Shown: in pieces, positions 1 to 48,229 of the stretch
Layout of the letters: each line of letters begins with the position of its first letter
How positions within the stretch are numbered: position 1 is the first letter of the stretch
DNA from: Minisyncoccota bacterium
Lineage (GTDB): Bacteria; Patescibacteriota; Minisyncoccia; Phycocordibacterales; UBA2100
Length of the DNA: 48,229 nucleotides
NCBI GenBank assembly: GCA_035500505.1
Contig: DATJXE010000004.1
Coordinates: forward strand, 1-48,229
Reading direction: 5' to 3'
Notes under the pieces: model-generated
Seen by the model: only the letters and a program-made list of their open reading frames with translations
What the model was told of the DNA's origin: nothing
Databases searched by the model: none
Position numbers and translations under genes: made by a program

Positions 1-3000
1 TCTGCAATATGCGGCGCGAAGGGAGCAAGGAGCGTGAGGAAGGTGTTCCATTCGGTCCGCGACACGGAACCTGCCTTTTCCATGGCGTTGAGCAGTATCA
101 TGAGCGCGCTGATGGCGGTGTTGAATTTAAGCGCGTCGATATCTTCACCGACTTTTTTTATGGTCCGATGAAAAAGCGGAGAAAGTTTGCTTTCCGATGA
201 TGTTACCGATTCGCTCGATCTGACCACCCGTTCGATAAAACGTCGCACGCCGACTACTCCGTCTGGGTTCCAGGGATAGCTCGCAACCTCGTTATACGGG
301 CCTATAAAGGCCAAATACATGCGAACGGTGTCTGCTCCCAGCCTGTTCACGACATCGTCCGGATCGACGACATTCCCCTTCGATTTGCTCATTTTTTGCC
401 CATCCGGGCCGAGGATAATGCCCCGGTTCATGCGCCTCGTATACGGCTCGTTGTCCGCTACCAGTCCGGCATCAAAGAGCGCCTTGTGCCAAAAACGACT
501 GTAGAGCAAGTGCATCGTCGTGTGCTCCGCGCCGCCGGAATAAAGATCGATAGGCATCCAGTTCGCTTGTTTATCTTTCGCAGCAAACTCTTTTTCATTT
601 TTCGGATCCGTGTAGCGCAAAAAATACCACGACGAATCGACGAACGTATCGAGGGTATCCGTCTCGCGCTCCGCATCGCCTTTGCACTGCGGACACTTCA
701 CGTTCACGAACGGCTTCACTTTTGCGAGCGGCGACTTCCCTTTTCCATCCGGCAAAAAGTCGTCCGTCTCGGGCAAAAGAACGGGCAACTCCCCTTCCGG
801 GACCGGCACGGTGCCGCATTTCGGACAATGAATGATCGGGATCGGTGCGCCCCAGTACCTCTGGCGCGACACTATCCAATCGCGCAATCTGTACGTCGTT
901 TTCTTCCGGCCGAATTCCTCGGTCATTGCCTGTCGTGCTTCTTGGCTCGACATGCCGTTGAAATTCCCGGAGTTCGTCAGGTATCCCTCGCCGACATACC
1001 AGGATTTTCCTTGTAATCGTTGCAGCACGAGAGAAAAGTCCCCTCGATTGATGAATGCCGTCATGTCTTTTGAGTCCACCCAGACAACTTTTTGTATAGA
1101 TGCTTCCTCTTGGGAAACTTCGATGCGCGCACCGCTTTTGAGCTTGAAGAGCAAAGGAGTGAAGTGACCGACGACATTTCTCTTCCGGAAGGCACCGTAA
1201 AAATTGCTGTGAACAACGCCTCCTAGCTCTTTGACGAATTCCAAATCTGTGTAGCCAGTTTCCTCGCGTATTTCGCGTTCTGCTGCTTGCTGTGGCGTCT
1301 CACCTTTCTCGATCTGACCTCCAACGAACCCATGAGCGTCTCCGGCGCTGTACGCTAGGCACAGATACGAGGGATCTTTCCAATGTTCCACAACAGCAAT
1401 GATTGCGACGCGTTGCACTCCCGGAATGTCCGTTCGGAACGCATCCGGCCCGCTCGTGCGCACGACCAGGGGTTCAACAACCTCTTTGATAGGTAAATCA
1501 AATTTCTTCGCGAATTCAAAGTCGCGTTCGTCGTGCGCGGGCACGGCCATGATGGCACCGGTGCCATAGCCTGCGAGTACGTAATCGGCGATGAAAAGCG
1601 GGATCTTCTCCCCTGTCGCAGGGTTGAGAGCCTCAACTCCTTCGAGCTTCACGCCCGTCTTTTCTTTCGTCTCCTGCTGTCGTTCAAGTTCAGTCTTCTT
1701 GCTCGCCTGCGTCACATACTTCGCGACTTCGTCGTTATTCTTGAGAACGTTCTTATGTTCCAGCGCGAGCGTCACCCACGGATGCTCCGGCGCGAGCACG
1801 AGGTACGTGGCGCCGAAAAGAGTGTCCACGCGTGTCGTGAAGACGCGGATTGTTGGCCGAAGCCACATTAATACATCCGGTTCTTTGTCACCGGTAAAAT
1901 GTTCTTTTGCGGCCATAGTTTCTACAAGCTGCGCGTCAATTTTAGGCGCAAGCCAACGTATATAGTCGATGCGGGTCTGGGGTTCTTGCAGGTCAGAAAG
2001 GAGCAAGCGGCTCGGAGCAAGCTTCTTTATCAATTCGTAGTCGATGTCCCATTTAAAAGTATCGTGAAATTCTCGCTTTTGGGCATTCGGAAACGCTGGG
2101 TCAATCGCGGGAGCGATAAGTACGAGTCGTGCGATCTTCTTCTTTGATTTCATCAGCGCCTTCATCGCGACAATGGCACCAAGGCTATGTCCTACGACGA
2201 TCGTGTCTTCGTCCCAATCGGTTGCCGCGAGAGCCGTCGCAACCTGTTCCTCTTCGACCGGATGATCCGTGTTCGGAAGATCTGGAATAACGACCGTGTG
2301 TCCGAATTCTTCGAGGTGTTTTCTATACCAGTGATTGCGCGGTCGGTCAGCGCGACTCGTATATCCGTGTAAGTACAAATAGGTATATTTCTTTCCAAGG
2401 TCCAGGCCAAAATCTATTTCTGCACCTTCGGAGCGGCCGATCCAATTGCGCTGGGATTCCTTGATCGGCTCCGGCCAGTCCAATTTTTCTAGATCGTCGA
2501 CGAGCCGGTCGGCGTAGTCGGTAATCTTGATGTTCCACTGCAGCATTTCTTTCTGCACGACCTCGTGTCCACAGCGCTCGCACTTGCCGTCCACCACCTG
2601 CTCGTTGGCGAGCACGGTCTTGTCGTTCGGGCACCAGTTGACCATTGTTTCCTTCCGATAGACGAGATCCGACTTGTAGAGCTGAAGAAAAAGCCACTGC
2701 GTCCACTTGTAGTAGTCCGGATGGCAAGTGACGACCTCGCGCGACCAATCAAAAGACGCGCCCATCGAACGGATCTGCTTGCGCATGTACTCGATGTTGT
2801 CTTCCGTCCAATCGCGCGGATTCACTTTGTTCTTTATCGCTGCGTTCTCCGCAGGCAATCCGAATGCGTCGAACCCTATTGGGTAGAGCACGTTCTTCCC
2901 TTCCATCCGCAATTTACGGGCCAAAATATCCGGCACGGCAAATGAATACCAGTGCCCAACATGGAGGTTGCCCGAAGGATACGGAAACTCGACGAGCAGA

Positions 3001-3107
3001 TAGAAATTAGCTTGACCGGAAACGTCGTCCTTGGTCTCGTAGAGGTTCGCTTTCGCCCAGGCTTCCTGCCATTTTTTCTCGATTTTCTTGTGGTCGTACG
3101 ACTTCAT
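1..3107 (-). CDS. leuS: leucyl-tRNA synthetase, C-terminus cut by the window edge (1035 codons visible), with two in-frame inserted domains
   Basis: Absent from the ORF track because it has no stop inside the window. My minus-strand translation from the ATG at 3105-3107 (in-frame TAG upstream at 3117-3119) stays open to nt 1. Motifs read: PYPSGNLHVGH (HIGH), TTRVDTLFGATY and GTGAIMAVPAHDERD (CP1 editing), RDWIVSRQRYWGAPIP, QKMSKSKGN (KMSKS), and Cys-pair zinc knuckles CERCG and CPKCG..CPQCKG. Confidence 0.92.
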   Translation of the reverse strand, partial: MKSYDHKKIEKKWQEAWAKANLYETKDDVSGQANFYLLVEFPYPSGNLHVGHWYSFAVPDILARKLRMEGKNVLYPIGFDAFGLPAENAAIKNKVNPRDWTEDNIEYMRKQIRSMGASFDWSREVVTCHPDYYKWTQWLFLQLYKSDLVYRKETMVNWCPNDKTVLANEQVVDGKCERCGHEVVQKEMLQWNIKITDYADRLVDDLEKLDWPEPIKESQRNWIGRSEGAEIDFGLDLGKKYTYLYLHGYTSRADRPRNHWYRKHLEEFGHTVVIPDLPNTDHPVEEEQVATALAATDWDEDTIVVGHSLGAIVAMKALMKSKKKIARLVLIAPAIDPAFPNAQKREFHDTFKWDIDYELIKKLAPSRLLLSDLQEPQTRIDYIRWLAPKIDAQLVETMAAKEHFTGDKEPDVLMWLRPTIRVFTTRVDTLFGATYLVLAPEHPWVTLALEHKNVLKNNDEVAKYVTQASKKTELERQQETKEKTGVKLEGVEALNPATGEKIPLFIADYVLAGYGTGAIMAVPAHDERDFEFAKKFDLPIKEVVEPLVVRTSGPDAFRTDIPGVQRVAIIAVVEHWKDPSYLCLAYSAGDAHGFVGGQIEKGETPQQAAEREIREETGYTDLEFVKELGGVVHSNFYGAFRKRNVVGHFTPLLFKLKSGARIEVSQEEASIQKVVWVDSKDMTAFINRGDFSLVLQRLQGKSWYVGEGYLTNSGNFNGMSSQEARQAMTEEFGRKKTTYRLRDWIVSRQRYWGAPIPIIHCPKCGTVPVPEGELPVLLPETDDFLPDGKGKSPLAKVKPFVNVKCPQCKGDAERETDTLDTFVDSSWYFLRYTDPKNEKEFAAKDKQANWMPIDLYSGGAEHTTMHLLYSRFWHKALFDAGLVADNEPYTRRMNRGIILGPDGQKMSKSKGNVVDPDDVVNRLGADTVRMYLAFIGPYNEVASYPWNPDGVVGVRRFIERVVRSSESVTSSESKLSPLFHRTIKKVGEDIDALKFNTAISALMILLNAMEKAGSVSRTEWNTFLTLLAPFAPHIA
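993..1472 (-). other. LeuRS in-frame insertion 2: Nudix hydrolase domain
   Basis: About aa 546-705, between FDLPIKEVVE and GYLTNSGNFNG. Contains a complete Nudix box, GGQIEKGETPQQAAEREIREETGY (Gx5Ex7REUxEExGU), encoded at about 1251-1319. Confidence 0.75.
1854..2408 (-). other. LeuRS in-frame insertion 1: alpha/beta serine-hydrolase domain (YdeN/RBBP9-like)
   Basis: About aa 234-418, between RSEGAEIDF and IRVFTTRVDT, where E. coli LeuRS (from memory) has about 9 residues. Contains YLYLHGYTSRADRPRNHWY, VVIPDLPNTDHP and the nucleophile elbow VGHSLGA. The Ser codon is confirmed at 2184-2186. This stretch looks more AT-rich than the flanking core. Confidence 0.6.
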
Positions 3108-3168
3108 CTGGACAGCCTATCATGGCTCTGCGCAGCCCTAAAGCACTTTTCTGGGCTATACTCTTGCC

Positions 3169-3384
3169 ATGGACACCTTACAGAGATGGCTTTTATACGT
3201 TACCAACAACGAGGAAGTCTCCCGCCACGAGGTCGGGTTCGATATCGGCTTTTTCATCGTGAACACTATTGCCGCGGTCGTCGGCAGCGTGCTCTTCATC
3301 GTCAACAATGAGGCTCAGTGGGTGCCTATTCTGGTCATCGAGTATATCTGGGCACTCGATACGATACGCCACAACCGCGAATAG
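3169..3384 (+). CDS. small hydrophobic protein (71 aa), function unknown
   Basis: ORF track entry. It fills the gap between leuS and the next gene. Two hydrophobic segments are visible (IGFFIVNTIAAVVGSVLFIV and WVPILVIEYIW), and third codon positions look GC-rich. Confidence 0.4.
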   Translation: MDTLQRWLLYVTNNEEVSRHEVGFDIGFFIVNTIAAVVGSVLFIVNNEAQWVPILVIEYIWALDTIRHNRE

Positions 3385-3388
3385 CGGC

Positions 3389-4339
3389 CTATTTGGTGGG
3401 CGGATAGCGCGAGGGGTCGATGGTGCGTGAGAAGCACTGCGTGCCCGCCTCGTGATACCACGAATCGCTCATATCGCGCGCGCCTGGCGAACCCGAAGGG
3501 ATCGGTATCGTGAGTTCATTTTGCGTGATGGCGTTGGGGTCCGTTACCGAATTGAAGGTCGCGCACAACTTGAACCCGAGTTTTCCGAGTACTTCGTATT
3601 GGTACGGCTGTCCCGTCTGTGTATCGTTCGGCACGCTGACGCCCGCGAGCGGATCGTTGAGCTCGTTCAGCGTCGTCGGCAAAACGCGCTTCTGTTGCCA
3701 GTACGTCACGACCTCGCTTTGGATGATCTGCAGGTCGTTCACTTTCTGTTCGTCGAGCATGTAGTCACGCGCTTGCATCGGCGTTCCGATGATGAGAAAG
3801 CCGCTCCCGACAGTAAGAATAATAAGGATGCCACAGCCCCATGCGATGGCTTTCGCTTTTTGGGCGTTCTCTTCCCAGTAACCGCCTAGATCGGCGATGA
3901 AATGCAAGAAGCCCGCGCCGGCGACGAGCAGCACGAGTAGCACCTTAAGGATGAATCGTTCGGATATCTCGCCGTTGAGGAAATACATGATGAGCGTTAT
4001 CAAATCCACGGCGAGCGTCGCCGCAGCGACGAAGAGCGTCAGGTAGAGCGCCCATCGGCGGACCCAAATATCGCGGCGGGAAGGATCCTTCTTGATCGAA
4101 TTGTGAATGACGCGTATGAGGACGAGGAATATCGGGAAAAGGACGATGAGCGACGCCATCTCGTAGGAAACACCGCCTTGATACGGATTTCCGGAATAGT
4201 ACGAAGCGAGCTGGTCGGGAAAGGCGTAATTGATATAGTCGAAGACGAGCGCGAGGAACGAGAACACGCTCACGTACAGCGTCACCAGCGCCCCTGCCCA
4301 CAAAAAGAAATCCTTCGGCGTGACCCTTGGTTTGTCCAT
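3389..4339 (-). CDS. multi-pass membrane protein (N-terminal region resembles DUF5671) with an extracytoplasmic C-terminal domain
   Basis: 316-aa ORF with four or more hydrophobic helices. The DUF5671 assignment is from memory of Parcubacteria-type proteins and is not verified. Confidence 0.6.
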   Translation of the reverse strand: MDKPRVTPKDFFLWAGALVTLYVSVFSFLALVFDYINYAFPDQLASYYSGNPYQGGVSYEMASLIVLFPIFLVLIRVIHNSIKKDPSRRDIWVRRWALYLTLFVAAATLAVDLITLIMYFLNGEISERFILKVLLVLLVAGAGFLHFIADLGGYWEENAQKAKAIAWGCGILIILTVGSGFLIIGTPMQARDYMLDEQKVNDLQIIQSEVVTYWQQKRVLPTTLNELNDPLAGVSVPNDTQTGQPYQYEVLGKLGFKLCATFNSVTDPNAITQNELTIPIPSGSPGARDMSDSWYHEAGTQCFSRTIDPSRYPPTK

Positions 4340-4341
4340 AG

Positions 4342-4629
4342 TTATTTTAAGATTATTTTATGTTCTACCCTGGTAATACGTTTCTCGTGGTCTACCAAGG
4401 TTACCGCATCTTTGTCCACGGCGCGAGCAATCGGACGTATCTCGCTTAGAAGTTCTTCCTTTGCATCATCTATCATTGAAGCCACTGTCGCAGGAAAAAC
4501 ATCAAAGCGTTCGCTTAACGAAACAACAACCCCTTGTAATGTTTTAACAGATGTCGAGACTGTTTCGAGAGATTCCAACAACGTTTCCATAGATTTTGAC
4601 AACGTTTCAACAGATGCTCCCTTCGACAT
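4342..4629 (-). CDS. hypothetical helical protein (95 aa)
   Basis: ORF track entry, tightly packed between neighbours (2-nt gap to 4339). Contains repetitive ETL/VKTL heptad-like segments. Confidence 0.5.
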   Translation of the reverse strand: MSKGASVETLSKSMETLLESLETVSTSVKTLQGVVVSLSERFDVFPATVASMIDDAKEELLSEIRPIARAVDKDAVTLVDHEKRITRVEHKIILK

Positions 4630-4653
4630 AAATTACCATCCTACCACACGCTT

Positions 4654-5763
4654 CTAGCCGTGTTTGAACTCCATCACGTCGCCATCCTGAACGACATACT
4701 CCTTCCCCTCCGAGCGTACCAACCCCTTTTCGCGAGCCTTCACCCACGAGCCACATTCGAGCAGCGTGTCCCAGTGGATAACGTCGGCCCGGATGAACTT
4801 GTCTCGGAAATCGGTATGGATGGCGGCGCCCGCATCCGGCGCTCTGTCCCCGCGATGGACGGTCCATGCGCGAGATTCATCTTCCCCTGTCGTGAAGAAC
4901 GAGATGAGTTTGAGGAGCGAATACCCGGCTTTGATAAGTGCGTCGATGCCGTCCTCGCTCATGCCGAGTTCCCGTCTAAAATCCATGCGTTCGTCGTCGT
5001 GCACGTCGGAAAGCTCACGTTCGACCCCGGCATCCAGCATGACATAGCCTGCATCGGAGGAATCGAGGAAATTCTTGAGGGCTTTCCAACGCTCCCCCGC
5101 CTCGGCGTCAACGTTCAAGACACCGCTTTTCTTGTTCAAGATATACAGGACCGGTTTCAGCGTAAGAAGATGAAGACCGCGTATCGTCGCCTGCTCTTCC
5201 TCGCTAAGCGGCACGGAACGGGCGGTCATACCGAGCTTGAGCGCGGGCACGACCTTCTCCAGAGCGTCCCGTTCCGCTATCGCCTCTTTGTCGCCGCTTT
5301 TGGCGTCGCGTGAGACGCGTTCCAGGCGTTTTTCGGCCGTTTGCATGTCCGCGAGCGCAAGTTCGAGATCGATGACCTCGATATCGCGTAAAGGATCGAC
5401 TTCGCCTTGTACGTGGTGCACGTCCTCGTCATCGAATACGCGCACGACCTCTGCGATGGCGTCCACCTCGCGGATATGCGAAAGGAACTGGTTGCCCAAG
5501 CCTTCGCCCTCAGATGCGCCTTTTACCAAACCCGCGATATCCACGAATTCGACGGCCGCCGGTATTTTCTTTGCCGATCGCGACATCGCAGCGAGCTTGT
5601 CGAGGCGAACGTCAGGGACCGCGACGACGCCAACGTTGGGATCGATGGTATTGAACGGATAATTCTCCGCAGGCACGCCTTTTTTCGTGAGTGCATTAAA
5701 AAGCGTCGATTTGCCGACGTTGGGAAGTCCGACGATGCCGATGGAGAGTGCCATGGAGCGCAA
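4654..5763 (-). CDS. ychF: ribosome-binding ATPase YchF
   Basis: G1 motif GIVGLPNVGKSTLFNALT, DIAGLVKGASEGEGLGNQFL, and a C-terminal TGS-like end VVQDGDVMEFK. Confidence 0.95.
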   Translation of the reverse strand: MRSMALSIGIVGLPNVGKSTLFNALTKKGVPAENYPFNTIDPNVGVVAVPDVRLDKLAAMSRSAKKIPAAVEFVDIAGLVKGASEGEGLGNQFLSHIREVDAIAEVVRVFDDEDVHHVQGEVDPLRDIEVIDLELALADMQTAEKRLERVSRDAKSGDKEAIAERDALEKVVPALKLGMTARSVPLSEEEQATIRGLHLLTLKPVLYILNKKSGVLNVDAEAGERWKALKNFLDSSDAGYVMLDAGVERELSDVHDDERMDFRRELGMSEDGIDALIKAGYSLLKLISFFTTGEDESRAWTVHRGDRAPDAGAAIHTDFRDKFIRADVIHWDTLLECGSWVKAREKGLVRSEGKEYVVQDGDVMEFKHG

Positions 5764-5788
5764 TACTAGCCGAATTTTCTACGAGGCG

Positions 5789-6406
5789 CTATATCCCGCG
5801 CTTGCCGAGCTTTTCTACGATGCCGACCCATTTAGCTTTATGCGCGTCGGAAATGTGTTCCGCAGGCCCGAACCATGTCGTGCGCACCTTGAACCCCGCG
5901 AACCACAATATTCCCCACTTGAGCTGGGCGTTCACGTTGCCCGGGAGAAATCGCACTATCCACGGCGCGGTGCCGCTCGTGATGACGATGCGAGCGGTCT
6001 TGCCGCGAAAAAGCCGGTGCCAGAATATGGTGTTCGTGCCGTGTTTTGTCTTGATGTAGCGAAAGGCGGAACCTGGCAGCCAGGCCCGGTCGAACAGGCC
6101 CTTCAGTATGGCGGGCATGCCGACCCACCAGACAGGGTGAATCACGACGAAATGGTCCGCCCAATGCACGAGTTCCTGGAATCTTTTGAGGTCGGGCTCA
6201 AGGTCCTGTATCGCCCGGTAGCCGAGGTGCAAAACGGGATCGAACTGCATTTCGCCGATATTGAGGCGCTGCACGTCGTGCCGGCCCTCCTTTGCCGCCT
6301 GTTCATATGCATCCGCGAGCGCGCCGCACAAGCCGCTCCTGTCCGGATGTCCGAGCAACAAAAATATCTTTTTCGGGGGCATGTCAATAAATACAACGCT
6401 GTTCAA
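5789..6406 (-). CDS. flavodoxin-like-fold NAD(P)H dehydrogenase (quinone), KefF/MdaB-like
   Basis: KIFLLLGHPDRSG plus HPVWWVGMPAILKGLFDRAWLPGSAF, typical of the Flavodoxin_2 family. The true start may be the Met at 6382. Confidence 0.8.
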   Translation of the reverse strand: MNSVVFIDMPPKKIFLLLGHPDRSGLCGALADAYEQAAKEGRHDVQRLNIGEMQFDPVLHLGYRAIQDLEPDLKRFQELVHWADHFVVIHPVWWVGMPAILKGLFDRAWLPGSAFRYIKTKHGTNTIFWHRLFRGKTARIVITSGTAPWIVRFLPGNVNAQLKWGILWFAGFKVRTTWFGPAEHISDAHKAKWVGIVEKLGKRGI

Positions 6407-6561
6407 TCCCCTGCCGAGTCGTCCTCTTCCACGGATTCTTCTTCGGCCAGAGGATTTTTGTCTTTCATTTCGAGTGCAACCTCGTCGTTCGGGGTCTCTT
6501 CCTCGTTCTCTTCCTCGTCGTCGGGATCATTCTTTTTTCTGTAATCCTCGATCATCGTCAT
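6403..6561 (-). CDS. small, extremely acidic protein (52 aa)
   Basis: C-terminal part of ORF 6403..6834, starting at the internal MTMIEDY. Its start overlaps the stop of the upstream RNHCP gene, and its stop overlaps the ATG of the downstream gene. The sequence is low complexity (D/E-rich). Confidence 0.35.
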   Translation of the reverse strand: MTMIEDYRKKNDPDDEEENEEETPNDEVALEMKDKNPLAEEESVEEDDSAGD

Positions 6562-6865
6562 GCTCCAATGATGCCAGGTTTGCTTGAAAGCGCAATGAGC
6601 GCGTCGGCGGCGTCCTGCGTCGAAACGTCCACGCGGCGTATCGCGCCGCACTCGGTGCACCGATGGACGATACGGTAGTTCGGACTGGACCCTTCGAGCG
6701 TTATTGGTTCCATCATCCCCTTGCACGTCGCCGCACGATCTCCCGGTTCGATATCCACATGCCTGCTCCAGAGACATTTCGGGCAGTGGTTGGTGTAGCC
6801 CGTGCCTGCGACGCGCGCGCCGCAGTGGGTGCACACGAAATCTTCCTTACGGCGGGTGAACGACA

Positions 6866-6866
<1 letters not shown>
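6558..6866 (-). CDS. RNHCP domain protein (zinc-ribbon-like)
   Basis: YTNHCPKCLWSRHVD motif plus additional Cys pairs (CTHCG, CTECG). The start overlaps the atpC stop as TAATG. Confidence 0.7.
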
Positions 6867-8492
<1,626 letters not shown>

Positions 8493-8518
8493 TTACTTGT
8501 TTTTTTATTGCTGACAAA

Positions 8519-9421
8519 TCATTTCATCGCCTCGATGCCGGACGTAATCTCAGAAACTTCTCGCGTGATGGCGGCCTGGCGGACTTTGTTGAATACACGG
8601 GTGAAGTCCTTCGCCTTCTCTTTCGCCTTGTCGGTCGCGCTTTTCATCGCGACCATGCGGGCCGAGTGTTCGGACGCTTTCGATTCGAGAAGTGCATGGA
8701 ATACGGCGATGTTGAGAAGCCTGGGCAAGAGTTCTGCGAGCACCGAATCGGCATCGGGTTCGATGGTATATGCCGCAGGTCGCGCCGCCGCTTCCGATTG
8801 CTGCGGCGCATAACGGCCGCGCACGGGGCGAATGCCTTCGACTATTCTTTTCATCGTTTCGGGCTTGATGGGAATTATCTGGTGTACTGTGGGCGCCTGT
8901 TCGAACGTGGAGATGAAATTCTGGTAGACGACGAAAGCCGAGGTAATGTCGTCACGGCGGATGATGTCTTTCGTGACTTCCTGCACTTCCGATTCGGCGA
9001 TGTCATCGCTCACGTTCGTTTTGTTGAGCCCCATCGTGAAGCCGCGCGAGGCGAAGAAATCCCCGCCGCGGCGGCCGAACGCGTAGATGAGGACGTCTTT
9101 TTTGTCGTATCCGCCGACGAGCGTTTGCGCGCGACGAATGACGTTGCTGTTCAGTGAACCTGCGAGCCCTTTGTCGCTCGTGATGACGATGACCGCTGTT
9201 TTCCCCGCACGTTCCTGCATGAGCGGATGCCGTGCGACATCGGCGGTGCCGGACAAACGCTCCAGGACGGAAAGCGCGGCCGCCGCATACGCCCGGCCGC
9301 CAAGCGCGCGTTCTTGTGCTTTGCGCATCTTCACGGCGGAAACCGCCTCCATGGCATGCGTTACAGTCCCAGTCTTTTTGTACGAGAGTATCTTGAGCTT
9401 TATGTTCTTGAGAGATGCCAT
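8519..9421 (-). CDS. atpG: F1 ATP synthase gamma subunit
   Basis: N-terminus SLKNIKLKILSYKKT and C-terminus AAITREVSEITSGIEA, characteristic of gamma. Operon position agrees. Confidence 0.93.
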   Translation of the reverse strand: MASLKNIKLKILSYKKTGTVTHAMEAVSAVKMRKAQERALGGRAYAAAALSVLERLSGTADVARHPLMQERAGKTAVIVITSDKGLAGSLNSNVIRRAQTLVGGYDKKDVLIYAFGRRGGDFFASRGFTMGLNKTNVSDDIAESEVQEVTKDIIRRDDITSAFVVYQNFISTFEQAPTVHQIIPIKPETMKRIVEGIRPVRGRYAPQQSEAAARPAAYTIEPDADSVLAELLPRLLNIAVFHALLESKASEHSARMVAMKSATDKAKEKAKDFTRVFNKVRQAAITREVSEITSGIEAMK

Positions 9422-9422
9422 G

Positions 9423-9857
9423 CTATGCCATTAGACGATCCTTATATTTGGTGAGAAAGGGCTGGAATTGAGAATGCATCGGTTTAGGAAATTCGCCTAT
9501 CTTAAACCATCGTACCTCAAGAAACTTGTTCGGTTCACCATTCTTCACCTTCGTCGGATCAACTTTTACTTTGAAGTCGAACGATATCCAGTGGGTTTTC
9601 GTTCCCTCTTGTTCTCGAAAGATGTCTCGATATCCTAGAAATTCCTGCTCCACTATGTTGGTACAATATTCTTCAGCTATTTCTTTTTTCAGAGTTCCTT
9701 CAACAGTTTCATCAAAATCAACACTTCCCCCTCCGACATCCCATCTGCCGTGCTCGTCACGACAGTTGTTACTTCGCAAGCTCATAAGGACGTTGCCCTT
9801 GCCATCGTGGCAGAAGTACGAGACTGTGACGCCCGGATAATCGGCTCCTTTTCTCAT
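9423..9857 (-). CDS. Nudix-family hydrolase inserted between atpA and atpG
   Basis: Nudix-like box GGSVDFDETVEGTLKKEIAEEY (Gx5Ex7[K]EIxEE). Gaps to atpA and atpG are 3 nt and 1 nt. A spot count of one 60-nt line gives about 42% GC, against 52-63% in atpA lines. Confidence 0.8.
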   Translation of the reverse strand: MRKGADYPGVTVSYFCHDGKGNVLMSLRSNNCRDEHGRWDVGGGSVDFDETVEGTLKKEIAEEYCTNIVEQEFLGYRDIFREQEGTKTHWISFDFKVKVDPTKVKNGEPNKFLEVRWFKIGEFPKPMHSQFQPFLTKYKDRLMA

Positions 9858-9860
9858 ATA

Positions 9861-11429
9861 CTACTTGCTCGCGAACAGTTCCTTGTGCGCCAAGCGGAAT
9901 TCTTCGGTCGCTTTTGCCAGAGTTTTCTTGGAGTCGTCCGAGAGTTGGCCGGTCTTCTTTATCTCGCCAAGGACTTTCTTGTACTGCGCATCCACGAAAT
10001 CGACGAACTTCGAAGCGGTTTCGCGTACGCGGGCGACCGACACGTCGCCAAAAAGCTTGAGCGATGCGGCGTAGAGCATCGCGACCTGTTTTTCGAGCGG
10101 AATAGGCGCGCCGTTCTTCTGCTTGAGAAGTTCGATCATGCGCTGGCCGCTTGCGAGCTGGTCCGCGGTCGCCTTATCCAAATCTTGCGCGAACTGGGTG
10201 AACGCTTCGAGATCGCGGAACTGTGCGAGCTCGAGCTTGAGGCCGCCGGCGACCGATTTCATCGCTTTCGTCTGGGCGGAAGAACCGACGCGGGAGACCG
10301 AGATACCAACGTCGATAGCGGGCCGCACGCCTTTGTTGAAAAGATCGGCCACAAGAAATATCTGGCCGTCGGTGATGGAGATGACGTTGGTCGGAATGTA
10401 GGCCGAAACGTCGCCTTCCTGCGTCTCGATGATGGGGAGCGCGGTGATGGAGCCTCCGCCTTTCTCTTCGCTCAAGCGGCACGCGCGTTCGAGCAAGCGG
10501 GAGTGTAGGTAGAAAATGTCGCCCGGATATGCTTCGCGGCCCGGCGGGCGGCGCAGGAGGAGCGAGAGTTCGCGGTATGCGACCGCCTGCTTGGAAAGAT
10601 CGTCGTAGATGATGAGCACGTCGCGGCCCTTGTCCATGAAATACTCGCCTATCGCGACACCGGAAAACGGCGCGAGGTATTGGAGCGCGGCGGGAGCTGA
10701 AGCCGGCGCGTCGACGATGATAGTGTAGTCGAGCGCACCCGCTTCGCGCAATTGCTGTGCGATGCGCGCGGTCTTCGATTCCTTCTGCCCGATGGCGACA
10801 TAAATACAAACGGGGCGCTTCCCTTCGGGTTCGTTCAATTGGTTGATGATGGTGTCGATGGCGATGGTCGTCTTCCCTGTTGCGCGGTCGCCGATCAAGA
10901 GCTCGCGCTGGCCGCGGCCGATCGGGATCATCGCGTCTATCGCGACGATGCCCGTTGCGAGCGGTACAGAAACGCCCTTGCGGTCAATAACGCCCGCAGC
11001 CTGTCGCTCCACCGGCATCATCGTCGGTTTTTTGAAAGGGCCTTTGCCGTCCTGCGGCTCGCCCAACGCGTTGACGACGCGACCGAGCAATTCATCGCCC
11101 GAAGGCACGCTCAACACGCGGCCGGCCGATTTGACCGTCATGCCTTCGACAACGCGCGAAGTATCGCCGAGGATGGCGGCGCGCACGCCGTCTTCTTCCA
11201 GGTTCAAGACGAGGCCGTACAGTTCACCTTGCGCCTCCATCGCGTGCGCAAGCTTCTTTCCTTTGGTTTCTTCAAAGGTCAATATCTCGCTCATTACCAC
11301 TTTTGAAAGTCCGTCGATCTCGACGACGCCGTCCCCCACCGAGACGACTTTCCCGGCATGGGTACCCTCATGCGCGGGCTTAAACTTCTCTATTTCCTTT
11401 ACGATCTTTTCGACGATTGCATTATCCAT
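9861..11429 (-). CDS. atpA: F1 ATP synthase alpha subunit
   Basis: Walker [16 protein letters not shown]. The 522-aa ORF resembles alpha subunits along its full length. Confidence 0.97.
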
Positions 11430-11432
11430 ACA

Positions 11433-11819
11433 TCAGCGTACGGCCAGATTATACATGTCCAATAAGGATTTCTTAAAACTTTTGTCGACAAGCACCCCTT
11501 TGCCTTCGAGCCGCCAACCGCCGATGAGCGACTCGTCGAGTTGAACATCGAGGTTCTTCGAATCCGCGCCTATCTCCTCCAGAATGGCCTTCACCTCTCG
11601 TTTTGCCTTGTGCGTGTCTTTTTCGCGCGCGACGGAAACGATGATCGCGTTCTTTTTCATCTCACGGGTCGCAAGCCGCTCGAAAGCTCGCGCGATGCGG
11701 GGCAGGAGCGCTTCTCGACCGCGCACCTTGAGCGATTCGACGAGCGCATGCAGCGCCTTTTTCGGCTCCATGCCTTCTTCTACCAATTGCCAAAGGGCCT
11801 GCGCGTAGCTTTTTTCCAT
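11433..11819 (-). CDS. atpH: F1 ATP synthase delta (OSCP) subunit, short form (128 aa)
   Basis: Lies between atpF and atpA. C-terminal DESLIGGWRLEGKGVLVDKSFKKSL matches the delta signature. Confidence 0.8.
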   Translation of the reverse strand: MEKSYAQALWQLVEEGMEPKKALHALVESLKVRGREALLPRIARAFERLATREMKKNAIIVSVAREKDTHKAKREVKAILEEIGADSKNLDVQLDESLIGGWRLEGKGVLVDKSFKKSLLDMYNLAVR

Positions 11820-11822
11820 AGG

Positions 11823-12269
11823 TTATGCGTGCTCCTTCAATATCTTCTCCGCGGCGAGCATCGCCGCACGTGCGATCTCCTTGGAGCTTTCCTGCATCGC
11901 AAGGCGCTTCGCTTCCTCGGCATGAGCCTGCGCTTCCTTCAGGATCGCACTGGCTTTTGCTTCCGCCGCTTTTGTCGATTCAGCGGTCACCTCGCTTGCG
12001 CGACTCCGTGCCGCCGCGACAAGACCTTCAGCCTCTTTTGAAGCATCAGCGACCATCCCTTCGCCCTGCGCTTTTGCGTCCTCAAGACGCTTATTTGCCT
12101 CTTGTGCAAGCCGCACTCCTTCGGCGACTTTTTCGCGCCGTTCGTCGATGATACGGAGGATGGGACGATAGAGAAAGTATGTGAGCGCGGCAAGCAGCAG
12201 CACAAAGTTCACCGCTTGTATCAAAAGCAGATGCCAGTCGACCCCGAATGCCGAGAATAACGCGCTCAT
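11823..12269 (-). CDS. atpF: Fo ATP synthase subunit b
   Basis: A single N-terminal TM helix followed by a long charged A/E/K-rich helix. Operon position agrees. Confidence 0.88.
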   Translation of the reverse strand: MSALFSAFGVDWHLLLIQAVNFVLLLAALTYFLYRPILRIIDERREKVAEGVRLAQEANKRLEDAKAQGEGMVADASKEAEGLVAAARSRASEVTAESTKAAEAKASAILKEAQAHAEEAKRLAMQESSKEIARAAMLAAEKILKEHA

Positions 12270-12282
12270 ATCCTATCACGCC

Positions 12283-12582
<300 letters not shown>

Positions 12583-13341
12583 TCAATGCGCCTCGGCTCC
12601 GTGCGGCTGCATGATCGCGATCTTGATAAAGTAGAGGGTGAGGAGGGCGAAGATGGCGGCTTGCACGAACCCGACGAATATTTCGAAGGCCATGACGGGG
12701 ACCGGACCCACGAATGGGATGAAGTACGTGACGACGAGAATGAGCACTTCGCCTGCAAAAATGTTACCGAAAAGACGGAACGAGAACGCGATGATGCGCG
12801 CGAATTCAGAGAATATTTCGATGATGCCGACAAAAAACTGGATGAAACCGTTGCGCACATTGATAAATTTGCCGGTATATTTCCAAAAACCTATCACGAC
12901 GATACCTGTTGTTTCGATGACCACGAACGAAAGGATGGCTAGCATCAGCGTGACATTGAGGTCGGTGTTTACGGAGCGGAAAAGCGGGACGAATGTTCCA
13001 ACCGGATCAAAAAGCCCTAGAGAGCCGACTCCGGGCAAAAACTCGAGAAGATTGGATGTAAAAACAAAAAGAAAAATGGTGGTGAGATACGGAAAAAATA
13101 TGCGCGCAAGTTTGCGACTCTCCAACGTTTCGGCGACGTAATCGTAGACGAATTCGACGAGCCATTCAAAAAGTAGTTGGAAACGGCTCGGCGTGAGTTT
13201 CAAGCGAGAGCCGATGAGCACCGCAACGAAGAGAAGGATGACCAGCACCGCCCAACTCGTGACGAGCGTATTGGTTATGTGAATGCCAAAAAGTGTGCCG
13301 ATCTGTTCTGGCGCAAGGATTACATTTATACCGGATTGCAT
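12583..13341 (-). CDS. atpB: Fo ATP synthase subunit a
   Basis: The conserved Arg region FSFRLFGNIFAGEVL, five to six TM helices, and first position in the operon. Confidence 0.93.
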   Translation of the reverse strand: MQSGINVILAPEQIGTLFGIHITNTLVTSWAVLVILLFVAVLIGSRLKLTPSRFQLLFEWLVEFVYDYVAETLESRKLARIFFPYLTTIFLFVFTSNLLEFLPGVGSLGLFDPVGTFVPLFRSVNTDLNVTLMLAILSFVVIETTGIVVIGFWKYTGKFINVRNGFIQFFVGIIEIFSEFARIIAFSFRLFGNIFAGEVLILVVTYFIPFVGPVPVMAFEIFVGFVQAAIFALLTLYFIKIAIMQPHGAEAH

Positions 13342-13363
13342 GTTGCGGCGATTTTAGCATGAC

Positions 13364-13392
13364 GTGCGGCCGCCCCAACGGGGCGGCCGCAC
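13364..13392. repeat. perfect 13-bp GC hairpin (GTGCGGCCGCCCC-AAC-GGGGCGGCCGCAC)
   Basis: Read directly. Lies 24 nt after the fasciclin gene stop and 22 nt before the atpB start. No U-tract on either strand. Confidence 0.9.
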
Positions 13393-13415
13393 TCACTCGC
13401 TCCCCAACAAAAAGC

Positions 13416-14018
13416 CTATATGGTGGACTTCTGCGGCGGGATGAGCACGTCGTTGATGACGTAAACGATGCCGTTGGAGCCCTTGTACTCGCTCACGACA
13501 ATGGCGCTATTGACCATCGGGATGTTGTTGGTGTCGCTGAAATTCAGCGGGTCGCCGGAAAGCGCTTGCACGACGCCGAGCGTCTGCGTGCCGACCTGTA
13601 TCTCCTTGCCCGAGACGACGTGGTATTCGACCAGGCGCTTCAATTGCGCGGCCGTCATCTTGCTGATGGTGCCTTTTGTCACGTTGCTATACGCGCTGTC
13701 GAGCGGAACGAAGACCGTGTATTTCCCGCCGGAGCTGGTCATGGCCGAAACGCCCGTCGACACGAAGAGCGACTGGAACTCCGACGCGCCGGATAGCGAA
13801 GCGACAATGCTGTCTACGCTCTCGCTCCCCTCATTCGTAACGCTCGGGGCCGCGCTCGTTGTCGACGTGGTAGTAGGCGTTGTCACCGAGGTACCACCCC
13901 AGAAAAACCCTTGCCACGAGCCCAGAGGCTGGCTAGCCGCTATCCACCACAGCCCGAACGCCGCGATGAGGATTATTACAATAATACCGATCCACACTCC
14001 CCTGTTTGTTTGATTCAT
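13416..14018 (-). CDS. secreted/anchored fasciclin (FAS1) domain protein
   Basis: N-terminal TM/signal helix, then YTVFVPLDSAY and GIVYVINDVLIPP (FAS1 H1/H2-like). Confidence 0.8.
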   Translation of the reverse strand: MNQTNRGVWIGIIVIILIAAFGLWWIAASQPLGSWQGFFWGGTSVTTPTTTSTTSAAPSVTNEGSESVDSIVASLSGASEFQSLFVSTGVSAMTSSGGKYTVFVPLDSAYSNVTKGTISKMTAAQLKRLVEYHVVSGKEIQVGTQTLGVVQALSGDPLNFSDTNNIPMVNSAIVVSEYKGSNGIVYVINDVLIPPQKSTI

Positions 14019-14077
14019 ACATTATAGTGACCCATTAAAGCCGGTATTGAACCGGATACATGGTAGACGTATGAACG

Positions 14078-14950
14078 TCACCCCTCTTTCATGAACCCCC
14101 GCACCACCTTCGCGATCTTTTTTTCTCCTCCGCGGAAGCTATGCCCAACTCTCGGAATGATAACAACCTCGTCTTCGGGCTTCAAGTGCTTTTGGAACCA
14201 CGCGGCGATCTCCCTTGCAGGACGTTTCGTGTGTTCTTCCGCACCGGCGAGAAAGACCGCTGTTGGAGTCGTCACAGATCTGACTATCCGAGAGATTTTG
14301 TTCGGTTGGATATAAGTAAAGATTTCTTCGACGCTGTTAGGAGTGTACAAACTCAAGAATCGTTGGGCATCGCACACGAACCACGGCCCCAACTCTTTTG
14401 GCATCAGTCCGTGAGGTTTGCCCGAACGAACGAGCTTTCGAGCGTACGCGACCGATCTTTTTAATCTCCCGTTCCTGTCCTCCTCCACTGCGCACGCATA
14501 ATCGCTCAAAGGACCAAGTAAAAATATCCCTTTTACTCCTTTTTCCCGCCTGTTCTTGTACGCCCAATAGTATGCCTTTTGCGCGCCCGTCGAGTGTCCG
14601 GCAAGATATATTTCTTTGACCTTTGCGCGCTTGACGAGATTTATCGCACCTTGAACATCGTCCGCCGATTCAGTAAAAACCTCATGTCCGGCGCCGGAGC
14701 GAATCCACTGCGTTTCACCTCGACGTTTGCGTTTAACTTCTCCTACTTGCTCAAAGCCGCGATTGTTGAACGTGATGACGGCTGTTTCCGGTCCAACGAG
14801 CTCCTTGATGAGTCTCGACATGCTGAACGCCGAGGCGGTTAGGCCATGTATAAAAATAATGGCTCGCTTGGGCTTCTTCGGCCCGAACCAAAGCCCGTTC
14901 AGGATGTAGTGCTTCGGCGTCGTTATCTGTACGACGTATGCCGGAGTCAT
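14078..14950 (-). CDS. alpha/beta hydrolase (DUF1749-like)
   Basis: IIFIHGL oxyanion region and the nucleophile elbow LAGHSTGAQ. Confidence 0.75.
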   Translation of the reverse strand: MTPAYVVQITTPKHYILNGLWFGPKKPKRAIIFIHGLTASAFSMSRLIKELVGPETAVITFNNRGFEQVGEVKRKRRGETQWIRSGAGHEVFTESADDVQGAINLVKRAKVKEIYLAGHSTGAQKAYYWAYKNRREKGVKGIFLLGPLSDYACAVEEDRNGRLKRSVAYARKLVRSGKPHGLMPKELGPWFVCDAQRFLSLYTPNSVEEIFTYIQPNKISRIVRSVTTPTAVFLAGAEEHTKRPAREIAAWFQKHLKPEDEVVIIPRVGHSFRGGEKKIAKVVRGFMKEG

Positions 14951-14968
14951 GGGGCGAGTATACCCGGA

Positions 14969-15514
14969 TTATTTTGCGCTTGCGAGCTTCTCCGGAGCGT
15001 TCAGTGCGGCGACGAGGCCGGACTGGGTCGCGGGAATGGTAGCGACATCCACGCGCCCGATGACCTTGATGATGACATCCTTGCACAGGCCGAGAATGAG
15101 CGCGGGGTTCCCCGTCTTGCCGCTCGGTAATTTTTCCTCCTGCGGCATCAGAATATCTACCTTGTTGTGCATTCTCGCGTTCATCGTGTCCGCGATGACG
15201 CGCAAGCCGATAAGCTGCCCGACCCTGTCGTAGCCGCACGAGGGCGACGAGGTCGCCGCTTCGATGGCGATGACGGTGCCGAACGGCAACTCGCTTGCGA
15301 GGTCTTGAGAACGCGCGGCGATTATGTTGGGATCGGAGAATGCGCCGCTCGCGGTCGTCTCGGGATCTTCATCGGTCTGCGCGGGGGTCGCGTTGTACGC
15401 GGTCATGCCGACGGTATATTCGGGTCCGTTGATGCCCGGCAACGAAGAAGCATCCGCGGTGCCGGCCCCCGTTATAAGCAAAAAGCCCAAAAGGGCCGTG
15501 GTAAGCGCATGCAT
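14969..15514 (-). CDS. secreted 3D-domain / RlpA-like double-psi beta-barrel protein
   Basis: Signal peptide, then MTAYNATPAQTDEDPETTASG, LPFGTVIAIE and ADTMNARMHNKVDILMP. Confidence 0.65.
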   Translation of the reverse strand: MHALTTALLGFLLITGAGTADASSLPGINGPEYTVGMTAYNATPAQTDEDPETTASGAFSDPNIIAARSQDLASELPFGTVIAIEAATSSPSCGYDRVGQLIGLRVIADTMNARMHNKVDILMPQEEKLPSGKTGNPALILGLCKDVIIKVIGRVDVATIPATQSGLVAALNAPEKLASAK

Positions 15515-15615
15515 AGGAGATTGGCGCGAAAGTTACTTCTTGCCGATGCCGACCATGTTAGCACGGCCAAAGGTTACGGTCAATAGCTTTTCTTGGCTCT
15601 ACAGAGCCATATTAT

Positions 15616-16887
<1,272 letters not shown>

Positions 16888-16908
16888 TTACGTGTGAAAG
16901 TTGTTGAT

Positions 16909-17169
16909 TTAGGACGACGCACGAACATACCTATACGTCGCGAATCCCGCGCAGGTTGAAACGACCAAAACATACGTAATACCGGTGATACACGTTTGTA
17001 GAAGAGGCGCCGGGTTCGCGATGACCAAGTACACGCCCGTGACTATCGTCAAGGTGATCAGCACATACGATGCGCCGAGAGTTCTTTTGGAGGGAAACGC
17101 GAGGGCAAGCGTGGCAAAGACGATGCTCGAAACCGCAATGAGAATATGCAAAAGCAGCAGCATAGGCAA
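16909..17169 (-). CDS. small membrane protein with 3 TM helices (86 aa)
   Basis: ORF track entry with three clear hydrophobic helices. Confidence 0.55.
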   Translation of the reverse strand: MPMLLLLHILIAVSSIVFATLALAFPSKRTLGASYVLITLTIVTGVYLVIANPAPLLQTCITGITYVLVVSTCAGFATYRYVRASS

Positions 17170-17247
17170 TAATTATACCTCCAAATCTTAAATTCATGAC
17201 CCTAGAGGGACAAAACCGGAACCAGCTTGTCAGAGAGAGTAAAACGG

Positions 17248-18000
17248 CTATTGAGTGTATTTGAATCTACCGCTTGCAAGTGGTGTACCTTGACCACTCG
17301 GAGGATAGACGACCACTCCCATATTTCCTGATACTCCCGTGAGTGTTGCCGTCCACCGACCGTTTATAACCGGGTACGTACCGCCCCCGTTACCTGAACC
17401 AGTACCGTCAAGCTCAATCAAAACCTCAGTAAGATTTGAAGCCGTACCTGTTACTGTGAAGGTTGATGAGGGCGAGGAAAGCGAGTTCTGATCAATGGTT
17501 GCCGAGGGAGAATGGGTAACGGACGGCTGAACTGGCGTCGAGGGACTTTGTGTCGCAGGTGTAACCGTTTGTACGTGGTTGTCCTGAGAAGCGGAGGGGT
17601 TGGAATCGCTAGATTCCGCTTGCGGTAATGGATACTCTTGTTCAAGCTGTGCAACCGTTGCTTGCGCATTCCGCTGGGCATTTGGCACAACAACATAGAC
17701 GTAATACAGGTATCCCCCACCGAAGAATACTATAAGGATGAGTGCGATAAACGCCCACTCGGTGTGTAGTACTTGTCGGGCTTTGAGCGGAAAACGTTTT
17801 TTCCATCCGTAGTAATAGATTGAACCAACAATGATTACTCCACCGAAGAGTATCGTGAGAATTACTAATAGACGTTCGCCCACAGTCAGTCCATCAGGCA
17901 TCATCGAATTTTGAGCACCGGCACGTCTGACCCTCAACATGTAAAAAACAGCAACGATAACGCTGATAAGAATCAACGCCCAAAAGACTACTTGTGCCAT
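17248..18000 (-). CDS. membrane protein with a Ser/Pro/Thr-rich linker and a beta-rich C-terminal domain
   Basis: 250-aa ORF with three to four TM helices, a low-complexity S/P/T/Q linker, and a C-terminal TVTGTASN...GRWTATLTG region. Confidence 0.6.
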   Translation of the reverse strand: MAQVVFWALILISVIVAVFYMLRVRRAGAQNSMMPDGLTVGERLLVILTILFGGVIIVGSIYYYGWKKRFPLKARQVLHTEWAFIALILIVFFGGGYLYYVYVVVPNAQRNAQATVAQLEQEYPLPQAESSDSNPSASQDNHVQTVTPATQSPSTPVQPSVTHSPSATIDQNSLSSPSSTFTVTGTASNLTEVLIELDGTGSGNGGGTYPVINGRWTATLTGVSGNMGVVVYPPSGQGTPLASGRFKYTQ

Positions 18001-18284
18001 TACGTACCAGTATATATCTCTGATTTCAGCAGTTCAGAGGGGTTGTTAATAACCTCCAACAACCTTTCCAAGACATAGTTCCAACTTTGTCCCGTTAGGC
18101 GCTCAAAACGAGCTTAAAAAATAGGTACGAAAAATCCATGACCCTAACGATACAGAACTCAAACCCAATAATCCAGTTCCTCCAATCGCTTAGCGCTGTG
18201 GCTGGAAAATTCGCCTCGCTCCAAAATCAACAGTTAATCCCTGCTGCTGATCTGCTGGGAATACTCCCCTAATGGGGTTAAAAC

Positions 18285-19160
18285 CTACTGAAAGGCTTTC
18301 GGGTATGCCGCTTGCAGTCTTCCTAAATCTTTTCCGTCTACAGGACAGTAGAATATTTTCTTTCCAGTAGCAACAGATTTGTTGATTGCTTGGGCTTGCA
18401 TTTGGTCAAGTACTCGTTCGTCAATATCGCTATGATGTACAACGACATGAATTTCTGCTGTCCCTTCAAACAACCTCTGTACCTGATCTGCCTTCTTGCC
18501 CATCTTGTTAGGAGTGAGTATTCCCTTTGTGGCTTTGCCCTTGAGAGCAAAGGCCGCCGCCTTTCTCTTTCCCTTGAATATCAGATTGTTGGTGTAAATA
18601 TCGTTTCTTTCTCCACCCCAATCTTTCTTTTCACTCTGGTTCGCAATAGTGCAGATTGCCCTGTTTACTCTGCGCTCCGGCATATCCTTCAGTGATGATG
18701 CGTCTGCAGATGCGATCTTTCGTACAGCTTTGAAAGAGTCGATGTCGTCCACGGTGAGCATTTCCGCTTGTGGCCTGCTTCTGAAAGCATAGTTCTTGAT
18801 GATAGTTTGAGAGGCATGCTTCCTCTTTGTGGGATAGGACTTCAGCCGTACACCATTTGCGGACAGACTCAGAATACGTTGGCGATTATGCGCGTAGAAA
18901 TCTTTTTTGCCGTAGTAGATTACCCCCTTTATAACCTTCTTTTCCACAATGTCCTCTGAATACAGTTTCGCAGCTGCCTTATAAGTATTCACATTGAAGT
19001 TGCTTACTGAGCCGCGTATATCTTCTACCGTTTTCCACGCTTTTTTACCCTTGTATATTGCAACGTAAGTCTCTTTGCACTGCTTGGAGGCTCGCAATAC
19101 CCGTGCCGCTCGTTCGATTTTTTCATCGGCATTCGCACTGGTGTCGCTTACGATCGTCAT
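18285..19160 (-). CDS. hypothetical 291-aa protein; the C-terminal ~120 aa may be a PD-(D/E)xK-like nuclease fold (speculative)
   Basis: Last gene of the island operon. The pattern GGERNDIYT..AAAFALKGK..KKADQVQRLF..EIHVVVHH fits an E/D...xK beta-beta-alpha-beta layout, but it is non-canonical (ALK rather than ExK). I recognise no family. Confidence 0.7.
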   Translation of the reverse strand: MTIVSDTSANADEKIERAARVLRASKQCKETYVAIYKGKKAWKTVEDIRGSVSNFNVNTYKAAAKLYSEDIVEKKVIKGVIYYGKKDFYAHNRQRILSLSANGVRLKSYPTKRKHASQTIIKNYAFRSRPQAEMLTVDDIDSFKAVRKIASADASSLKDMPERRVNRAICTIANQSEKKDWGGERNDIYTNNLIFKGKRKAAAFALKGKATKGILTPNKMGKKADQVQRLFEGTAEIHVVVHHSDIDERVLDQMQAQAINKSVATGKKIFYCPVDGKDLGRLQAAYPKAFQ

Positions 19161-19164
19161 AGAG

Positions 19165-19383
19165 TTATTGCTTCTTCCGTTTCGCCGTCTTCTTCAGCGC
19201 CTTGTTCACAAACAATGCAATCGAGTCTACATCAGCTTGATCGCACTTGAGAATAGCCCGTATCTCCTTGTTAGGCATGTCGAGCTGTCTAGCTTGAAGC
19301 ACGAAGAGTGCCTGCGTCGCCTTGAGGTGTTTCTCTTCTGTTGTGAGTGTTGTGCGTTCTCGACGCTTCTTATTCTTCGCCAT
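19165..19383 (-). CDS. small HTH protein, paralog 1 of 4 (72 aa)
   Basis: Basic N-terminus, a helix, then the HTH-like DMPNKEIRAILKCDQADVDSIALFVNKALKK. Overlaps the upstream gene by 14 nt. Confidence 0.65.
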   Translation of the reverse strand: MAKNKKRRERTTLTTEEKHLKATQALFVLQARQLDMPNKEIRAILKCDQADVDSIALFVNKALKKTAKRKKQ

Positions 19384-19573
19384 GGTTGTTTTTGAGAGCC
19401 TTTACGCCTTTTACAAGACCATTAACTTTTCCGACAGACATGCCGAGGTTCTTAGCAATGTCTGGCTGCGTAGCACCTGACGTATACATCTGTACAGCGA
19501 GCATGTGCTCCAAAAGGTCGGCGACCTTTTGTATTTTCGATTCAAGCGGATGTGGAGATGGTTTATTTTTCAT
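19370..19573 (-). CDS. small HTH protein, paralog 2 of 4 (about 67 aa from the Met at 19573; the ORF extends to 19615)
   Basis: GATQPDIAKNLGMSVGKVNGLVKGVKALK resembles a sigma-70 region 4 / LuxR-type HTH. Confidence 0.65.
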   Translation of the reverse strand: MKNKPSPHPLESKIQKVADLLEHMLAVQMYTSGATQPDIAKNLGMSVGKVNGLVKGVKALKNNHGEE

Positions 19574-19799
19574 GTTTCTTTTGTTTAGCTTTTCGCGCAT
19601 GGTGGAGTGCGACATTCACTGTGTTTCTACTCGTATCCAGCAGCTCCGCGATTCGCGTGGGTGAAAACCCCACACTTCCCATTTGTTGGATGACGTTTGA
19701 TTGCAGCCCTTCACGCTTTACCTGTATAGCGAGCAGCATCACAACCTCTTTGAGCAATGTGACGGCCTCTCTCTGTGCCTGTAGCATTTCCTTTTCCAT
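19563..19799 (-). CDS. small HTH protein, paralog 3 of 4 (78 aa)
   Basis: GFSPTRIAELLDTSRNTVNVALHHARKAK is a sigma-70 region 4-like HTH. Confidence 0.7.
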   Translation of the reverse strand: MEKEMLQAQREAVTLLKEVVMLLAIQVKREGLQSNVIQQMGSVGFSPTRIAELLDTSRNTVNVALHHARKAKQKKHEK

Positions 19800-19801
19800 A
19801 A

Positions 19802-20035
19802 TTATTTGGCTCTCTGTATAGCCTTTCGAACAGCCCCTTCGTTTTTATTGAGGATTTTGGCAATATCCGCTACCTCTAGACCGACCTTCTTCAGGAGGAA
19901 TTCAATACGAGTACTCTTTGCCTCTTCGGAAAGAGAGAGCACCGTGAGAACCAGTAAGGCGGAGAGTTTGCTGTCTATGGCTTTCAGTGTTTTCAAATCG
20001 TCCATGCGCATGACGGTTAGGAATAATGGGGACAT
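19802..20035 (-). CDS. small HTH protein, paralog 4 of 4 (77 aa)
   Basis: GLEVADIAKILNKNEGAVRKAIQRAK HTH. First gene of the operon. Alternative starts at 20011 and 20005. Confidence 0.7.
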   Translation of the reverse strand: MSPLFLTVMRMDDLKTLKAIDSKLSALLVLTVLSLSEEAKSTRIEFLLKKVGLEVADIAKILNKNEGAVRKAIQRAK

Positions 20036-20080
20036 TCTACCAGCCCGCCGCTCGCGTGCAACAGCAAATTGTCCAATGTT

Positions 20081-20107
20081 GATAAGATATCGCTACGATA
20101 TATTATC
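20081..20107. promoter_or_regulatory. operator-like imperfect palindrome upstream of the HTH operon
   Basis: GATAAGATATCG-cta-CGATATATTATC, with arms matching at 11 of 12 positions. Lies 46-72 nt upstream of the ATG at 20035, in AT-rich DNA with TATAAA/TATATT -10-like hexamers. Confidence 0.5.
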
Positions 20108-20610
20108 TCTGAACTCTATAAAATGCCTCAAATACGATGCATTCGCTATATTTGACTAAGTTTATGCGTTATCTACAAAATCAACGATGCGATACTCGGA
20201 AGTCTTTTTGTCAATGGGGCGTGTACCCAGCTTCTTTGCAAACCTCGTTTATTGCTGCACCAAGACGAGCAGCGCAATCTGGGTCGTGTAGGCATTTCTG
20301 CGCTTCCGCGTCTTTTGCTTCCCGTCGCTTCTCACCAATCCACAAAGGGACTACGATAATCACCAGTAAAAACAGGGCTGCCCAGAGAATAATGTTGCGT
20401 CTGCTGATGTTGAGTCTGCTGTTAAATTCGGCTTGCGTGTTGTCAAAGAACTCCCGCTTGCTTGGAAGACATTGGAAGTCGAGGAGCTACGTGAACTCCG
20501 CTTAACGCTCTTTCCTCAAAACTTGAGGTACAACTATCCGAATTTCAAAACCGCTGAATTATCACCAATCTACAGCATAAAAGCCGCATCTGGCGACGAG
20601 ACGAACCGTT

Positions 20611-20685
20611 TGGTGACCCTACGGGGAATCGAACCCCGCTTTCGACCGTGAGAGGGTCGCGTCCTAGCCGATAGACGATAGGGCC
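20611..20685 (-). tRNA. tRNA-Glu (anticodon CUC), CCA encoded
   Basis: Manual cloverleaf: GGCCCTA/TAGGGTC acceptor stem, GTCT/GGAC D stem, CGACC-CTCTCAC-GGTCG anticodon arm, CGGGG-TTCGATT-CCCCG T arm, then A-CCA. Confidence 0.9.
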
Positions 20686-20733
20686 TTCGCGCAAGATTAT
20701 AGCGATTTTGGGGCAGTTTGCGAGTTACTCGGT

Positions 20734-22509
20734 CTATCGATCCGGCGGGATATCGTAGTAGTTGATGAGGAATTGCGCGAGTTTGTAGAAAGGTTCAGCG
20801 AGCGTATCCGCGGCATATTTTTGGCCGATGGGTTTGTAGGCAAAGAGGAAAACGACGAACCTCGGCTTGGTCGCCGGAAAGTACCCGAAGAACGAGTGGA
20901 GGTATACGTCGCCCGGTATGTAGCCGCCTGTTGCCGGATCGGGAATTTGCGCAGTGCCTGTCTTGGCGCCGGCGGTGTAGTGATCCATTTTGATGGCGCC
21001 GTTGAGCTCAAAATTATCATAGACCGTCTGCAGCATCTGGTTCACCGTTTGTGCGCTCGAGGGCTTCAAGACCTGCGGCCCTTCCGTGACGGGAATGGTA
21101 CGCGTCACGCCGCTTTCGTACTGGATACCGGTAACGACGTGCGGATCCGGGAGCTGGCCGTTGTTGGGAATGACGGAGAGCGCACGGACCATCTCTATCG
21201 GCGTTTCAGTGATGCCCTGCCCGAACGCGGCGGTCGCGAAGTTCACCGCCGGCCCTTGGCCGTCATCAAGATTGGAAAGGTCACCGACCTGCTCATTGGG
21301 AAGGTCGATGCCTGTCGGCTGCCCCAAATCGTACGCTTTCATGTAATTCGTGAATGTCGGATAGCCCGTTTTCGTCGCGACCCACGCGGCGCCGACGTTG
21401 AGCGAGAGGTTGAGGATGGTCTGTACTGGAATAACGCCGCGCGCCTTCAGGTCGAAGTTGCACACTTGGTAGCCGGAATATGTGGCGCAGCCGGTGTCTT
21501 TGTATGTCGTCGCCGTCGTCACCGCGCCGCTGTCCATTCCCGCCGCCATCGTGAGCGGTTTCATGATGGACCCCATTTCCCAACGCCCCGAAACAAGATT
21601 GTTGGTGAAGAGCGCGGGATTGGTCACCGTGTTGTAGGAATTGGGATCGAAGCTCGGTTCCTGCGCCATCGCGTAAATTTCTCCCGTGTGCGGGTCCATG
21701 ATGATGCCGCCGTCGTACTGCGGCGTGTATTGCTGCATCACTTGCTGCAAAGTGTCGGTAAGTTTTTGTTCGACCGTCGGTTCTATCGACGTGATGATGG
21801 AACCATGTTGTGAGGACGGGTCGGAAGCAACGATGTCCTGTACGTTGGTGAAAATTTCGGCGAACGGATTCACGTACAAACCGGACGATGATTCCGTCAA
21901 CGTGTCGTTGTACTCCTTCTCGAGCCCGTACTCGCCCACCTTCGTCGTCGAGGTACCCACGTATCCGACGAAACCCAACACCTGCGCGGCGAGCGATCCT
22001 CCGGGATACGCACGCCAGCTGTCGTCGGAAACGATGACGCCGGGAATGTTGAGTGCTATCACTTTTGATTCGTTGCCGTCCTGGATGTGGTTCTCAACGA
22101 CAATGTAGTTCCCCGTGGAATTCGCCGCGCTCAAGAACGTCTCTTTGTCGACGGGGGTGATGGCGTTCAGTTTCGCGTAAGCGGCCTGCGCGTCCGTTAT
22201 CTTGCTCGGGTTGAGCGCTATGGAGTAGCCTGTTTCGGAAACGGCAGCGGCGACGAGTTGCCCGTCCCTGGTCGTGAAGTAGATCGTGCCGCGGTTACCG
22301 CCCGTCGACGGATCGGGAGCCACGTACTGGCCCATCCCCTCTTCTTGGTACGAAGCGCCGTGAATGATCTGCACGAAGTAGAGCCGGAGTGCGAGGAGAA
22401 GCGCGACACAAATAAAAAAGGCGGAGAGTATCCGCGTCCGCCATCGCAAGCTCGATCTCATCGCAAAATTATATCGCGCGCGCGGCCGAGGCGACCGCAG
22501 CGGCGGCAT
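20734..22509 (-). CDS. ftsI: peptidoglycan D,D-transpeptidase (class B PBP, FtsI/PBP2-like)
   Basis: SxxK (GSIMKP), SxN (LSLNVG), KTG (AKTGTA). N-terminal TM helix. Lies downstream of the ftsL-like gene. The start may be the Met at 22461. Confidence 0.92.
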   Translation of the reverse strand: MPPLRSPRPRARYNFAMRSSLRWRTRILSAFFICVALLLALRLYFVQIIHGASYQEEGMGQYVAPDPSTGGNRGTIYFTTRDGQLVAAAVSETGYSIALNPSKITDAQAAYAKLNAITPVDKETFLSAANSTGNYIVVENHIQDGNESKVIALNIPGVIVSDDSWRAYPGGSLAAQVLGFVGYVGTSTTKVGEYGLEKEYNDTLTESSSGLYVNPFAEIFTNVQDIVASDPSSQHGSIITSIEPTVEQKLTDTLQQVMQQYTPQYDGGIIMDPHTGEIYAMAQEPSFDPNSYNTVTNPALFTNNLVSGRWEMGSIMKPLTMAAGMDSGAVTTATTYKDTGCATYSGYQVCNFDLKARGVIPVQTILNLSLNVGAAWVATKTGYPTFTNYMKAYDLGQPTGIDLPNEQVGDLSNLDDGQGPAVNFATAAFGQGITETPIEMVRALSVIPNNGQLPDPHVVTGIQYESGVTRTIPVTEGPQVLKPSSAQTVNQMLQTVYDNFELNGAIKMDHYTAGAKTGTAQIPDPATGGYIPGDVYLHSFFGYFPATKPRFVVFLFAYKPIGQKYAADTLAEPFYKLAQFLINYYDIPPDR

Positions 22510-22879
22510 TCCCCGGGCGGTAGACGTATTGTGTCTGCTGTATCGGGGCGAGGCCCATCTGGCTCGCCTCTTGGGGTGTTATGGATTGCGAAAGCGCGAA
22601 GTACTGCTGTTCGAGACTGCCGATGGATTGCTGAAGGTCGGCCGATGTCGCGTCGGCCTGCTTGCGCGCGATGACATTGAGCACGCTCGCGACGACGAGG
22701 TAGAAGTAGGCGCAAATGAAGAGGCCGAGCACTACCAAGAGTACGGTGAACATGATGCGCTCCGCCGGGTGTTCGATGGCGAGCACAGGGGTCTGACGTT
22801 TCGAAACCGCTTCAAAATCGAATGCTCCCTGAAATACCGAGGGTTTTAGTCTGCTGATATGAAAAGTTCGTTTTGTCAT
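22469..22879 (-). CDS. ftsL: FtsL-like cell-division membrane protein (136 aa)
   Basis: Internal start MTKRTF overlaps the rsmH stop. One TM helix followed by a Q-rich helical region. Lies between rsmH and ftsI. Confidence 0.6.
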   Translation of the reverse strand: MTKRTFHISRLKPSVFQGAFDFEAVSKRQTPVLAIEHPAERIMFTVLLVVLGLFICAYFYLVVASVLNVIARKQADATSADLQQSIGSLEQQYFALSQSITPQEASQMGLAPIQQTQYVYRPGNAAAAVASAARAI

Positions 22880-23823
22880 GTTGTTTTTTGGATCACGCGA
22901 AGCTTTGCGCTTCTTGCACGGGGGTTTTCTTGGATCTCTTCTCGGGTCGGAGTAACAGGTTTTTTCGAGATAAGCATTCCACCCTGCTCGACGAGACTCG
23001 CAAAGAAGCGTTTGACCTCTCTGTCTTCGATGGAATGGAACGTGATGACCGCGATCCTTCCGCCGGGCGCCAGGTTCTTCCACGCCGCAGCAAGTCCTTC
23101 CTTGAGACTTCCGAGTTCATCGTTGACGGCAATGCGCAGAGCCTGAAAGGTTTTCGTCGCCGGATGGATGCGACCGAACCGGCTGCGTGCCGGCACCGCC
23201 GCTTTTACGACATCGGCAAGTTCTCGCGCGGTCTCAAATTTCTTTTTTTCGCGCTCTTCAACGATGCGCTTGGCGATGCGCCGCGCGTATCGTTCTTGCC
23301 CCCATCCGAAGATGACGTCTGCGATCGAACCCTCGCTCCACGTATTGACTATCATTCCCGCGTTGAGAGCACCTCCTTCTTTGGCGTAGGTCATGAGGAG
23401 TGGTTCATCTTTTTGAAAAGAGAATCCCCTGCCCGCGTCGAGTTGGTATGAGCTCCAGCCGAGGTCGAAGAGTGCTTTGTCGATGGTTCCGATGTTGAAC
23501 TTCTTGAGCTCTCCTTCGAGATCCTTGAAATTCCCTTCGACGAAATGTGTTGTGCAAATGCTGCCTTCGAGAGCCGCTTGGGCTCGCTGGATAGCGTCCG
23601 CGTCGAGATCGAAGCCGATGAAGGTTCCGTCCCGGCCGAGTTTGGACACGATCTCTCTTGCGTGTCCTGCCCCTCCGAGCGTTGCGTCAACGACCGTGTC
23701 GTCCGCTGAAAGTGCGAGTGAGTCGATCGCTTGGTGTGAAAGAACGCTTCGGTGCCTGCCCGCCGTAGAGGAGGACACTGATGACACCGGATCGCTGGAA
23801 GACTGTGAGCGTCGCGTGCGCAT
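22876..23823 (-). CDS. rsmH: 16S rRNA (cytosine1402-N4)-methyltransferase
   Basis: VVDATLGGAGHA SAM motif, DLGWSSYQLD, ITFHSIEDR. Confidence 0.95.
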   Translation of the reverse strand: MRTRRSQSSSDPVSSVSSSTAGRHRSVLSHQAIDSLALSADDTVVDATLGGAGHAREIVSKLGRDGTFIGFDLDADAIQRAQAALEGSICTTHFVEGNFKDLEGELKKFNIGTIDKALFDLGWSSYQLDAGRGFSFQKDEPLLMTYAKEGGALNAGMIVNTWSEGSIADVIFGWGQERYARRIAKRIVEEREKKKFETARELADVVKAAVPARSRFGRIHPATKTFQALRIAVNDELGSLKEGLAAAWKNLAPGGRIAVITFHSIEDREVKRFFASLVEQGGMLISKKPVTPTREEIQENPRARSAKLRVIQKTT

Positions 23824-23871
23824 GACGTTTGAAAAGTCCTCCAGCTATCCGGGGTTATCAATTAATGGGAG

Positions 23872-24315
23872 TTAGAGGGCGCCTATCTCGCCGAGCTTCT
23901 TGGCCATTTTGTCGGCATCTTTTTCGATGCGTGCCTTGTAGCTCTTCCACTTGGCTGCGTCCCAGACTTCGACATGGTCCGAAACGCCAGTAAACACGAC
24001 ATTCTTCCTGAGCTGCGCATACTCTTTCTGGTGGTCCGGAATGAGGATGCGCCCCACCCCGTCGACCTCGACTTCCGCAGCGCCCGAGAGCATGAAGCGG
24101 TTGAAACCGCGCGTGTCCTCGTTGACTATCGAAAGCGATTGCAGGCGCTCCGCCACCTTGCCCCACGCGCTGTGCGCGTAGACGTAAAGACAGTTGTCCA
24201 AGCCCCGCGTCATCACCACTTTCTTTCCAAGGGCGGCGCGGAATGTCTTGGGGAGCGAAACTCGTTTCTTCTCGTCGAGCGTGTGCTCGTATTCGCCGAT
24301 CAGCAGGTTTGTCAT
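23872..24315 (-). CDS. mraZ: transcriptional regulator MraZ
   Basis: Two SpoVT/AbrB-like repeats: LDEKKRVSLPKTFR and VDGVGRILIPDHQKEY. Confidence 0.95.
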   Translation of the reverse strand: MTNLLIGEYEHTLDEKKRVSLPKTFRAALGKKVVMTRGLDNCLYVYAHSAWGKVAERLQSLSIVNEDTRGFNRFMLSGAAEVEVDGVGRILIPDHQKEYAQLRKNVVFTGVSDHVEVWDAAKWKSYKARIEKDADKMAKKLGEIGAL

Positions 24316-24321
24316 GATTTA

Positions 24322-24356
24322 CCACTCTTTCCCACTAGGATTGAGTATATACCACT
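24322..24356 (-). promoter_or_regulatory. candidate MraZ boxes: three AGTGG repeats spaced 10 and 20 nt apart
   Basis: CCACT on the plus strand at 24322, 24332 and 24352, immediately upstream of the mraZ ATG. The helical-phase spacing resembles known GTGGG-type MraZ operators. Confidence 0.45.
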
Positions 24357-24385
24357 ATACCCTACTGCAAGGCAGTTATCCACAC

Positions 24386-24410
24386 AAGAAAAACCGCCTG
24401 GGTAGGCGGC
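24386..24410 (-). terminator. rho-independent terminator after ORF 24432..24827
   Basis: Minus strand reads CCGCCT-ACCC-AGGCGG followed by TTTTTCTT. Confidence 0.7.
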
Positions 24411-24431
24411 CCCGAGGTCGAAGAAACGGCT

Positions 24432-24827
24432 CTATTGCTTAGAATCTGTTTGGAAGGAGGTAAGCAAAACGGTTTGATGGTCCAAAAGCTCTAGAAGTCC
24501 CTCTTCAATAGTGGTCCGGAGATCATGCGCAATACTTTTGTCAGCTTGTATCTCTTCGATCTCTTTTTTTATCATTTTTTCGGTTGCCATCAGCTCTGTA
24601 TAGAGATGTTTTCCAAGTTGGTCGCTCGTCCCACCGGCCAACTGTCCAAGTTCAACGTCGAGTGCTTCCAGCTGTGCTTCGCAGGCATCAATGGCTTGTT
24701 CGAAATCGGAAAAGTCTTCCTTTGCCTCCTCGAGCTGCGTCGTCAAATTACGTATTAATTTCACCAACCTCGCGAACGTGACCATGAGCTCGGATCCTGA
24801 TTCGGGAGGAGCTTCCATGCTTGTCAT
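24432..24827 (-). CDS. hypothetical acidic coiled-coil protein (131 aa)
   Basis: ORF track entry, followed by an intrinsic terminator. E/L/Q-rich heptad-like sequence. Confidence 0.5.
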   Translation of the reverse strand: MTSMEAPPESGSELMVTFARLVKLIRNLTTQLEEAKEDFSDFEQAIDACEAQLEALDVELGQLAGGTSDQLGKHLYTELMATEKMIKKEIEEIQADKSIAHDLRTTIEEGLLELLDHQTVLLTSFQTDSKQ

Positions 24828-24850
24828 ATAGCGTATGATACCATCGCTTC

Positions 24851-26434
24851 ATGTTGAGCGTATTCAAGGGGGCAACGAAGGAAGCCCTCGAATCTATCGC
24901 CGAGGAAATGCGGGTGCGGCAGACGAAGCAGTTCGTCATGCTTTTTTCGATGGGCTCACAATTCGACCACCTCATCGTGCAGACCCTCGCCAAGCTCGGT
25001 GTGTATTGCGTCGTCGCAGATCCGGCGTCGGTGACAGCCGACGACGTGAAGAAGGCGGCGCCCGCAGGCATCATTCTCTCCGGTGGGCCGGCATCCGTCT
25101 TTGACGAACCGCCGCCATTTGATGAAAAAATATTCGACCTCGGCATTCCGCTCTTGGGTATTTGTCTCGGGTTCCAGATGTGGGCGAAACATGCGGGCGC
25201 GAAAGTAACGCCGCAGCAAAAGCGCGAGTTCGGCGTTCATGAGTTCCGCGTTACGAAAGACTCCCCGCTTTTCGCCGGCGTCGCAAAGAGAACACAGGTG
25301 CTCGAAAGTCATGGCGACGCCGTCAGTGACGCGCCATTCGAAGTTCTGGGTTCGACCGACAACGCAGAAATCGCGGCCGGAAACGCGAAACACCTGTGGG
25401 GCGTGCAGTTCCATCCCGAAGTGACCGACACGACCGAAGGCGTGAAAATGTACGACAACTTTTTGAATATCTGCGGCATCATCGAGCGCTTCCCTGCCGA
25501 GAGCGTTGCGAAGAAAAAGATAGAAGAGCTGAAAAAGGTTGTTGTGGGCAAGAAAGTTTTGATAGCACTTTCTGGCGGCTCGGATTCTTCCGTCGTTGCA
25601 TATCTTTTGAAAGAATCGGGAGCAACGTTAAAAGGCGTGTACATTCGCGGCATCGACAGGCCGGACGACGAGGCCTATGTGAAAAAATATTTTGGGAACG
25701 AGAATTGGATCGAACTCGACATCGCGGATGCGACCAAGGAATTTTTGCATGCGCTCAAAGGCAAAACGCATATGCGCGACAAGCGTATGGCCATGCGCGG
25801 CATTTACAAGGACGTGCTGGAAAAGGAAATAAAGAAATTCGGTGCCGATTTCATTGCGCAAGGCACGCTCTACACCGACGTGCGCGAGAGCGGCCATGGG
25901 CACGAAACGGGTGCGCGCGTCGCAGAAATAAAGGTGCACCACAACGTAAAGCTCGGCTTTTTGGTGCCCGAGATCTCCCCGCTTGAGACCGAGGTGAAGG
26001 ATTCCGCCCGTGCTATAGGCCGAGAATTGGGCGTTCCCGAAGACCTGCTCGTTCGGCATCCCTTCCCAGGCCCCGGCCTGGTAGTGCGCATCGAAGGCGA
26101 AGTGACGGCAGAAAGCCTACGAGTCGCACGCGCGTGCGACGGTATCTACATAGACGAGCTTCGCAAGGCTGGCCTGTACGAAACGGTCTGGCAGGCCGGA
26201 GCCACACTTACTCATTCAATGCATACTGAAAGCAAAGGCGACGGTGCAGGCCTCGGCCACGTGCTCGCGCTCTGGGCCGTCTGGAGCGTCAACGGTTTCA
26301 CCGCGCGCTTCGCCCAGCTTCCCTACGACTTCCTCGACAAAGTCTCGCGCCGCATCACCAACGAGGTCCGCGAAGTCGGCGCGGTTGTCTATCGCATCTC
26401 TGACAAGCCGCCTTCTACTATTGAGTGGGGGTGA
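24851..26434 (+). CDS. guaA: GMP synthase (glutamine-hydrolysing)
   Basis: GATase LGICLGFQ, PP-loop ALSGGSDSSV, and C-terminal PPSTIEWG. Confidence 0.96.
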   Translation: MLSVFKGATKEALESIAEEMRVRQTKQFVMLFSMGSQFDHLIVQTLAKLGVYCVVADPASVTADDVKKAAPAGIILSGGPASVFDEPPPFDEKIFDLGIPLLGICLGFQMWAKHAGAKVTPQQKREFGVHEFRVTKDSPLFAGVAKRTQVLESHGDAVSDAPFEVLGSTDNAEIAAGNAKHLWGVQFHPEVTDTTEGVKMYDNFLNICGIIERFPAESVAKKKIEELKKVVVGKKVLIALSGGSDSSVVAYLLKESGATLKGVYIRGIDRPDDEAYVKKYFGNENWIELDIADATKEFLHALKGKTHMRDKRMAMRGIYKDVLEKEIKKFGADFIAQGTLYTDVRESGHGHETGARVAEIKVHHNVKLGFLVPEISPLETEVKDSARAIGRELGVPEDLLVRHPFPGPGLVVRIEGEVTAESLRVARACDGIYIDELRKAGLYETVWQAGATLTHSMHTESKGDGAGLGHVLALWAVWSVNGFTARFAQLPYDFLDKVSRRITNEVREVGAVVYRISDKPPSTIEWG

Positions 26435-26443
26435 TCAATTTTG

Positions 26444-26555
26444 TGGACCCACGGGGGGAGACGAATCCTGGGAAACCCTCGGTTTTCCCATACCTTCCTC
26501 CGCGGGAAAACAAATGTTTTCCCGACCCCTTTCCTGTTCGACTCCCCGTGCGGCA
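26444..26555 (-). repeat. tRNA-linked hairpin element, copy A (about 112 nt)
   Basis: Homologous to copy B. On the minus strand it starts with an antisense tRNA-3'-end-like segment (GCCGCACGGGGAGTCGAA). It contains hairpins at 26503-26524 and 26469-26490. It ends with TTCGTCTCCCCCCGTGGGTCCA, a near copy of the tRNA-Ala T-loop-to-3' end. Confidence 0.8.
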
Positions 26556-26597
26556 AAAAGGACGAAAACCCGCACAAGGCGGGTTCCGTCATTTTTT
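26556..26597. terminator. bidirectional intrinsic terminator between guaA/element A and tRNA-Ala
   Basis: Stem ACCCGC-ACAAG-GCGGGT at 26568-26584, flanked by an A-run and a T-run. Confidence 0.6.
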
Positions 26598-26667
26598 GGA
26601 CCCACGGGGAGTCGAACCCCGACCTGTTCCATGCCATGGAACCGTTCTACCGCTATACTATGGGCCC
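26597..26667 (-). tRNA. tRNA-Ala (anticodon GGC), no encoded CCA
   Basis: Manual fold: GGGCCCA/TGGGTCC acceptor stem with G3:U70, GTTCC-ATGGCAT-GGAAC anticodon arm, CGGGG-TTCGACT-CCCCG T arm. The D stem has one A:A mismatch. Confidence 0.85.
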
Positions 26668-26681
26668 TAGAGAGAAACAAA

Positions 26682-26710
26682 GTGAGGATACTACGTATTC
26701 TCACTTTTTT
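26682..26710. terminator. 10-bp hairpin plus T-run just upstream of the tRNA-Ala 5' end
   Basis: GTGAGGATAC-TAC-GTATTCTCAC (one G:T pair) followed by TTTTTT on the plus strand. The minus strand is also T-rich after the hairpin. Confidence 0.5.
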
Positions 26711-26814
26711 CGAGCGACGGGTCCAAAAGCTTCCGCTTATGGGCCCTAGCGAGTCGTCATCGTAGCAGATTTCTTCTCACGCGCGAAGCCGTAAGTTGAT
26801 TTGCCGGCCAAAAT

Positions 26815-27258
26815 GTGTTACAAATATGGCCGCGAAGTCAACGAAAAAGGTTCCAGAACATGCTCCTGTGGCATCTACGGCCGGATATTTTCAAAGAAGC
26901 GACGCTGAATCTGGGCTTCAAGGACCGAAATCTCGAGTGGTCACCGGAGAAAGTCGCCCTCTGTGCAAGCACGCTCCGGGCCATTATTGAGGTTGCGCCA
27001 GATCATGCGGACGACACGGACAAGGATCTTATGGGGGTGGTGGACGGTGTCATGTTGAAGTTCTATCCTCACCACCAACGTTGGGACGATCCACGACTGC
27101 AACGGTTCCTTCTCGAAAACGCGACGAAGCTGGAAACGGTCGCAAATGATGAACCGATCGAAAAGGAGGAGCTCGAAAGGCTTTTCCGATTTTGCGAGGA
27201 AATGTGGATCGCTCTCGCTTCCTTCGACGCAAGAAGGAATGCTTCCAACCGACAATGA
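26815..27258 (+). CDS. orphan hypothetical protein (147 aa; likely start at the Met at 26860)
   Basis: ORF track entry. It is the only sizeable ORF between the divergent tRNA-Ala and tRNA-Arg. I recognise no motif. Confidence 0.45.
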   Translation: MLQIWPRSQRKRFQNMLLWHLRPDIFKEATLNLGFKDRNLEWSPEKVALCASTLRAIIEVAPDHADDTDKDLMGVVDGVMLKFYPHHQRWDDPRLQRFLLENATKLETVANDEPIEKEELERLFRFCEEMWIALASFDARRNASNRQ

Positions 27259-27336
27259 CTCGTGCGACGTGAAGGAGTCCGGTAATGCGCCGGACTCCTC
27301 ATTCTTTTCAAACACGATATATACTTTGCCACACAC

Positions 27337-27408
27337 GCTCCCATAGTTTAATGGATAGAACGCGGGATTCCGGATCCCGTAATCGAGGTTCGATTCCTCG
27401 TGGGAGCA
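27337..27408 (+). tRNA. tRNA-Arg (anticodon CCG), no encoded CCA
   Basis: Manual fold: GCTCCCA/TGGGAGC acceptor stem, GTTT/GAAC D stem, CGGGA-TTCCGGA-TCCCG anticodon arm, CGAGG-TTCGATT-CCTCG T arm. Confidence 0.9.
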
Positions 27409-27423
27409 AAATAAGTATTTTTT

Positions 27424-27533
27424 GCGACCAACAGGAATCGAACAGGAGGGGGTCGGGGAACCTGCCGGTTTCCCGTGGAGGAAGGATTGGGAAAACCGAG
27501 GGTTTCCCAGTCGTTCCATTTCTCGTGGGAGCA
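27424..27533 (+). repeat. tRNA-linked hairpin element, copy B (about 110 nt)
   Basis: Starts with GCGACCAACAGGAATCGAA (antisense tRNA-3'-end-like). Contains hairpins at 27454-27475 and 27488-27509. Ends with TTCCATTTCTCGTGGGAGCA, a near copy of the tRNA-Arg T-loop-to-3' end. Confidence 0.8.
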
Positions 27534-27554
27534 CAAGACAATGCGAAAAGCACA

Positions 27555-27582
27555 GGCGGCCCTAGGGCCGCCGGCGCTTTTT
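27555..27582. terminator. intrinsic terminator between element B and the SWIB gene
   Basis: GGCGGC-CCTAGG-GCCGCC, then GGCGCTTTTT on the plus strand. The minus strand has a weaker T-tract. Confidence 0.65.
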
Positions 27583-27600
27583 CCACGTTTCTACCCTTTC

Positions 27601-27858
27601 TTACTTCATGTGGCCCGAGACGAGCTTCGTCATCTCGAACATCGTTACTTCGCCTTTGCCGCCAAAGAGGGGCTTCAGCTTGTCGTCCGCCATGATATTG
27701 CGCTTGTTCTGGGGATTCTGGAGGTTGTTCTTCTTGATGTACTCCCAGATCTTCTTCACGACCGTGCCGCGGGACATGGGACCTTTCCCCACGACCGCCT
27801 CGAGGGTCGCATCGAGCTCCAGGGGCTTCAAAAGTGCCGGATTCGCTTTTCTGACCAT
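27601..27858 (-). CDS. SWIB/MDM2 domain protein (85 aa)
   Basis: MSRGTVVKKIWEYIKKNNLQNPQNKRNIMADDKLKPLFG matches the SWIB signature. Confidence 0.85.
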   Translation of the reverse strand: MVRKANPALLKPLELDATLEAVVGKGPMSRGTVVKKIWEYIKKNNLQNPQNKRNIMADDKLKPLFGGKGEVTMFEMTKLVSGHMK

Positions 27859-27911
27859 ATATTAGGTGATTGCTAATTGCTAAGTTGTTACCGCGCCATT
27901 GTAACAAGCCC

Positions 27912-27938
27912 GCAAGGGAGCGCCAGAGGCGCTCCCTT
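27912..27938 (-). terminator. 12-bp hairpin downstream of amtB
   Basis: CAAGGGAGCGCC-AGA-GGCGCTCCCTTG. The following minus-strand sequence is only weakly T-rich. Confidence 0.5.
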
Positions 27939-27952
27939 GGCCTGTGCAAAAC

Positions 27953-29293
27953 CTAAAAACGGTATCCGGGCTCGCCGTGGACGGCGATATCGAGGCCTAT
28001 TTCCTCATCCTTGTCGCTCACGCGAAGCGGCATCCTGAAGAGAACGAGTACCTTGAGGATTATCCACGTCGCAACGAACGAATAGATGCCCGAAGCCAGG
28101 ACGGCGATCAGCTGTATCCAGAGCTGATGCGGGTTGCCGAAGAGAAGCCCGTTGGCTCCGGCAGAGTTGACGGCAACCTCGGCAAAGACACCAGTCAGAA
28201 GGGCCCCGGTGAGGCCGCCGATGCCGTGGCCAGCCCACACGTCGAGGGTGTCGTCCACCGGAATGCGGCTCGAACGAAGGTGCACCGCCAGGTAGGTAAT
28301 GACGCCCGCGATGATGCCTATCGCGATGGAAGCGATCGGGCCGACGAAGCCGGATGCCGGCGTGATGGCCACGAGCCCGCAAACCGCGCCAATGGCCGCA
28401 GCCATCGCCGAGGGCCGTCGGTGTTCCGCCCAAGAGAGCGCGACCCACGTCAGTGCTGCCGCAGCCGTCGCCGTATTGGTCACGACGAAGGCCGAGGCGG
28501 CGAGGGCGCCGGCAGTGAGCGCCGAACCCGCGTTGAACCCGAACCAGCCGAACCACAGGAGCGCTGCGCCGAGGATGACGAACGGAACGTTGGCGTTGCC
28601 CGGCGTTTGCGAGTCGAGCCGCTTGCCGACCAACATCGCCGCGGCGAGTGCGGAGAATCCGGCGCTCATGTGAACGACGGTCCCTCCCGCGAAGTCCAGG
28701 GCGCCGAGCGCGTGCAGCCAGCCGTTGGGCGACCACACCCAGTGCGCGATCGGGTCATAGACCAGGGTCGCCCACAGAAGCGTGAACACGACGAGTGTTT
28801 TGAAGCGGATGCGGCCGACGAACGCCCCGATGATGAGCGCGGGCGTCACGATGGCGAACATGGCCTGGAAGATCATGTACACCAATGCGGGAATGGTCGC
28901 GGCATACGCCGGATCGGGCGCGTAGCCCACGCCGCGCAGTCCGAAGTGTGCGAGGGTGCCGATGATGCCGCCCCCCGCGTCCGGACCGAACGCGAGCGAG
29001 TAGCCGATCACCACCCACTGGATGGACACCAGCGAGAGAATGAGCATCGACTGCTTCAGGACCGACACGACGTTCTTCGACGAGACCATGCCGCCGTAGA
29101 AAAATCCGACCGCAGGCGTCATGATCATGACGAGCGCCGAGGATGCGAGCATCCACGCGACGTCGCCGCTGTTGATCGCGGAGGCGTCGTAGGCACCGGC
29201 GGACGCGCCGCCGAAGTAGATGGCGCAATACCCGATGACGGCCCCGACCGCGAGTATCAGGATCGCCCACGTCCATAACATGCTTTTTGTCAT
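27953..29293 (-). CDS. amtB: ammonium transporter
   Basis: DFAGGTVVHMSAGFSAL and WGGHGIGG-like (VWAGHGIGGLTGA) Amt signatures, with about 11 TM helices. Confidence 0.95.
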   Translation of the reverse strand: MTKSMLWTWAILILAVGAVIGYCAIYFGGASAGAYDASAINSGDVAWMLASSALVMIMTPAVGFFYGGMVSSKNVVSVLKQSMLILSLVSIQWVVIGYSLAFGPDAGGGIIGTLAHFGLRGVGYAPDPAYAATIPALVYMIFQAMFAIVTPALIIGAFVGRIRFKTLVVFTLLWATLVYDPIAHWVWSPNGWLHALGALDFAGGTVVHMSAGFSALAAAMLVGKRLDSQTPGNANVPFVILGAALLWFGWFGFNAGSALTAGALAASAFVVTNTATAAAALTWVALSWAEHRRPSAMAAAIGAVCGLVAITPASGFVGPIASIAIGIIAGVITYLAVHLRSSRIPVDDTLDVWAGHGIGGLTGALLTGVFAEVAVNSAGANGLLFGNPHQLWIQLIAVLASGIYSFVATWIILKVLVLFRMPLRVSDKDEEIGLDIAVHGEPGYRF

Positions 29294-29297
29294 ACGA

Positions 29298-30725
29298 TTA
29301 GAAGTTGTTCCAAAGGAACTGATTGGTAACCTCGTGGTGGTAGACCACCTCCGAGTTCTTGATAATCGAGCCCAAGGCCTTCGGCGACCGGTCCGCCGCG
29401 GCCTGCTTATACTGGATGAACTTATCCTTGCTTTCCTCTCCGAGCGCCGCGGCCATGAACTTGCTCGATTTCATGAGCGCTATGGCGTCGTTGATATTGT
29501 CCGGCAGAAAGCGCAGCCGGTCGCGCTTCGACTCATCCTTTTCGAGCTTCGTGCCGCTTAGCCCGACGCGGAGCATCGTGAAAAGGACGAGGTAGGGGTT
29601 GGCATCCGGCGCGACCGAGCGAAGCTCGATGCGCGCGGTCTTTTCGTTGCCGAGCGGAATGCGGATCATGGAACCGCGGTCGACCGCGGAGACTTTTATC
29701 TGGTTGGGTGCCTCGAAATGCGGGTCGAGGCGGCGGTAGCTATTGACCGACGAGTTGAGAATGAGGCAGATCTCCGGCGCATGATTGAGGAGACGCAGGA
29801 TGAAATCCCACGCGATTTTCGAGAGTCCCTCCTTTCCCCCTTTTTCGTGGAAGATGTTCTTGCCGTTCTTTGAGAGCGAGAAGTTGGTGTGCATGCCGGA
29901 GCCGTTGATGCCGGTGAACGGCTTGGGCAGGAACGTGGCCGTGAGCCCCATGTTGCGCGCGACCTGACGACAGATGAGCTTGTAGAGCTGTACGTTGTCG
30001 GCGGCGCGGACGACGTCGGCGTACGAGAAATTCATCTCGAATTGCGAAGGCCCCACCTCAGGGTGGTCTTTCTCGTTCTTGAATCCCATCGCCCGCTGCG
30101 CCTCGGCGGCGCGATCGATGAAGACGCGCAGCGGATCCATCGGGAGCGAATGGTAGTAGCCGCCGGTCGAGACCAGCTTCATGCCACCGTTCTGGGCATA
30201 GTTCTGTTCAGCGTTCTCGCCGGCGACGACAAAGCCCTCTATTTCGGGAGCAGCGAAGGCCGTAATACCCTCTTTTTTCTTGAGTTCCGCGACATGCGCC
30301 TTTAGGCGACCCCGGAAATCGGCGTTGTAGGGCGTGCGGTCTCGGTTCAGTACCGAGGCGAAAAAAAGGACCTTTCCAGGGCCGAATACGTCCGAGGGCA
30401 TCCAGCGGATAGACGAGAAATCTATCTCGAGCCGCAGGTCGCTCTCGTGTTGCGGCGTGAAGCCTCTGATGGATGACCCGTCGAACGTGAGATTCTCGAG
30501 CGAATCGAGAAGGAATTTCTTGTCGTAGTCGAGCATGTGCAGCCGACCCTCGATATCGGAAAAACAGATGGTCACGGCCTTCACCTTCTTTTCACGTTTC
30601 AGCCATCCGACGTATTCTTTCTCGAGCGCCGCAGGCGAGGCGCTCGTTGCGCGCTCCTTGGCCTTGAGGTTCATCTCCTCGAGCTTTTCGTACGGTAACT
30701 CGAGGAATTGTTTTAATTCTGACAT
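29298..30725 (-). CDS. glnA: glutamine synthetase (type I-like)
   Basis: FLPKPFTGINGSGMHTNFS, NSYRRL, RIELRSVAPDANPYL. Confidence 0.93.
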   Translation of the reverse strand: MSELKQFLELPYEKLEEMNLKAKERATSASPAALEKEYVGWLKREKKVKAVTICFSDIEGRLHMLDYDKKFLLDSLENLTFDGSSIRGFTPQHESDLRLEIDFSSIRWMPSDVFGPGKVLFFASVLNRDRTPYNADFRGRLKAHVAELKKKEGITAFAAPEIEGFVVAGENAEQNYAQNGGMKLVSTGGYYHSLPMDPLRVFIDRAAEAQRAMGFKNEKDHPEVGPSQFEMNFSYADVVRAADNVQLYKLICRQVARNMGLTATFLPKPFTGINGSGMHTNFSLSKNGKNIFHEKGGKEGLSKIAWDFILRLLNHAPEICLILNSSVNSYRRLDPHFEAPNQIKVSAVDRGSMIRIPLGNEKTARIELRSVAPDANPYLVLFTMLRVGLSGTKLEKDESKRDRLRFLPDNINDAIALMKSSKFMAAALGEESKDKFIQYKQAAADRSPKALGSIIKNSEVVYHHEVTNQFLWNNF

Positions 30726-30926
30726 AGTTAAGACTAATTTCTTATAAAATTACTATAAAAAGAACAATCTTTACCCATATTCGGAACTATACTAACGAGA
30801 ACGAACTTGTCGCATCCCGGTTGGGGAAAACGCGTGGATAACGAAAAACGGTCTGTCAGAGCTACTTTTCCATTGGGCTTCGGCGAATTTCGGGATATAA
30901 CAAGAGGTGTCATACGTCAACGAACT

Positions 30927-32234
30927 ATGGACTCCGAAAAATACTGGTGGAAACGCGCAAAAATATACGAGCTCTATATCGACAAATTCGCGGGGACGAT
31001 AGGCGCGCTTGCCGACGGCCTCGGCTACTTCGAGGCGCTCGGGGTCAATACCCTGCACCTCCTGCCTCACTACCCTTCTCCCATGATCGACGGGGGCTAC
31101 GACGTGACGGACTACCGTGGCGTGCGCCCGGAACTCGGGTCGGTGGAAGACTTTGCCGCGCTTGTATCCAGGGCGCACGAACGAGGGTTGCGTATACTCA
31201 TCGATTGGCCGTTGAACCACACGTCGACTCAGCATCCGTGGTTCGCCGAGGCCCGCCTCTCCAGAGACAACCCGAAGCGCGACTTTTATCTCTGGAGCGA
31301 GAAACCGGACAAATTCCTCGAGGCGCCCAATGCGTTCCCCGACATGAAAGCTTCGAATTGGATTTACAACCCGCCGACCGACGATCACTACTTCGCCACC
31401 TTTTACCCGGAACAAGCGGATCTCAATTGGGACAACCCGGATGTCTTTGCCGAGATCGTAGGCGCGATGGATTTCTGGATAGAACTCGGCGTTGACGGTT
31501 TCAGGCTCGATGCCGTTCCCCACCTCGTGAAGCGCGACGGTACCGACTGCAGGGGCTTGCCGGAGACCCACGCCATTCTCAAACGCATCCGCGCGCACAT
31601 CGAAGTGAACCATCCGGAGGTTATCCTGGTTGCCGAGGCGCACAACACGCTGCCGCTCACGAAAGCGTACTTCGGCGCGGGCGATGAGTGCCACATGGCG
31701 TACAACTTCGTCTTGGCGGCCGAAACATGGCTCGCACTCGCAACCAGCGACAGAGGGAGGCTCGACGCATGCGCGGAAGAATCCCGCGACATCCCGGAGA
31801 ACTGCCAGTGGATCACGTTCCTGCGCAACCACGACGAGATATCCTTTGATACCGCTATGGATCCGGAGGAACGCCGTATCCTGATGGATTTTCTCGATCC
31901 TGACAGGCGTTATGTCATGAAAAAAGCGGGGCTCACGTCGGTGCGTGTTGCGACGGTCTTCAGCGGAAAACGCGATGGCATACGGGAGGCTTTTTCGCTG
32001 CTTTTCTCGATGCCCGGCGCTCCGGACATTTACTACGGCGACGAGATCGGCATGCAGAACCTAGATCCCGAAGAAGGGGTGCTCGACACCCGCAAGTTCG
32101 TTCGCGGTCCCTTCGACCGCGCTGCCGCGGCAGCTGCCGTGCAAGACCCGGGATCCATCTTCAACGAAGTGGCGCGCATGTTACGCCAAACAAATCCGAG
32201 TCCGGGAAACGATGCTGCTAAAAGCGGAATGTGA
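30927..32234 (+). CDS. GH13 alpha-amylase-family enzyme (trehalose synthase/amylosucrase-like)
   Basis: GH13 regions DWPLNHTS, GVDGFRLDAVPHL, LVAEA and FLRNHDE. The start is taken at MDSEKYWW; the ORF is open from 30807. Confidence 0.85.
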   Translation: MDSEKYWWKRAKIYELYIDKFAGTIGALADGLGYFEALGVNTLHLLPHYPSPMIDGGYDVTDYRGVRPELGSVEDFAALVSRAHERGLRILIDWPLNHTSTQHPWFAEARLSRDNPKRDFYLWSEKPDKFLEAPNAFPDMKASNWIYNPPTDDHYFATFYPEQADLNWDNPDVFAEIVGAMDFWIELGVDGFRLDAVPHLVKRDGTDCRGLPETHAILKRIRAHIEVNHPEVILVAEAHNTLPLTKAYFGAGDECHMAYNFVLAAETWLALATSDRGRLDACAEESRDIPENCQWITFLRNHDEISFDTAMDPEERRILMDFLDPDRRYVMKKAGLTSVRVATVFSGKRDGIREAFSLLFSMPGAPDIYYGDEIGMQNLDPEEGVLDTRKFVRGPFDRAAAAAAVQDPGSIFNEVARMLRQTNPSPGNDAAKSGM

Positions 32235-33123
32235 CGCGATATCCTCCTCTTCCGCGATGGGCGCGCACGGTATAGCCGCCGGATGGCGCGTATGCATAGG
32301 GACTTGAAGCGGCCGCGACAAAGGGTAGCCCGTTCCTTGAAAGCACGAGCGGGCTCGAGAGCGCGTTCGTGCGCGAAATACTGAAGCTTGCGCCGCCCGC
32401 ACCGAGTGCGGAGGGCGTCGCAACGGCTTCTCCGGACGAGTTATCCATCGTGAGCGCCCGTGCGCCTGCCCCCGAAATGGTCACTGCCTGGCCGTTCTTG
32501 ATGGCGTAGCCGCTTGTGAAGTTGACCGTTCCGAAATCGTCGAGCCCGACCGTGCCGCCGATCTCGACCGGCATCTCTTCCACCCAGTCGGCGGATGAAA
32601 GCGAGGAATCGTATCGCACGTTCGTCTCGTAATTCTTCCCCGTTGTCGAATCATAGAAAGACACGTCCCACGTGCCGGGAGAAGCTTCGGTGATCGAGAC
32701 TGAAACGGTATCGCCCGGCGATATCGAGAGCGGAACAACACGGGAATCTTGCGGCAGCGTTTCGAGCCACGCCTGATAGACGAGGTTGCCGCGCGAATCA
32801 GGAATGGCTTCCGTCCCCGCCTGGATGAGGTCGGTCGAGGTGACACCGCCGATCCCGACCCAGGTGGCGTCGGCAACGTTGGCGGCGCCGTCCGCGATGG
32901 TGGGAACGTTCCAAGAACCGGAAACCGAGGTGTACGTCCCGCCTGTCGCGACGTACCCGGCCCAGTTGAGCGCACTCGAGCTGTTCGCGTTGTGCATGGG
33001 TATGGAAAGGTTCGCGGGAGCAGGTTGGAACGGTTGCACCGCCGGTGGCACACCTGCGGGTAGCGTGACACCTGCCGTCAACAGGGCGACTACGAGAGGC
33101 CGTATGATCGAAATGGCGTTCAT
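32218..33123 (-). CDS. secreted peptidase of the G1/A4 (eqolisin-like) family
   Basis: NWAGYV, TWVGIGG, YQAWLETLP and SADWVEE are arranged as in glutamic peptidases. Signal-like N-terminus from the internal Met at 33123. Confidence 0.65.
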   Translation of the reverse strand: MNAISIIRPLVVALLTAGVTLPAGVPPAVQPFQPAPANLSIPMHNANSSSALNWAGYVATGGTYTSVSGSWNVPTIADGAANVADATWVGIGGVTSTDLIQAGTEAIPDSRGNLVYQAWLETLPQDSRVVPLSISPGDTVSVSITEASPGTWDVSFYDSTTGKNYETNVRYDSSLSSADWVEEMPVEIGGTVGLDDFGTVNFTSGYAIKNGQAVTISGAGARALTMDNSSGEAVATPSALGAGGASFSISRTNALSSPLVLSRNGLPFVAAASSPYAYAPSGGYTVRAHRGRGGYRVTFRF

Positions 33124-33221
33124 ATGTCTTGGTACGATACGAGACCCAAGATTATTTCTCCATGAAAACAGAACCGCCGGCTTATGGGCCGGCGGTTCTG
33201 TTGGTATATCCGTGCTGAAAA

Positions 33222-33455
33222 TTACATCATCGAAGCCGAACTTCCAGACATGTGGGTGCCCTTGTGCGTGACGATCTCGTAGACGGCCGAAAGGCCGACC
33301 AGTATGTACACGAGCCATTCCACCTGGGGCCACGAGCCGAGGAGCAGGTTGACGACATTCCAGTTGCCGCCGAAAAAGCCGCCAAGGCCGACCAAAAGCC
33401 AGTTAAGGCCTCCGATCACGAGCAAAATCCAGGTGACCATGTGCAATGTTTTCAT
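33222..33455 (-). CDS. DUF378-like small membrane protein (77 aa)
   Basis: IGGLNWLLVGLGGFFGGNWNVVNLLLG motif. Start at the internal MKTLHM. Confidence 0.7.
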   Translation of the reverse strand: MKTLHMVTWILLVIGGLNWLLVGLGGFFGGNWNVVNLLLGSWPQVEWLVYILVGLSAVYEIVTHKGTHMSGSSASMM

Positions 33456-33573
33456 GCTTTTTTGGAGATAAGGCGGGTAAATTCGACCCTCGTACCGCAA
33501 GTATCCCACCTCTCATGAAGTTGCCTAGGGGTGCGTGCTACACTATGTGTATTACATATAACGAATCAAAAGT

Positions 33574-33996
33574 ATGATACCTGTCAACTTTTGGGCGGTG
33601 TTAGTGTCGGCTGTAGCGGCCATGTTCATCGGGTGGCTATGGTTCGGTCCCCTGTTCCGCAGTCAGTGGGTCGCATCTTTAGGCATGTCGGACGCCCGCA
33701 TGCAGGAGATGATGCGAAAAGGAATGGCGATGAGCTATGTCGTGATGTTCATCGGCGCGCTGCTCATGGCGTTCGTGCTCGCGCACGCCATCATCTTTGC
33801 GGAAGCCTACCTCGGCATGACCGGCGTATCTGCGGGGCTCGCGGTCGCGTTCGCAAGCTGGATCGGATTCGTCGCTCCGGCGACTGTCGGCGGCGTTCTC
33901 TGGGAAGGAAAGTCCTGGAACTGGTGGTTCATCACGGCAGGCTACCACCTCGTGCTGCTCCTCGTCATGGGCGTCATCCTCGCGCTCTGGGTGTAA
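33574..33996 (+). CDS. DUF1761-like membrane protein
   Basis: NFWAVLVSAVAAMFIGWLWFGPLF N-terminus and four TM helices. Confidence 0.7.
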   Translation: MIPVNFWAVLVSAVAAMFIGWLWFGPLFRSQWVASLGMSDARMQEMMRKGMAMSYVVMFIGALLMAFVLAHAIIFAEAYLGMTGVSAGLAVAFASWIGFVAPATVGGVLWEGKSWNWWFITAGYHLVLLLVMGVILALWV

Positions 33997-34027
33997 AAAG
34001 CGAACGGCGAAGCAGCTAGCTTCGCCG

Positions 34028-34636
34028 TCATGGCCAACCCTCTTCATGGGCAGCCATCATTTTGTACAGTGGTTCACAATATCGAACTTGACTGAGCGGC
34101 TTCGCCGTCAAGATTAGCGTGTTGCGCCGGAACCTGGCTCGATTGTCGGGGTGTCGCATGCATGCGCGACAGTCTCCGCAGGGATCGAGCGTTTTCCGCA
34201 GTAACCCGCTTTTCCCATCCGGTTGATTCTCGCCGATCACTACCAGCCCGCCGATGCATCCGCATCGCGTCTCTCGAGCGGCGCGCATAATGCGCATTTC
34301 TGCGCAGAATTTTGTCGCCTTCTTGGACGGCTTGGAGTTCACCGCAGCGAAGACCCACCATTCGTATGGCGATGACTTCTCTCCGCCGAGCACAAGACCA
34401 ATTCCGACGCCGCCCACGTAGAATTGGCGATAATTGATCAGCGACCTTCGTTGAATGCTCCTCTCTTTATCTTCTTTCATCGCGAGGTGCCGCATACGCT
34501 CGGCGACCGCGATTGCCGCGTCCTGAACGTTCGGCTCTTTCAAAGCGTGCAACGCATCCTCAGGACGAGGACGCGAGGTGAGCTTGAACAGTTCGTCCAA
34601 GACAGGTGCCTCCACCAGTCCTCTTGTAAGAATCAT
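34028..34636 (-). CDS. cytidine/deoxycytidylate deaminase-fold protein with an N-terminal extension
   Basis: Zinc motifs FCAEMRI and PCGDCRAC are separated by 36 residues (CAE...PCxxC). Confidence 0.6.
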   Translation of the reverse strand: MILTRGLVEAPVLDELFKLTSRPRPEDALHALKEPNVQDAAIAVAERMRHLAMKEDKERSIQRRSLINYRQFYVGGVGIGLVLGGEKSSPYEWWVFAAVNSKPSKKATKFCAEMRIMRAARETRCGCIGGLVVIGENQPDGKSGLLRKTLDPCGDCRACMRHPDNRARFRRNTLILTAKPLSQVRYCEPLYKMMAAHEEGWP

Positions 34637-34699
34637 TGCGTTCTCTCCTGTTGTTAGCCGTACGCATTATACATTGTATTTATAGTGTATGTCAAACAT

Positions 34700-34943
34700 T
34701 CACCCCCTCTTCACCCTCCGTCCTTACAATCGCCCGTAGTGAGCACCTTGATGAGCACATGCCGCCTGCCCCCACTGGGAGGCAGGCGATGGTGCTCGGG
34801 ATTAGCAGCATAACTGCGTCGTGCGCAAAGCGGCGTCAAAGAGATCTGTGGAGAGAAAACTGTCTTCGACCGCCCTACGAAAACTGAACATGCGAGCCGG
34901 GCCGTCTCTAGCGCCAAGCGCGGGGGCGGCCCGGCGTTTTAGA
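34700..34943 (+). ncRNA. candidate stand-alone structured RNA, class unknown; the 5' end is a guess
   Basis: 335-nt gap between two minus-strand genes. Nested helices GAGCACC(34741)/GGTGCTC(34791) enclose GCCTGCCCCC-ACT-GGGAGGCAGGC. A plus-strand terminator GCCGGGCCG..CGGCCCGGC+GTTTT lies at 34897-34940. Confidence 0.3.
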
Positions 34944-34971
34944 TCTCCTGTCGGAAAGTTACCGACGGAAC

Positions 34972-35424
34972 TCACGAGTAGTTGCTCGTCAGCGGAAAGC
35001 AGTTCTTGTAGGTTTGTGTATGGTCCGGGCCTTCCTCGACGGATCCCTCTCCGTTGTTTTCCGTGAACGTGATCGTGCCGTTGGATGCAACATACTCCGC
35101 CTTAGAGGTGGACGCGACAGTAGGCAAGATCAAGTCTCGACCGTCGCTCAAGTGCAGATGGACGGTCCCCGCGTAAAAGATCACTCGGAAACTTTTCTGC
35201 TGGTCGCAGTCGAACACGAGGTTACGTATCGGTTTTTCAGGCGGGACAACCGCGTTTACGACAAATTTCCATGCTTTCAAAAAGGGACTGATGGGGGCGA
35301 TGTCAAAGCCATCCGCTGCGTTCGGGGCATGGATGAGCCCGCTTTCCTTGGCGTGGAGATCGTACCAAACATACCCGCCGAGGATGAGCACGACCGCAAG
35401 CACGAATACGATACCGTTTCTCAT
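34972..35424 (-). CDS. membrane-anchored MliC-like (lysozyme-inhibitor fold) protein
   Basis: TM anchor, then FDCDQQKSFRVIFYAG..L..VASTSKAEYVASNG..KNC, which fits the MliC pattern. Start at the internal MRNGIVF; the ORF extends to 35478. Confidence 0.45.
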   Translation of the reverse strand: MRNGIVFVLAVVLILGGYVWYDLHAKESGLIHAPNAADGFDIAPISPFLKAWKFVVNAVVPPEKPIRNLVFDCDQQKSFRVIFYAGTVHLHLSDGRDLILPTVASTSKAEYVASNGTITFTENNGEGSVEEGPDHTQTYKNCFPLTSNYS

Positions 35425-35544
35425 ACCACTACGGACGTGTCGGGCTGTCTCTTCCTTTCTTCCCGTCCGTCCCTGCATGTATCACACGCCGAATATGAAG
35501 GGTGAGTGAAGTAATCATTCGCCGTCGCGACCGTCTCAAAAACT

Positions 35545-36909
35545 ATGTCACCGGAACAACTGGAGGCGATGCGCCGAGAGCGCAGGTCCATGGACGGTAT
35601 TCGTCCGAGACGCAGGTTTTTCGTGGAACCGAAAAGACGAGATGCGAAGCTCGCGGTCTTGGGACTTGGATATGTGGGACTTCCCCTTTCTATCCTCGCC
35701 GCCTCGAAAGGCTTCGAGGTGATCGGGTTCGACATCGACGAGGTGAAGGTCGCACAACTTGAAAAACGCGAGGCGAACTTCCTCGATCAAACTGCTGCGG
35801 ACGCTTTTCGCGACACACAAAATCTTTCCGTGAGTTCAGACGAATCGACTCTAGACGGCGCTGACGTCTTTATCATCTGCGTGCCAACACCGGTCCGACA
35901 CGACAGACAGCCCGACCTGGAGCCTCTCGAAGGAGCCGCGAGGATCGCCGGCAGGCATCTTACCGAGGGCGGCCTTGTCGTCGTCGAATCCACCGTGAAT
36001 CCGGGCGTGTGCGAAGAAGTCGTCTTGCCTCTCCTCGAGGAGGCGTCCGGCCTCTCGCGCGAGGAGTTCCTTTTCGCGCACTGCCCCGAACGCGTGAACC
36101 CCGGCGACGAAAGGTGGGACGCCGAACACATCCCGCGCGTCATCGGCGGGCTGAACGCCGAAAGTCTTTCGAAAGCGCTCTCCATCTACAGTTCGTTCAT
36201 CGACGCAAAACTGCTGCCAATGGGTTCCATCAAGGAAGCCGAGGCGGTGAAGATGGTCGAGAATTCGTTCCGCGACATCAACATCGCGTTCGTCAACGAG
36301 CTCGCGATGGCCTTCGACAAAGCCGGCATCGACATCGTCAACGTCATCAAAGGCGCTTCCACCAAACCCTTCGGCTTCATGCCGCACTATCCCGGCGCAG
36401 GCGTGGGCGGCCACTGCATCCCTGTCGATCCGTACTACCTCATCCGCTACGGGCGCGACAACGGTTTCGAGCACGAATTCCTTCTCACGGCGCGGCGCAT
36501 CAACGAGCGCATGCCACGCTACGTCGTGGATCGTCTCGCGAGCGCGTTCCGACAACGAAAACTGAAATTTTCCGGCGCGCGCGTGGCGCTATTGGGGCTC
36601 TCATACAAAAAAGACATTCCCGACGTGCGCGAAAGTCCGGCGCTCGTCATACGCGAGAAACTCGAACAAGCGGGCGCCACGGTCGCAGTGTTCGATCCGT
36701 ACGTCGGAGGCGCCGGCCGGAGCCTCGAAGAAGCCTTGCGAGGCGCGCAAGCCGTCGTTATCGCGACGGACCACACTATGTTCTGCCACCTCACACCGAG
36801 GCAGTTCGAAGAATTCGGTATATCGATCGTCATCGACGGGCGCAACTGCCTCGATAAAAAACTCTTCGAGAAAAGTGCCATCCTCTACCGCGGCATCGGC
36901 CGCTCTTAA
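35545..36909 (+). CDS. nucleotide-sugar dehydrogenase (UDP-glucose/GDP-mannose dehydrogenase family)
   Basis: GLGYVGLP Rossmann motif and catalytic GGHCIPVDPYY. That form of the motif is, from memory, closer to WecC/Cap5O/TviB-type than to classical Ugd (GGxCFxKD). The start may be 35569 or 35590. Confidence 0.9.
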   Translation: MSPEQLEAMRRERRSMDGIRPRRRFFVEPKRRDAKLAVLGLGYVGLPLSILAASKGFEVIGFDIDEVKVAQLEKREANFLDQTAADAFRDTQNLSVSSDESTLDGADVFIICVPTPVRHDRQPDLEPLEGAARIAGRHLTEGGLVVVESTVNPGVCEEVVLPLLEEASGLSREEFLFAHCPERVNPGDERWDAEHIPRVIGGLNAESLSKALSIYSSFIDAKLLPMGSIKEAEAVKMVENSFRDINIAFVNELAMAFDKAGIDIVNVIKGASTKPFGFMPHYPGAGVGGHCIPVDPYYLIRYGRDNGFEHEFLLTARRINERMPRYVVDRLASAFRQRKLKFSGARVALLGLSYKKDIPDVRESPALVIREKLEQAGATVAVFDPYVGGAGRSLEEALRGAQAVVIATDHTMFCHLTPRQFEEFGISIVIDGRNCLDKKLFEKSAILYRGIGRS

Positions 36910-36912
36910 CGT

Positions 36913-38175
36913 ATGAAAAGAAGCATTTTTGATCAGGTCGGTCTATGGTTCCTGTTTTTTCTCGTCGTCTACGTCATTCTTCTCATCAAGATAACGACAG
37001 GTTCCTACCTCAACGAAAACGTGTTCTTCGCCATTTACTCCGTGAGTATCACGCTGTACATATTTTCGCGCTTTCTGCTCGCCTATCTCCACAAACCGGT
37101 GCCCGCAGATCTTTCCTTCGAGCCCACTGTCACCTTCGTCGTGCCGGCGAAGAACGAAGAGGATAATATTTACAAAACTCTCGAGCGTTTCGCCGAGGTT
37201 GAATATCCGCCCGAGAAAATAGAAGTCATCGCCATCAACGACGGCTCGACCGATCGGACGCTTGCGGAAATGGAACGTGCGGCCCGTGACATCGCCCCGT
37301 ACGCGCATCGCGTTGAGATCGTGAATTTCGAGGTCAACCGCGGCAAACGCTACGGCATGGCCGAAGGCATAAAGCGCGCGACCAACGACATCGTCATATT
37401 CGTCGATTCCGACAGTTTCGTCGAGAAATCTTCGGTTCGCCATCTCGTGAAATACTTTTCCATTCCCGAGGTCGGCGCGGTCTCCGGACACACCGACGTA
37501 TACAACCGCGACGAGAACACGCTCACGCGTATGCAGGCACTTCGCTACTACATCGCCTTCAAAGTCTACAAAGCGGCTGAATCGGTCTTCGGCAACGTGA
37601 CCTGCTGCCCCGGTTGCTGCAGCGCCTACCGTCGCAGCTACCTTCTCGAATTCGTCGACGAATGGTTGCACCAGACCTTTTTCGGTGCCGAATGCACCTT
37701 CGGCGACGACCGTTCGCTCACTAATTTCATGATACGAGAACATCAGGCCGCGTATTCGTACGAAGCAAGAGCCTACACCGTCGTTCCCAACACATTCCGC
37801 AAGTACATGAAGCAGCAGCAACGCTGGAAGAAATCCTGGATACGCGAAACCTTTATCGCGTCGACCTTCATTTGGAAAAAGAACCCTTTCTTTGCCGCGT
37901 TTTTCTACGGCTACGTCTTCCTCGCGTTCGCGGCGCCTATCGTGTTCGTCCACGCGCTCATCTGGAACCCGATCTTCTATCGTCTGTTGCCGTGGGTGTA
38001 TCTCTCTGGCTTGTTCCTCATGCTTATGCTCCACGGCATCTACTACCGCCTTCACGTGGGCAAACGTCCCTGGTTCTTTGCCGTCGTCACCTTCTGGTTC
38101 TACAGCGTGATCCTCATGTGGCAGCTCCCGTGGGCGCTCGTCACCATCGCGGACACGCGCTGGGGAACCCGATAA
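36913..38175 (+). CDS. processive GT2 polysaccharide synthase, HasA/NodC-like
   Basis: VPAKNEE, NDGSTD, VDSDS, GDDRSLTN, QQQRWKKSW (QxxRW), C-terminal TRWGTR. At 420 aa it compares with about 419 aa for streptococcal HasA (from memory). Multiple TM helices. Confidence 0.85.
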   Translation: MKRSIFDQVGLWFLFFLVVYVILLIKITTGSYLNENVFFAIYSVSITLYIFSRFLLAYLHKPVPADLSFEPTVTFVVPAKNEEDNIYKTLERFAEVEYPPEKIEVIAINDGSTDRTLAEMERAARDIAPYAHRVEIVNFEVNRGKRYGMAEGIKRATNDIVIFVDSDSFVEKSSVRHLVKYFSIPEVGAVSGHTDVYNRDENTLTRMQALRYYIAFKVYKAAESVFGNVTCCPGCCSAYRRSYLLEFVDEWLHQTFFGAECTFGDDRSLTNFMIREHQAAYSYEARAYTVVPNTFRKYMKQQQRWKKSWIRETFIASTFIWKKNPFFAAFFYGYVFLAFAAPIVFVHALIWNPIFYRLLPWVYLSGLFLMLMLHGIYYRLHVGKRPWFFAVVTFWFYSVILMWQLPWALVTIADTRWGTR

Positions 38176-38179
38176 TCTT

Positions 38180-39997
38180 ATGTTCATCGATATCTCGCGC
38201 GAAAAATTATTCATGATCTTCGTCATGATCGTCGCCATCGCTGGGTTGATCGTGGTATTCACGCTCGCGAACGACGTATGGAGCATCTTGCCGCAGACGA
38301 GCTACGAGATAACGCGAGCGGAATCGCAGTTCATATACTGGCTCGAATACGAACTGCCGGGATATCGTGTCGCGGTTGCAGGGGCGGTTCCCCAGGGTGA
38401 CGCAAGATCCATTCCCGTACTTCTCTACCACGGCGAGGGGGGCTCGAGTGCCAATATGCAGCTTTCGGTCTTCGTCGACCAGCTGCGCGCGCTCAAAGAG
38501 AACGGCTGGCAAACCATCACGATGGAGCAATACGACGAATGGGAGAAGGGCGAGATACAACTTCCCGATAAATCGTTCCTGCTCACCTTCGACGACGGTC
38601 GAAAGGATACGTACTACGAAGCTGATCCGGTCCTGCAGGAGATGGGCTTCCACGCGATCATGTTCGTCATCACCGGCTTCTCGATGCCCGCGGACGGAAA
38701 GGACTCGAACTTCTACCTCAATAAGACCGAGCTCGCCAACATGGTGGCGTCCGGACGCTGGGAAATGGAATCGCACGGCGATCTCGACCACGCGCTCTAC
38801 GCGGTCCAGTCGACGACTAACCTCTCACAAGCCGCGACGACGACGCAAGGGCACTTTCTTTCCAACAAATTCTGGGACCCGCAAACGAACGCGTTCGAGA
38901 CCAACGCACAATTCACCGCGCGCGTACAAGGCGACATGAAAAATTCCGTGCAGACACTGGAACAGGACTTTGGCATCAATGTCATCGCCTTCGCCTATCC
39001 ATTCAATGATTACGGCGAGGATTCGGTAAACTTCCCCGGCTCGCAGGCGATACTCGATACCGTCATGCCGCAGATATACACGTACACCTTCTACCAAACG
39101 TGGCCCCAGAACGGCGACACGTTCAATTACCCTCTAACCAACAACGGCCCAGGCACGAGGCCATATATGGAAAAACGCTTCGAACCCGGACTCGATTGGA
39201 CCGGGCAAGAGCTCATCGACGTCCTCAACGCGGGCGCGGCGAAACCTCTCCCATACCGGAGCAGCTCGTTCGGACAGGAGTGGGTGCAGGCGTGGGGCAA
39301 CGCGACCTCCACGTCATCCGGCCTTGTGCTCTCTGCGGACCCGACGACTTCCGGTGCGGATAGTTTCCTCAATGGCTCCGGTTGGTGGGGTAATTACTAT
39401 TTCTCCGCCGTGGTCGACTGGCGGCGAGGTTCCGACATTTCGCTTTTCGCACGCAACGCCGAAGATGAAACGTATGTCGCCTGCGCGTTCTCCTCAACCT
39501 ACGTTGAGATAGAACGACACACCGGCGAGGCACAAACCAATCTGGCTTCGACCGATCAGGAGTTCTCGGGCCCGGGCGCGACGGTCCACGTCGGGATCGG
39601 GGTGGTTGGTGACACCGTCACCTGTTACGAGAACGATGTCGCCGTGCTTTCGGCAACTTCGGCTTCCATTCCCTCCAAGGGCGGCATCGGAGTCGAGGTA
39701 TGGGATAAAAATCTTGATGTTGCCGCTTCTGTGGTGAAAAGTGTCTCCGTATCGCAACAAGCGCCCGTTGCAAGCGTCGCGACCTCGGTCTCTACCGTTC
39801 AAGCTCCCGCGATACAGCCCTCCGTGCCAACGTCTGCTCCTACCACCCCAACGCCGGCGATAATCGCTCCCGCACGCCCCGCTCCACCCGCGACCACCAC
39901 CTCTACAGATGGGGCAACCTCGACATCGAATTTATTGACCGACCTGTTGCGGAAATTCAGGTTGTCGCACCGGGCAAGTGGCAGTCCCAACAATTAA
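38180..39997 (+). CDS. CE4 polysaccharide deacetylase with a C-terminal jelly-roll-like domain and a Pro/Thr-rich tail
   Basis: N-terminal TM helix, NodB motif LLTFDDGRKDTYY, and MESHGDLDH. The C-terminal beta-rich region ends in a P/A/T-rich tail. Confidence 0.8.
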   Translation: MFIDISREKLFMIFVMIVAIAGLIVVFTLANDVWSILPQTSYEITRAESQFIYWLEYELPGYRVAVAGAVPQGDARSIPVLLYHGEGGSSANMQLSVFVDQLRALKENGWQTITMEQYDEWEKGEIQLPDKSFLLTFDDGRKDTYYEADPVLQEMGFHAIMFVITGFSMPADGKDSNFYLNKTELANMVASGRWEMESHGDLDHALYAVQSTTNLSQAATTTQGHFLSNKFWDPQTNAFETNAQFTARVQGDMKNSVQTLEQDFGINVIAFAYPFNDYGEDSVNFPGSQAILDTVMPQIYTYTFYQTWPQNGDTFNYPLTNNGPGTRPYMEKRFEPGLDWTGQELIDVLNAGAAKPLPYRSSSFGQEWVQAWGNATSTSSGLVLSADPTTSGADSFLNGSGWWGNYYFSAVVDWRRGSDISLFARNAEDETYVACAFSSTYVEIERHTGEAQTNLASTDQEFSGPGATVHVGIGVVGDTVTCYENDVAVLSATSASIPSKGGIGVEVWDKNLDVAASVVKSVSVSQQAPVASVATSVSTVQAPAIQPSVPTSAPTTPTPAIIAPARPAPPATTTSTDGATSTSNLLTDLLRKFRLSHRASGSPNN

Positions 39998-40041
39998 TTA
40001 ATGAAGCGACATTCAATGAAGTTCGTTGTTGAGAAAAAATA

Positions 40042-41034
40042 TTGTTCATTTTTCTATCGACATCGTGCAACGCTTCGTGTAGAACGAGACGCATGCATGT
40101 ACACGCGATATCGAACCCGTCTTTTATGCAACGTGATGCGAACAAAATTCTGTTACTAGTAGCAGGCATGATCGCCGTCTTGGCGACTGCTGCGATCACG
40201 CGCTCTTTTCCGCACGTGCCACCCCCGCAGAGCGAGAATGGATCGCAACTCGCGGGAGCGGCGGCGGTCGTGGGTTCTACCTTCAGATACGTCTTTAATT
40301 CTCCAGGAACCCTGAACGAAGCAGGCTCTATGAACGATTCGACTTCTCCGTATTGGTGGCTCAACTCCGGCGGAGAGCTCGTTCTGCAGAGTGGACTCGG
40401 CGAAACGATGCAGGGCACCGCTTCCCTCCTCAACAAGTGGCGCCTCGCCTACGCGCTCACCAATCCGCTGGACACCGATGGCGGCGCACACCCGCAGAAT
40501 TTGTTCCGCCTCGTCTCGCGGAGCACGTGGAACAATTACGTGGAGTCGGCGCAGTTCTATATCGTCAAAGACAACTTCAGTTCTTCTCCGAATCGCAATC
40601 AATCCAACGGCCTCCTGTTGTTCAACCGATACACCGGCGACGGACAGACGCTTTACTACGCGGGGTTGCGCGTCGACGGCACGGCGGTCATCAAGAAAAA
40701 GATAAACGGGATTTACTACACGATGGCACAGAAGCAGATATTCCCCGGCACGTACGCTATCAACGCGGCGACGAGTACGCAGAGCGAGGATCTCTTGCCG
40801 GATGGTGAGTGGATCGGTATCAAAGACCAGGTCGTGACCAATGCGAATGGTTCGGTGACGATAACCTTGTGGATGCAGCTTCCGGGCGGCGCGTGGCAGC
40901 AACTTTTGCAAACGACCGATGCGGGCGGCACCAATGTCGGCGGCACGCCTCCCATCACCGGCGCGCACTATATCGGCATCCGCACCGATTTCATGGACGT
41001 GCAGTTCAAGAACTTCAGCGCGCAGGCGTTGTAG
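40042..41034 (+). CDS. secreted/anchored beta-rich protein (ConA/LamG-like jelly roll suspected)
   Basis: TM/signal helix ILLLVAGMIAVLATAA and C-terminal IGIRTDFMDVQFKNF. The start is probably 40093 or 40126. Confidence 0.55.
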   Translation: MFIFLSTSCNASCRTRRMHVHAISNPSFMQRDANKILLLVAGMIAVLATAAITRSFPHVPPPQSENGSQLAGAAAVVGSTFRYVFNSPGTLNEAGSMNDSTSPYWWLNSGGELVLQSGLGETMQGTASLLNKWRLAYALTNPLDTDGGAHPQNLFRLVSRSTWNNYVESAQFYIVKDNFSSSPNRNQSNGLLLFNRYTGDGQTLYYAGLRVDGTAVIKKKINGIYYTMAQKQIFPGTYAINAATSTQSEDLLPDGEWIGIKDQVVTNANGSVTITLWMQLPGGAWQQLLQTTDAGGTNVGGTPPITGAHYIGIRTDFMDVQFKNFSAQAL

Positions 41035-41070
41035 GCGGTTGGGCATTCACTCGGGATGAGTGAATGTCGC

Positions 41071-41532
41071 CTATCTTTCCAACTTGGCTTTCTCCGCTTC
41101 GTACACGCGTTTGCGCAGCTCTGTCGTGGAGTAATTGTGTCCACGAGTGTTGTAGTAGACATCGAGAGGTAGCCCCCTGCCGGTGTATTGCTTGTCTTTG
41201 TACTCAACGCCGAGGATGCGGACGTCGATGCCGAGCTTGTTCTCGGTGAGGATGTTCAAGAGGTCCGCTTCGGTGTCGTACACGACGATCTCATCTATCC
41301 AGCGCACGCCTTTGAGAATGATCATCCGCTCTTCCACCGACATGATGGGTTTGTTCTTGGTGCCGGGTCGGTCGATGGAGGGGTCGCTGTGCAAGCCGAC
41401 GATGAGATGGTCGCACACCGTTTTCGCCTCCTCGAACATGAGCATGTGTCCCGCATGGCACAGATCGAACGCTCCCGCGGTGAAGCCGACCTTCTTGCCA
41501 TCTTTCATGCGCCGAAGCATACCACGAGCCAA
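41071..41532 (-). CDS. cytidylyl/adenylyl-transferase (TagD / RfaE domain II-like)
   Basis: GFTAGAFDLCHAGHMLMFEEAK (HxGH), and STTELRKRV near the C-terminus. Confidence 0.8.
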   Translation of the reverse strand: MARGMLRRMKDGKKVGFTAGAFDLCHAGHMLMFEEAKTVCDHLIVGLHSDPSIDRPGTKNKPIMSVEERMIILKGVRWIDEIVVYDTEADLLNILTENKLGIDVRILGVEYKDKQYTGRGLPLDVYYNTRGHNYSTTELRKRVYEAEKAKLER

Positions 41533-41535
41533 ATG

Positions 41536-42867
41536 CTAGTGCAGCGGTGCTTTCTGTGCTTCGTCTTCGAGCGCGGAGATCATCGAGGGCGAGGTGAAAT
41601 AATTCGAAAGCGACGATGTCCAATCAGGCTTGCTCGTGTCCACGTCCGGCGCGACCCCGTTGCCTTCGATGGGCAATCCGTCGTAGCGCACCGTCAAATA
41701 TTCGACGAGCTCGAGCGCGTAGGTTTCGTTTGGATCAATGGACGTTTGCAGCGGAATGACGGCCTCGACGCTTCCCCACCCGCGTGTCGTCGAGCCGACG
41801 ACGAATGCAAGACGGTCGTGCTTGAGCGCGGAGGCGGCGAGCTCGGCGGTCGATTGCGTCATTGCGTCGGTCAAGACCGCGATCTCCTTGAACTGCGCGA
41901 GTGTCGACGACTTGTCGGCGCCCCCCGTGCGCTGCACTTGCAGATCGCCCTGGTGGAAGAGATCGAACGCATATTGGTTGGGTCCGAAGAAAAGCGCGAG
42001 GAATTCCTGCGCGAAGGAAAGGTCGCCGCCGATGTTGCCGCGCAGGTCGATGACGAGGTTCGTGAGCGCGGGCGTCGTCGAAGCCGCATCGATCGCTGCC
42101 GCGAATTCCTGTATCGTTGTCGGCGCCACGGAGCTTATATCGACGTAGAGCGTATGCGCGTTCAGCGCGCGAGAGAAGACGGTCGGCTGGGCGCCCGTTC
42201 GGTCGTAGATGGCCTTGTTGGTGGGATTCGAGAGCGTCGCATGCGCCTGCTCCACTTTCGCGAGTTCCTGCTTCCCCGCCTCCGAAGTCGTCGCGGCGAG
42301 CGTCGCACTTTTTTGCGCGTATGCCTGTTCCACCTGCGCCGAACTTGCCCCGCTTGGCAGTCCCAACTCTCCATAGAGATCCTCGGCGGGGTTCACGTTA
42401 TCAACGGTGTTCTGCAGGTCGGTCCGCGCCTGACTTGTAAGAAGTTGATCGCGTCCGTTCGGCGCAAGGTTGTAGAGCGCGACTTGCACCGTTTGCAGCG
42501 CGAGTTGCTCTTGCGATGTCGTCGAAAGGCCCGAAAAGGCTTGCGAGAGCATCTGCGCCACCGCCGCGCGAGTGGATGTCGCAAGTGACTCGTTCGGAAC
42601 GTTCGCCGCCTTCGCGAGCGACAGTTGGAAAAGCGACGCAAGGTCCGCCTCGCTCGCCGTCTGCCAATACTGCGCCTTGATGTCGTCGAAAGCTTCCATA
42701 TCGAAGCGCACGTACTTGTTGCTTTCCTCCTGCGGGGTTTTGAATTGCACCGCGGCGGCAGTGCCTGCAGAGTTTTTTCCGTGCCACAAATACACGCCCA
42801 CACCCGCAAGAGCGACGACTACGACGAACACCGCAACGCCAAAATAGCGCTTCCTCATATCTCGCAT
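41536..42867 (-). CDS. membrane-anchored S41 peptidase-like protein with a J-domain-like segment
   Basis: Start at the internal MRDMRKRYF; the longer ORF would overlap the divergent gene. S41-like LVIDLRGNIGGD and TQSTAELAASAL..GSTTRGWG. J-like DLYGELGLPSGASSAQVEQAY..LSNPTNKAIYD without HPD. Confidence 0.7.
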   Translation of the reverse strand: MRDMRKRYFGVAVFVVVVALAGVGVYLWHGKNSAGTAAAVQFKTPQEESNKYVRFDMEAFDDIKAQYWQTASEADLASLFQLSLAKAANVPNESLATSTRAAVAQMLSQAFSGLSTTSQEQLALQTVQVALYNLAPNGRDQLLTSQARTDLQNTVDNVNPAEDLYGELGLPSGASSAQVEQAYAQKSATLAATTSEAGKQELAKVEQAHATLSNPTNKAIYDRTGAQPTVFSRALNAHTLYVDISSVAPTTIQEFAAAIDAASTTPALTNLVIDLRGNIGGDLSFAQEFLALFFGPNQYAFDLFHQGDLQVQRTGGADKSSTLAQFKEIAVLTDAMTQSTAELAASALKHDRLAFVVGSTTRGWGSVEAVIPLQTSIDPNETYALELVEYLTVRYDGLPIEGNGVAPDVDTSKPDWTSSLSNYFTSPSMISALEDEAQKAPLH

Positions 42868-42924
42868 GATACCAACGAAAGAGCCCCGCTGGACAACATC
42901 CTCCTGTGAGTACACTATTGGGGC

Positions 42925-43686
42925 ATGAGCATCTTTTGGACGGTCCTCGTCATCGTCGTTCTGTATCTCCTCATCTCTATTCGCGTGCTCCGGCAATACG
43001 AGCGCGGTGTTATCTTCACGCTCGGCAAATTCGGCGGCGTGAAGCAGCCGGGTCTCACCCTTGTATTCGTTCCGTTCCAATCAATGGTGCGCGTGTCGCT
43101 GCGAACCATCACGATGCAGATCCCTTCGCAAAAGATAATCACGAAGGACAACGTTTCGATAGACATCGCGGCGGTCGCCTACTATCACATCATGGACCCG
43201 GAAAAATCCGTTATCGCCATCGAGAACGTGCACGACGCCATCAACCAGATAGCGCAGACGACCGTGCGCAATGTCGTCGGCCGCTTCTCGCTCGACCAAT
43301 TGCTCGCGGAGACCGCCAAGATAAATGAGCAGATAAAAGACGTTATCGACTCGCACACGGAGCCGTGGGGCACGCAGGTTACCGCGGTCGAGATAAAAGA
43401 CATCACGCTCCCCGACAACATGCAGCGCGCGATGGCGAAGGAGGCCGAAGCAGAACGCGAACGCCGCGCGAAAATAGTCGCCGCCGAAGGAGAATATCAG
43501 GCCGCGACCAAGCTCGGCGAAGCCGCCGACGTCATCTCACAACACCCCGTCGCACTCCAATTGCGCACGCTGCAGACCATGGCGGAGATCTCGACCGAAA
43601 AGAATTCGACCATCATCTTCCCTGCGCAGTTCATGACCACCGTCGAGGAAGCGTTCAAGCAACTCAAAAAAGACTCAGCGAAGTAG
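42925..43686 (+). CDS. SPFH/band-7 (stomatin-like) protein
   Basis: N-terminal TM helix, [16 protein letters not shown], and the [20 protein letters not shown] region. Confidence 0.92.
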
Positions 43687-43691
43687 CGAGT

Positions 43692-43810
43692 CGGGTGCCC
43701 CCTGGGTACCTTGTTTTGGAGGCACCCCGCAGGCTGGCCGAGGACGAGCCGATTTTTTCAGCAGAAAAAATCGGGAATGCCGGAAAAACAGGGTACCCAG
43801 GGGGCACCCG
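43692..43810. repeat. 119-nt nested palindrome: 26-bp outer arms plus an inner 10-bp hairpin
   Basis: Outer arms CGGGTGCCCCCTGGGTACCTTGTTTT (43692-43717) and AAAACAGGGTACCCAGGGGGCACCCG (43785-43810) pair fully with one G:T. Inner hairpin CCGATTTTTT-CAGCAG-AAAAAATCGG at 43749-43774. Confidence 0.9.
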
Positions 43811-43907
43811 CCGAGCGCTATTTTATGGCTCAACCACGGGCCTCATGAAATCTTCATTTACACCATGGCTATAATGTGCCTAGAGTTAGCAGTGTAAGCA
43901 CACAACC

Positions 43908-44579
43908 ATGAAAATACTTTTGGTAGAAGATGAACAAAAACTCGCGCAGGCGCTCGTGAAAGGGCTTGCTCACGAGGGCTATACGGTAGACACCGTCGCG
44001 GACGGCAAGAAGGCGCTCACGCGCATCCAGCTGCACCGCACCGATTACGACGCGGTCATTCTCGACCTCATGCTCCCCTCGATGGACGGGTACGAGATCT
44101 GCAAGGAAATACGCGCGTCCAACATCACGGTGCCGGTCTTGATACTCACTGCGCGTGCGGAGACGGACACCAAGGTGCAATTGCTCCTCGCGGGTGCCGA
44201 CGATTACCTTGTGAAGCCGTTCTCGTTCGCCGAACTTTCCGCGAGGCTCAAGGCGCTCATGCGCCGGCCAAACGAAAAGTTGCCCGAAGTGCTCAAGGTC
44301 GGTGACATTGAGCTCGATCCCGGAGAGCGAAAGGTCGCGCGCGCGGGCAAGGACATTCCGCTCACGTTAAAAGAATTCGGGCTCTTGGAGTACTTCATGC
44401 GGCACCCCAACCAGGTGGTGAACCGCGAGGACCTCTTGAGCCACCTATGGGACTTCAACTATGCGGGATTTAGTAATGTGGTAGACGTACATGTCAAAAA
44501 TCTTCGACGAAAATTGGAGGGAGACGGTGAAGGGGTACTGGAAACGGTCCGCGGCATCGGCTACCGGCTTGCTGAATAA
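43908..44579 (+). CDS. OmpR-family response regulator
   Basis: KILLVEDE, the phospho-acceptor region DAVILDLMLP, and the winged helix VRGIGYRL. Confidence 0.95.
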   Translation: MKILLVEDEQKLAQALVKGLAHEGYTVDTVADGKKALTRIQLHRTDYDAVILDLMLPSMDGYEICKEIRASNITVPVLILTARAETDTKVQLLLAGADDYLVKPFSFAELSARLKALMRRPNEKLPEVLKVGDIELDPGERKVARAGKDIPLTLKEFGLLEYFMRHPNQVVNREDLLSHLWDFNYAGFSNVVDVHVKNLRRKLEGDGEGVLETVRGIGYRLAE

Positions 44580-45654
44580 ATACCAACAGGACCCGTTCTT
44601 CCAGACAGAGACGAACATCATCCTTCTCCAAGGAGCGTTCTCCATCATCCTGCTCGCGGTCATCGGGACCGGTTTCAGTATCGTGTACCGTGAGATCTCC
44701 AGCGCGATACTCAACGGCATCGCGGCCAACTTCTCAACACAAACGCCGCAGCAACTGGGGCTCACCATTGCGACGGAGATACAGAACATCCGTGAGCAGA
44801 ACCTGCTCACCATCGTCGCCATTATCGTGGGCACCACGGTCGTGTTCGGCTACATCATCGCGCGCATCACGCTCTCCCCCGCCAGGAACGCGCTCGCGGC
44901 GCAGAAGCAATTCATCGGCAACATCGCGCACGAACTGCGCACGCCGCTCTCGGTCATCAAGACCAACACGGAGGTGGCTCTTTTCGAGGAAAGCGCGTCC
45001 GCGGAGATAAAGCAGATGCTCCGGAGTAACGTCGAGGAACTCGATCGCATTTCGCAGATCATCAACAACCTTCTCTCGCTCTCGGCCCTGGTGAGGCCGG
45101 AGCGTATGGAATTCTCCGCCATCGACCTCTCCGAGCTTGCCTCGCACATGGTCGAACGCTTCTCGGCGCTCGCGAAACGCAGCAACCATCAGGTCACGGT
45201 GCGCAAAAGCCCGCATACCGTCGTGTGGGGCAACATGACCGCGCTCGAGCAGATCGTGGGCAACCTGCTGCGCAACGCCATCCAGTACACACCGCAGGGC
45301 GGTCAGATAATCCTTACGATCGCTCCGGCTCCGGGAAATCAGGTGGAATTTATCGTGCAAGATTCGGGCCTCGGCATCGCGCGCAGGGATCTTTTTCGCA
45401 TCTTCGAGCCTTTTTATCGCGCCGAACAATCGAGGACGCGCTCGCGCGGAGGTTCGGGGCTGGGACTCACCATCGTTTCGGAACTCTTGAAGCTCATGGG
45501 CGGAAAAATAACCATCCGCTCCGCCATGGGCCGGGGAACATCGGTCATCCTCCTCTTTCCTGCCGCGCACAGAAACGTTCAGGTCGGCGGCTCGGAATTG
45601 CACGAGGGCCTCAACGAGGTCGCCGTGGATTTTTCGCCCAGCCGTACAAGTTGA
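44491..45654 (+). CDS. sensor histidine kinase (HisKA + HATPase_c)
   Basis: H-box FIGNIAHELRTPL, N-box LLRNAIQYT, G-boxes DSGLGI and GGSGLGLTIV. The ATG at 44491 overlaps the regulator gene by 89 nt. A TTG near 44566 is an alternative start. Confidence 0.9.
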   Translation: MSKIFDENWRETVKGYWKRSAASATGLLNKYQQDPFFQTETNIILLQGAFSIILLAVIGTGFSIVYREISSAILNGIAANFSTQTPQQLGLTIATEIQNIREQNLLTIVAIIVGTTVVFGYIIARITLSPARNALAAQKQFIGNIAHELRTPLSVIKTNTEVALFEESASAEIKQMLRSNVEELDRISQIINNLLSLSALVRPERMEFSAIDLSELASHMVERFSALAKRSNHQVTVRKSPHTVVWGNMTALEQIVGNLLRNAIQYTPQGGQIILTIAPAPGNQVEFIVQDSGLGIARRDLFRIFEPFYRAEQSRTRSRGGSGLGLTIVSELLKLMGGKITIRSAMGRGTSVILLFPAAHRNVQVGGSELHEGLNEVAVDFSPSRTS

Positions 45655-45661
45655 TACGAAC

Positions 45662-45703
45662 AAAACAAAAAGCGCCGCGTTTGACGCGGCGCCTTTTGTT
45701 TTT
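45662..45703. terminator. bidirectional intrinsic terminator serving the kinase gene (+) and cspA (-)
   Basis: GCGCCGCG-TTTGA-CGCGGCGC flanked by an A-tract and a T-tract. Confidence 0.85.
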
Positions 45704-45706
45704 GGG

Positions 45707-45907
45707 TTAGGCGCGGCTAACCTTGACCGCGTTGGGTCCTTTCGGACTCTCCGCGATCTCGAAGGTCACTTTGTCTCCTTCGCGAAGCTCGTCAAATTTG
45801 CAGTTGACGAGTTCGTTGGAGTGGAAAAAGAGGTCTTTTTCACGGCCTTCGATTTTGATGAACCCGAATCCCTTATCGGTGAGGCGGGCGATCGTTCCTT
45901 CTTGCAT
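45707..45907 (-). CDS. cspA: cold-shock protein (66 aa)
   Basis: MQEGTIARLTDKGFGFI (RNP1) and DLFFHSNE (RNP2-like). Start at the internal Met, with a long 5' leader of about 130 nt upstream. Confidence 0.9.
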   Translation of the reverse strand: MQEGTIARLTDKGFGFIKIEGREKDLFFHSNELVNCKFDELREGDKVTFEIAESPKGPNAVKVSRA

Positions 45908-46037
45908 AGTGCAATGGTGGATTGTAATAAGCCGCCGGTTTTTGTTCGACGGATCAGCGCAGTGTGGAGTTGGAGGTCGATCCCTACTTCTCTGGATCAC
46001 CCTGAATTGATGGAACTATCCTACCACGCCAGCGCTT

Positions 46038-47006
46038 TTAGCGCAAGGAGCCGTCTTTTATCGCATTCAAAAGCGCCCTCGCGCGCTCAAGGCTCTCCGG
46101 TTCGAGGATGGAGAGCGGCGTCGCGTCGATGCCGGCCTTCTTGAGCGCGGCGAGCTTTTCGTTGAGCTCCTCCGGCGTGAGCATGTCGGATTTGGTGAGA
46201 AAAACGTGCTCATTTTTTTGCACGAGCTCCGGACTGTACTTCTCCAGCTCCTTGCGCACGATGTTGTAATCCACAACCGGGTCATCGCTTTCTGCAGAAA
46301 TGAGGTGGAACAACGTGCGCGTGCGCTCCACGTGCTTGAGAAATTTCACGCCGAGACCTTTTCCGGACGAAGCGCCTTCGATGAGGCCGGGAATGTCGGC
46401 GATGATGAGTTCGTAGTAGGCGCCGAGGTGCGGCTCGAGCGTCGTGAAGGCGTAATTCGCCACACGGCTTTTGGCGGCGGTGAGTTCATTCAAGAGGCTG
46501 GATTTGCCTGCATTGGGCAACCCGACAAGCCCGACATCTGCGATGAGCCGCAATTCGAGCCGGTATTCGGCGACGTCGCCGGGCGTGCCCTCTTCAAAAT
46601 CTTTTGGAGTCGTGTTGGTAGATGAGCGGAATTTGTAATTCCCTCTCCCGCCCTTGCCTCCGCCCGCGGCGAGCAGCCTATCGCCCGCTTTCACGATCTC
46701 TTTGCGGAAGCCAGAGGCGAGATTTACCACGGTCGTGCCGGCAGGCACTTTCAATATCATGTCCTCGCCCGCACTTCCATCAATAAATTGCCCGCGGCCG
46801 TTCCCCCCGCTTTCCGCGCGAATGACCTTGCGATGCGAAAAGGCGCCGAGCGCGGCGATATCCGAAACTCCTTCGAAATAAATGCTCGCACCCCGCCCGC
46901 CATCCCCTCCCGTCGGGCCCTGCATCAAGCGAACCTTCTGAAAAGCCACAGCGCCCCTGCCGCCATGCCCCGCCTCCAGCCGTACCGTTATCTCATCAAC
47001 TAACAT
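46038..47006 (-). CDS. obg: GTPase Obg/CgtA
   Basis: Obg fold GGHGGRG...GGDGGRG...GGKGGRGN, G1 motif GLPNAGKSSL, and DIPGLIEGAS. Confidence 0.95.
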   Translation of the reverse strand: MLVDEITVRLEAGHGGRGAVAFQKVRLMQGPTGGDGGRGASIYFEGVSDIAALGAFSHRKVIRAESGGNGRGQFIDGSAGEDMILKVPAGTTVVNLASGFRKEIVKAGDRLLAAGGGKGGRGNYKFRSSTNTTPKDFEEGTPGDVAEYRLELRLIADVGLVGLPNAGKSSLLNELTAAKSRVANYAFTTLEPHLGAYYELIIADIPGLIEGASSGKGLGVKFLKHVERTRTLFHLISAESDDPVVDYNIVRKELEKYSPELVQKNEHVFLTKSDMLTPEELNEKLAALKKAGIDATPLSILEPESLERARALLNAIKDGSLR

Positions 47007-47034
47007 CGCCGCATGCTAGCACGGGTCCCTCCCT

Positions 47035-48072
47035 TTAAAGATCCCCGGCGTTTGTAATCATGTCCCAGGATTGTATATAGCCGAGCCCTTCAAATTTCCC
47101 TTCGACTGCCCAGGTGGGCATTCCGATTCCACATTTACTATTGTCGTCGAGAGCAAGACCACCAGAATTTCCCTCGTCGATGTTCGCGGAAGTCTTGTAG
47201 ATGTATCCATAGGCAGTACTTACTATTCCACTTACAATTCCATTTGTAACAGTTAAGGAGTTTCCACCATCTGCCGGGTAACCAAATACTGTAACTTCGT
47301 CACCAATGTTGATTTGATTGGGTGTGCAGGCCGAGAGAGCGTATGGCTGAAATTGCTCAGTTGGGTCGTTGGGAGTGAGTTCTGCAAAATCTACGTCTGG
47401 ATAATCGTCACCTACTTCGGTAATTGTTACCGGATATGTTTCGCTTGCCGTGTATGTCGGTGGCTGCGGTAGTCCTATTTCGCACCGTTGATTCGTCGAA
47501 GCAGGATCAAGGACATGCAAGTCCGTATAGACAACCCAACTACCTGAATTCGTCCCTTGAACATCACCGCTACCTGTCGAGATTTCAGTGTCGGTTACGC
47601 AGGTTACCTGCACAACCCTTGACATGGTTTCTTTTAGGAGGGTTGAGGAAAGTGATACGTCAGCTGTTGCCCCCGCGGCAGTCACAACCTCAGCTTGTGC
47701 CTGTTTTGCTAACGCTTCTGACGAACTAGCTTCCGCTGCTTCTTGCCGAACCATCGCTGCTGAAGTGCTCGCGCTATCGGCTAAGTTTTTAATCTCATCC
47801 TGCGCGGTCAAAAGGGTTTGTTGTTGAGATGCAAGGAGGCTTTGCGCCTGTTCGTAACTACTCCACAGTTTGTAACCGGCAAAAATAGCGATTAAAATTG
47901 CTCCCCCAACAATCAACACGCGCCCTGTTAGGTACCTTTTGACGATGAGGCCGTATCCGATTAAAAATCCTGTTGCGGAGCTTAGGGGGCCTGAGTAAGA
48001 AATTCGCACCCCACAATTGTCGCAGTATTTGCTCCCGTGTTCTATCTTCGAGCCGCAGTTGTTGCAATACAT
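47035..48072 (-). CDS. zinc-ribbon / TM / coiled-coil / trypsin-like (S1) serine protease
   Basis: MYCNNCG..CDNCG zinc ribbon, one TM helix, an A/Q/E-rich helix, then a protease domain with GYPADGG and the catalytic-Ser motif DEGNSGGL. Start taken at 48072; the ORF extends to 48156. Confidence 0.75.
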   Translation of the reverse strand: MYCNNCGSKIEHGSKYCDNCGVRISYSGPLSSATGFLIGYGLIVKRYLTGRVLIVGGAILIAIFAGYKLWSSYEQAQSLLASQQQTLLTAQDEIKNLADSASTSAAMVRQEAAEASSSEALAKQAQAEVVTAAGATADVSLSSTLLKETMSRVVQVTCVTDTEISTGSGDVQGTNSGSWVVYTDLHVLDPASTNQRCEIGLPQPPTYTASETYPVTITEVGDDYPDVDFAELTPNDPTEQFQPYALSACTPNQINIGDEVTVFGYPADGGNSLTVTNGIVSGIVSTAYGYIYKTSANIDEGNSGGLALDDNSKCGIGMPTWAVEGKFEGLGYIQSWDMITNAGDL

Positions 48073-48079
48073 CAATACA

Positions 48080-48229
48080 TTATGGGCTCGTCGTTTGAAG
48101 CCAAGAGTTGGCGGAGCTAGAATTCGTATAAGCTTCTGTTGTATATGGCGAAACACTGACCGTGTAGTAAGAATCGGAATTGTCTATCATGTCCTTTGTC
48201 GCGGTATCCATATCGCTCGCGGCGGTGGC
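48080..48229 (-). CDS. C-terminal 49 codons of an unidentified gene entering from the right edge
   Basis: My translation is open from nt 48229 to the TAA at 48080-48082 (..MDTATKDMIDNSDSYYTVSVSPYTTEAYTNSSSANSWLQTTSP*). The stop lies 7 nt before the protease start. Too short to identify. Confidence 0.3.
   Translation of the reverse strand, partial: ATAASDMDTATKDMIDNSDSYYTVSVSPYTTEAYTNSSSANSWLQTTSP

Follow-up and report, generated by a model that had tools for sequence, protein, structure and literature searches.

The leucyl-tRNA synthetase (LeuRS) encoded at the start of the window, by which we mean the whole 48,229-nucleotide stretch of DNA that was analysed, contains two complete and apparently active enzymes, each autonomous, nested within its CP1 editing domain: a YdeN/RBBP9-type serine hydrolase and a Nudix domain, both catalytically competent as far as their conserved residues tell (S308-E375-H403 in the first, the Nudix box in the second). 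Judged by its motifs, the host enzyme retains an intact synthetic site and, in CP1, an intact editing site. The open reading frame is predicted to encode the working LeuRS of a patescibacterium of the Kaiserbacteria type, and probably its only one; a complete 859-kb Kaiserbacteria chromosome, CP066682.1, returned a single leuS locus, which carries the inserts. The protein is one member of a large combinatorial family of LeuRS mosaics across Patescibacteria. The features on which the argument rests are as follows.

1..3107, minus strand: leuS, bacterial-type leucyl-tRNA synthetase (1035 codons without a stop; TIGR00396, 902 bits; T. thermophilus LeuRS, E = 4e-206)
2952..2963, minus strand: HIGH motif of the synthetic site (HVGH, aa 49-52), located by coordinate
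1851..2399, minus strand: insert 1, a complete YdeN/RBBP9-type alpha/beta serine hydrolase domain (aa 237-419, 183 aa; PF06821, PF12697; AF2; Foldseek)
2175..2192, minus strand: nucleophile elbow GHSLGA (aa 306-311), with S308 the predicted catalytic Ser (aligns with RBBP9 S75)
1983..1985, minus strand: E375, the likely triad acid (aligns with RBBP9 D138)
1899..1901, minus strand: H403, the triad histidine (aligns with RBBP9 H165; His in 120/120 clusters)
1473..1850, minus strand: core of the CP1 editing domain between the inserts (aa 420-545; PF13603, 191 bits; motifs conserved across the family)
1821-1838, minus strand: T-rich editing peptide TTRVDT (aa 424-429), within the CP1 core
1521-1541, minus strand: PAHDERD (aa 523-529), in which D529 is the counterpart of E. 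coli D345
999..1472, minus strand: insert 2, a complete Nudix-fold domain (aa 546-703, 158 aa; PF00293; AF2; Foldseek)
1251..1319, minus strand: Nudix box GX5EX7REUXEEXGU (aa 597-619), every position matched; the sequence GGQIEKGETPQQAAEREIREETGY spans aa 596-619
381..395, minus strand: KMSKS motif (aa 905-909), located by coordinate

The frame runs from nucleotide 3107 to nucleotide 1 and exits at the window start, so that the C-terminus (about 90 aa) is absent from the window. A sequence-only reading of this DNA had described it as uninterrupted and furnished with all LeuRS landmarks, which the codon count, the family score and the motifs located by coordinate confirm. Against the whole-protein model TIGR00396 (leuS_bact) it scores 901.8 bits, well beyond the equivalog cut-off of 548.4, despite the C-terminal truncation and two interruptions. 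The protein aligns end to end with bacterial LeuRS enzymes that have CP1 (T. thermophilus 2v0c/1h3n and E. coli 4aq7), sharing HIGH, KMSKS, the T-rich peptide and the editing Asp, save at exactly two points. In the alignment with T. thermophilus 2v0c, residues 1-236, 420-545 and 704-913 of the query match residues 1-237, 243-363 and 377-592, and these two breaks define the inserts as aa 237-419 and aa 546-703, both of which fall within nucleotides 993-2408. The window LeuRS differs from known bacterial ones in having enzyme domains of 183 and 158 aa in CP1; it also has no counterpart of the T. thermophilus leucine-specific domain (residues 592-637).

Insert 1 replaces the turn of a beta-hairpin that ends four residues ahead of the T-rich editing peptide. 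It exceeds the Pfam gathering scores of both Ser_hydrolase PF06821 (35.0 bits, cut-off 22) and Abhydrolase_6 PF12697 (41.4 bits, cut-off 26.3), and the profile of its family retrieves YdeN (3e-22) and RBBP9 (8.5e-19) from the PDB. The AF2 model is a compact alpha/beta-hydrolase fold of about 180 aa with a pLDDT of 96.7, for which the best Foldseek matches are 1uxo, 7oex, 9fcr and 2qs9 at TM 0.74-0.82 (0.78/0.81 for YdeN). With B. subtilis YdeN (1uxo), human RBBP9 (2qs9/7oex) and the PF06821 family, insert 1 shares the fold (TM 0.74-0.81), the size, an HG oxyanion motif, the GxSxG elbow and a Ser-Asp/Glu-His triad, but it is only 18-22% identical to YdeN and RBBP9, lacks Glu108 and Tyr99 of RBBP9 and is nested within another enzyme. 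The nucleophile column holds Ser in 119 of the 120 LeuRS clusters and in all 270 full-length relatives of the domain, with Ser or a gap in a further 19 partial matches. Alignment with RBBP9 D138 points to E375, and not only to D372, as the triad acid; across 289 relatives this column is Asp in 226 and Glu in 48 (274/289), the window having Glu where most relatives have Asp. The triad His is likewise conserved in the 289.

Insert 2 occupies a surface loop of CP1 that starts 17 residues past the editing Asp. The two inserts had been placed at the edges of the editing domain, a description that fails for this one, which falls near position 142 of the 185 positions in the Pfam model of the editing domain. 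Its NUDIX (PF00293) score is 53.3 bits against a gathering cut-off of 21.1, and its AF2 model (pLDDT 92.0) gives 573 PDB matches at E <= 0.001; among the 50 matches listed, all are Nudix-family. These structural matches include ApnA hydrolases and RppH, and the Aquifex Ap4A hydrolase superposes with a TMt of 0.81 and an rmsd of 2.5. G597, E603, R611, E612, E615, E616 and G618 of the Nudix box are near-invariant in 113 + 82 (195) LeuRS-embedded copies. The identities proposed earlier for both domains thus hold, with significant HMM matches above gathering scores and matching folds, and the elbow Ser, the triad His and the REUxEE glutamates are near-invariant in homologues.

We compared insert 2 with small Nudix hydrolases, namely Aquifex Ap4A hydrolase (3i7u), T. 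thermophilus Ndx1 (Ap6A; 1vc8), Chlamydia CT771 and E. coli RppH. It shares the complete box and the compact fold with them (best profile match 3i7u, E = 1.4e-8; 3i7u and 1vc8 at TMt 0.78-0.81 and rmsd 2.5-2.8); it differs in its nesting in CP1, at about 20% identity, and other Nudix classes score nearly as high. An assignment to a Nudix subfamily by sequence, profile or fold was rejected: ApnA hydrolases come out marginally best, with MutT, ADPRase, RppH and NudI-like enzymes close behind. In the ApnA-hydrolase subgroup, a conserved X-loop Tyr lies downstream of the Nudix box (PMC5389931). Y637, 18 residues past the box, aligns with the Tyr of the Aquifex enzyme, and its column holds Tyr 77 and Phe 31 times in the Kaiserbacteria-type set and Phe 42 and Tyr 35 times in the other LeuRS-embedded copies. 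Clearance of Ap4A by this domain is weakly suggested. A search for a close free-standing relative of insert 2 adjoining leuS found none.

The architecture is not peculiar to this contig. The same insertions had been proposed as something to look for in other genomes, and the ORF is found intact again in over 110 independent clusters drawn from many assemblies. Among the best 120 clusters (59-71% identity), 112 have both inserts, seven lack only the Nudix domain and one lacks only the hydrolase; the sources are NCBI, JGI, ENA and Logan assemblies, with contigs of up to 481 kb in addition to the complete chromosome. An assembly chimera or a frameshift is ruled out by the single open frame and by this recurrence. 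Because the domains also pass the Pfam cut-offs, give confident models and keep their catalytic residues in these homologous clusters, the protein cannot be explained as a chimera or as a decayed fusion, and the chance that it is an assembly artefact, a frameshifted mosaic or a set of dead fusion remnants, for which nothing but its unusual length speaks, is practically negligible.

The inserts had also been described as more AT-rich than the core. This is true mainly at third codon positions (GC3 0.52 against 0.68), total GC being 0.507 against 0.542. Since the GC3 deficit is seen again in homologues from genomes of 28-57% GC, it implies weaker constraint rather than foreign origin, and recent horizontal acquisition, as AT-richness might have indicated, was rejected. 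The inserts also diverge faster than the core, with mean column identities of 0.56-0.59 against 0.76-0.86.

The window represents one arrangement among many. The guests of patescibacterial LeuRS proteins include Nudix, YdeN-type hydrolase, HAM1, ASCH, PDDEXK_3 and nucleotidyltransferase domains, which occur at alternative sites and in many combinations, orders and copy numbers; the PDDEXK_3 nuclease-like domain, for example, sits at site 1 in some genomes. In Falkowbacteria and in a class of 1352-aa LeuRS, the YdeN-type hydrolase is found at site 2 rather than site 1, implying independent insertions. Apparent giant inserts in L015, L035, L037, L038, L049, L052 and L073 were discarded, the very long tblastn spans being neighbouring ORFs joined together. 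The claim that no LeuRS of this architecture had been described holds for the literature searched, in which we found nothing relevant on LeuRS or other aminoacyl-tRNA synthetases with Nudix, HAM1 or hydrolase insertions, or on CPR synthetase architectures; yet public sequence databases contain the architecture in abundance, with names assigned automatically.

Embedded copies of the hydrolase are concentrated in LeuRS: at E <= 1e-30 the domain forms part of a longer protein in 56 clusters, and in 49 of these the protein is LeuRS. Free-standing copies lie directly upstream of leuS in four of six informative cases (L081, L088, L091 and L095), on the same strand and 3-37 nt away. In the fifth, L092, the order is hydrolase, hydrolase, YbaK-type tRNA_edit, Ham1 and an archaeal-type leuS, and the remaining copy is not near leuS. 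P0361, a free-standing Ser_hydrolase plus Nudix protein, was ruled out as the stand-alone pair: its Nudix domain belongs to another subfamily and scores 13 bits on the insert profile. The boundaries of the embedded domain are precise and match those of the free-standing hydrolase protein.

Close relatives of the hydrolase are also nested in ValRS, AlaRS, TsaD, Der/EngA, SecA and UvrA, and others are nested in or fused to formyltransferase, adenylate kinase (Adk), peptidases S51, S9 and S33, and glyoxalase. So many unrelated hosts imply that the hydrolase is a promiscuous guest, and this lowers the value of the fusion evidence. One explanation is that the domains are selfish or mobile in-frame elements, spreading among essential genes like inteins or homing endonucleases and tolerated rather than useful. 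The variety of essential hosts, the nuclease-like PDDEXK_3 domain at LeuRS site 1 in some genomes and the exact agreement of the boundaries with the free-standing protein speak in its favour. We nevertheless consider it very improbable. Strong purifying selection acts on the triad and the Nudix box, as hundreds of copies show; the inserts are old, being common to clusters of only 59-71% identity; and the repeated GC3 offset argues against recent transfer. An intein in particular is ruled out, in agreement with the sequence-only reading: the Pfam list to E = 0.1 contains no Hint, intein, LAGLIDADG or other endonuclease family, and the junctions (LGKK to WLRPT for insert 1, PLVV to GKSW for insert 2) have neither a Cys/Ser start nor an HN end.

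The same breadth of hosts could mean instead that these are ordinary house-cleaning enzymes with substrates unrelated to leucylation, which in very small genomes have been nested in long, essential, constitutively expressed proteins tolerant of insertion; LeuRS would serve as a carrier by which their expression is assured. HAM1 and Nudix rank among the classical house-cleaning families, CP1 is an insertion in its own right, mounted on a hinge, and LeuRS takes in unrelated guests as well (HAM1, ASCH, PDDEXK_3 and nucleotidyltransferase domains), the order and copy number of its guests varying widely. Lower GC3 and faster divergence of the inserts than of the core fit such an arrangement, as do the SecA, UvrA, Der, TsaD, formyltransferase, AlaRS and ValRS hosts and the fusions to Adk, peptidases and glyoxalase. 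A pure carrier model, however, predicts neither the bias towards LeuRS nor the co-directional adjacency to leuS in four lineages and the cluster of a YbaK-type gene with an archaeal-type leuS; moreover, the hydrolase was inserted independently at two sites in CP1 and not just anywhere in LeuRS. Overall, we regard passive carriage as rather unlikely.

RBBP9 offers a guide to what insert 1 might do. It is an aminopeptidase whose substrates must have a free alpha-amine and whose acyl-enzymes include those with Leu/Ile, Met, Phe, Tyr or Trp (PMC8866121), and, by the account of Shenoy (2020) cited in PMC7730578, it activates valacyclovir, a valine ester. In the alignment, the insert 1 family does not keep the two residues by which RBBP9 binds the alpha-amine, Glu108 and Tyr99, having Lys343 and Ala, Gly or Pro at the aligned positions; only the neighbouring Arg is kept (RBBP9 R109, window R344). 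RBBP9-like recognition of the alpha-amine was therefore rejected for insert 1, because the binding residues are not conserved. This bears on the idea that the domain is an aminopeptidase freeing hydrophobic N-terminal residues, Leu included, from scavenged peptides to feed the most-used synthetase of an auxotroph, so that fusion to LeuRS, or expression together with it, would adjust supply to demand. The trapped Leu/Ile adducts of RBBP9 (PMC8866121), the fusions of insert 1 relatives to S51, S9 and S33 peptidases and the conserved adjacency of hydrolase and leuS all fit. The unconserved amine-binding residues do not, and amino-acid supply would need co-expression, not nesting within CP1, and leaves the partnership with Nudix, HAM1 and a YbaK-type gene unexplained. 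We judge this account improbable.

The reading that we tentatively favour, at somewhat short of even confidence, is that the hydrolase and Nudix modules form a clean-up unit tethered to LeuRS. YdeN-type, Nudix and HAM1/RdgB hydrolases constitute a pool of modules, of which the window shows one combination. Patescibacteria, together with at least one lineage with archaeal-type LeuRS, keep them physically linked to LeuRS, whether nested in it at one site or another or encoded immediately ahead of leuS. The serine hydrolase may attack an aminoacyl ester or amide with a free alpha-amine to give an acyl-enzyme, as RBBP9 does, its likeliest substrate being an aminoacyl-tRNA or aminoacyl-adenylate species left uncleared by CP1. 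The Nudix domain, for its part, may hydrolyse a damaged NTP or a by-product bearing an adenylyl group, Ap4A for instance, where ATP is consumed. The data establish the architecture, the folds, the conserved catalytic residues, the recurrence and the association with leuS in genomes; the activity of each module, its substrates and its coupling to aminoacylation are what we infer here; extra proofreading is plausible for the serine hydrolase and a weak proposition for the Nudix domain.

Support for extra proofreading is indirect and concerns the serine hydrolase alone. The observations in its favour are nesting in LeuRS at at least two sites, adjacency to leuS, the L092 cluster with its YbaK-type gene, and the ValRS and AlaRS hosts; those against it are the SecA, UvrA, Der, TsaD and Adk hosts, the unconserved RBBP9 amine binders and an intact CP1. 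The possibility that the hydrolase compensates for decay of CP1 was ruled out: the window LeuRS has kept its CP1 motifs, as have three of the four partner LeuRS proteins, only that of L095 being degenerate, so no editing gap is evident.

A bolder form of the clean-up proposal is that the YdeN/RBBP9-type hydrolase represents an unrecognised class of editing factor, acting on aminoacyl-tRNA or aminoacyl-adenylate through its acyl-enzyme triad. Ultrasmall bacteria and the lineage with archaeal-type LeuRS would have enlisted it time and again for LeuRS, ValRS and AlaRS, either nested in the synthetase (in cis) or encoded in an operon with it (in trans), with Nudix and HAM1 completing a synthetase-bound quality-control unit. 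In this full form we think it unlikely. Trans-editing factors and appended editing domains (YbaK/ProXp tRNA_edit PF04073, AlaX and DTD) resemble insert 1 in the proposed hydrolysis of aminoacyl esters beside a synthetase and in the operon context of L092, but have no sequence or fold relationship to it. In the Pfam search, neither insert matched a known aminoacyl-tRNA editing fold (tRNA_edit/YbaK, tRNA_SAD/AlaX or DTD). To our knowledge, the serine triad of an alpha/beta-hydrolase would be chemistry unlike that of the known editing domains.

Bacterial class-I or HIGH-fold enzymes with a second catalytic domain, Nudix included, have precedents in IleRS-GNAT (NCBIfam NF040702) and NadM-Nudix, both of which have other hosts and join their domains end to end. 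The first is a class-I synthetase with an added GNAT domain, and in the second an NMN adenylyltransferase, a HIGH nucleotidyltransferase, is joined to a Nudix domain (PMC7824862). The window LeuRS differs from both in that two enzymes are nested inside its editing domain.

Known editing modules belong to a few folds, and the extra catalytic domains gained by eukaryotic aminoacyl-tRNA synthetases are, as far as we know, usually said to be missing from bacterial ones. Here an essential synthetase has two more intact hydrolases inside its editing domain, and it stands within a large set of combinatorial LeuRS mosaics of Patescibacteria for which the literature searched gave no description. Should aminoacyl esters prove to be its substrates, the hydrolase would represent an editing factor of a new structural class and would give a first physiological function to the YdeN family, whose namesake bears only the title 'putative hydrolase' in its PDB deposit (1uxo). 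If not, these proteins would be a clear natural case of enzymes nested in the essential proteins of minimal genomes, of interest both for genome streamlining and for engineered domain insertions.

By its sequence, the protein encoded on the minus strand from nt 3107 to the start of the window is a bacterial-type LeuRS. Its frame translates as 1035 codons without a stop, it scores 901.8 bits against TIGR00396 (cut-off 548.4), and T. thermophilus (Tth) LeuRS matches it with E = 4e-206. Alignment with the Tth enzyme is broken at exactly two points, between query residues 236 and 420 (Tth 237/243) and between 545 and 704 (Tth 363/377). The spacing from WIGRSxG to TTRxDT is 202 aa, as opposed to 24 aa in plain LeuRS proteins, and that from PAHDxxD to YRLRDW is 216 aa, as opposed to 65-73 aa. 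These breaks and enlarged spacings define two inserts, both inside the interval 993-2408 proposed in the sequence-only reading:

aa 49-52, minus strand: HVGH
aa 237-419, nt 1851-2399, minus strand: insert 1
aa 424-429, minus strand: TTRVDT, the T-rich peptide of the CP1 editing domain
aa 523-529, minus strand: PAHDERD
aa 546-703, nt 999-1472, minus strand: insert 2
aa 905-909, minus strand: KMSKS

The leucine-specific domain of the Tth enzyme has no counterpart, Tth 592-637 being skipped by the alignment just before KMSKS (window 381-998, aa 704-909 region). Pfam matches to NUDIX (53.3 bits), Abhydrolase_6 (41.4) and Ser_hydrolase (35.0) all exceed their gathering scores and bear out the hydrolase and Nudix domains recognized from sequence alone; the same search of the window LeuRS gave no intein-type family, in line with the earlier remark that intein signatures were lacking.

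Insert 1 lies in the hairpin before the T-rich peptide. Its profile, searched against the PDB, hits B. subtilis YdeN at 3e-22 and human RBBP9 at 8.5e-19, and these two are also the top structural matches (TM 0.74-0.82) of its AlphaFold model (pLDDT 96.7). The model's terminal strands (residues 2-5 and 190-193) are probably those of the LeuRS hairpin, which fits a domain placed in the hairpin turn. The RBBP9 triad S75/D138/H165 aligns to S308, E375 and H403; among the best 120 database clusters, S308 is kept in 119 and H403 in all 120, and position 375 is Asp or Glu in 119. The amine-binding Glu108 and Tyr99 of RBBP9, however, are not conserved.

Insert 2, in the CP1 loop after the editing Asp, models as a Nudix fold (pLDDT 92.0). 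Its Nudix box fits GX5EX7REUXEEXGU at all positions, and G597, E603, R611, E612, E615, E616 and G618 are each kept in 108-113 of 113 copies. The best profile match is an Aquifex Ap4A hydrolase (1.4e-8); the closest compact fold matches are headed by the E. faecalis MutT/Nudix protein 2azw and include the Aquifex enzyme, Tth Ndx1 (Ap6A), CT771 and RppH, with MutT-, NudI- and ADPRase-type enzymes scoring almost equally. An aromatic residue 18 positions past the box, in a family column of mixed Tyr and Phe, aligns with a Tyr of Ap4A hydrolase; Tyr in that loop is a reported correlate of ApnA activity (PMC5389931).

We considered whether the architecture could be an assembly chimera or a decayed fusion. 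The best 120 database clusters, at 59-71% identity, come from NCBI, JGI, ENA and Logan, with contigs of up to 481 kb; their source names are Candidatus Kaiserbacteria, Parcubacteria or Paceibacterota. Both inserts are present in 112 of them, while the Nudix domain alone is missing from seven and the hydrolase alone from one. This recurrence, together with the conserved catalytic residues, answers both doubts raised in the sequence-only reading and makes artefact or decay exceedingly improbable. Mean column identity is 0.56-0.59 in the inserts versus 0.76-0.86 in the synthetase core; fast divergence with kept catalytic residues is the pattern of enzymes selected for catalysis. Conservation among relatives extends to the signature peptides of CP1, and the inserts are therefore no replacement of the editing site. 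In the complete 859-kb Kaiserbacteria chromosome CP066682.1 the sole leuS locus returned bears the inserts, a weak indication that it is the only LeuRS there.

The greater AT-richness first ascribed to the inserts is clear at third codon positions (GC3 0.52 for the two inserts, window 999-2399, versus 0.68 for the leuS core) but slight in total GC (0.507 versus 0.542; window-wide sd 0.045). Most homologues, in genomes of 28-57% GC, show the same direction of GC3, which argues against recent transfer; we read the gap as probably reflecting a looser constraint on codon choice where conservation is lower. The neighbours of leuS, which also include AdoHcy hydrolase and PBP2, are ordinary chromosomal genes, and the three tRNAs are the only Rfam matches in the window at gathering threshold:

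3389-4339, minus strand: DUF5671 protein, 316 aa, directly upstream of leuS
4654-5763: YchF, after the DUF5671 gene
7104-13341: F1Fo ATP synthase operon, after YchF
14078-14950, minus strand: separate alpha/beta hydrolase, 290 aa (DUF1749, Hydrolase_4, Abhydrolase_6), of a subfamily unlike the LeuRS insert
20611-20685, minus strand: tRNA Glu(CTC), Rfam
26597-26667, minus strand: tRNA Ala(GGC), Rfam
27337-27408, plus strand: tRNA Arg(CCG), Rfam

A wider scan of species-representative genomes showed that the Nudix insert at site 2 (the position of insert 2) reaches beyond Kaiserbacteria. Saccharibacteria, Moranbacteria and other Paceibacterota, as well as MAGs labelled Clostridia, Bacillota and Bacilli, have homologous inserts (80-173 bits with the insert profile) at this very position of their LeuRS. 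Other relatives (L, loci; P, proteins) combine different domains:

L019 (1805-5416) and most of P0121-P0136: Nudix, with a complete HAM1/RdgB domain (188 bits) ahead of the anticodon-binding domain
Most of P0141-P0157 (~1352 aa): HAM1 together with a site-2 Ser_hydrolase
L013 (Falkowbacteria): weak HAM1-like segment in site 1 and Ser_hydrolase in site 2
P0205, P0160, P0161: PDDEXK_3 nuclease-like (108 bits) or ASCH domain at site 1; NTP_transf_5-like nucleotidyltransferase at site 2
P0245, P0261, P0273, P0290, P0301: tandem Nudix and hydrolase, or two Nudix copies

In these organisms, then, LeuRS hosts a mosaic of domains, and the window holds one common combination. Many Patescibacteria have a complete HAM1/RdgB NTP pyrophosphatase domain (about 190 bits) set into LeuRS after the catalytic core and ahead of the anticodon-binding domain, accompanied by Nudix or by the serine hydrolase. 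In P0247 (1004 aa) the hydrolase domain comes first, followed by CP1 and the C-terminal half of LeuRS. This could be a LeuRS divided at site 1, which would recall the two-subunit enzyme of Aquifex, or the product of a faulty gene call.

Searching 1.84 billion representatives with the hydrolase profile gave 79 clusters at E <= 1e-30: 49 LeuRS, 23 free-standing and seven longer non-LeuRS proteins, other hosts included. The free-standing hydrolases (~180 aa) begin and end where insert 1 does. Neighbourhoods were inspected for eight of them: four precede a co-oriented leuS by 3-37 nt (L081, L088, L091, L095), one adjoins RmuC, away from leuS, and two were uninformative. In the eighth (L092:3501-7549), a co-directional, tightly packed cluster runs hydrolase (YdeN-type)-hydrolase-YbaK-type tRNA_edit-Ham1-archaeal-type leuS (PRK12300, 657 bits on a partial protein), the partner set standing as separate genes beside a different LeuRS lineage. 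Fusion at alternative sites, with adjacency conserved over two LeuRS types, is a classical signature of functional partnership.

At L095 (2289-4558), a plain leuS begins 3 nt past the hydrolase gene and has SYDSVPQT in place of the CP1 FTTRPDT; in this single case the editing site may have decayed beside its partner. Elsewhere, a leuS with the Nudix insert only is followed 5 kb downstream by a free-standing YdeN-type hydrolase (L033:16203-16805; 95 bits, insert profile), and a leuS that carries Nudix has a 177-aa Nudix-like ORF (L014:3592-4122; 25 bits) ending ~30-50 nt before it.

RBBP9 is the one relative of insert 1 for which we found biochemical characterisation. The enzyme, an aminopeptidase, depends on a free alpha-amine, and with Leu/Ile, Met, Phe, Tyr or Trp it yields acyl-enzyme adducts (PMC8866121); it is also credited with activating valacyclovir, a valine ester (Shenoy 2020, as cited in PMC7730578). 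Because tRNA deacylation is likewise aminoacyl ester hydrolysis, the most attractive reading is that insert 1, bound to LeuRS, would deacylate tRNA or hydrolyse aminoacyl-adenylate; the missing Glu108/Tyr99 pair and the intact CP1 count against this reading. More broadly, the inserts would form a clean-up unit tethered to LeuRS and acting on aminoacylation products, a proposal that we hold tentatively, at less than even confidence. An aminopeptidase supplying amino acids would match the known activity of RBBP9, and we consider it improbable.

Close relatives of the hydrolase are also nested in AlaRS, ValRS, TsaD, Der/EngA, a formyltransferase, SecA and UvrA, and others are fused to adenylate kinase, peptidases, a glyoxalase and Nudix domains of other types. 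Proteins P0294, P0334, P0299, P0316, P0320, P0278, P0306 and P0389 stand for the seven nested hosts and the adenylate kinase fusion. Five of these non-LeuRS partners act on tRNA or the ribosome. The domain clearly nests promiscuously in essential proteins, with no exclusivity for LeuRS. House-cleaning enzymes of unrelated role, carried by a permissive essential protein, are an alternative that we find somewhat less likely than the clean-up unit, set beside the conserved adjacency to leuS; a selfish in-frame element, set beside the kept catalytic residues, is very improbable.

Finally, a full-text literature search found no account of Nudix, HAM1 or YdeN-type domains nested in a LeuRS or in any other aaRS, as the sequence-only reading had supposed for LeuRS. 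The mosaic proteins go under automatic database names that do not agree with one another ('alpha/beta fold hydrolase', 'NUDIX domain-containing protein', 'RdgB/HAM1 family...', 'class I tRNA ligase family protein'); NCBI labels several HAM1-bearing LeuRS proteins 'RdgB/HAM1 family', not LeuRS. We conclude that the protein is a genuine LeuRS and that its nested-enzyme architecture, undescribed in the literature searched, is widespread in Patescibacteria.

Follow-up and report, generated by a model that had tools for sequence, protein, structure and literature searches.

The 48,229-nucleotide contig of a Minisyncoccota bacterium analysed here (the window) carries at 18285-20035, on the minus strand, four tightly coupled mini-HTH genes (S1 to S4, encoding 67, 78, 67 and 72 aa) together with a gene for a 291-aa protein that we call BIG. 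The cassette was first described as an orphan; it is not unique, and belongs to a sizeable unnamed and undescribed family of bacteria and archaea. We regard it as evenly balanced whether the cassette is a horizontally mobile, self-contained conflict module, serving defence or addiction, whose effector would be a DNA nuclease of a new family controlled or partnered by the mini-HTH proteins.

The cassette and its island

The raw open reading frames on the minus strand span 19802-20035, 19563-19799, 19370-19615, 19165-19383 and 18285-19160, and the four HTH peptides and the BIG motifs quoted in a first-pass annotation of this DNA are all found in their translations. Orthologues at a homologous locus, L001, place the likely starts of S1 and S3 at 20005 (MDDLK, 67 aa) and 19573 (MKNKP, 67 aa). 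With these starts the junctions are +2 nt (S1/S2), -11 nt (S2/S3), -14 nt (S3/S4) and +4 nt (S4/BIG), as the annotation had given them for four frames of 67-78 aa and one of 291 aa. The five genes form one translationally coupled operon. That the frames are real genes follows from the same gene order in ~80 loci and from dN/dS values well below 1 between the window and L001 (0.20 for S3, 0.08 for S4), which also bear out the supposition that the small frames are conserved at the protein level. The features of the region are as follows.

16891..20613, strand not applicable: AT-rich island of 3.7 kb between tRNA-Glu and the SAHH gene (empty site in L103)
16909..17169, minus: predicted membrane protein, 86 aa, island cargo inside the insertion; no Pfam match
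17248..18000, minus: predicted membrane protein, 250 aa, island cargo inside the insertion; no Pfam match
18285..19160, minus: BIG, 291 aa, unnamed family; 161 full-length homologues
19165..19383, minus: S4, class B mini-HTH, 72 aa; 14-nt overlap with S3, ends 4 nt before BIG
19370..19573, minus: S3, class B mini-HTH, 67 aa; weak HTH_23, HTH_24 and Sigma70_r4_2 matches; 11-nt overlap with S2
19563..19799, minus: S2, class A mini-HTH, 78 aa; Sigma70_r4_2, 26.6 bits
19802..20005, minus: S1, class A mini-HTH, 67 aa; Sigma70_r4_2, 27.8-28.2 bits; frame extendable to 20035
20081..20107, strand not applicable: palindrome GATAATATATCG-TAG-CGATATCTTATC, candidate operator; 12-nt arms, 3-nt spacer, one mismatch
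20102..20131, minus: promoter-like site TTGAGG-18 nt-GATAAT upstream of S1; consensus scan, 9/12 matches, a pattern match only
20611..20685, minus: tRNA-Glu(ctc); ARAGORN, Rfam tRNA 52.7 bits; its 3' end is the left insertion junction

The cassette is accessory, as proposed earlier, and not a conserved core-genome block, since it lies inside a 3.7-kb insertion for which a close relative, L103, retains the empty site. There the order is PBP2, tRNA-Glu, SAHH, with SAHH lying 22 nt beyond the tRNA gene; PBP2 and SAHH are 82% and 90% identical to their counterparts in the window, and homology between the two sequences breaks at 20613-20614 and picks up again at 16890. The GC content of the cassette is 46.2% against 54.2% in the flanks, which bears out the AT-richness first reported (~45% against a backbone of 55-63%). 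Neither cargo protein of the island has a homologue in any other cassette locus, and the 250-aa membrane protein lies outside the conserved cassette. At the DNA level, the homology of L001 to the window gives out within the cassette and not at defined ends.

Integrase-mediated islands that target tRNA genes carry an integrase and att direct repeats that copy the 3' end of the tRNA gene. In the 3.7-kb insert, ORF translations and Pfam reveal no integrase gene, and the island ends show no junction direct repeats of at least 7 nt, no tRNA-derived att repeats and no terminal inverted repeats. The tRNA-Glu gene, syntenic in L103 and L104, lies 575 nt upstream of S1, and Rfam finds nothing besides the tRNA in the intervening spacer. 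The cassettes of L001 and L011 likewise have a tRNA-Glu gene beside them, and a tRNA or tmRNA gene occurs within the locus in 15/60 cases; tRNA adjacency is a feature of the window but of a minority of loci only.

The -10 element of the promoter-like site overlaps the palindrome, whose arms are 92% complementary, a degree matched by 2/300 shuffles of the region. The palindromic operator first noted upstream of the genes is accordingly real as a repeat and a candidate as an operator. A comparable repeat is absent from L001. We rejected a conserved family operator: the palindrome is locally unusual, yet upstream inverted repeats show no general excess across 63 loci.

The mini-HTH proteins and BIG

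Judged from their sequences, the small genes are diverged paralogues encoding HTH proteins under purifying selection. Profile-profile comparison (hhalign) links S1 to S2 at 99%, S2 to S3 at 95% and S3 to S4 at 89% (88.7%), in agreement with their earlier description as tandem paralogues, and S1 is 60% identical to its L001 orthologue. A sigma-70 region 4-like HTH had been ascribed to all four; Pfam supports this for S1 and S2, which score 27.8 and 26.6 bits against Sigma70_r4_2 (gathering score 25.7), gives weak HTH matches for S3, and returns no match for S4 taken by itself. Among 150 mini-HTH family members, 22 reach or come near the Sigma70_r4_2 threshold; GerE is matched by 6. Each protein is essentially a stand-alone, four-helix unit of region 4 size (55-100 aa). 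A sigma-70 factor combines region 2 with region 4; matches here are of the region 4 type (PF08281) only, and because region 2 and region 3 are both missing the mini-HTH proteins are not sigma factors. They fall into two classes whose order is fixed: class B adjoins BIG, and class A, which resembles sigma-70 region 4, lies distal to it. A gene of the S3/S4 class lies directly upstream of BIG in 51/63 loci. S2 has 42 homologues of 56-78 aa; the cassette was present in 3/3 long-contig contexts checked, and within those three S2-type proteins were seen beside BIG only.

BIG itself matches no sequence in Pfam, NCBIfam, PADLOC, PHROGs or PDB. Its AlphaFold2 model (pLDDT 88.5) divides into two predicted domains.

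18909..19130, minus: BIG residues 11-84, winged helix-turn-helix domain (Foldseek against PDB)
18288..18785, minus: BIG residues 126-291, 'DWGGE' domain, restriction-endonuclease-like fold (domain model and BFVD matches)

The modelled structure supports a winged helix at the N-terminus, where one had been suspected: Foldseek matches TubR, SqrR/ArsR, BigR, MarR and SarA in PDB with probability ~1.0, E values of 5e-3 to 0.1 and target TM scores of 0.6-0.7, and the same region gives a weak profile match to ArsR. A TubR-like role in partition was rejected, the TubR matches merely reflecting a generic winged helix.

The C-terminal domain was modelled alone (pLDDT 90.9, pTM 0.87) because the winged helix dominated full-length Foldseek searches. 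Against BFVD, its top matches are predicted models of phage proteins named 'Restriction endonuclease' or Mrr-domain (E 3e-4 to 4e-2); together with T7 endonuclease I and Rpb5, the top matches span E 3.3e-4 to 5e-2 and query TM 0.45-0.53. Against PDB it has no significant match (best E 0.085; Rpb5 at probability 0.75). The predicted domain thus resembles restriction endonucleases at the level of fold only. At the level of sequence, Pfam assigns no nuclease family to any of 34 BIG family members, hhalign of the family against EcoKMrr returns a probability of 0.3%, and membership of Mrr_cat (PF04471) was rejected, the comparison with a 120-sequence alignment of Mrr C-domains giving 1% and the wrong register. 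A resemblance to beta-1,4-galactosyltransferases through 'WGGE(D)DD' (PDB profile search and Pfam Glyco_transf_7C, E >=0.008) was treated as a chance motif.

Residues invariant across the BIG family are E162, D180, W181, G183, E184, D187, K207, Q226, D278, R281 and Y286, the last three of them in the C-terminal helix; a PTK linker is invariant too. In the predicted model D187 stands just before strand 188-195, K207 closes strand 198-207 and E162 opens helix 162-172. The position two before K207 is a nearly invariant alanine (Ala205), so the canonical (D/E)xK acid is absent there. Catalysis would need a relocated acid such as E184, because alanine and not Asp, Glu or Gln precedes the invariant lysine by two; on the model, E184 and D180, both invariant, might replace the missing acid. 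The PD-(D/E)xK-like C-terminus originally suggested therefore survives as a putative fold (BFVD E 3e-4) and not as a sequence family or a canonical motif.

Distribution of the family and its neighbours

The BIG family comprises 1111 cluster representatives at E<=1e-3 (clusters at 50% identity), and 185,579 species genomes contain 88 matches, spread over many bacterial phyla, CPR included, and five archaeal groups. The cassette is rare and patchy. BIG is preceded by one to five co-oriented mini-HTH genes in 74/81 loci, the kind of co-occurrence that the first-pass annotation had proposed to look for. Comparison of about 80 loci, over 4 kb to each side, shows no further conserved gene family, which fits the earlier view of a self-contained unit. 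The last small gene ends -20 to +12 nt from the BIG start in 50 of the 74 loci, and exactly 4 nt from it in 16 of those. In five loci (L021, L036, L042, L051 and L087) one class B gene is co-oriented directly upstream of BIG and the other small genes are reversed; beside degraded BIG copies the small genes are mostly gone. The cassette is AT-richer than its flanks in 74/76 loci (median difference -8.6 points), and the flanks are unrelated even among close copies. Long BIG variants (428-485 aa) have no Pfam domain in their N-terminal extensions, and some databases name BIG homologues 'predicted transcriptional regulator' or 'ArsR family regulator'. Phage carriage received little support: no relatives occur among 2.9 million IMG/VR contigs, and INPHARED holds one unverified 'Bacteriophage sp.' contig of variant architecture. 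Plasmids gave two distant matches only, on Rhodococcus and Gordonia plasmids (~33% identity over the C-terminal domain).

Most immediate neighbours of the cassette are housekeeping genes and not defence islands. The 128 nearest neighbours include six phage integrases, two IS200-type transposases, four Hypoth_Ymh proteins matching PADLOC PDC-M34B, two GIY-YIG proteins matching PD-T4-3, an AbiEi, a type I S subunit and DrmD; Hypoth_Ymh is a HEPN family (PMC3710099). A ~170-aa protein with an RNxxxH motif lies alongside about 10 loci, GmrSD adjoins the cassette in L101, and distant variants of the C-terminal domain adjoin SIR2_2, an AAA_15/21 ATPase with SLFN_AlbA_2, and Hypoth_Ymh.

Possible roles and known systems

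In favour of a conflict module we count the insertion at a site that is empty in L103, the AT-rich composition, the patchy spread with unrelated flanks, the conserved partnership of BIG with the mini-HTH genes, the predicted folds with their invariant acids and lysine, and the defence-type and mobility genes beside some members and distant variants. Against it count the missing sequence-level nuclease match, the non-significant PDB comparison, Ala205, the mostly housekeeping neighbours, the lack of a convincing PADLOC match and a palindrome that the family does not conserve. In such a module BIG would be the effector, a predicted DNA-targeting nuclease that lacks a methyltransferase partner and follows the winged-helix-nuclease domain logic of Mrr and other type IV enzymes. 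Its co-translated class B neighbour may be a controller or antitoxin-like partner that sets a threshold for BIG expression or keeps BIG inactive. Class A proteins could act as autoregulators, in the window perhaps by way of the palindrome that overlaps the -10 element, or could instead be complex subunits that add DNA-binding specificity. Foreign DNA, or a lost balance between the partners, would then release the nuclease. A narrower form of this reading, which we advance tentatively and think doubtful, is an undescribed three-component defence system of bacteria and archaea in which an ordered set of stand-alone region 4-like mini-proteins, and not methylation, would govern a new-family nuclease with a restriction-endonuclease fold. 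On one view the mini-proteins might bind DNA as subunits, either marking or protecting the cell's own DNA or steering the nuclease; on another they might imitate region 4 of host sigma as decoys, so that their capture by a phage anti-sigma or appropriator protein would free the nuclease in the manner of a guard.

Other roles are open to the same genes. BIG could be a non-catalytic DNA-binding regulator whose endonuclease-derived domain senses a ligand or oligomerises, forming with the mini-HTH proteins a multi-component unit for transcription or nucleoid control of island or host genes. All five proteins have an HTH or winged-helix domain, alanine occupies the canonical position of the catalytic acid, no nuclease is matched at the sequence level, regulator labels attach to some homologues and housekeeping genes are frequent in the flanks, all of which favours such a unit. 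We nonetheless hold it rather unlikely, given that a beta-hairpin with three invariant acids and a lysine around it looks more like a metal-dependent active site than like a scaffold, that no target genes travel with the cassette and nothing else is conserved nearby, and that the patchiness, AT-richness and HEPN, SIR2 and ATPase neighbours point to conflict systems. A plain toxin-antitoxin or addiction system with no anti-phage role, in which BIG would be the toxin, the adjacent class B protein antitoxin and autorepressor, and the remaining HTH genes duplicates of the antitoxin or regulator, stabilising the island, seems to us unlikely. It would suit the translational coupling of a small HTH gene directly upstream of BIG in most loci, the place kept by the class B gene in the five loci of variable layout, the loss of most small genes beside degraded BIG copies, and the persistence of an island without integrase between essential genes; two differentiated HTH classes in fixed order under purifying selection are unlike redundant antitoxin duplicates, however, and BIG has its own DNA-binding domain and the cassette no match to a known toxin or antitoxin family.

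Very improbable in our judgement is a mobility module, in which BIG would cut at specific sites for homing or insertion while the mini-HTH proteins bind element or target DNA. It would account for integrase-free insertion at tRNA 3' ends, and draws on the insertion exactly at the tRNA-Glu 3' end, the tRNA-Glu genes beside the cassette in L001 and L011, the tRNA or tmRNA genes in 15/60 loci and the unrelated contexts of different copies. Against it stand the missing terminal inverted or direct repeats and target duplication, the end of window-L001 DNA homology inside the cassette, the unrelated cargo of the island, the lack of a nearby tRNA at most loci, and the six flanking integrases, which suggest that the cassette rides as cargo of other elements.

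Among described systems the closest parallel to BIG is Mrr (EcoKMrr) and related type IV fusions, winged helix-endonuclease fusions being an established type IV restriction design (e.g. DpnI, HhiV4I and FcyTI; PMC11037411). Like these, BIG is a single chain of ~300 aa in which a winged helix precedes a C-terminal domain of predicted restriction-endonuclease-like fold, has no cognate methyltransferase and is horizontally mobile and patchy; it too has a Gly-rich loop followed by an invariant Asp that opens a beta-hairpin and an invariant Lys that ends it. Unlike Mrr, it carries no Mrr_N or Mrr_cat sequence signal, has Ala where the (Q/E)xK motif has Q/E, and possesses its own invariant DWGGExxD and GDQxxRL motifs. 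The likeness to the Mrr-type winged helix holds at the fold level only, because BIG has no sequence match to Mrr_N (PF14338). Moreover, Mrr-type enzymes do not have dedicated mini-HTH genes such as the one to five that accompany BIG. The operon recalls those of restriction-modification controller (C) proteins in that a small HTH gene is immediately upstream of, and translationally coupled to, a nuclease-like gene, and in that the palindrome in the window covers a promoter-like -10 element. Such systems have a cognate methyltransferase, a conserved C-box operator and one Xre-type C protein, whereas the cassette has no methyltransferase, no family-conserved palindrome or C-box operator, and up to five HTH genes of two classes. 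Type II toxin-antitoxin loci with HTH antitoxins are likewise compact, AT-rich mobile operons with a small DNA-binding protein upstream of a larger putative effector; the cassette differs from them in its ordered multi-gene array, in the winged helix of the putative effector itself and in matching no toxin or antitoxin family known. Sigma-70 region 4 and LuxR-GerE HTH domains resemble S1, S2 and some family members, which match Sigma70_r4_2 or GerE. In PADLOC-DB v2, no system is matched: BIG, S2 and S4 return nothing, and S1 and S3 reach only E 0.006-0.03 against HTH-type candidate models. Together with the negative Pfam, NCBIfam and PHROGs searches this agrees with the initial failure to place the cassette in a described system, and a literature search found no described equivalent.

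If the conflict reading is true, prokaryotic conflict systems would gain a new operon design as well as an unnamed family with over 1000 clusters (50% identity). That design, spread over CPR, major bacterial phyla and archaea, joins a nuclease-fold effector that has no methyltransferase to tiny HTH proteins arrayed in order. The cassette is directly testable, being short (about 1.7 kb) and present in at least three cultured strains, Afipia sp. OHSU_II-C1 (WP_024577675.1), Bradyrhizobium sp. McL0616 (WP_426609507.1) and Leptospira sp. 96542. The 'DWGGE' domain recurs beside SIR2, ABC-type ATPase and HEPN genes, so that knowing what it does would annotate several candidate systems.

A five-gene cassette inserted at tRNA-Glu

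Five co-directional ORFs occupy 18285-20035 on the minus strand of the window. With the probable starts taken from their orthologues on the Kerfeldbacteria contig L001 (20005 for S1, 19573 for S3), the four small genes S1, S2, S3 and S4 encode products of 67, 78, 67 and 72 aa and precede BIG, which encodes 291 aa, with junctions of +2, -11, -14 and +4 nt along S1-S2-S3-S4-BIG. Once these starts are used the spacings agree with those of the first-pass annotation, all of whose quoted peptides occur in the ORF translations. Its description of an AT-rich cassette beside a tRNA gene likewise holds, as the cassette has 46% GC versus 54% in its flanks and tRNA-Glu(ctc) lies 575 nt upstream of S1.

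The proposal that the cassette is accessory was borne out by a relative, L103, found by searching with the neighbouring PBP2 (82% identity; SAHH, 90%). PBP2 is followed there by tRNA-Glu(ctc) and then by SAHH, whose start is 22 nt from the tRNA. Because collinear DNA homology between the window and L103 stops at 20613-20614 and restarts at 16890, we place a 3.7 kb insertion (16891-20613) at the tRNA-Glu 3' end. A second relative (L104 5766-12061, PBP2 74% identical) has the same tRNA-Glu followed not by SAHH but by glycosyltransferases, PAP2, DUF2127, a methyltransferase and a histidine kinase, and therefore the content 3' of this tRNA varies between relatives. The insert comprises a spacer, the cassette and two genes for predicted membrane proteins that have no Pfam match and no homologue at other cassette loci; neither an integrase nor junction repeats were found in it.

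Features of the insertion in the window
16909-17169, minus strand: 86-aa predicted membrane protein, about 3 TM segments
17190-17223 and 18132-18165: 34-nt imperfect direct repeat, 74% identity
17248-18000, minus strand: 250-aa predicted membrane protein with TM segments, a Ser/Pro/Thr-rich linker and a beta-rich C-terminus
18285-19160, minus strand: BIG
20081-20107: palindrome
20211-20363, minus strand: possible 50-aa ORF, GTG start, hydrophobic N-terminus
20583-20597: terminator-like hairpin after tRNA-Glu

Each of the two membrane genes has a copy of the 34-nt repeat immediately upstream, and the repeat may be a common promoter or regulatory element of both. The palindrome that the first-pass annotation had reported is present, shares bases with the -10 element of a promoter-like sequence and is equalled by just 2 out of 300 shuffled versions of the region; it may be an operator in the window and is no family feature of cassette loci. 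The possible 50-aa ORF sits in the 575 nt that separate tRNA-Glu from S1 (20036-20610), for which Rfam gave no match.

The mini-HTH proteins and their partnership with BIG

That all four small proteins carry a helix-turn-helix holds with one reservation: S1 and S2 exceed the Pfam gathering score for Sigma70_r4_2 and S3 has weak HTH matches, but S4 alone has none. Their paralogy stands, since profile-profile comparison links S1-S2 (99%), S2-S3 (95%), S3-S4 (88.7%) and S1-S3 (84.5%), from which S1-S4 are judged to be a chain of paralogues. Iterated HMM searches seeded with S1-S4 and run on cassette loci converge on a single small-HTH superfamily of 243 ORFs. Only 42 homologues of S2 occur among 5.8 billion proteins, and each of the three long-contig contexts examined holds the cassette with a confirmed BIG homologue; the small HTH proteins thus appear dedicated to BIG.

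In a survey of one genome per species, BIG relatives numbered 88 in 185,579 species. Bacterial carriers include Planctomycetota, Acidobacteriota, Proteobacteria, Actinomycetota, Nitrospirota, Verrucomicrobiota, Leptospira and CPR lineages, archaeal ones Thermoplasmata, Woesearchaeota, Thaumarchaeota, Halobacteria and Nanoarchaeota, and some are cultured. One to five co-oriented small-HTH genes lie just upstream of BIG in 74 of 81 loci, the remainder being mostly truncated BIG copies, and no other conserved ORF family of at least 100 aa was found within 4 kb either side (~80 loci). Small-gene order is polar: the BIG-adjacent gene is of the S3/S4 class (class B) in 51/63 loci and the most distal of the S1/S2 class (class A) in 48/57. 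The last small gene ends -20 to +12 nt from the BIG start in 50 of 74 loci, 16 of them with a gap of exactly 4 nt. Six loci (L021, L027, L036, L042, L051 and L087) have an alternative layout with three or four of the mini-HTH genes in divergent orientation; all except L027, where no co-oriented small gene was detected, keep one class B gene co-oriented directly upstream of BIG.

Between the window and L001, BIG is 83% identical and the small proteins 60-68%, and dN/dS is 0.20 for S3 and 0.08 for S4 with dS saturated or high, a comparison that shows the signature of purifying selection on cassette genes. The first-pass annotation had allowed that the small ORFs might lack protein-level conservation or that the cassette might be a core-genome block. 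Neither is the case, because the cassette is, by these comparisons, a conserved unit, its occurrence is rare and patchy, and its genes are under purifying selection.

A predicted nuclease fold in BIG

BIG has no match in Pfam, NCBIfam, PADLOC, PHROGs or PDB sequences. Despite this, its homologues indicate that it belongs to a real protein family: 161 were found, nearly all ~290 aa and unnamed or labelled 'hypothetical', and a profile of its C-terminal domain (the DWGGE domain, residues 126-291) retrieves 1111 representatives of 50%-identity clusters at E<=1e-3. In the full-length AF2 model (pLDDT 88.5), residues 11-84 form a winged helix for which Foldseek matches TubR, ArsR/SqrR, BigR and MarR with near certainty. 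The low-confidence linker that follows holds a nearly invariant P110-T111-K112 (within 'YPTKR', window ~18825-18833), which may serve in docking or as a target for modification.

Modelled separately (pLDDT 90.9, pTM 0.87), the C-terminal domain had no significant Foldseek match in the PDB (best E 0.085), where Rpb5 N-domains were fairly probable matches below significance. Among predicted viral structures, its best matches carry the name 'Restriction endonuclease' (E from 3.3e-4 to 3e-2; query TM 0.45-0.53 over ~150 aligned columns), others being one Mrr-domain and one T7 endonuclease I-like protein along with Rpb5 subunits. Invariant E162 sits at a helix start, the invariant D180-W-G-G-E184-x-x-D187 runs into strand 188-195, and invariant K207 ends the paired strand 198-207; in the model these residues fit a restriction-endonuclease active-site geometry. 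Two residues before K207 stands an Ala rather than Asp, Glu or Gln. Mrr membership by sequence was rejected, profile comparison with EcoKMrr and a 120-sequence Mrr_cat alignment being negative. We conclude that BIG represents a new sequence family that joins Mrr-like domain logic to a predicted restriction-endonuclease-like fold, and that it is a putative nuclease.

Cassette neighbourhoods and proposed function

At 74 of 76 loci, in hosts of 29-70% GC, the cassette has a higher AT content than the DNA around it (median -8.6 points), and DNA homology between the window and the nearest sequenced relative is limited to the cassette. A tRNA or tmRNA lies inside the locus in 15/60, and tRNA-Glu also adjoins the cassette in L001 and L011. 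Housekeeping singletons make up most of the 128 nearest flanking proteins; among the others are six phage integrases, two IS200-type transposases, four Hypoth_Ymh proteins matching PADLOC PDC-M34B (a HEPN family; PMC3710099), two GIY-YIG proteins matching PD-T4-3, and AP2/HNH, IstB, AbiEi, a type I S subunit and DrmD. A GmrSD homologue adjoins the cassette at one locus. Within ~2.6 kb of BIG at ~10 loci (L101/L102 3644-4159; also L032, L039, L041, L080, L014, L040, L057, L076 and L084) is a ~170-aa accessory family without Pfam match, whose conserved RN[ILV]x[AGS]H motif is HEPN-like (Rx4H) and which may be an optional RNase component.

The most economical reading, to which we give about an even chance, is that the cassette is a mobile conflict module. 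We infer its mechanism from structure and comparative genomics: BIG would be the effector, a new-family nuclease guided by its winged helix, with parallels in Mrr and in the type IV enzymes that join a winged helix to an endonuclease (PMC11037411); the class B mini-HTH, co-translated with BIG, would be its controller or antitoxin; and class A proteins would be autoregulators or additional DNA-binding subunits. Alternatives are a purely regulatory complex whose endonuclease-derived domain is non-catalytic, which we consider unlikely, and a plain addiction module, which seems somewhat less probable still; that BIG is a mobility nuclease we regard as improbable. On a bolder and less likely reading, the mini-proteins, which resemble sigma region 4, could take over from methylation in telling self from non-self or could be decoys for phage anti-sigma factors. 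The finding is real and non-trivial. We see in it a familiar kind of arrangement, in which an effector of predicted nuclease fold and its HTH partners travel in a mobile island; no description of the cassette was found in the libraries or papers searched, and the chance of its being a distinct new system is moderate.

Distant DWGGE-domain variants carry other N-termini; no relative was found on IMG/VR viral contigs.

Distant variants of the DWGGE domain
L093 2196-3296 (MT837022.1, unverified 'Bacteriophage sp.' contig): 366-aa protein, different N-terminus
L093 3441-4691: SIR2_2-domain protein (E 1e-9), immediately after the 366-aa protein
L094 5001-6410: 469-aa variant beside an AAA_15/AAA_21 ATPase, SLFN_AlbA_2 proteins and RNase_H_2
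L096 5001-6458: 485-aa variant beside Hypoth_Ymh

The N-terminal extensions of the 469- and 485-aa variants have no Pfam domain. The two L093 genes resemble a candidate defence pair of their own, and two more variants are on actinobacterial plasmids.
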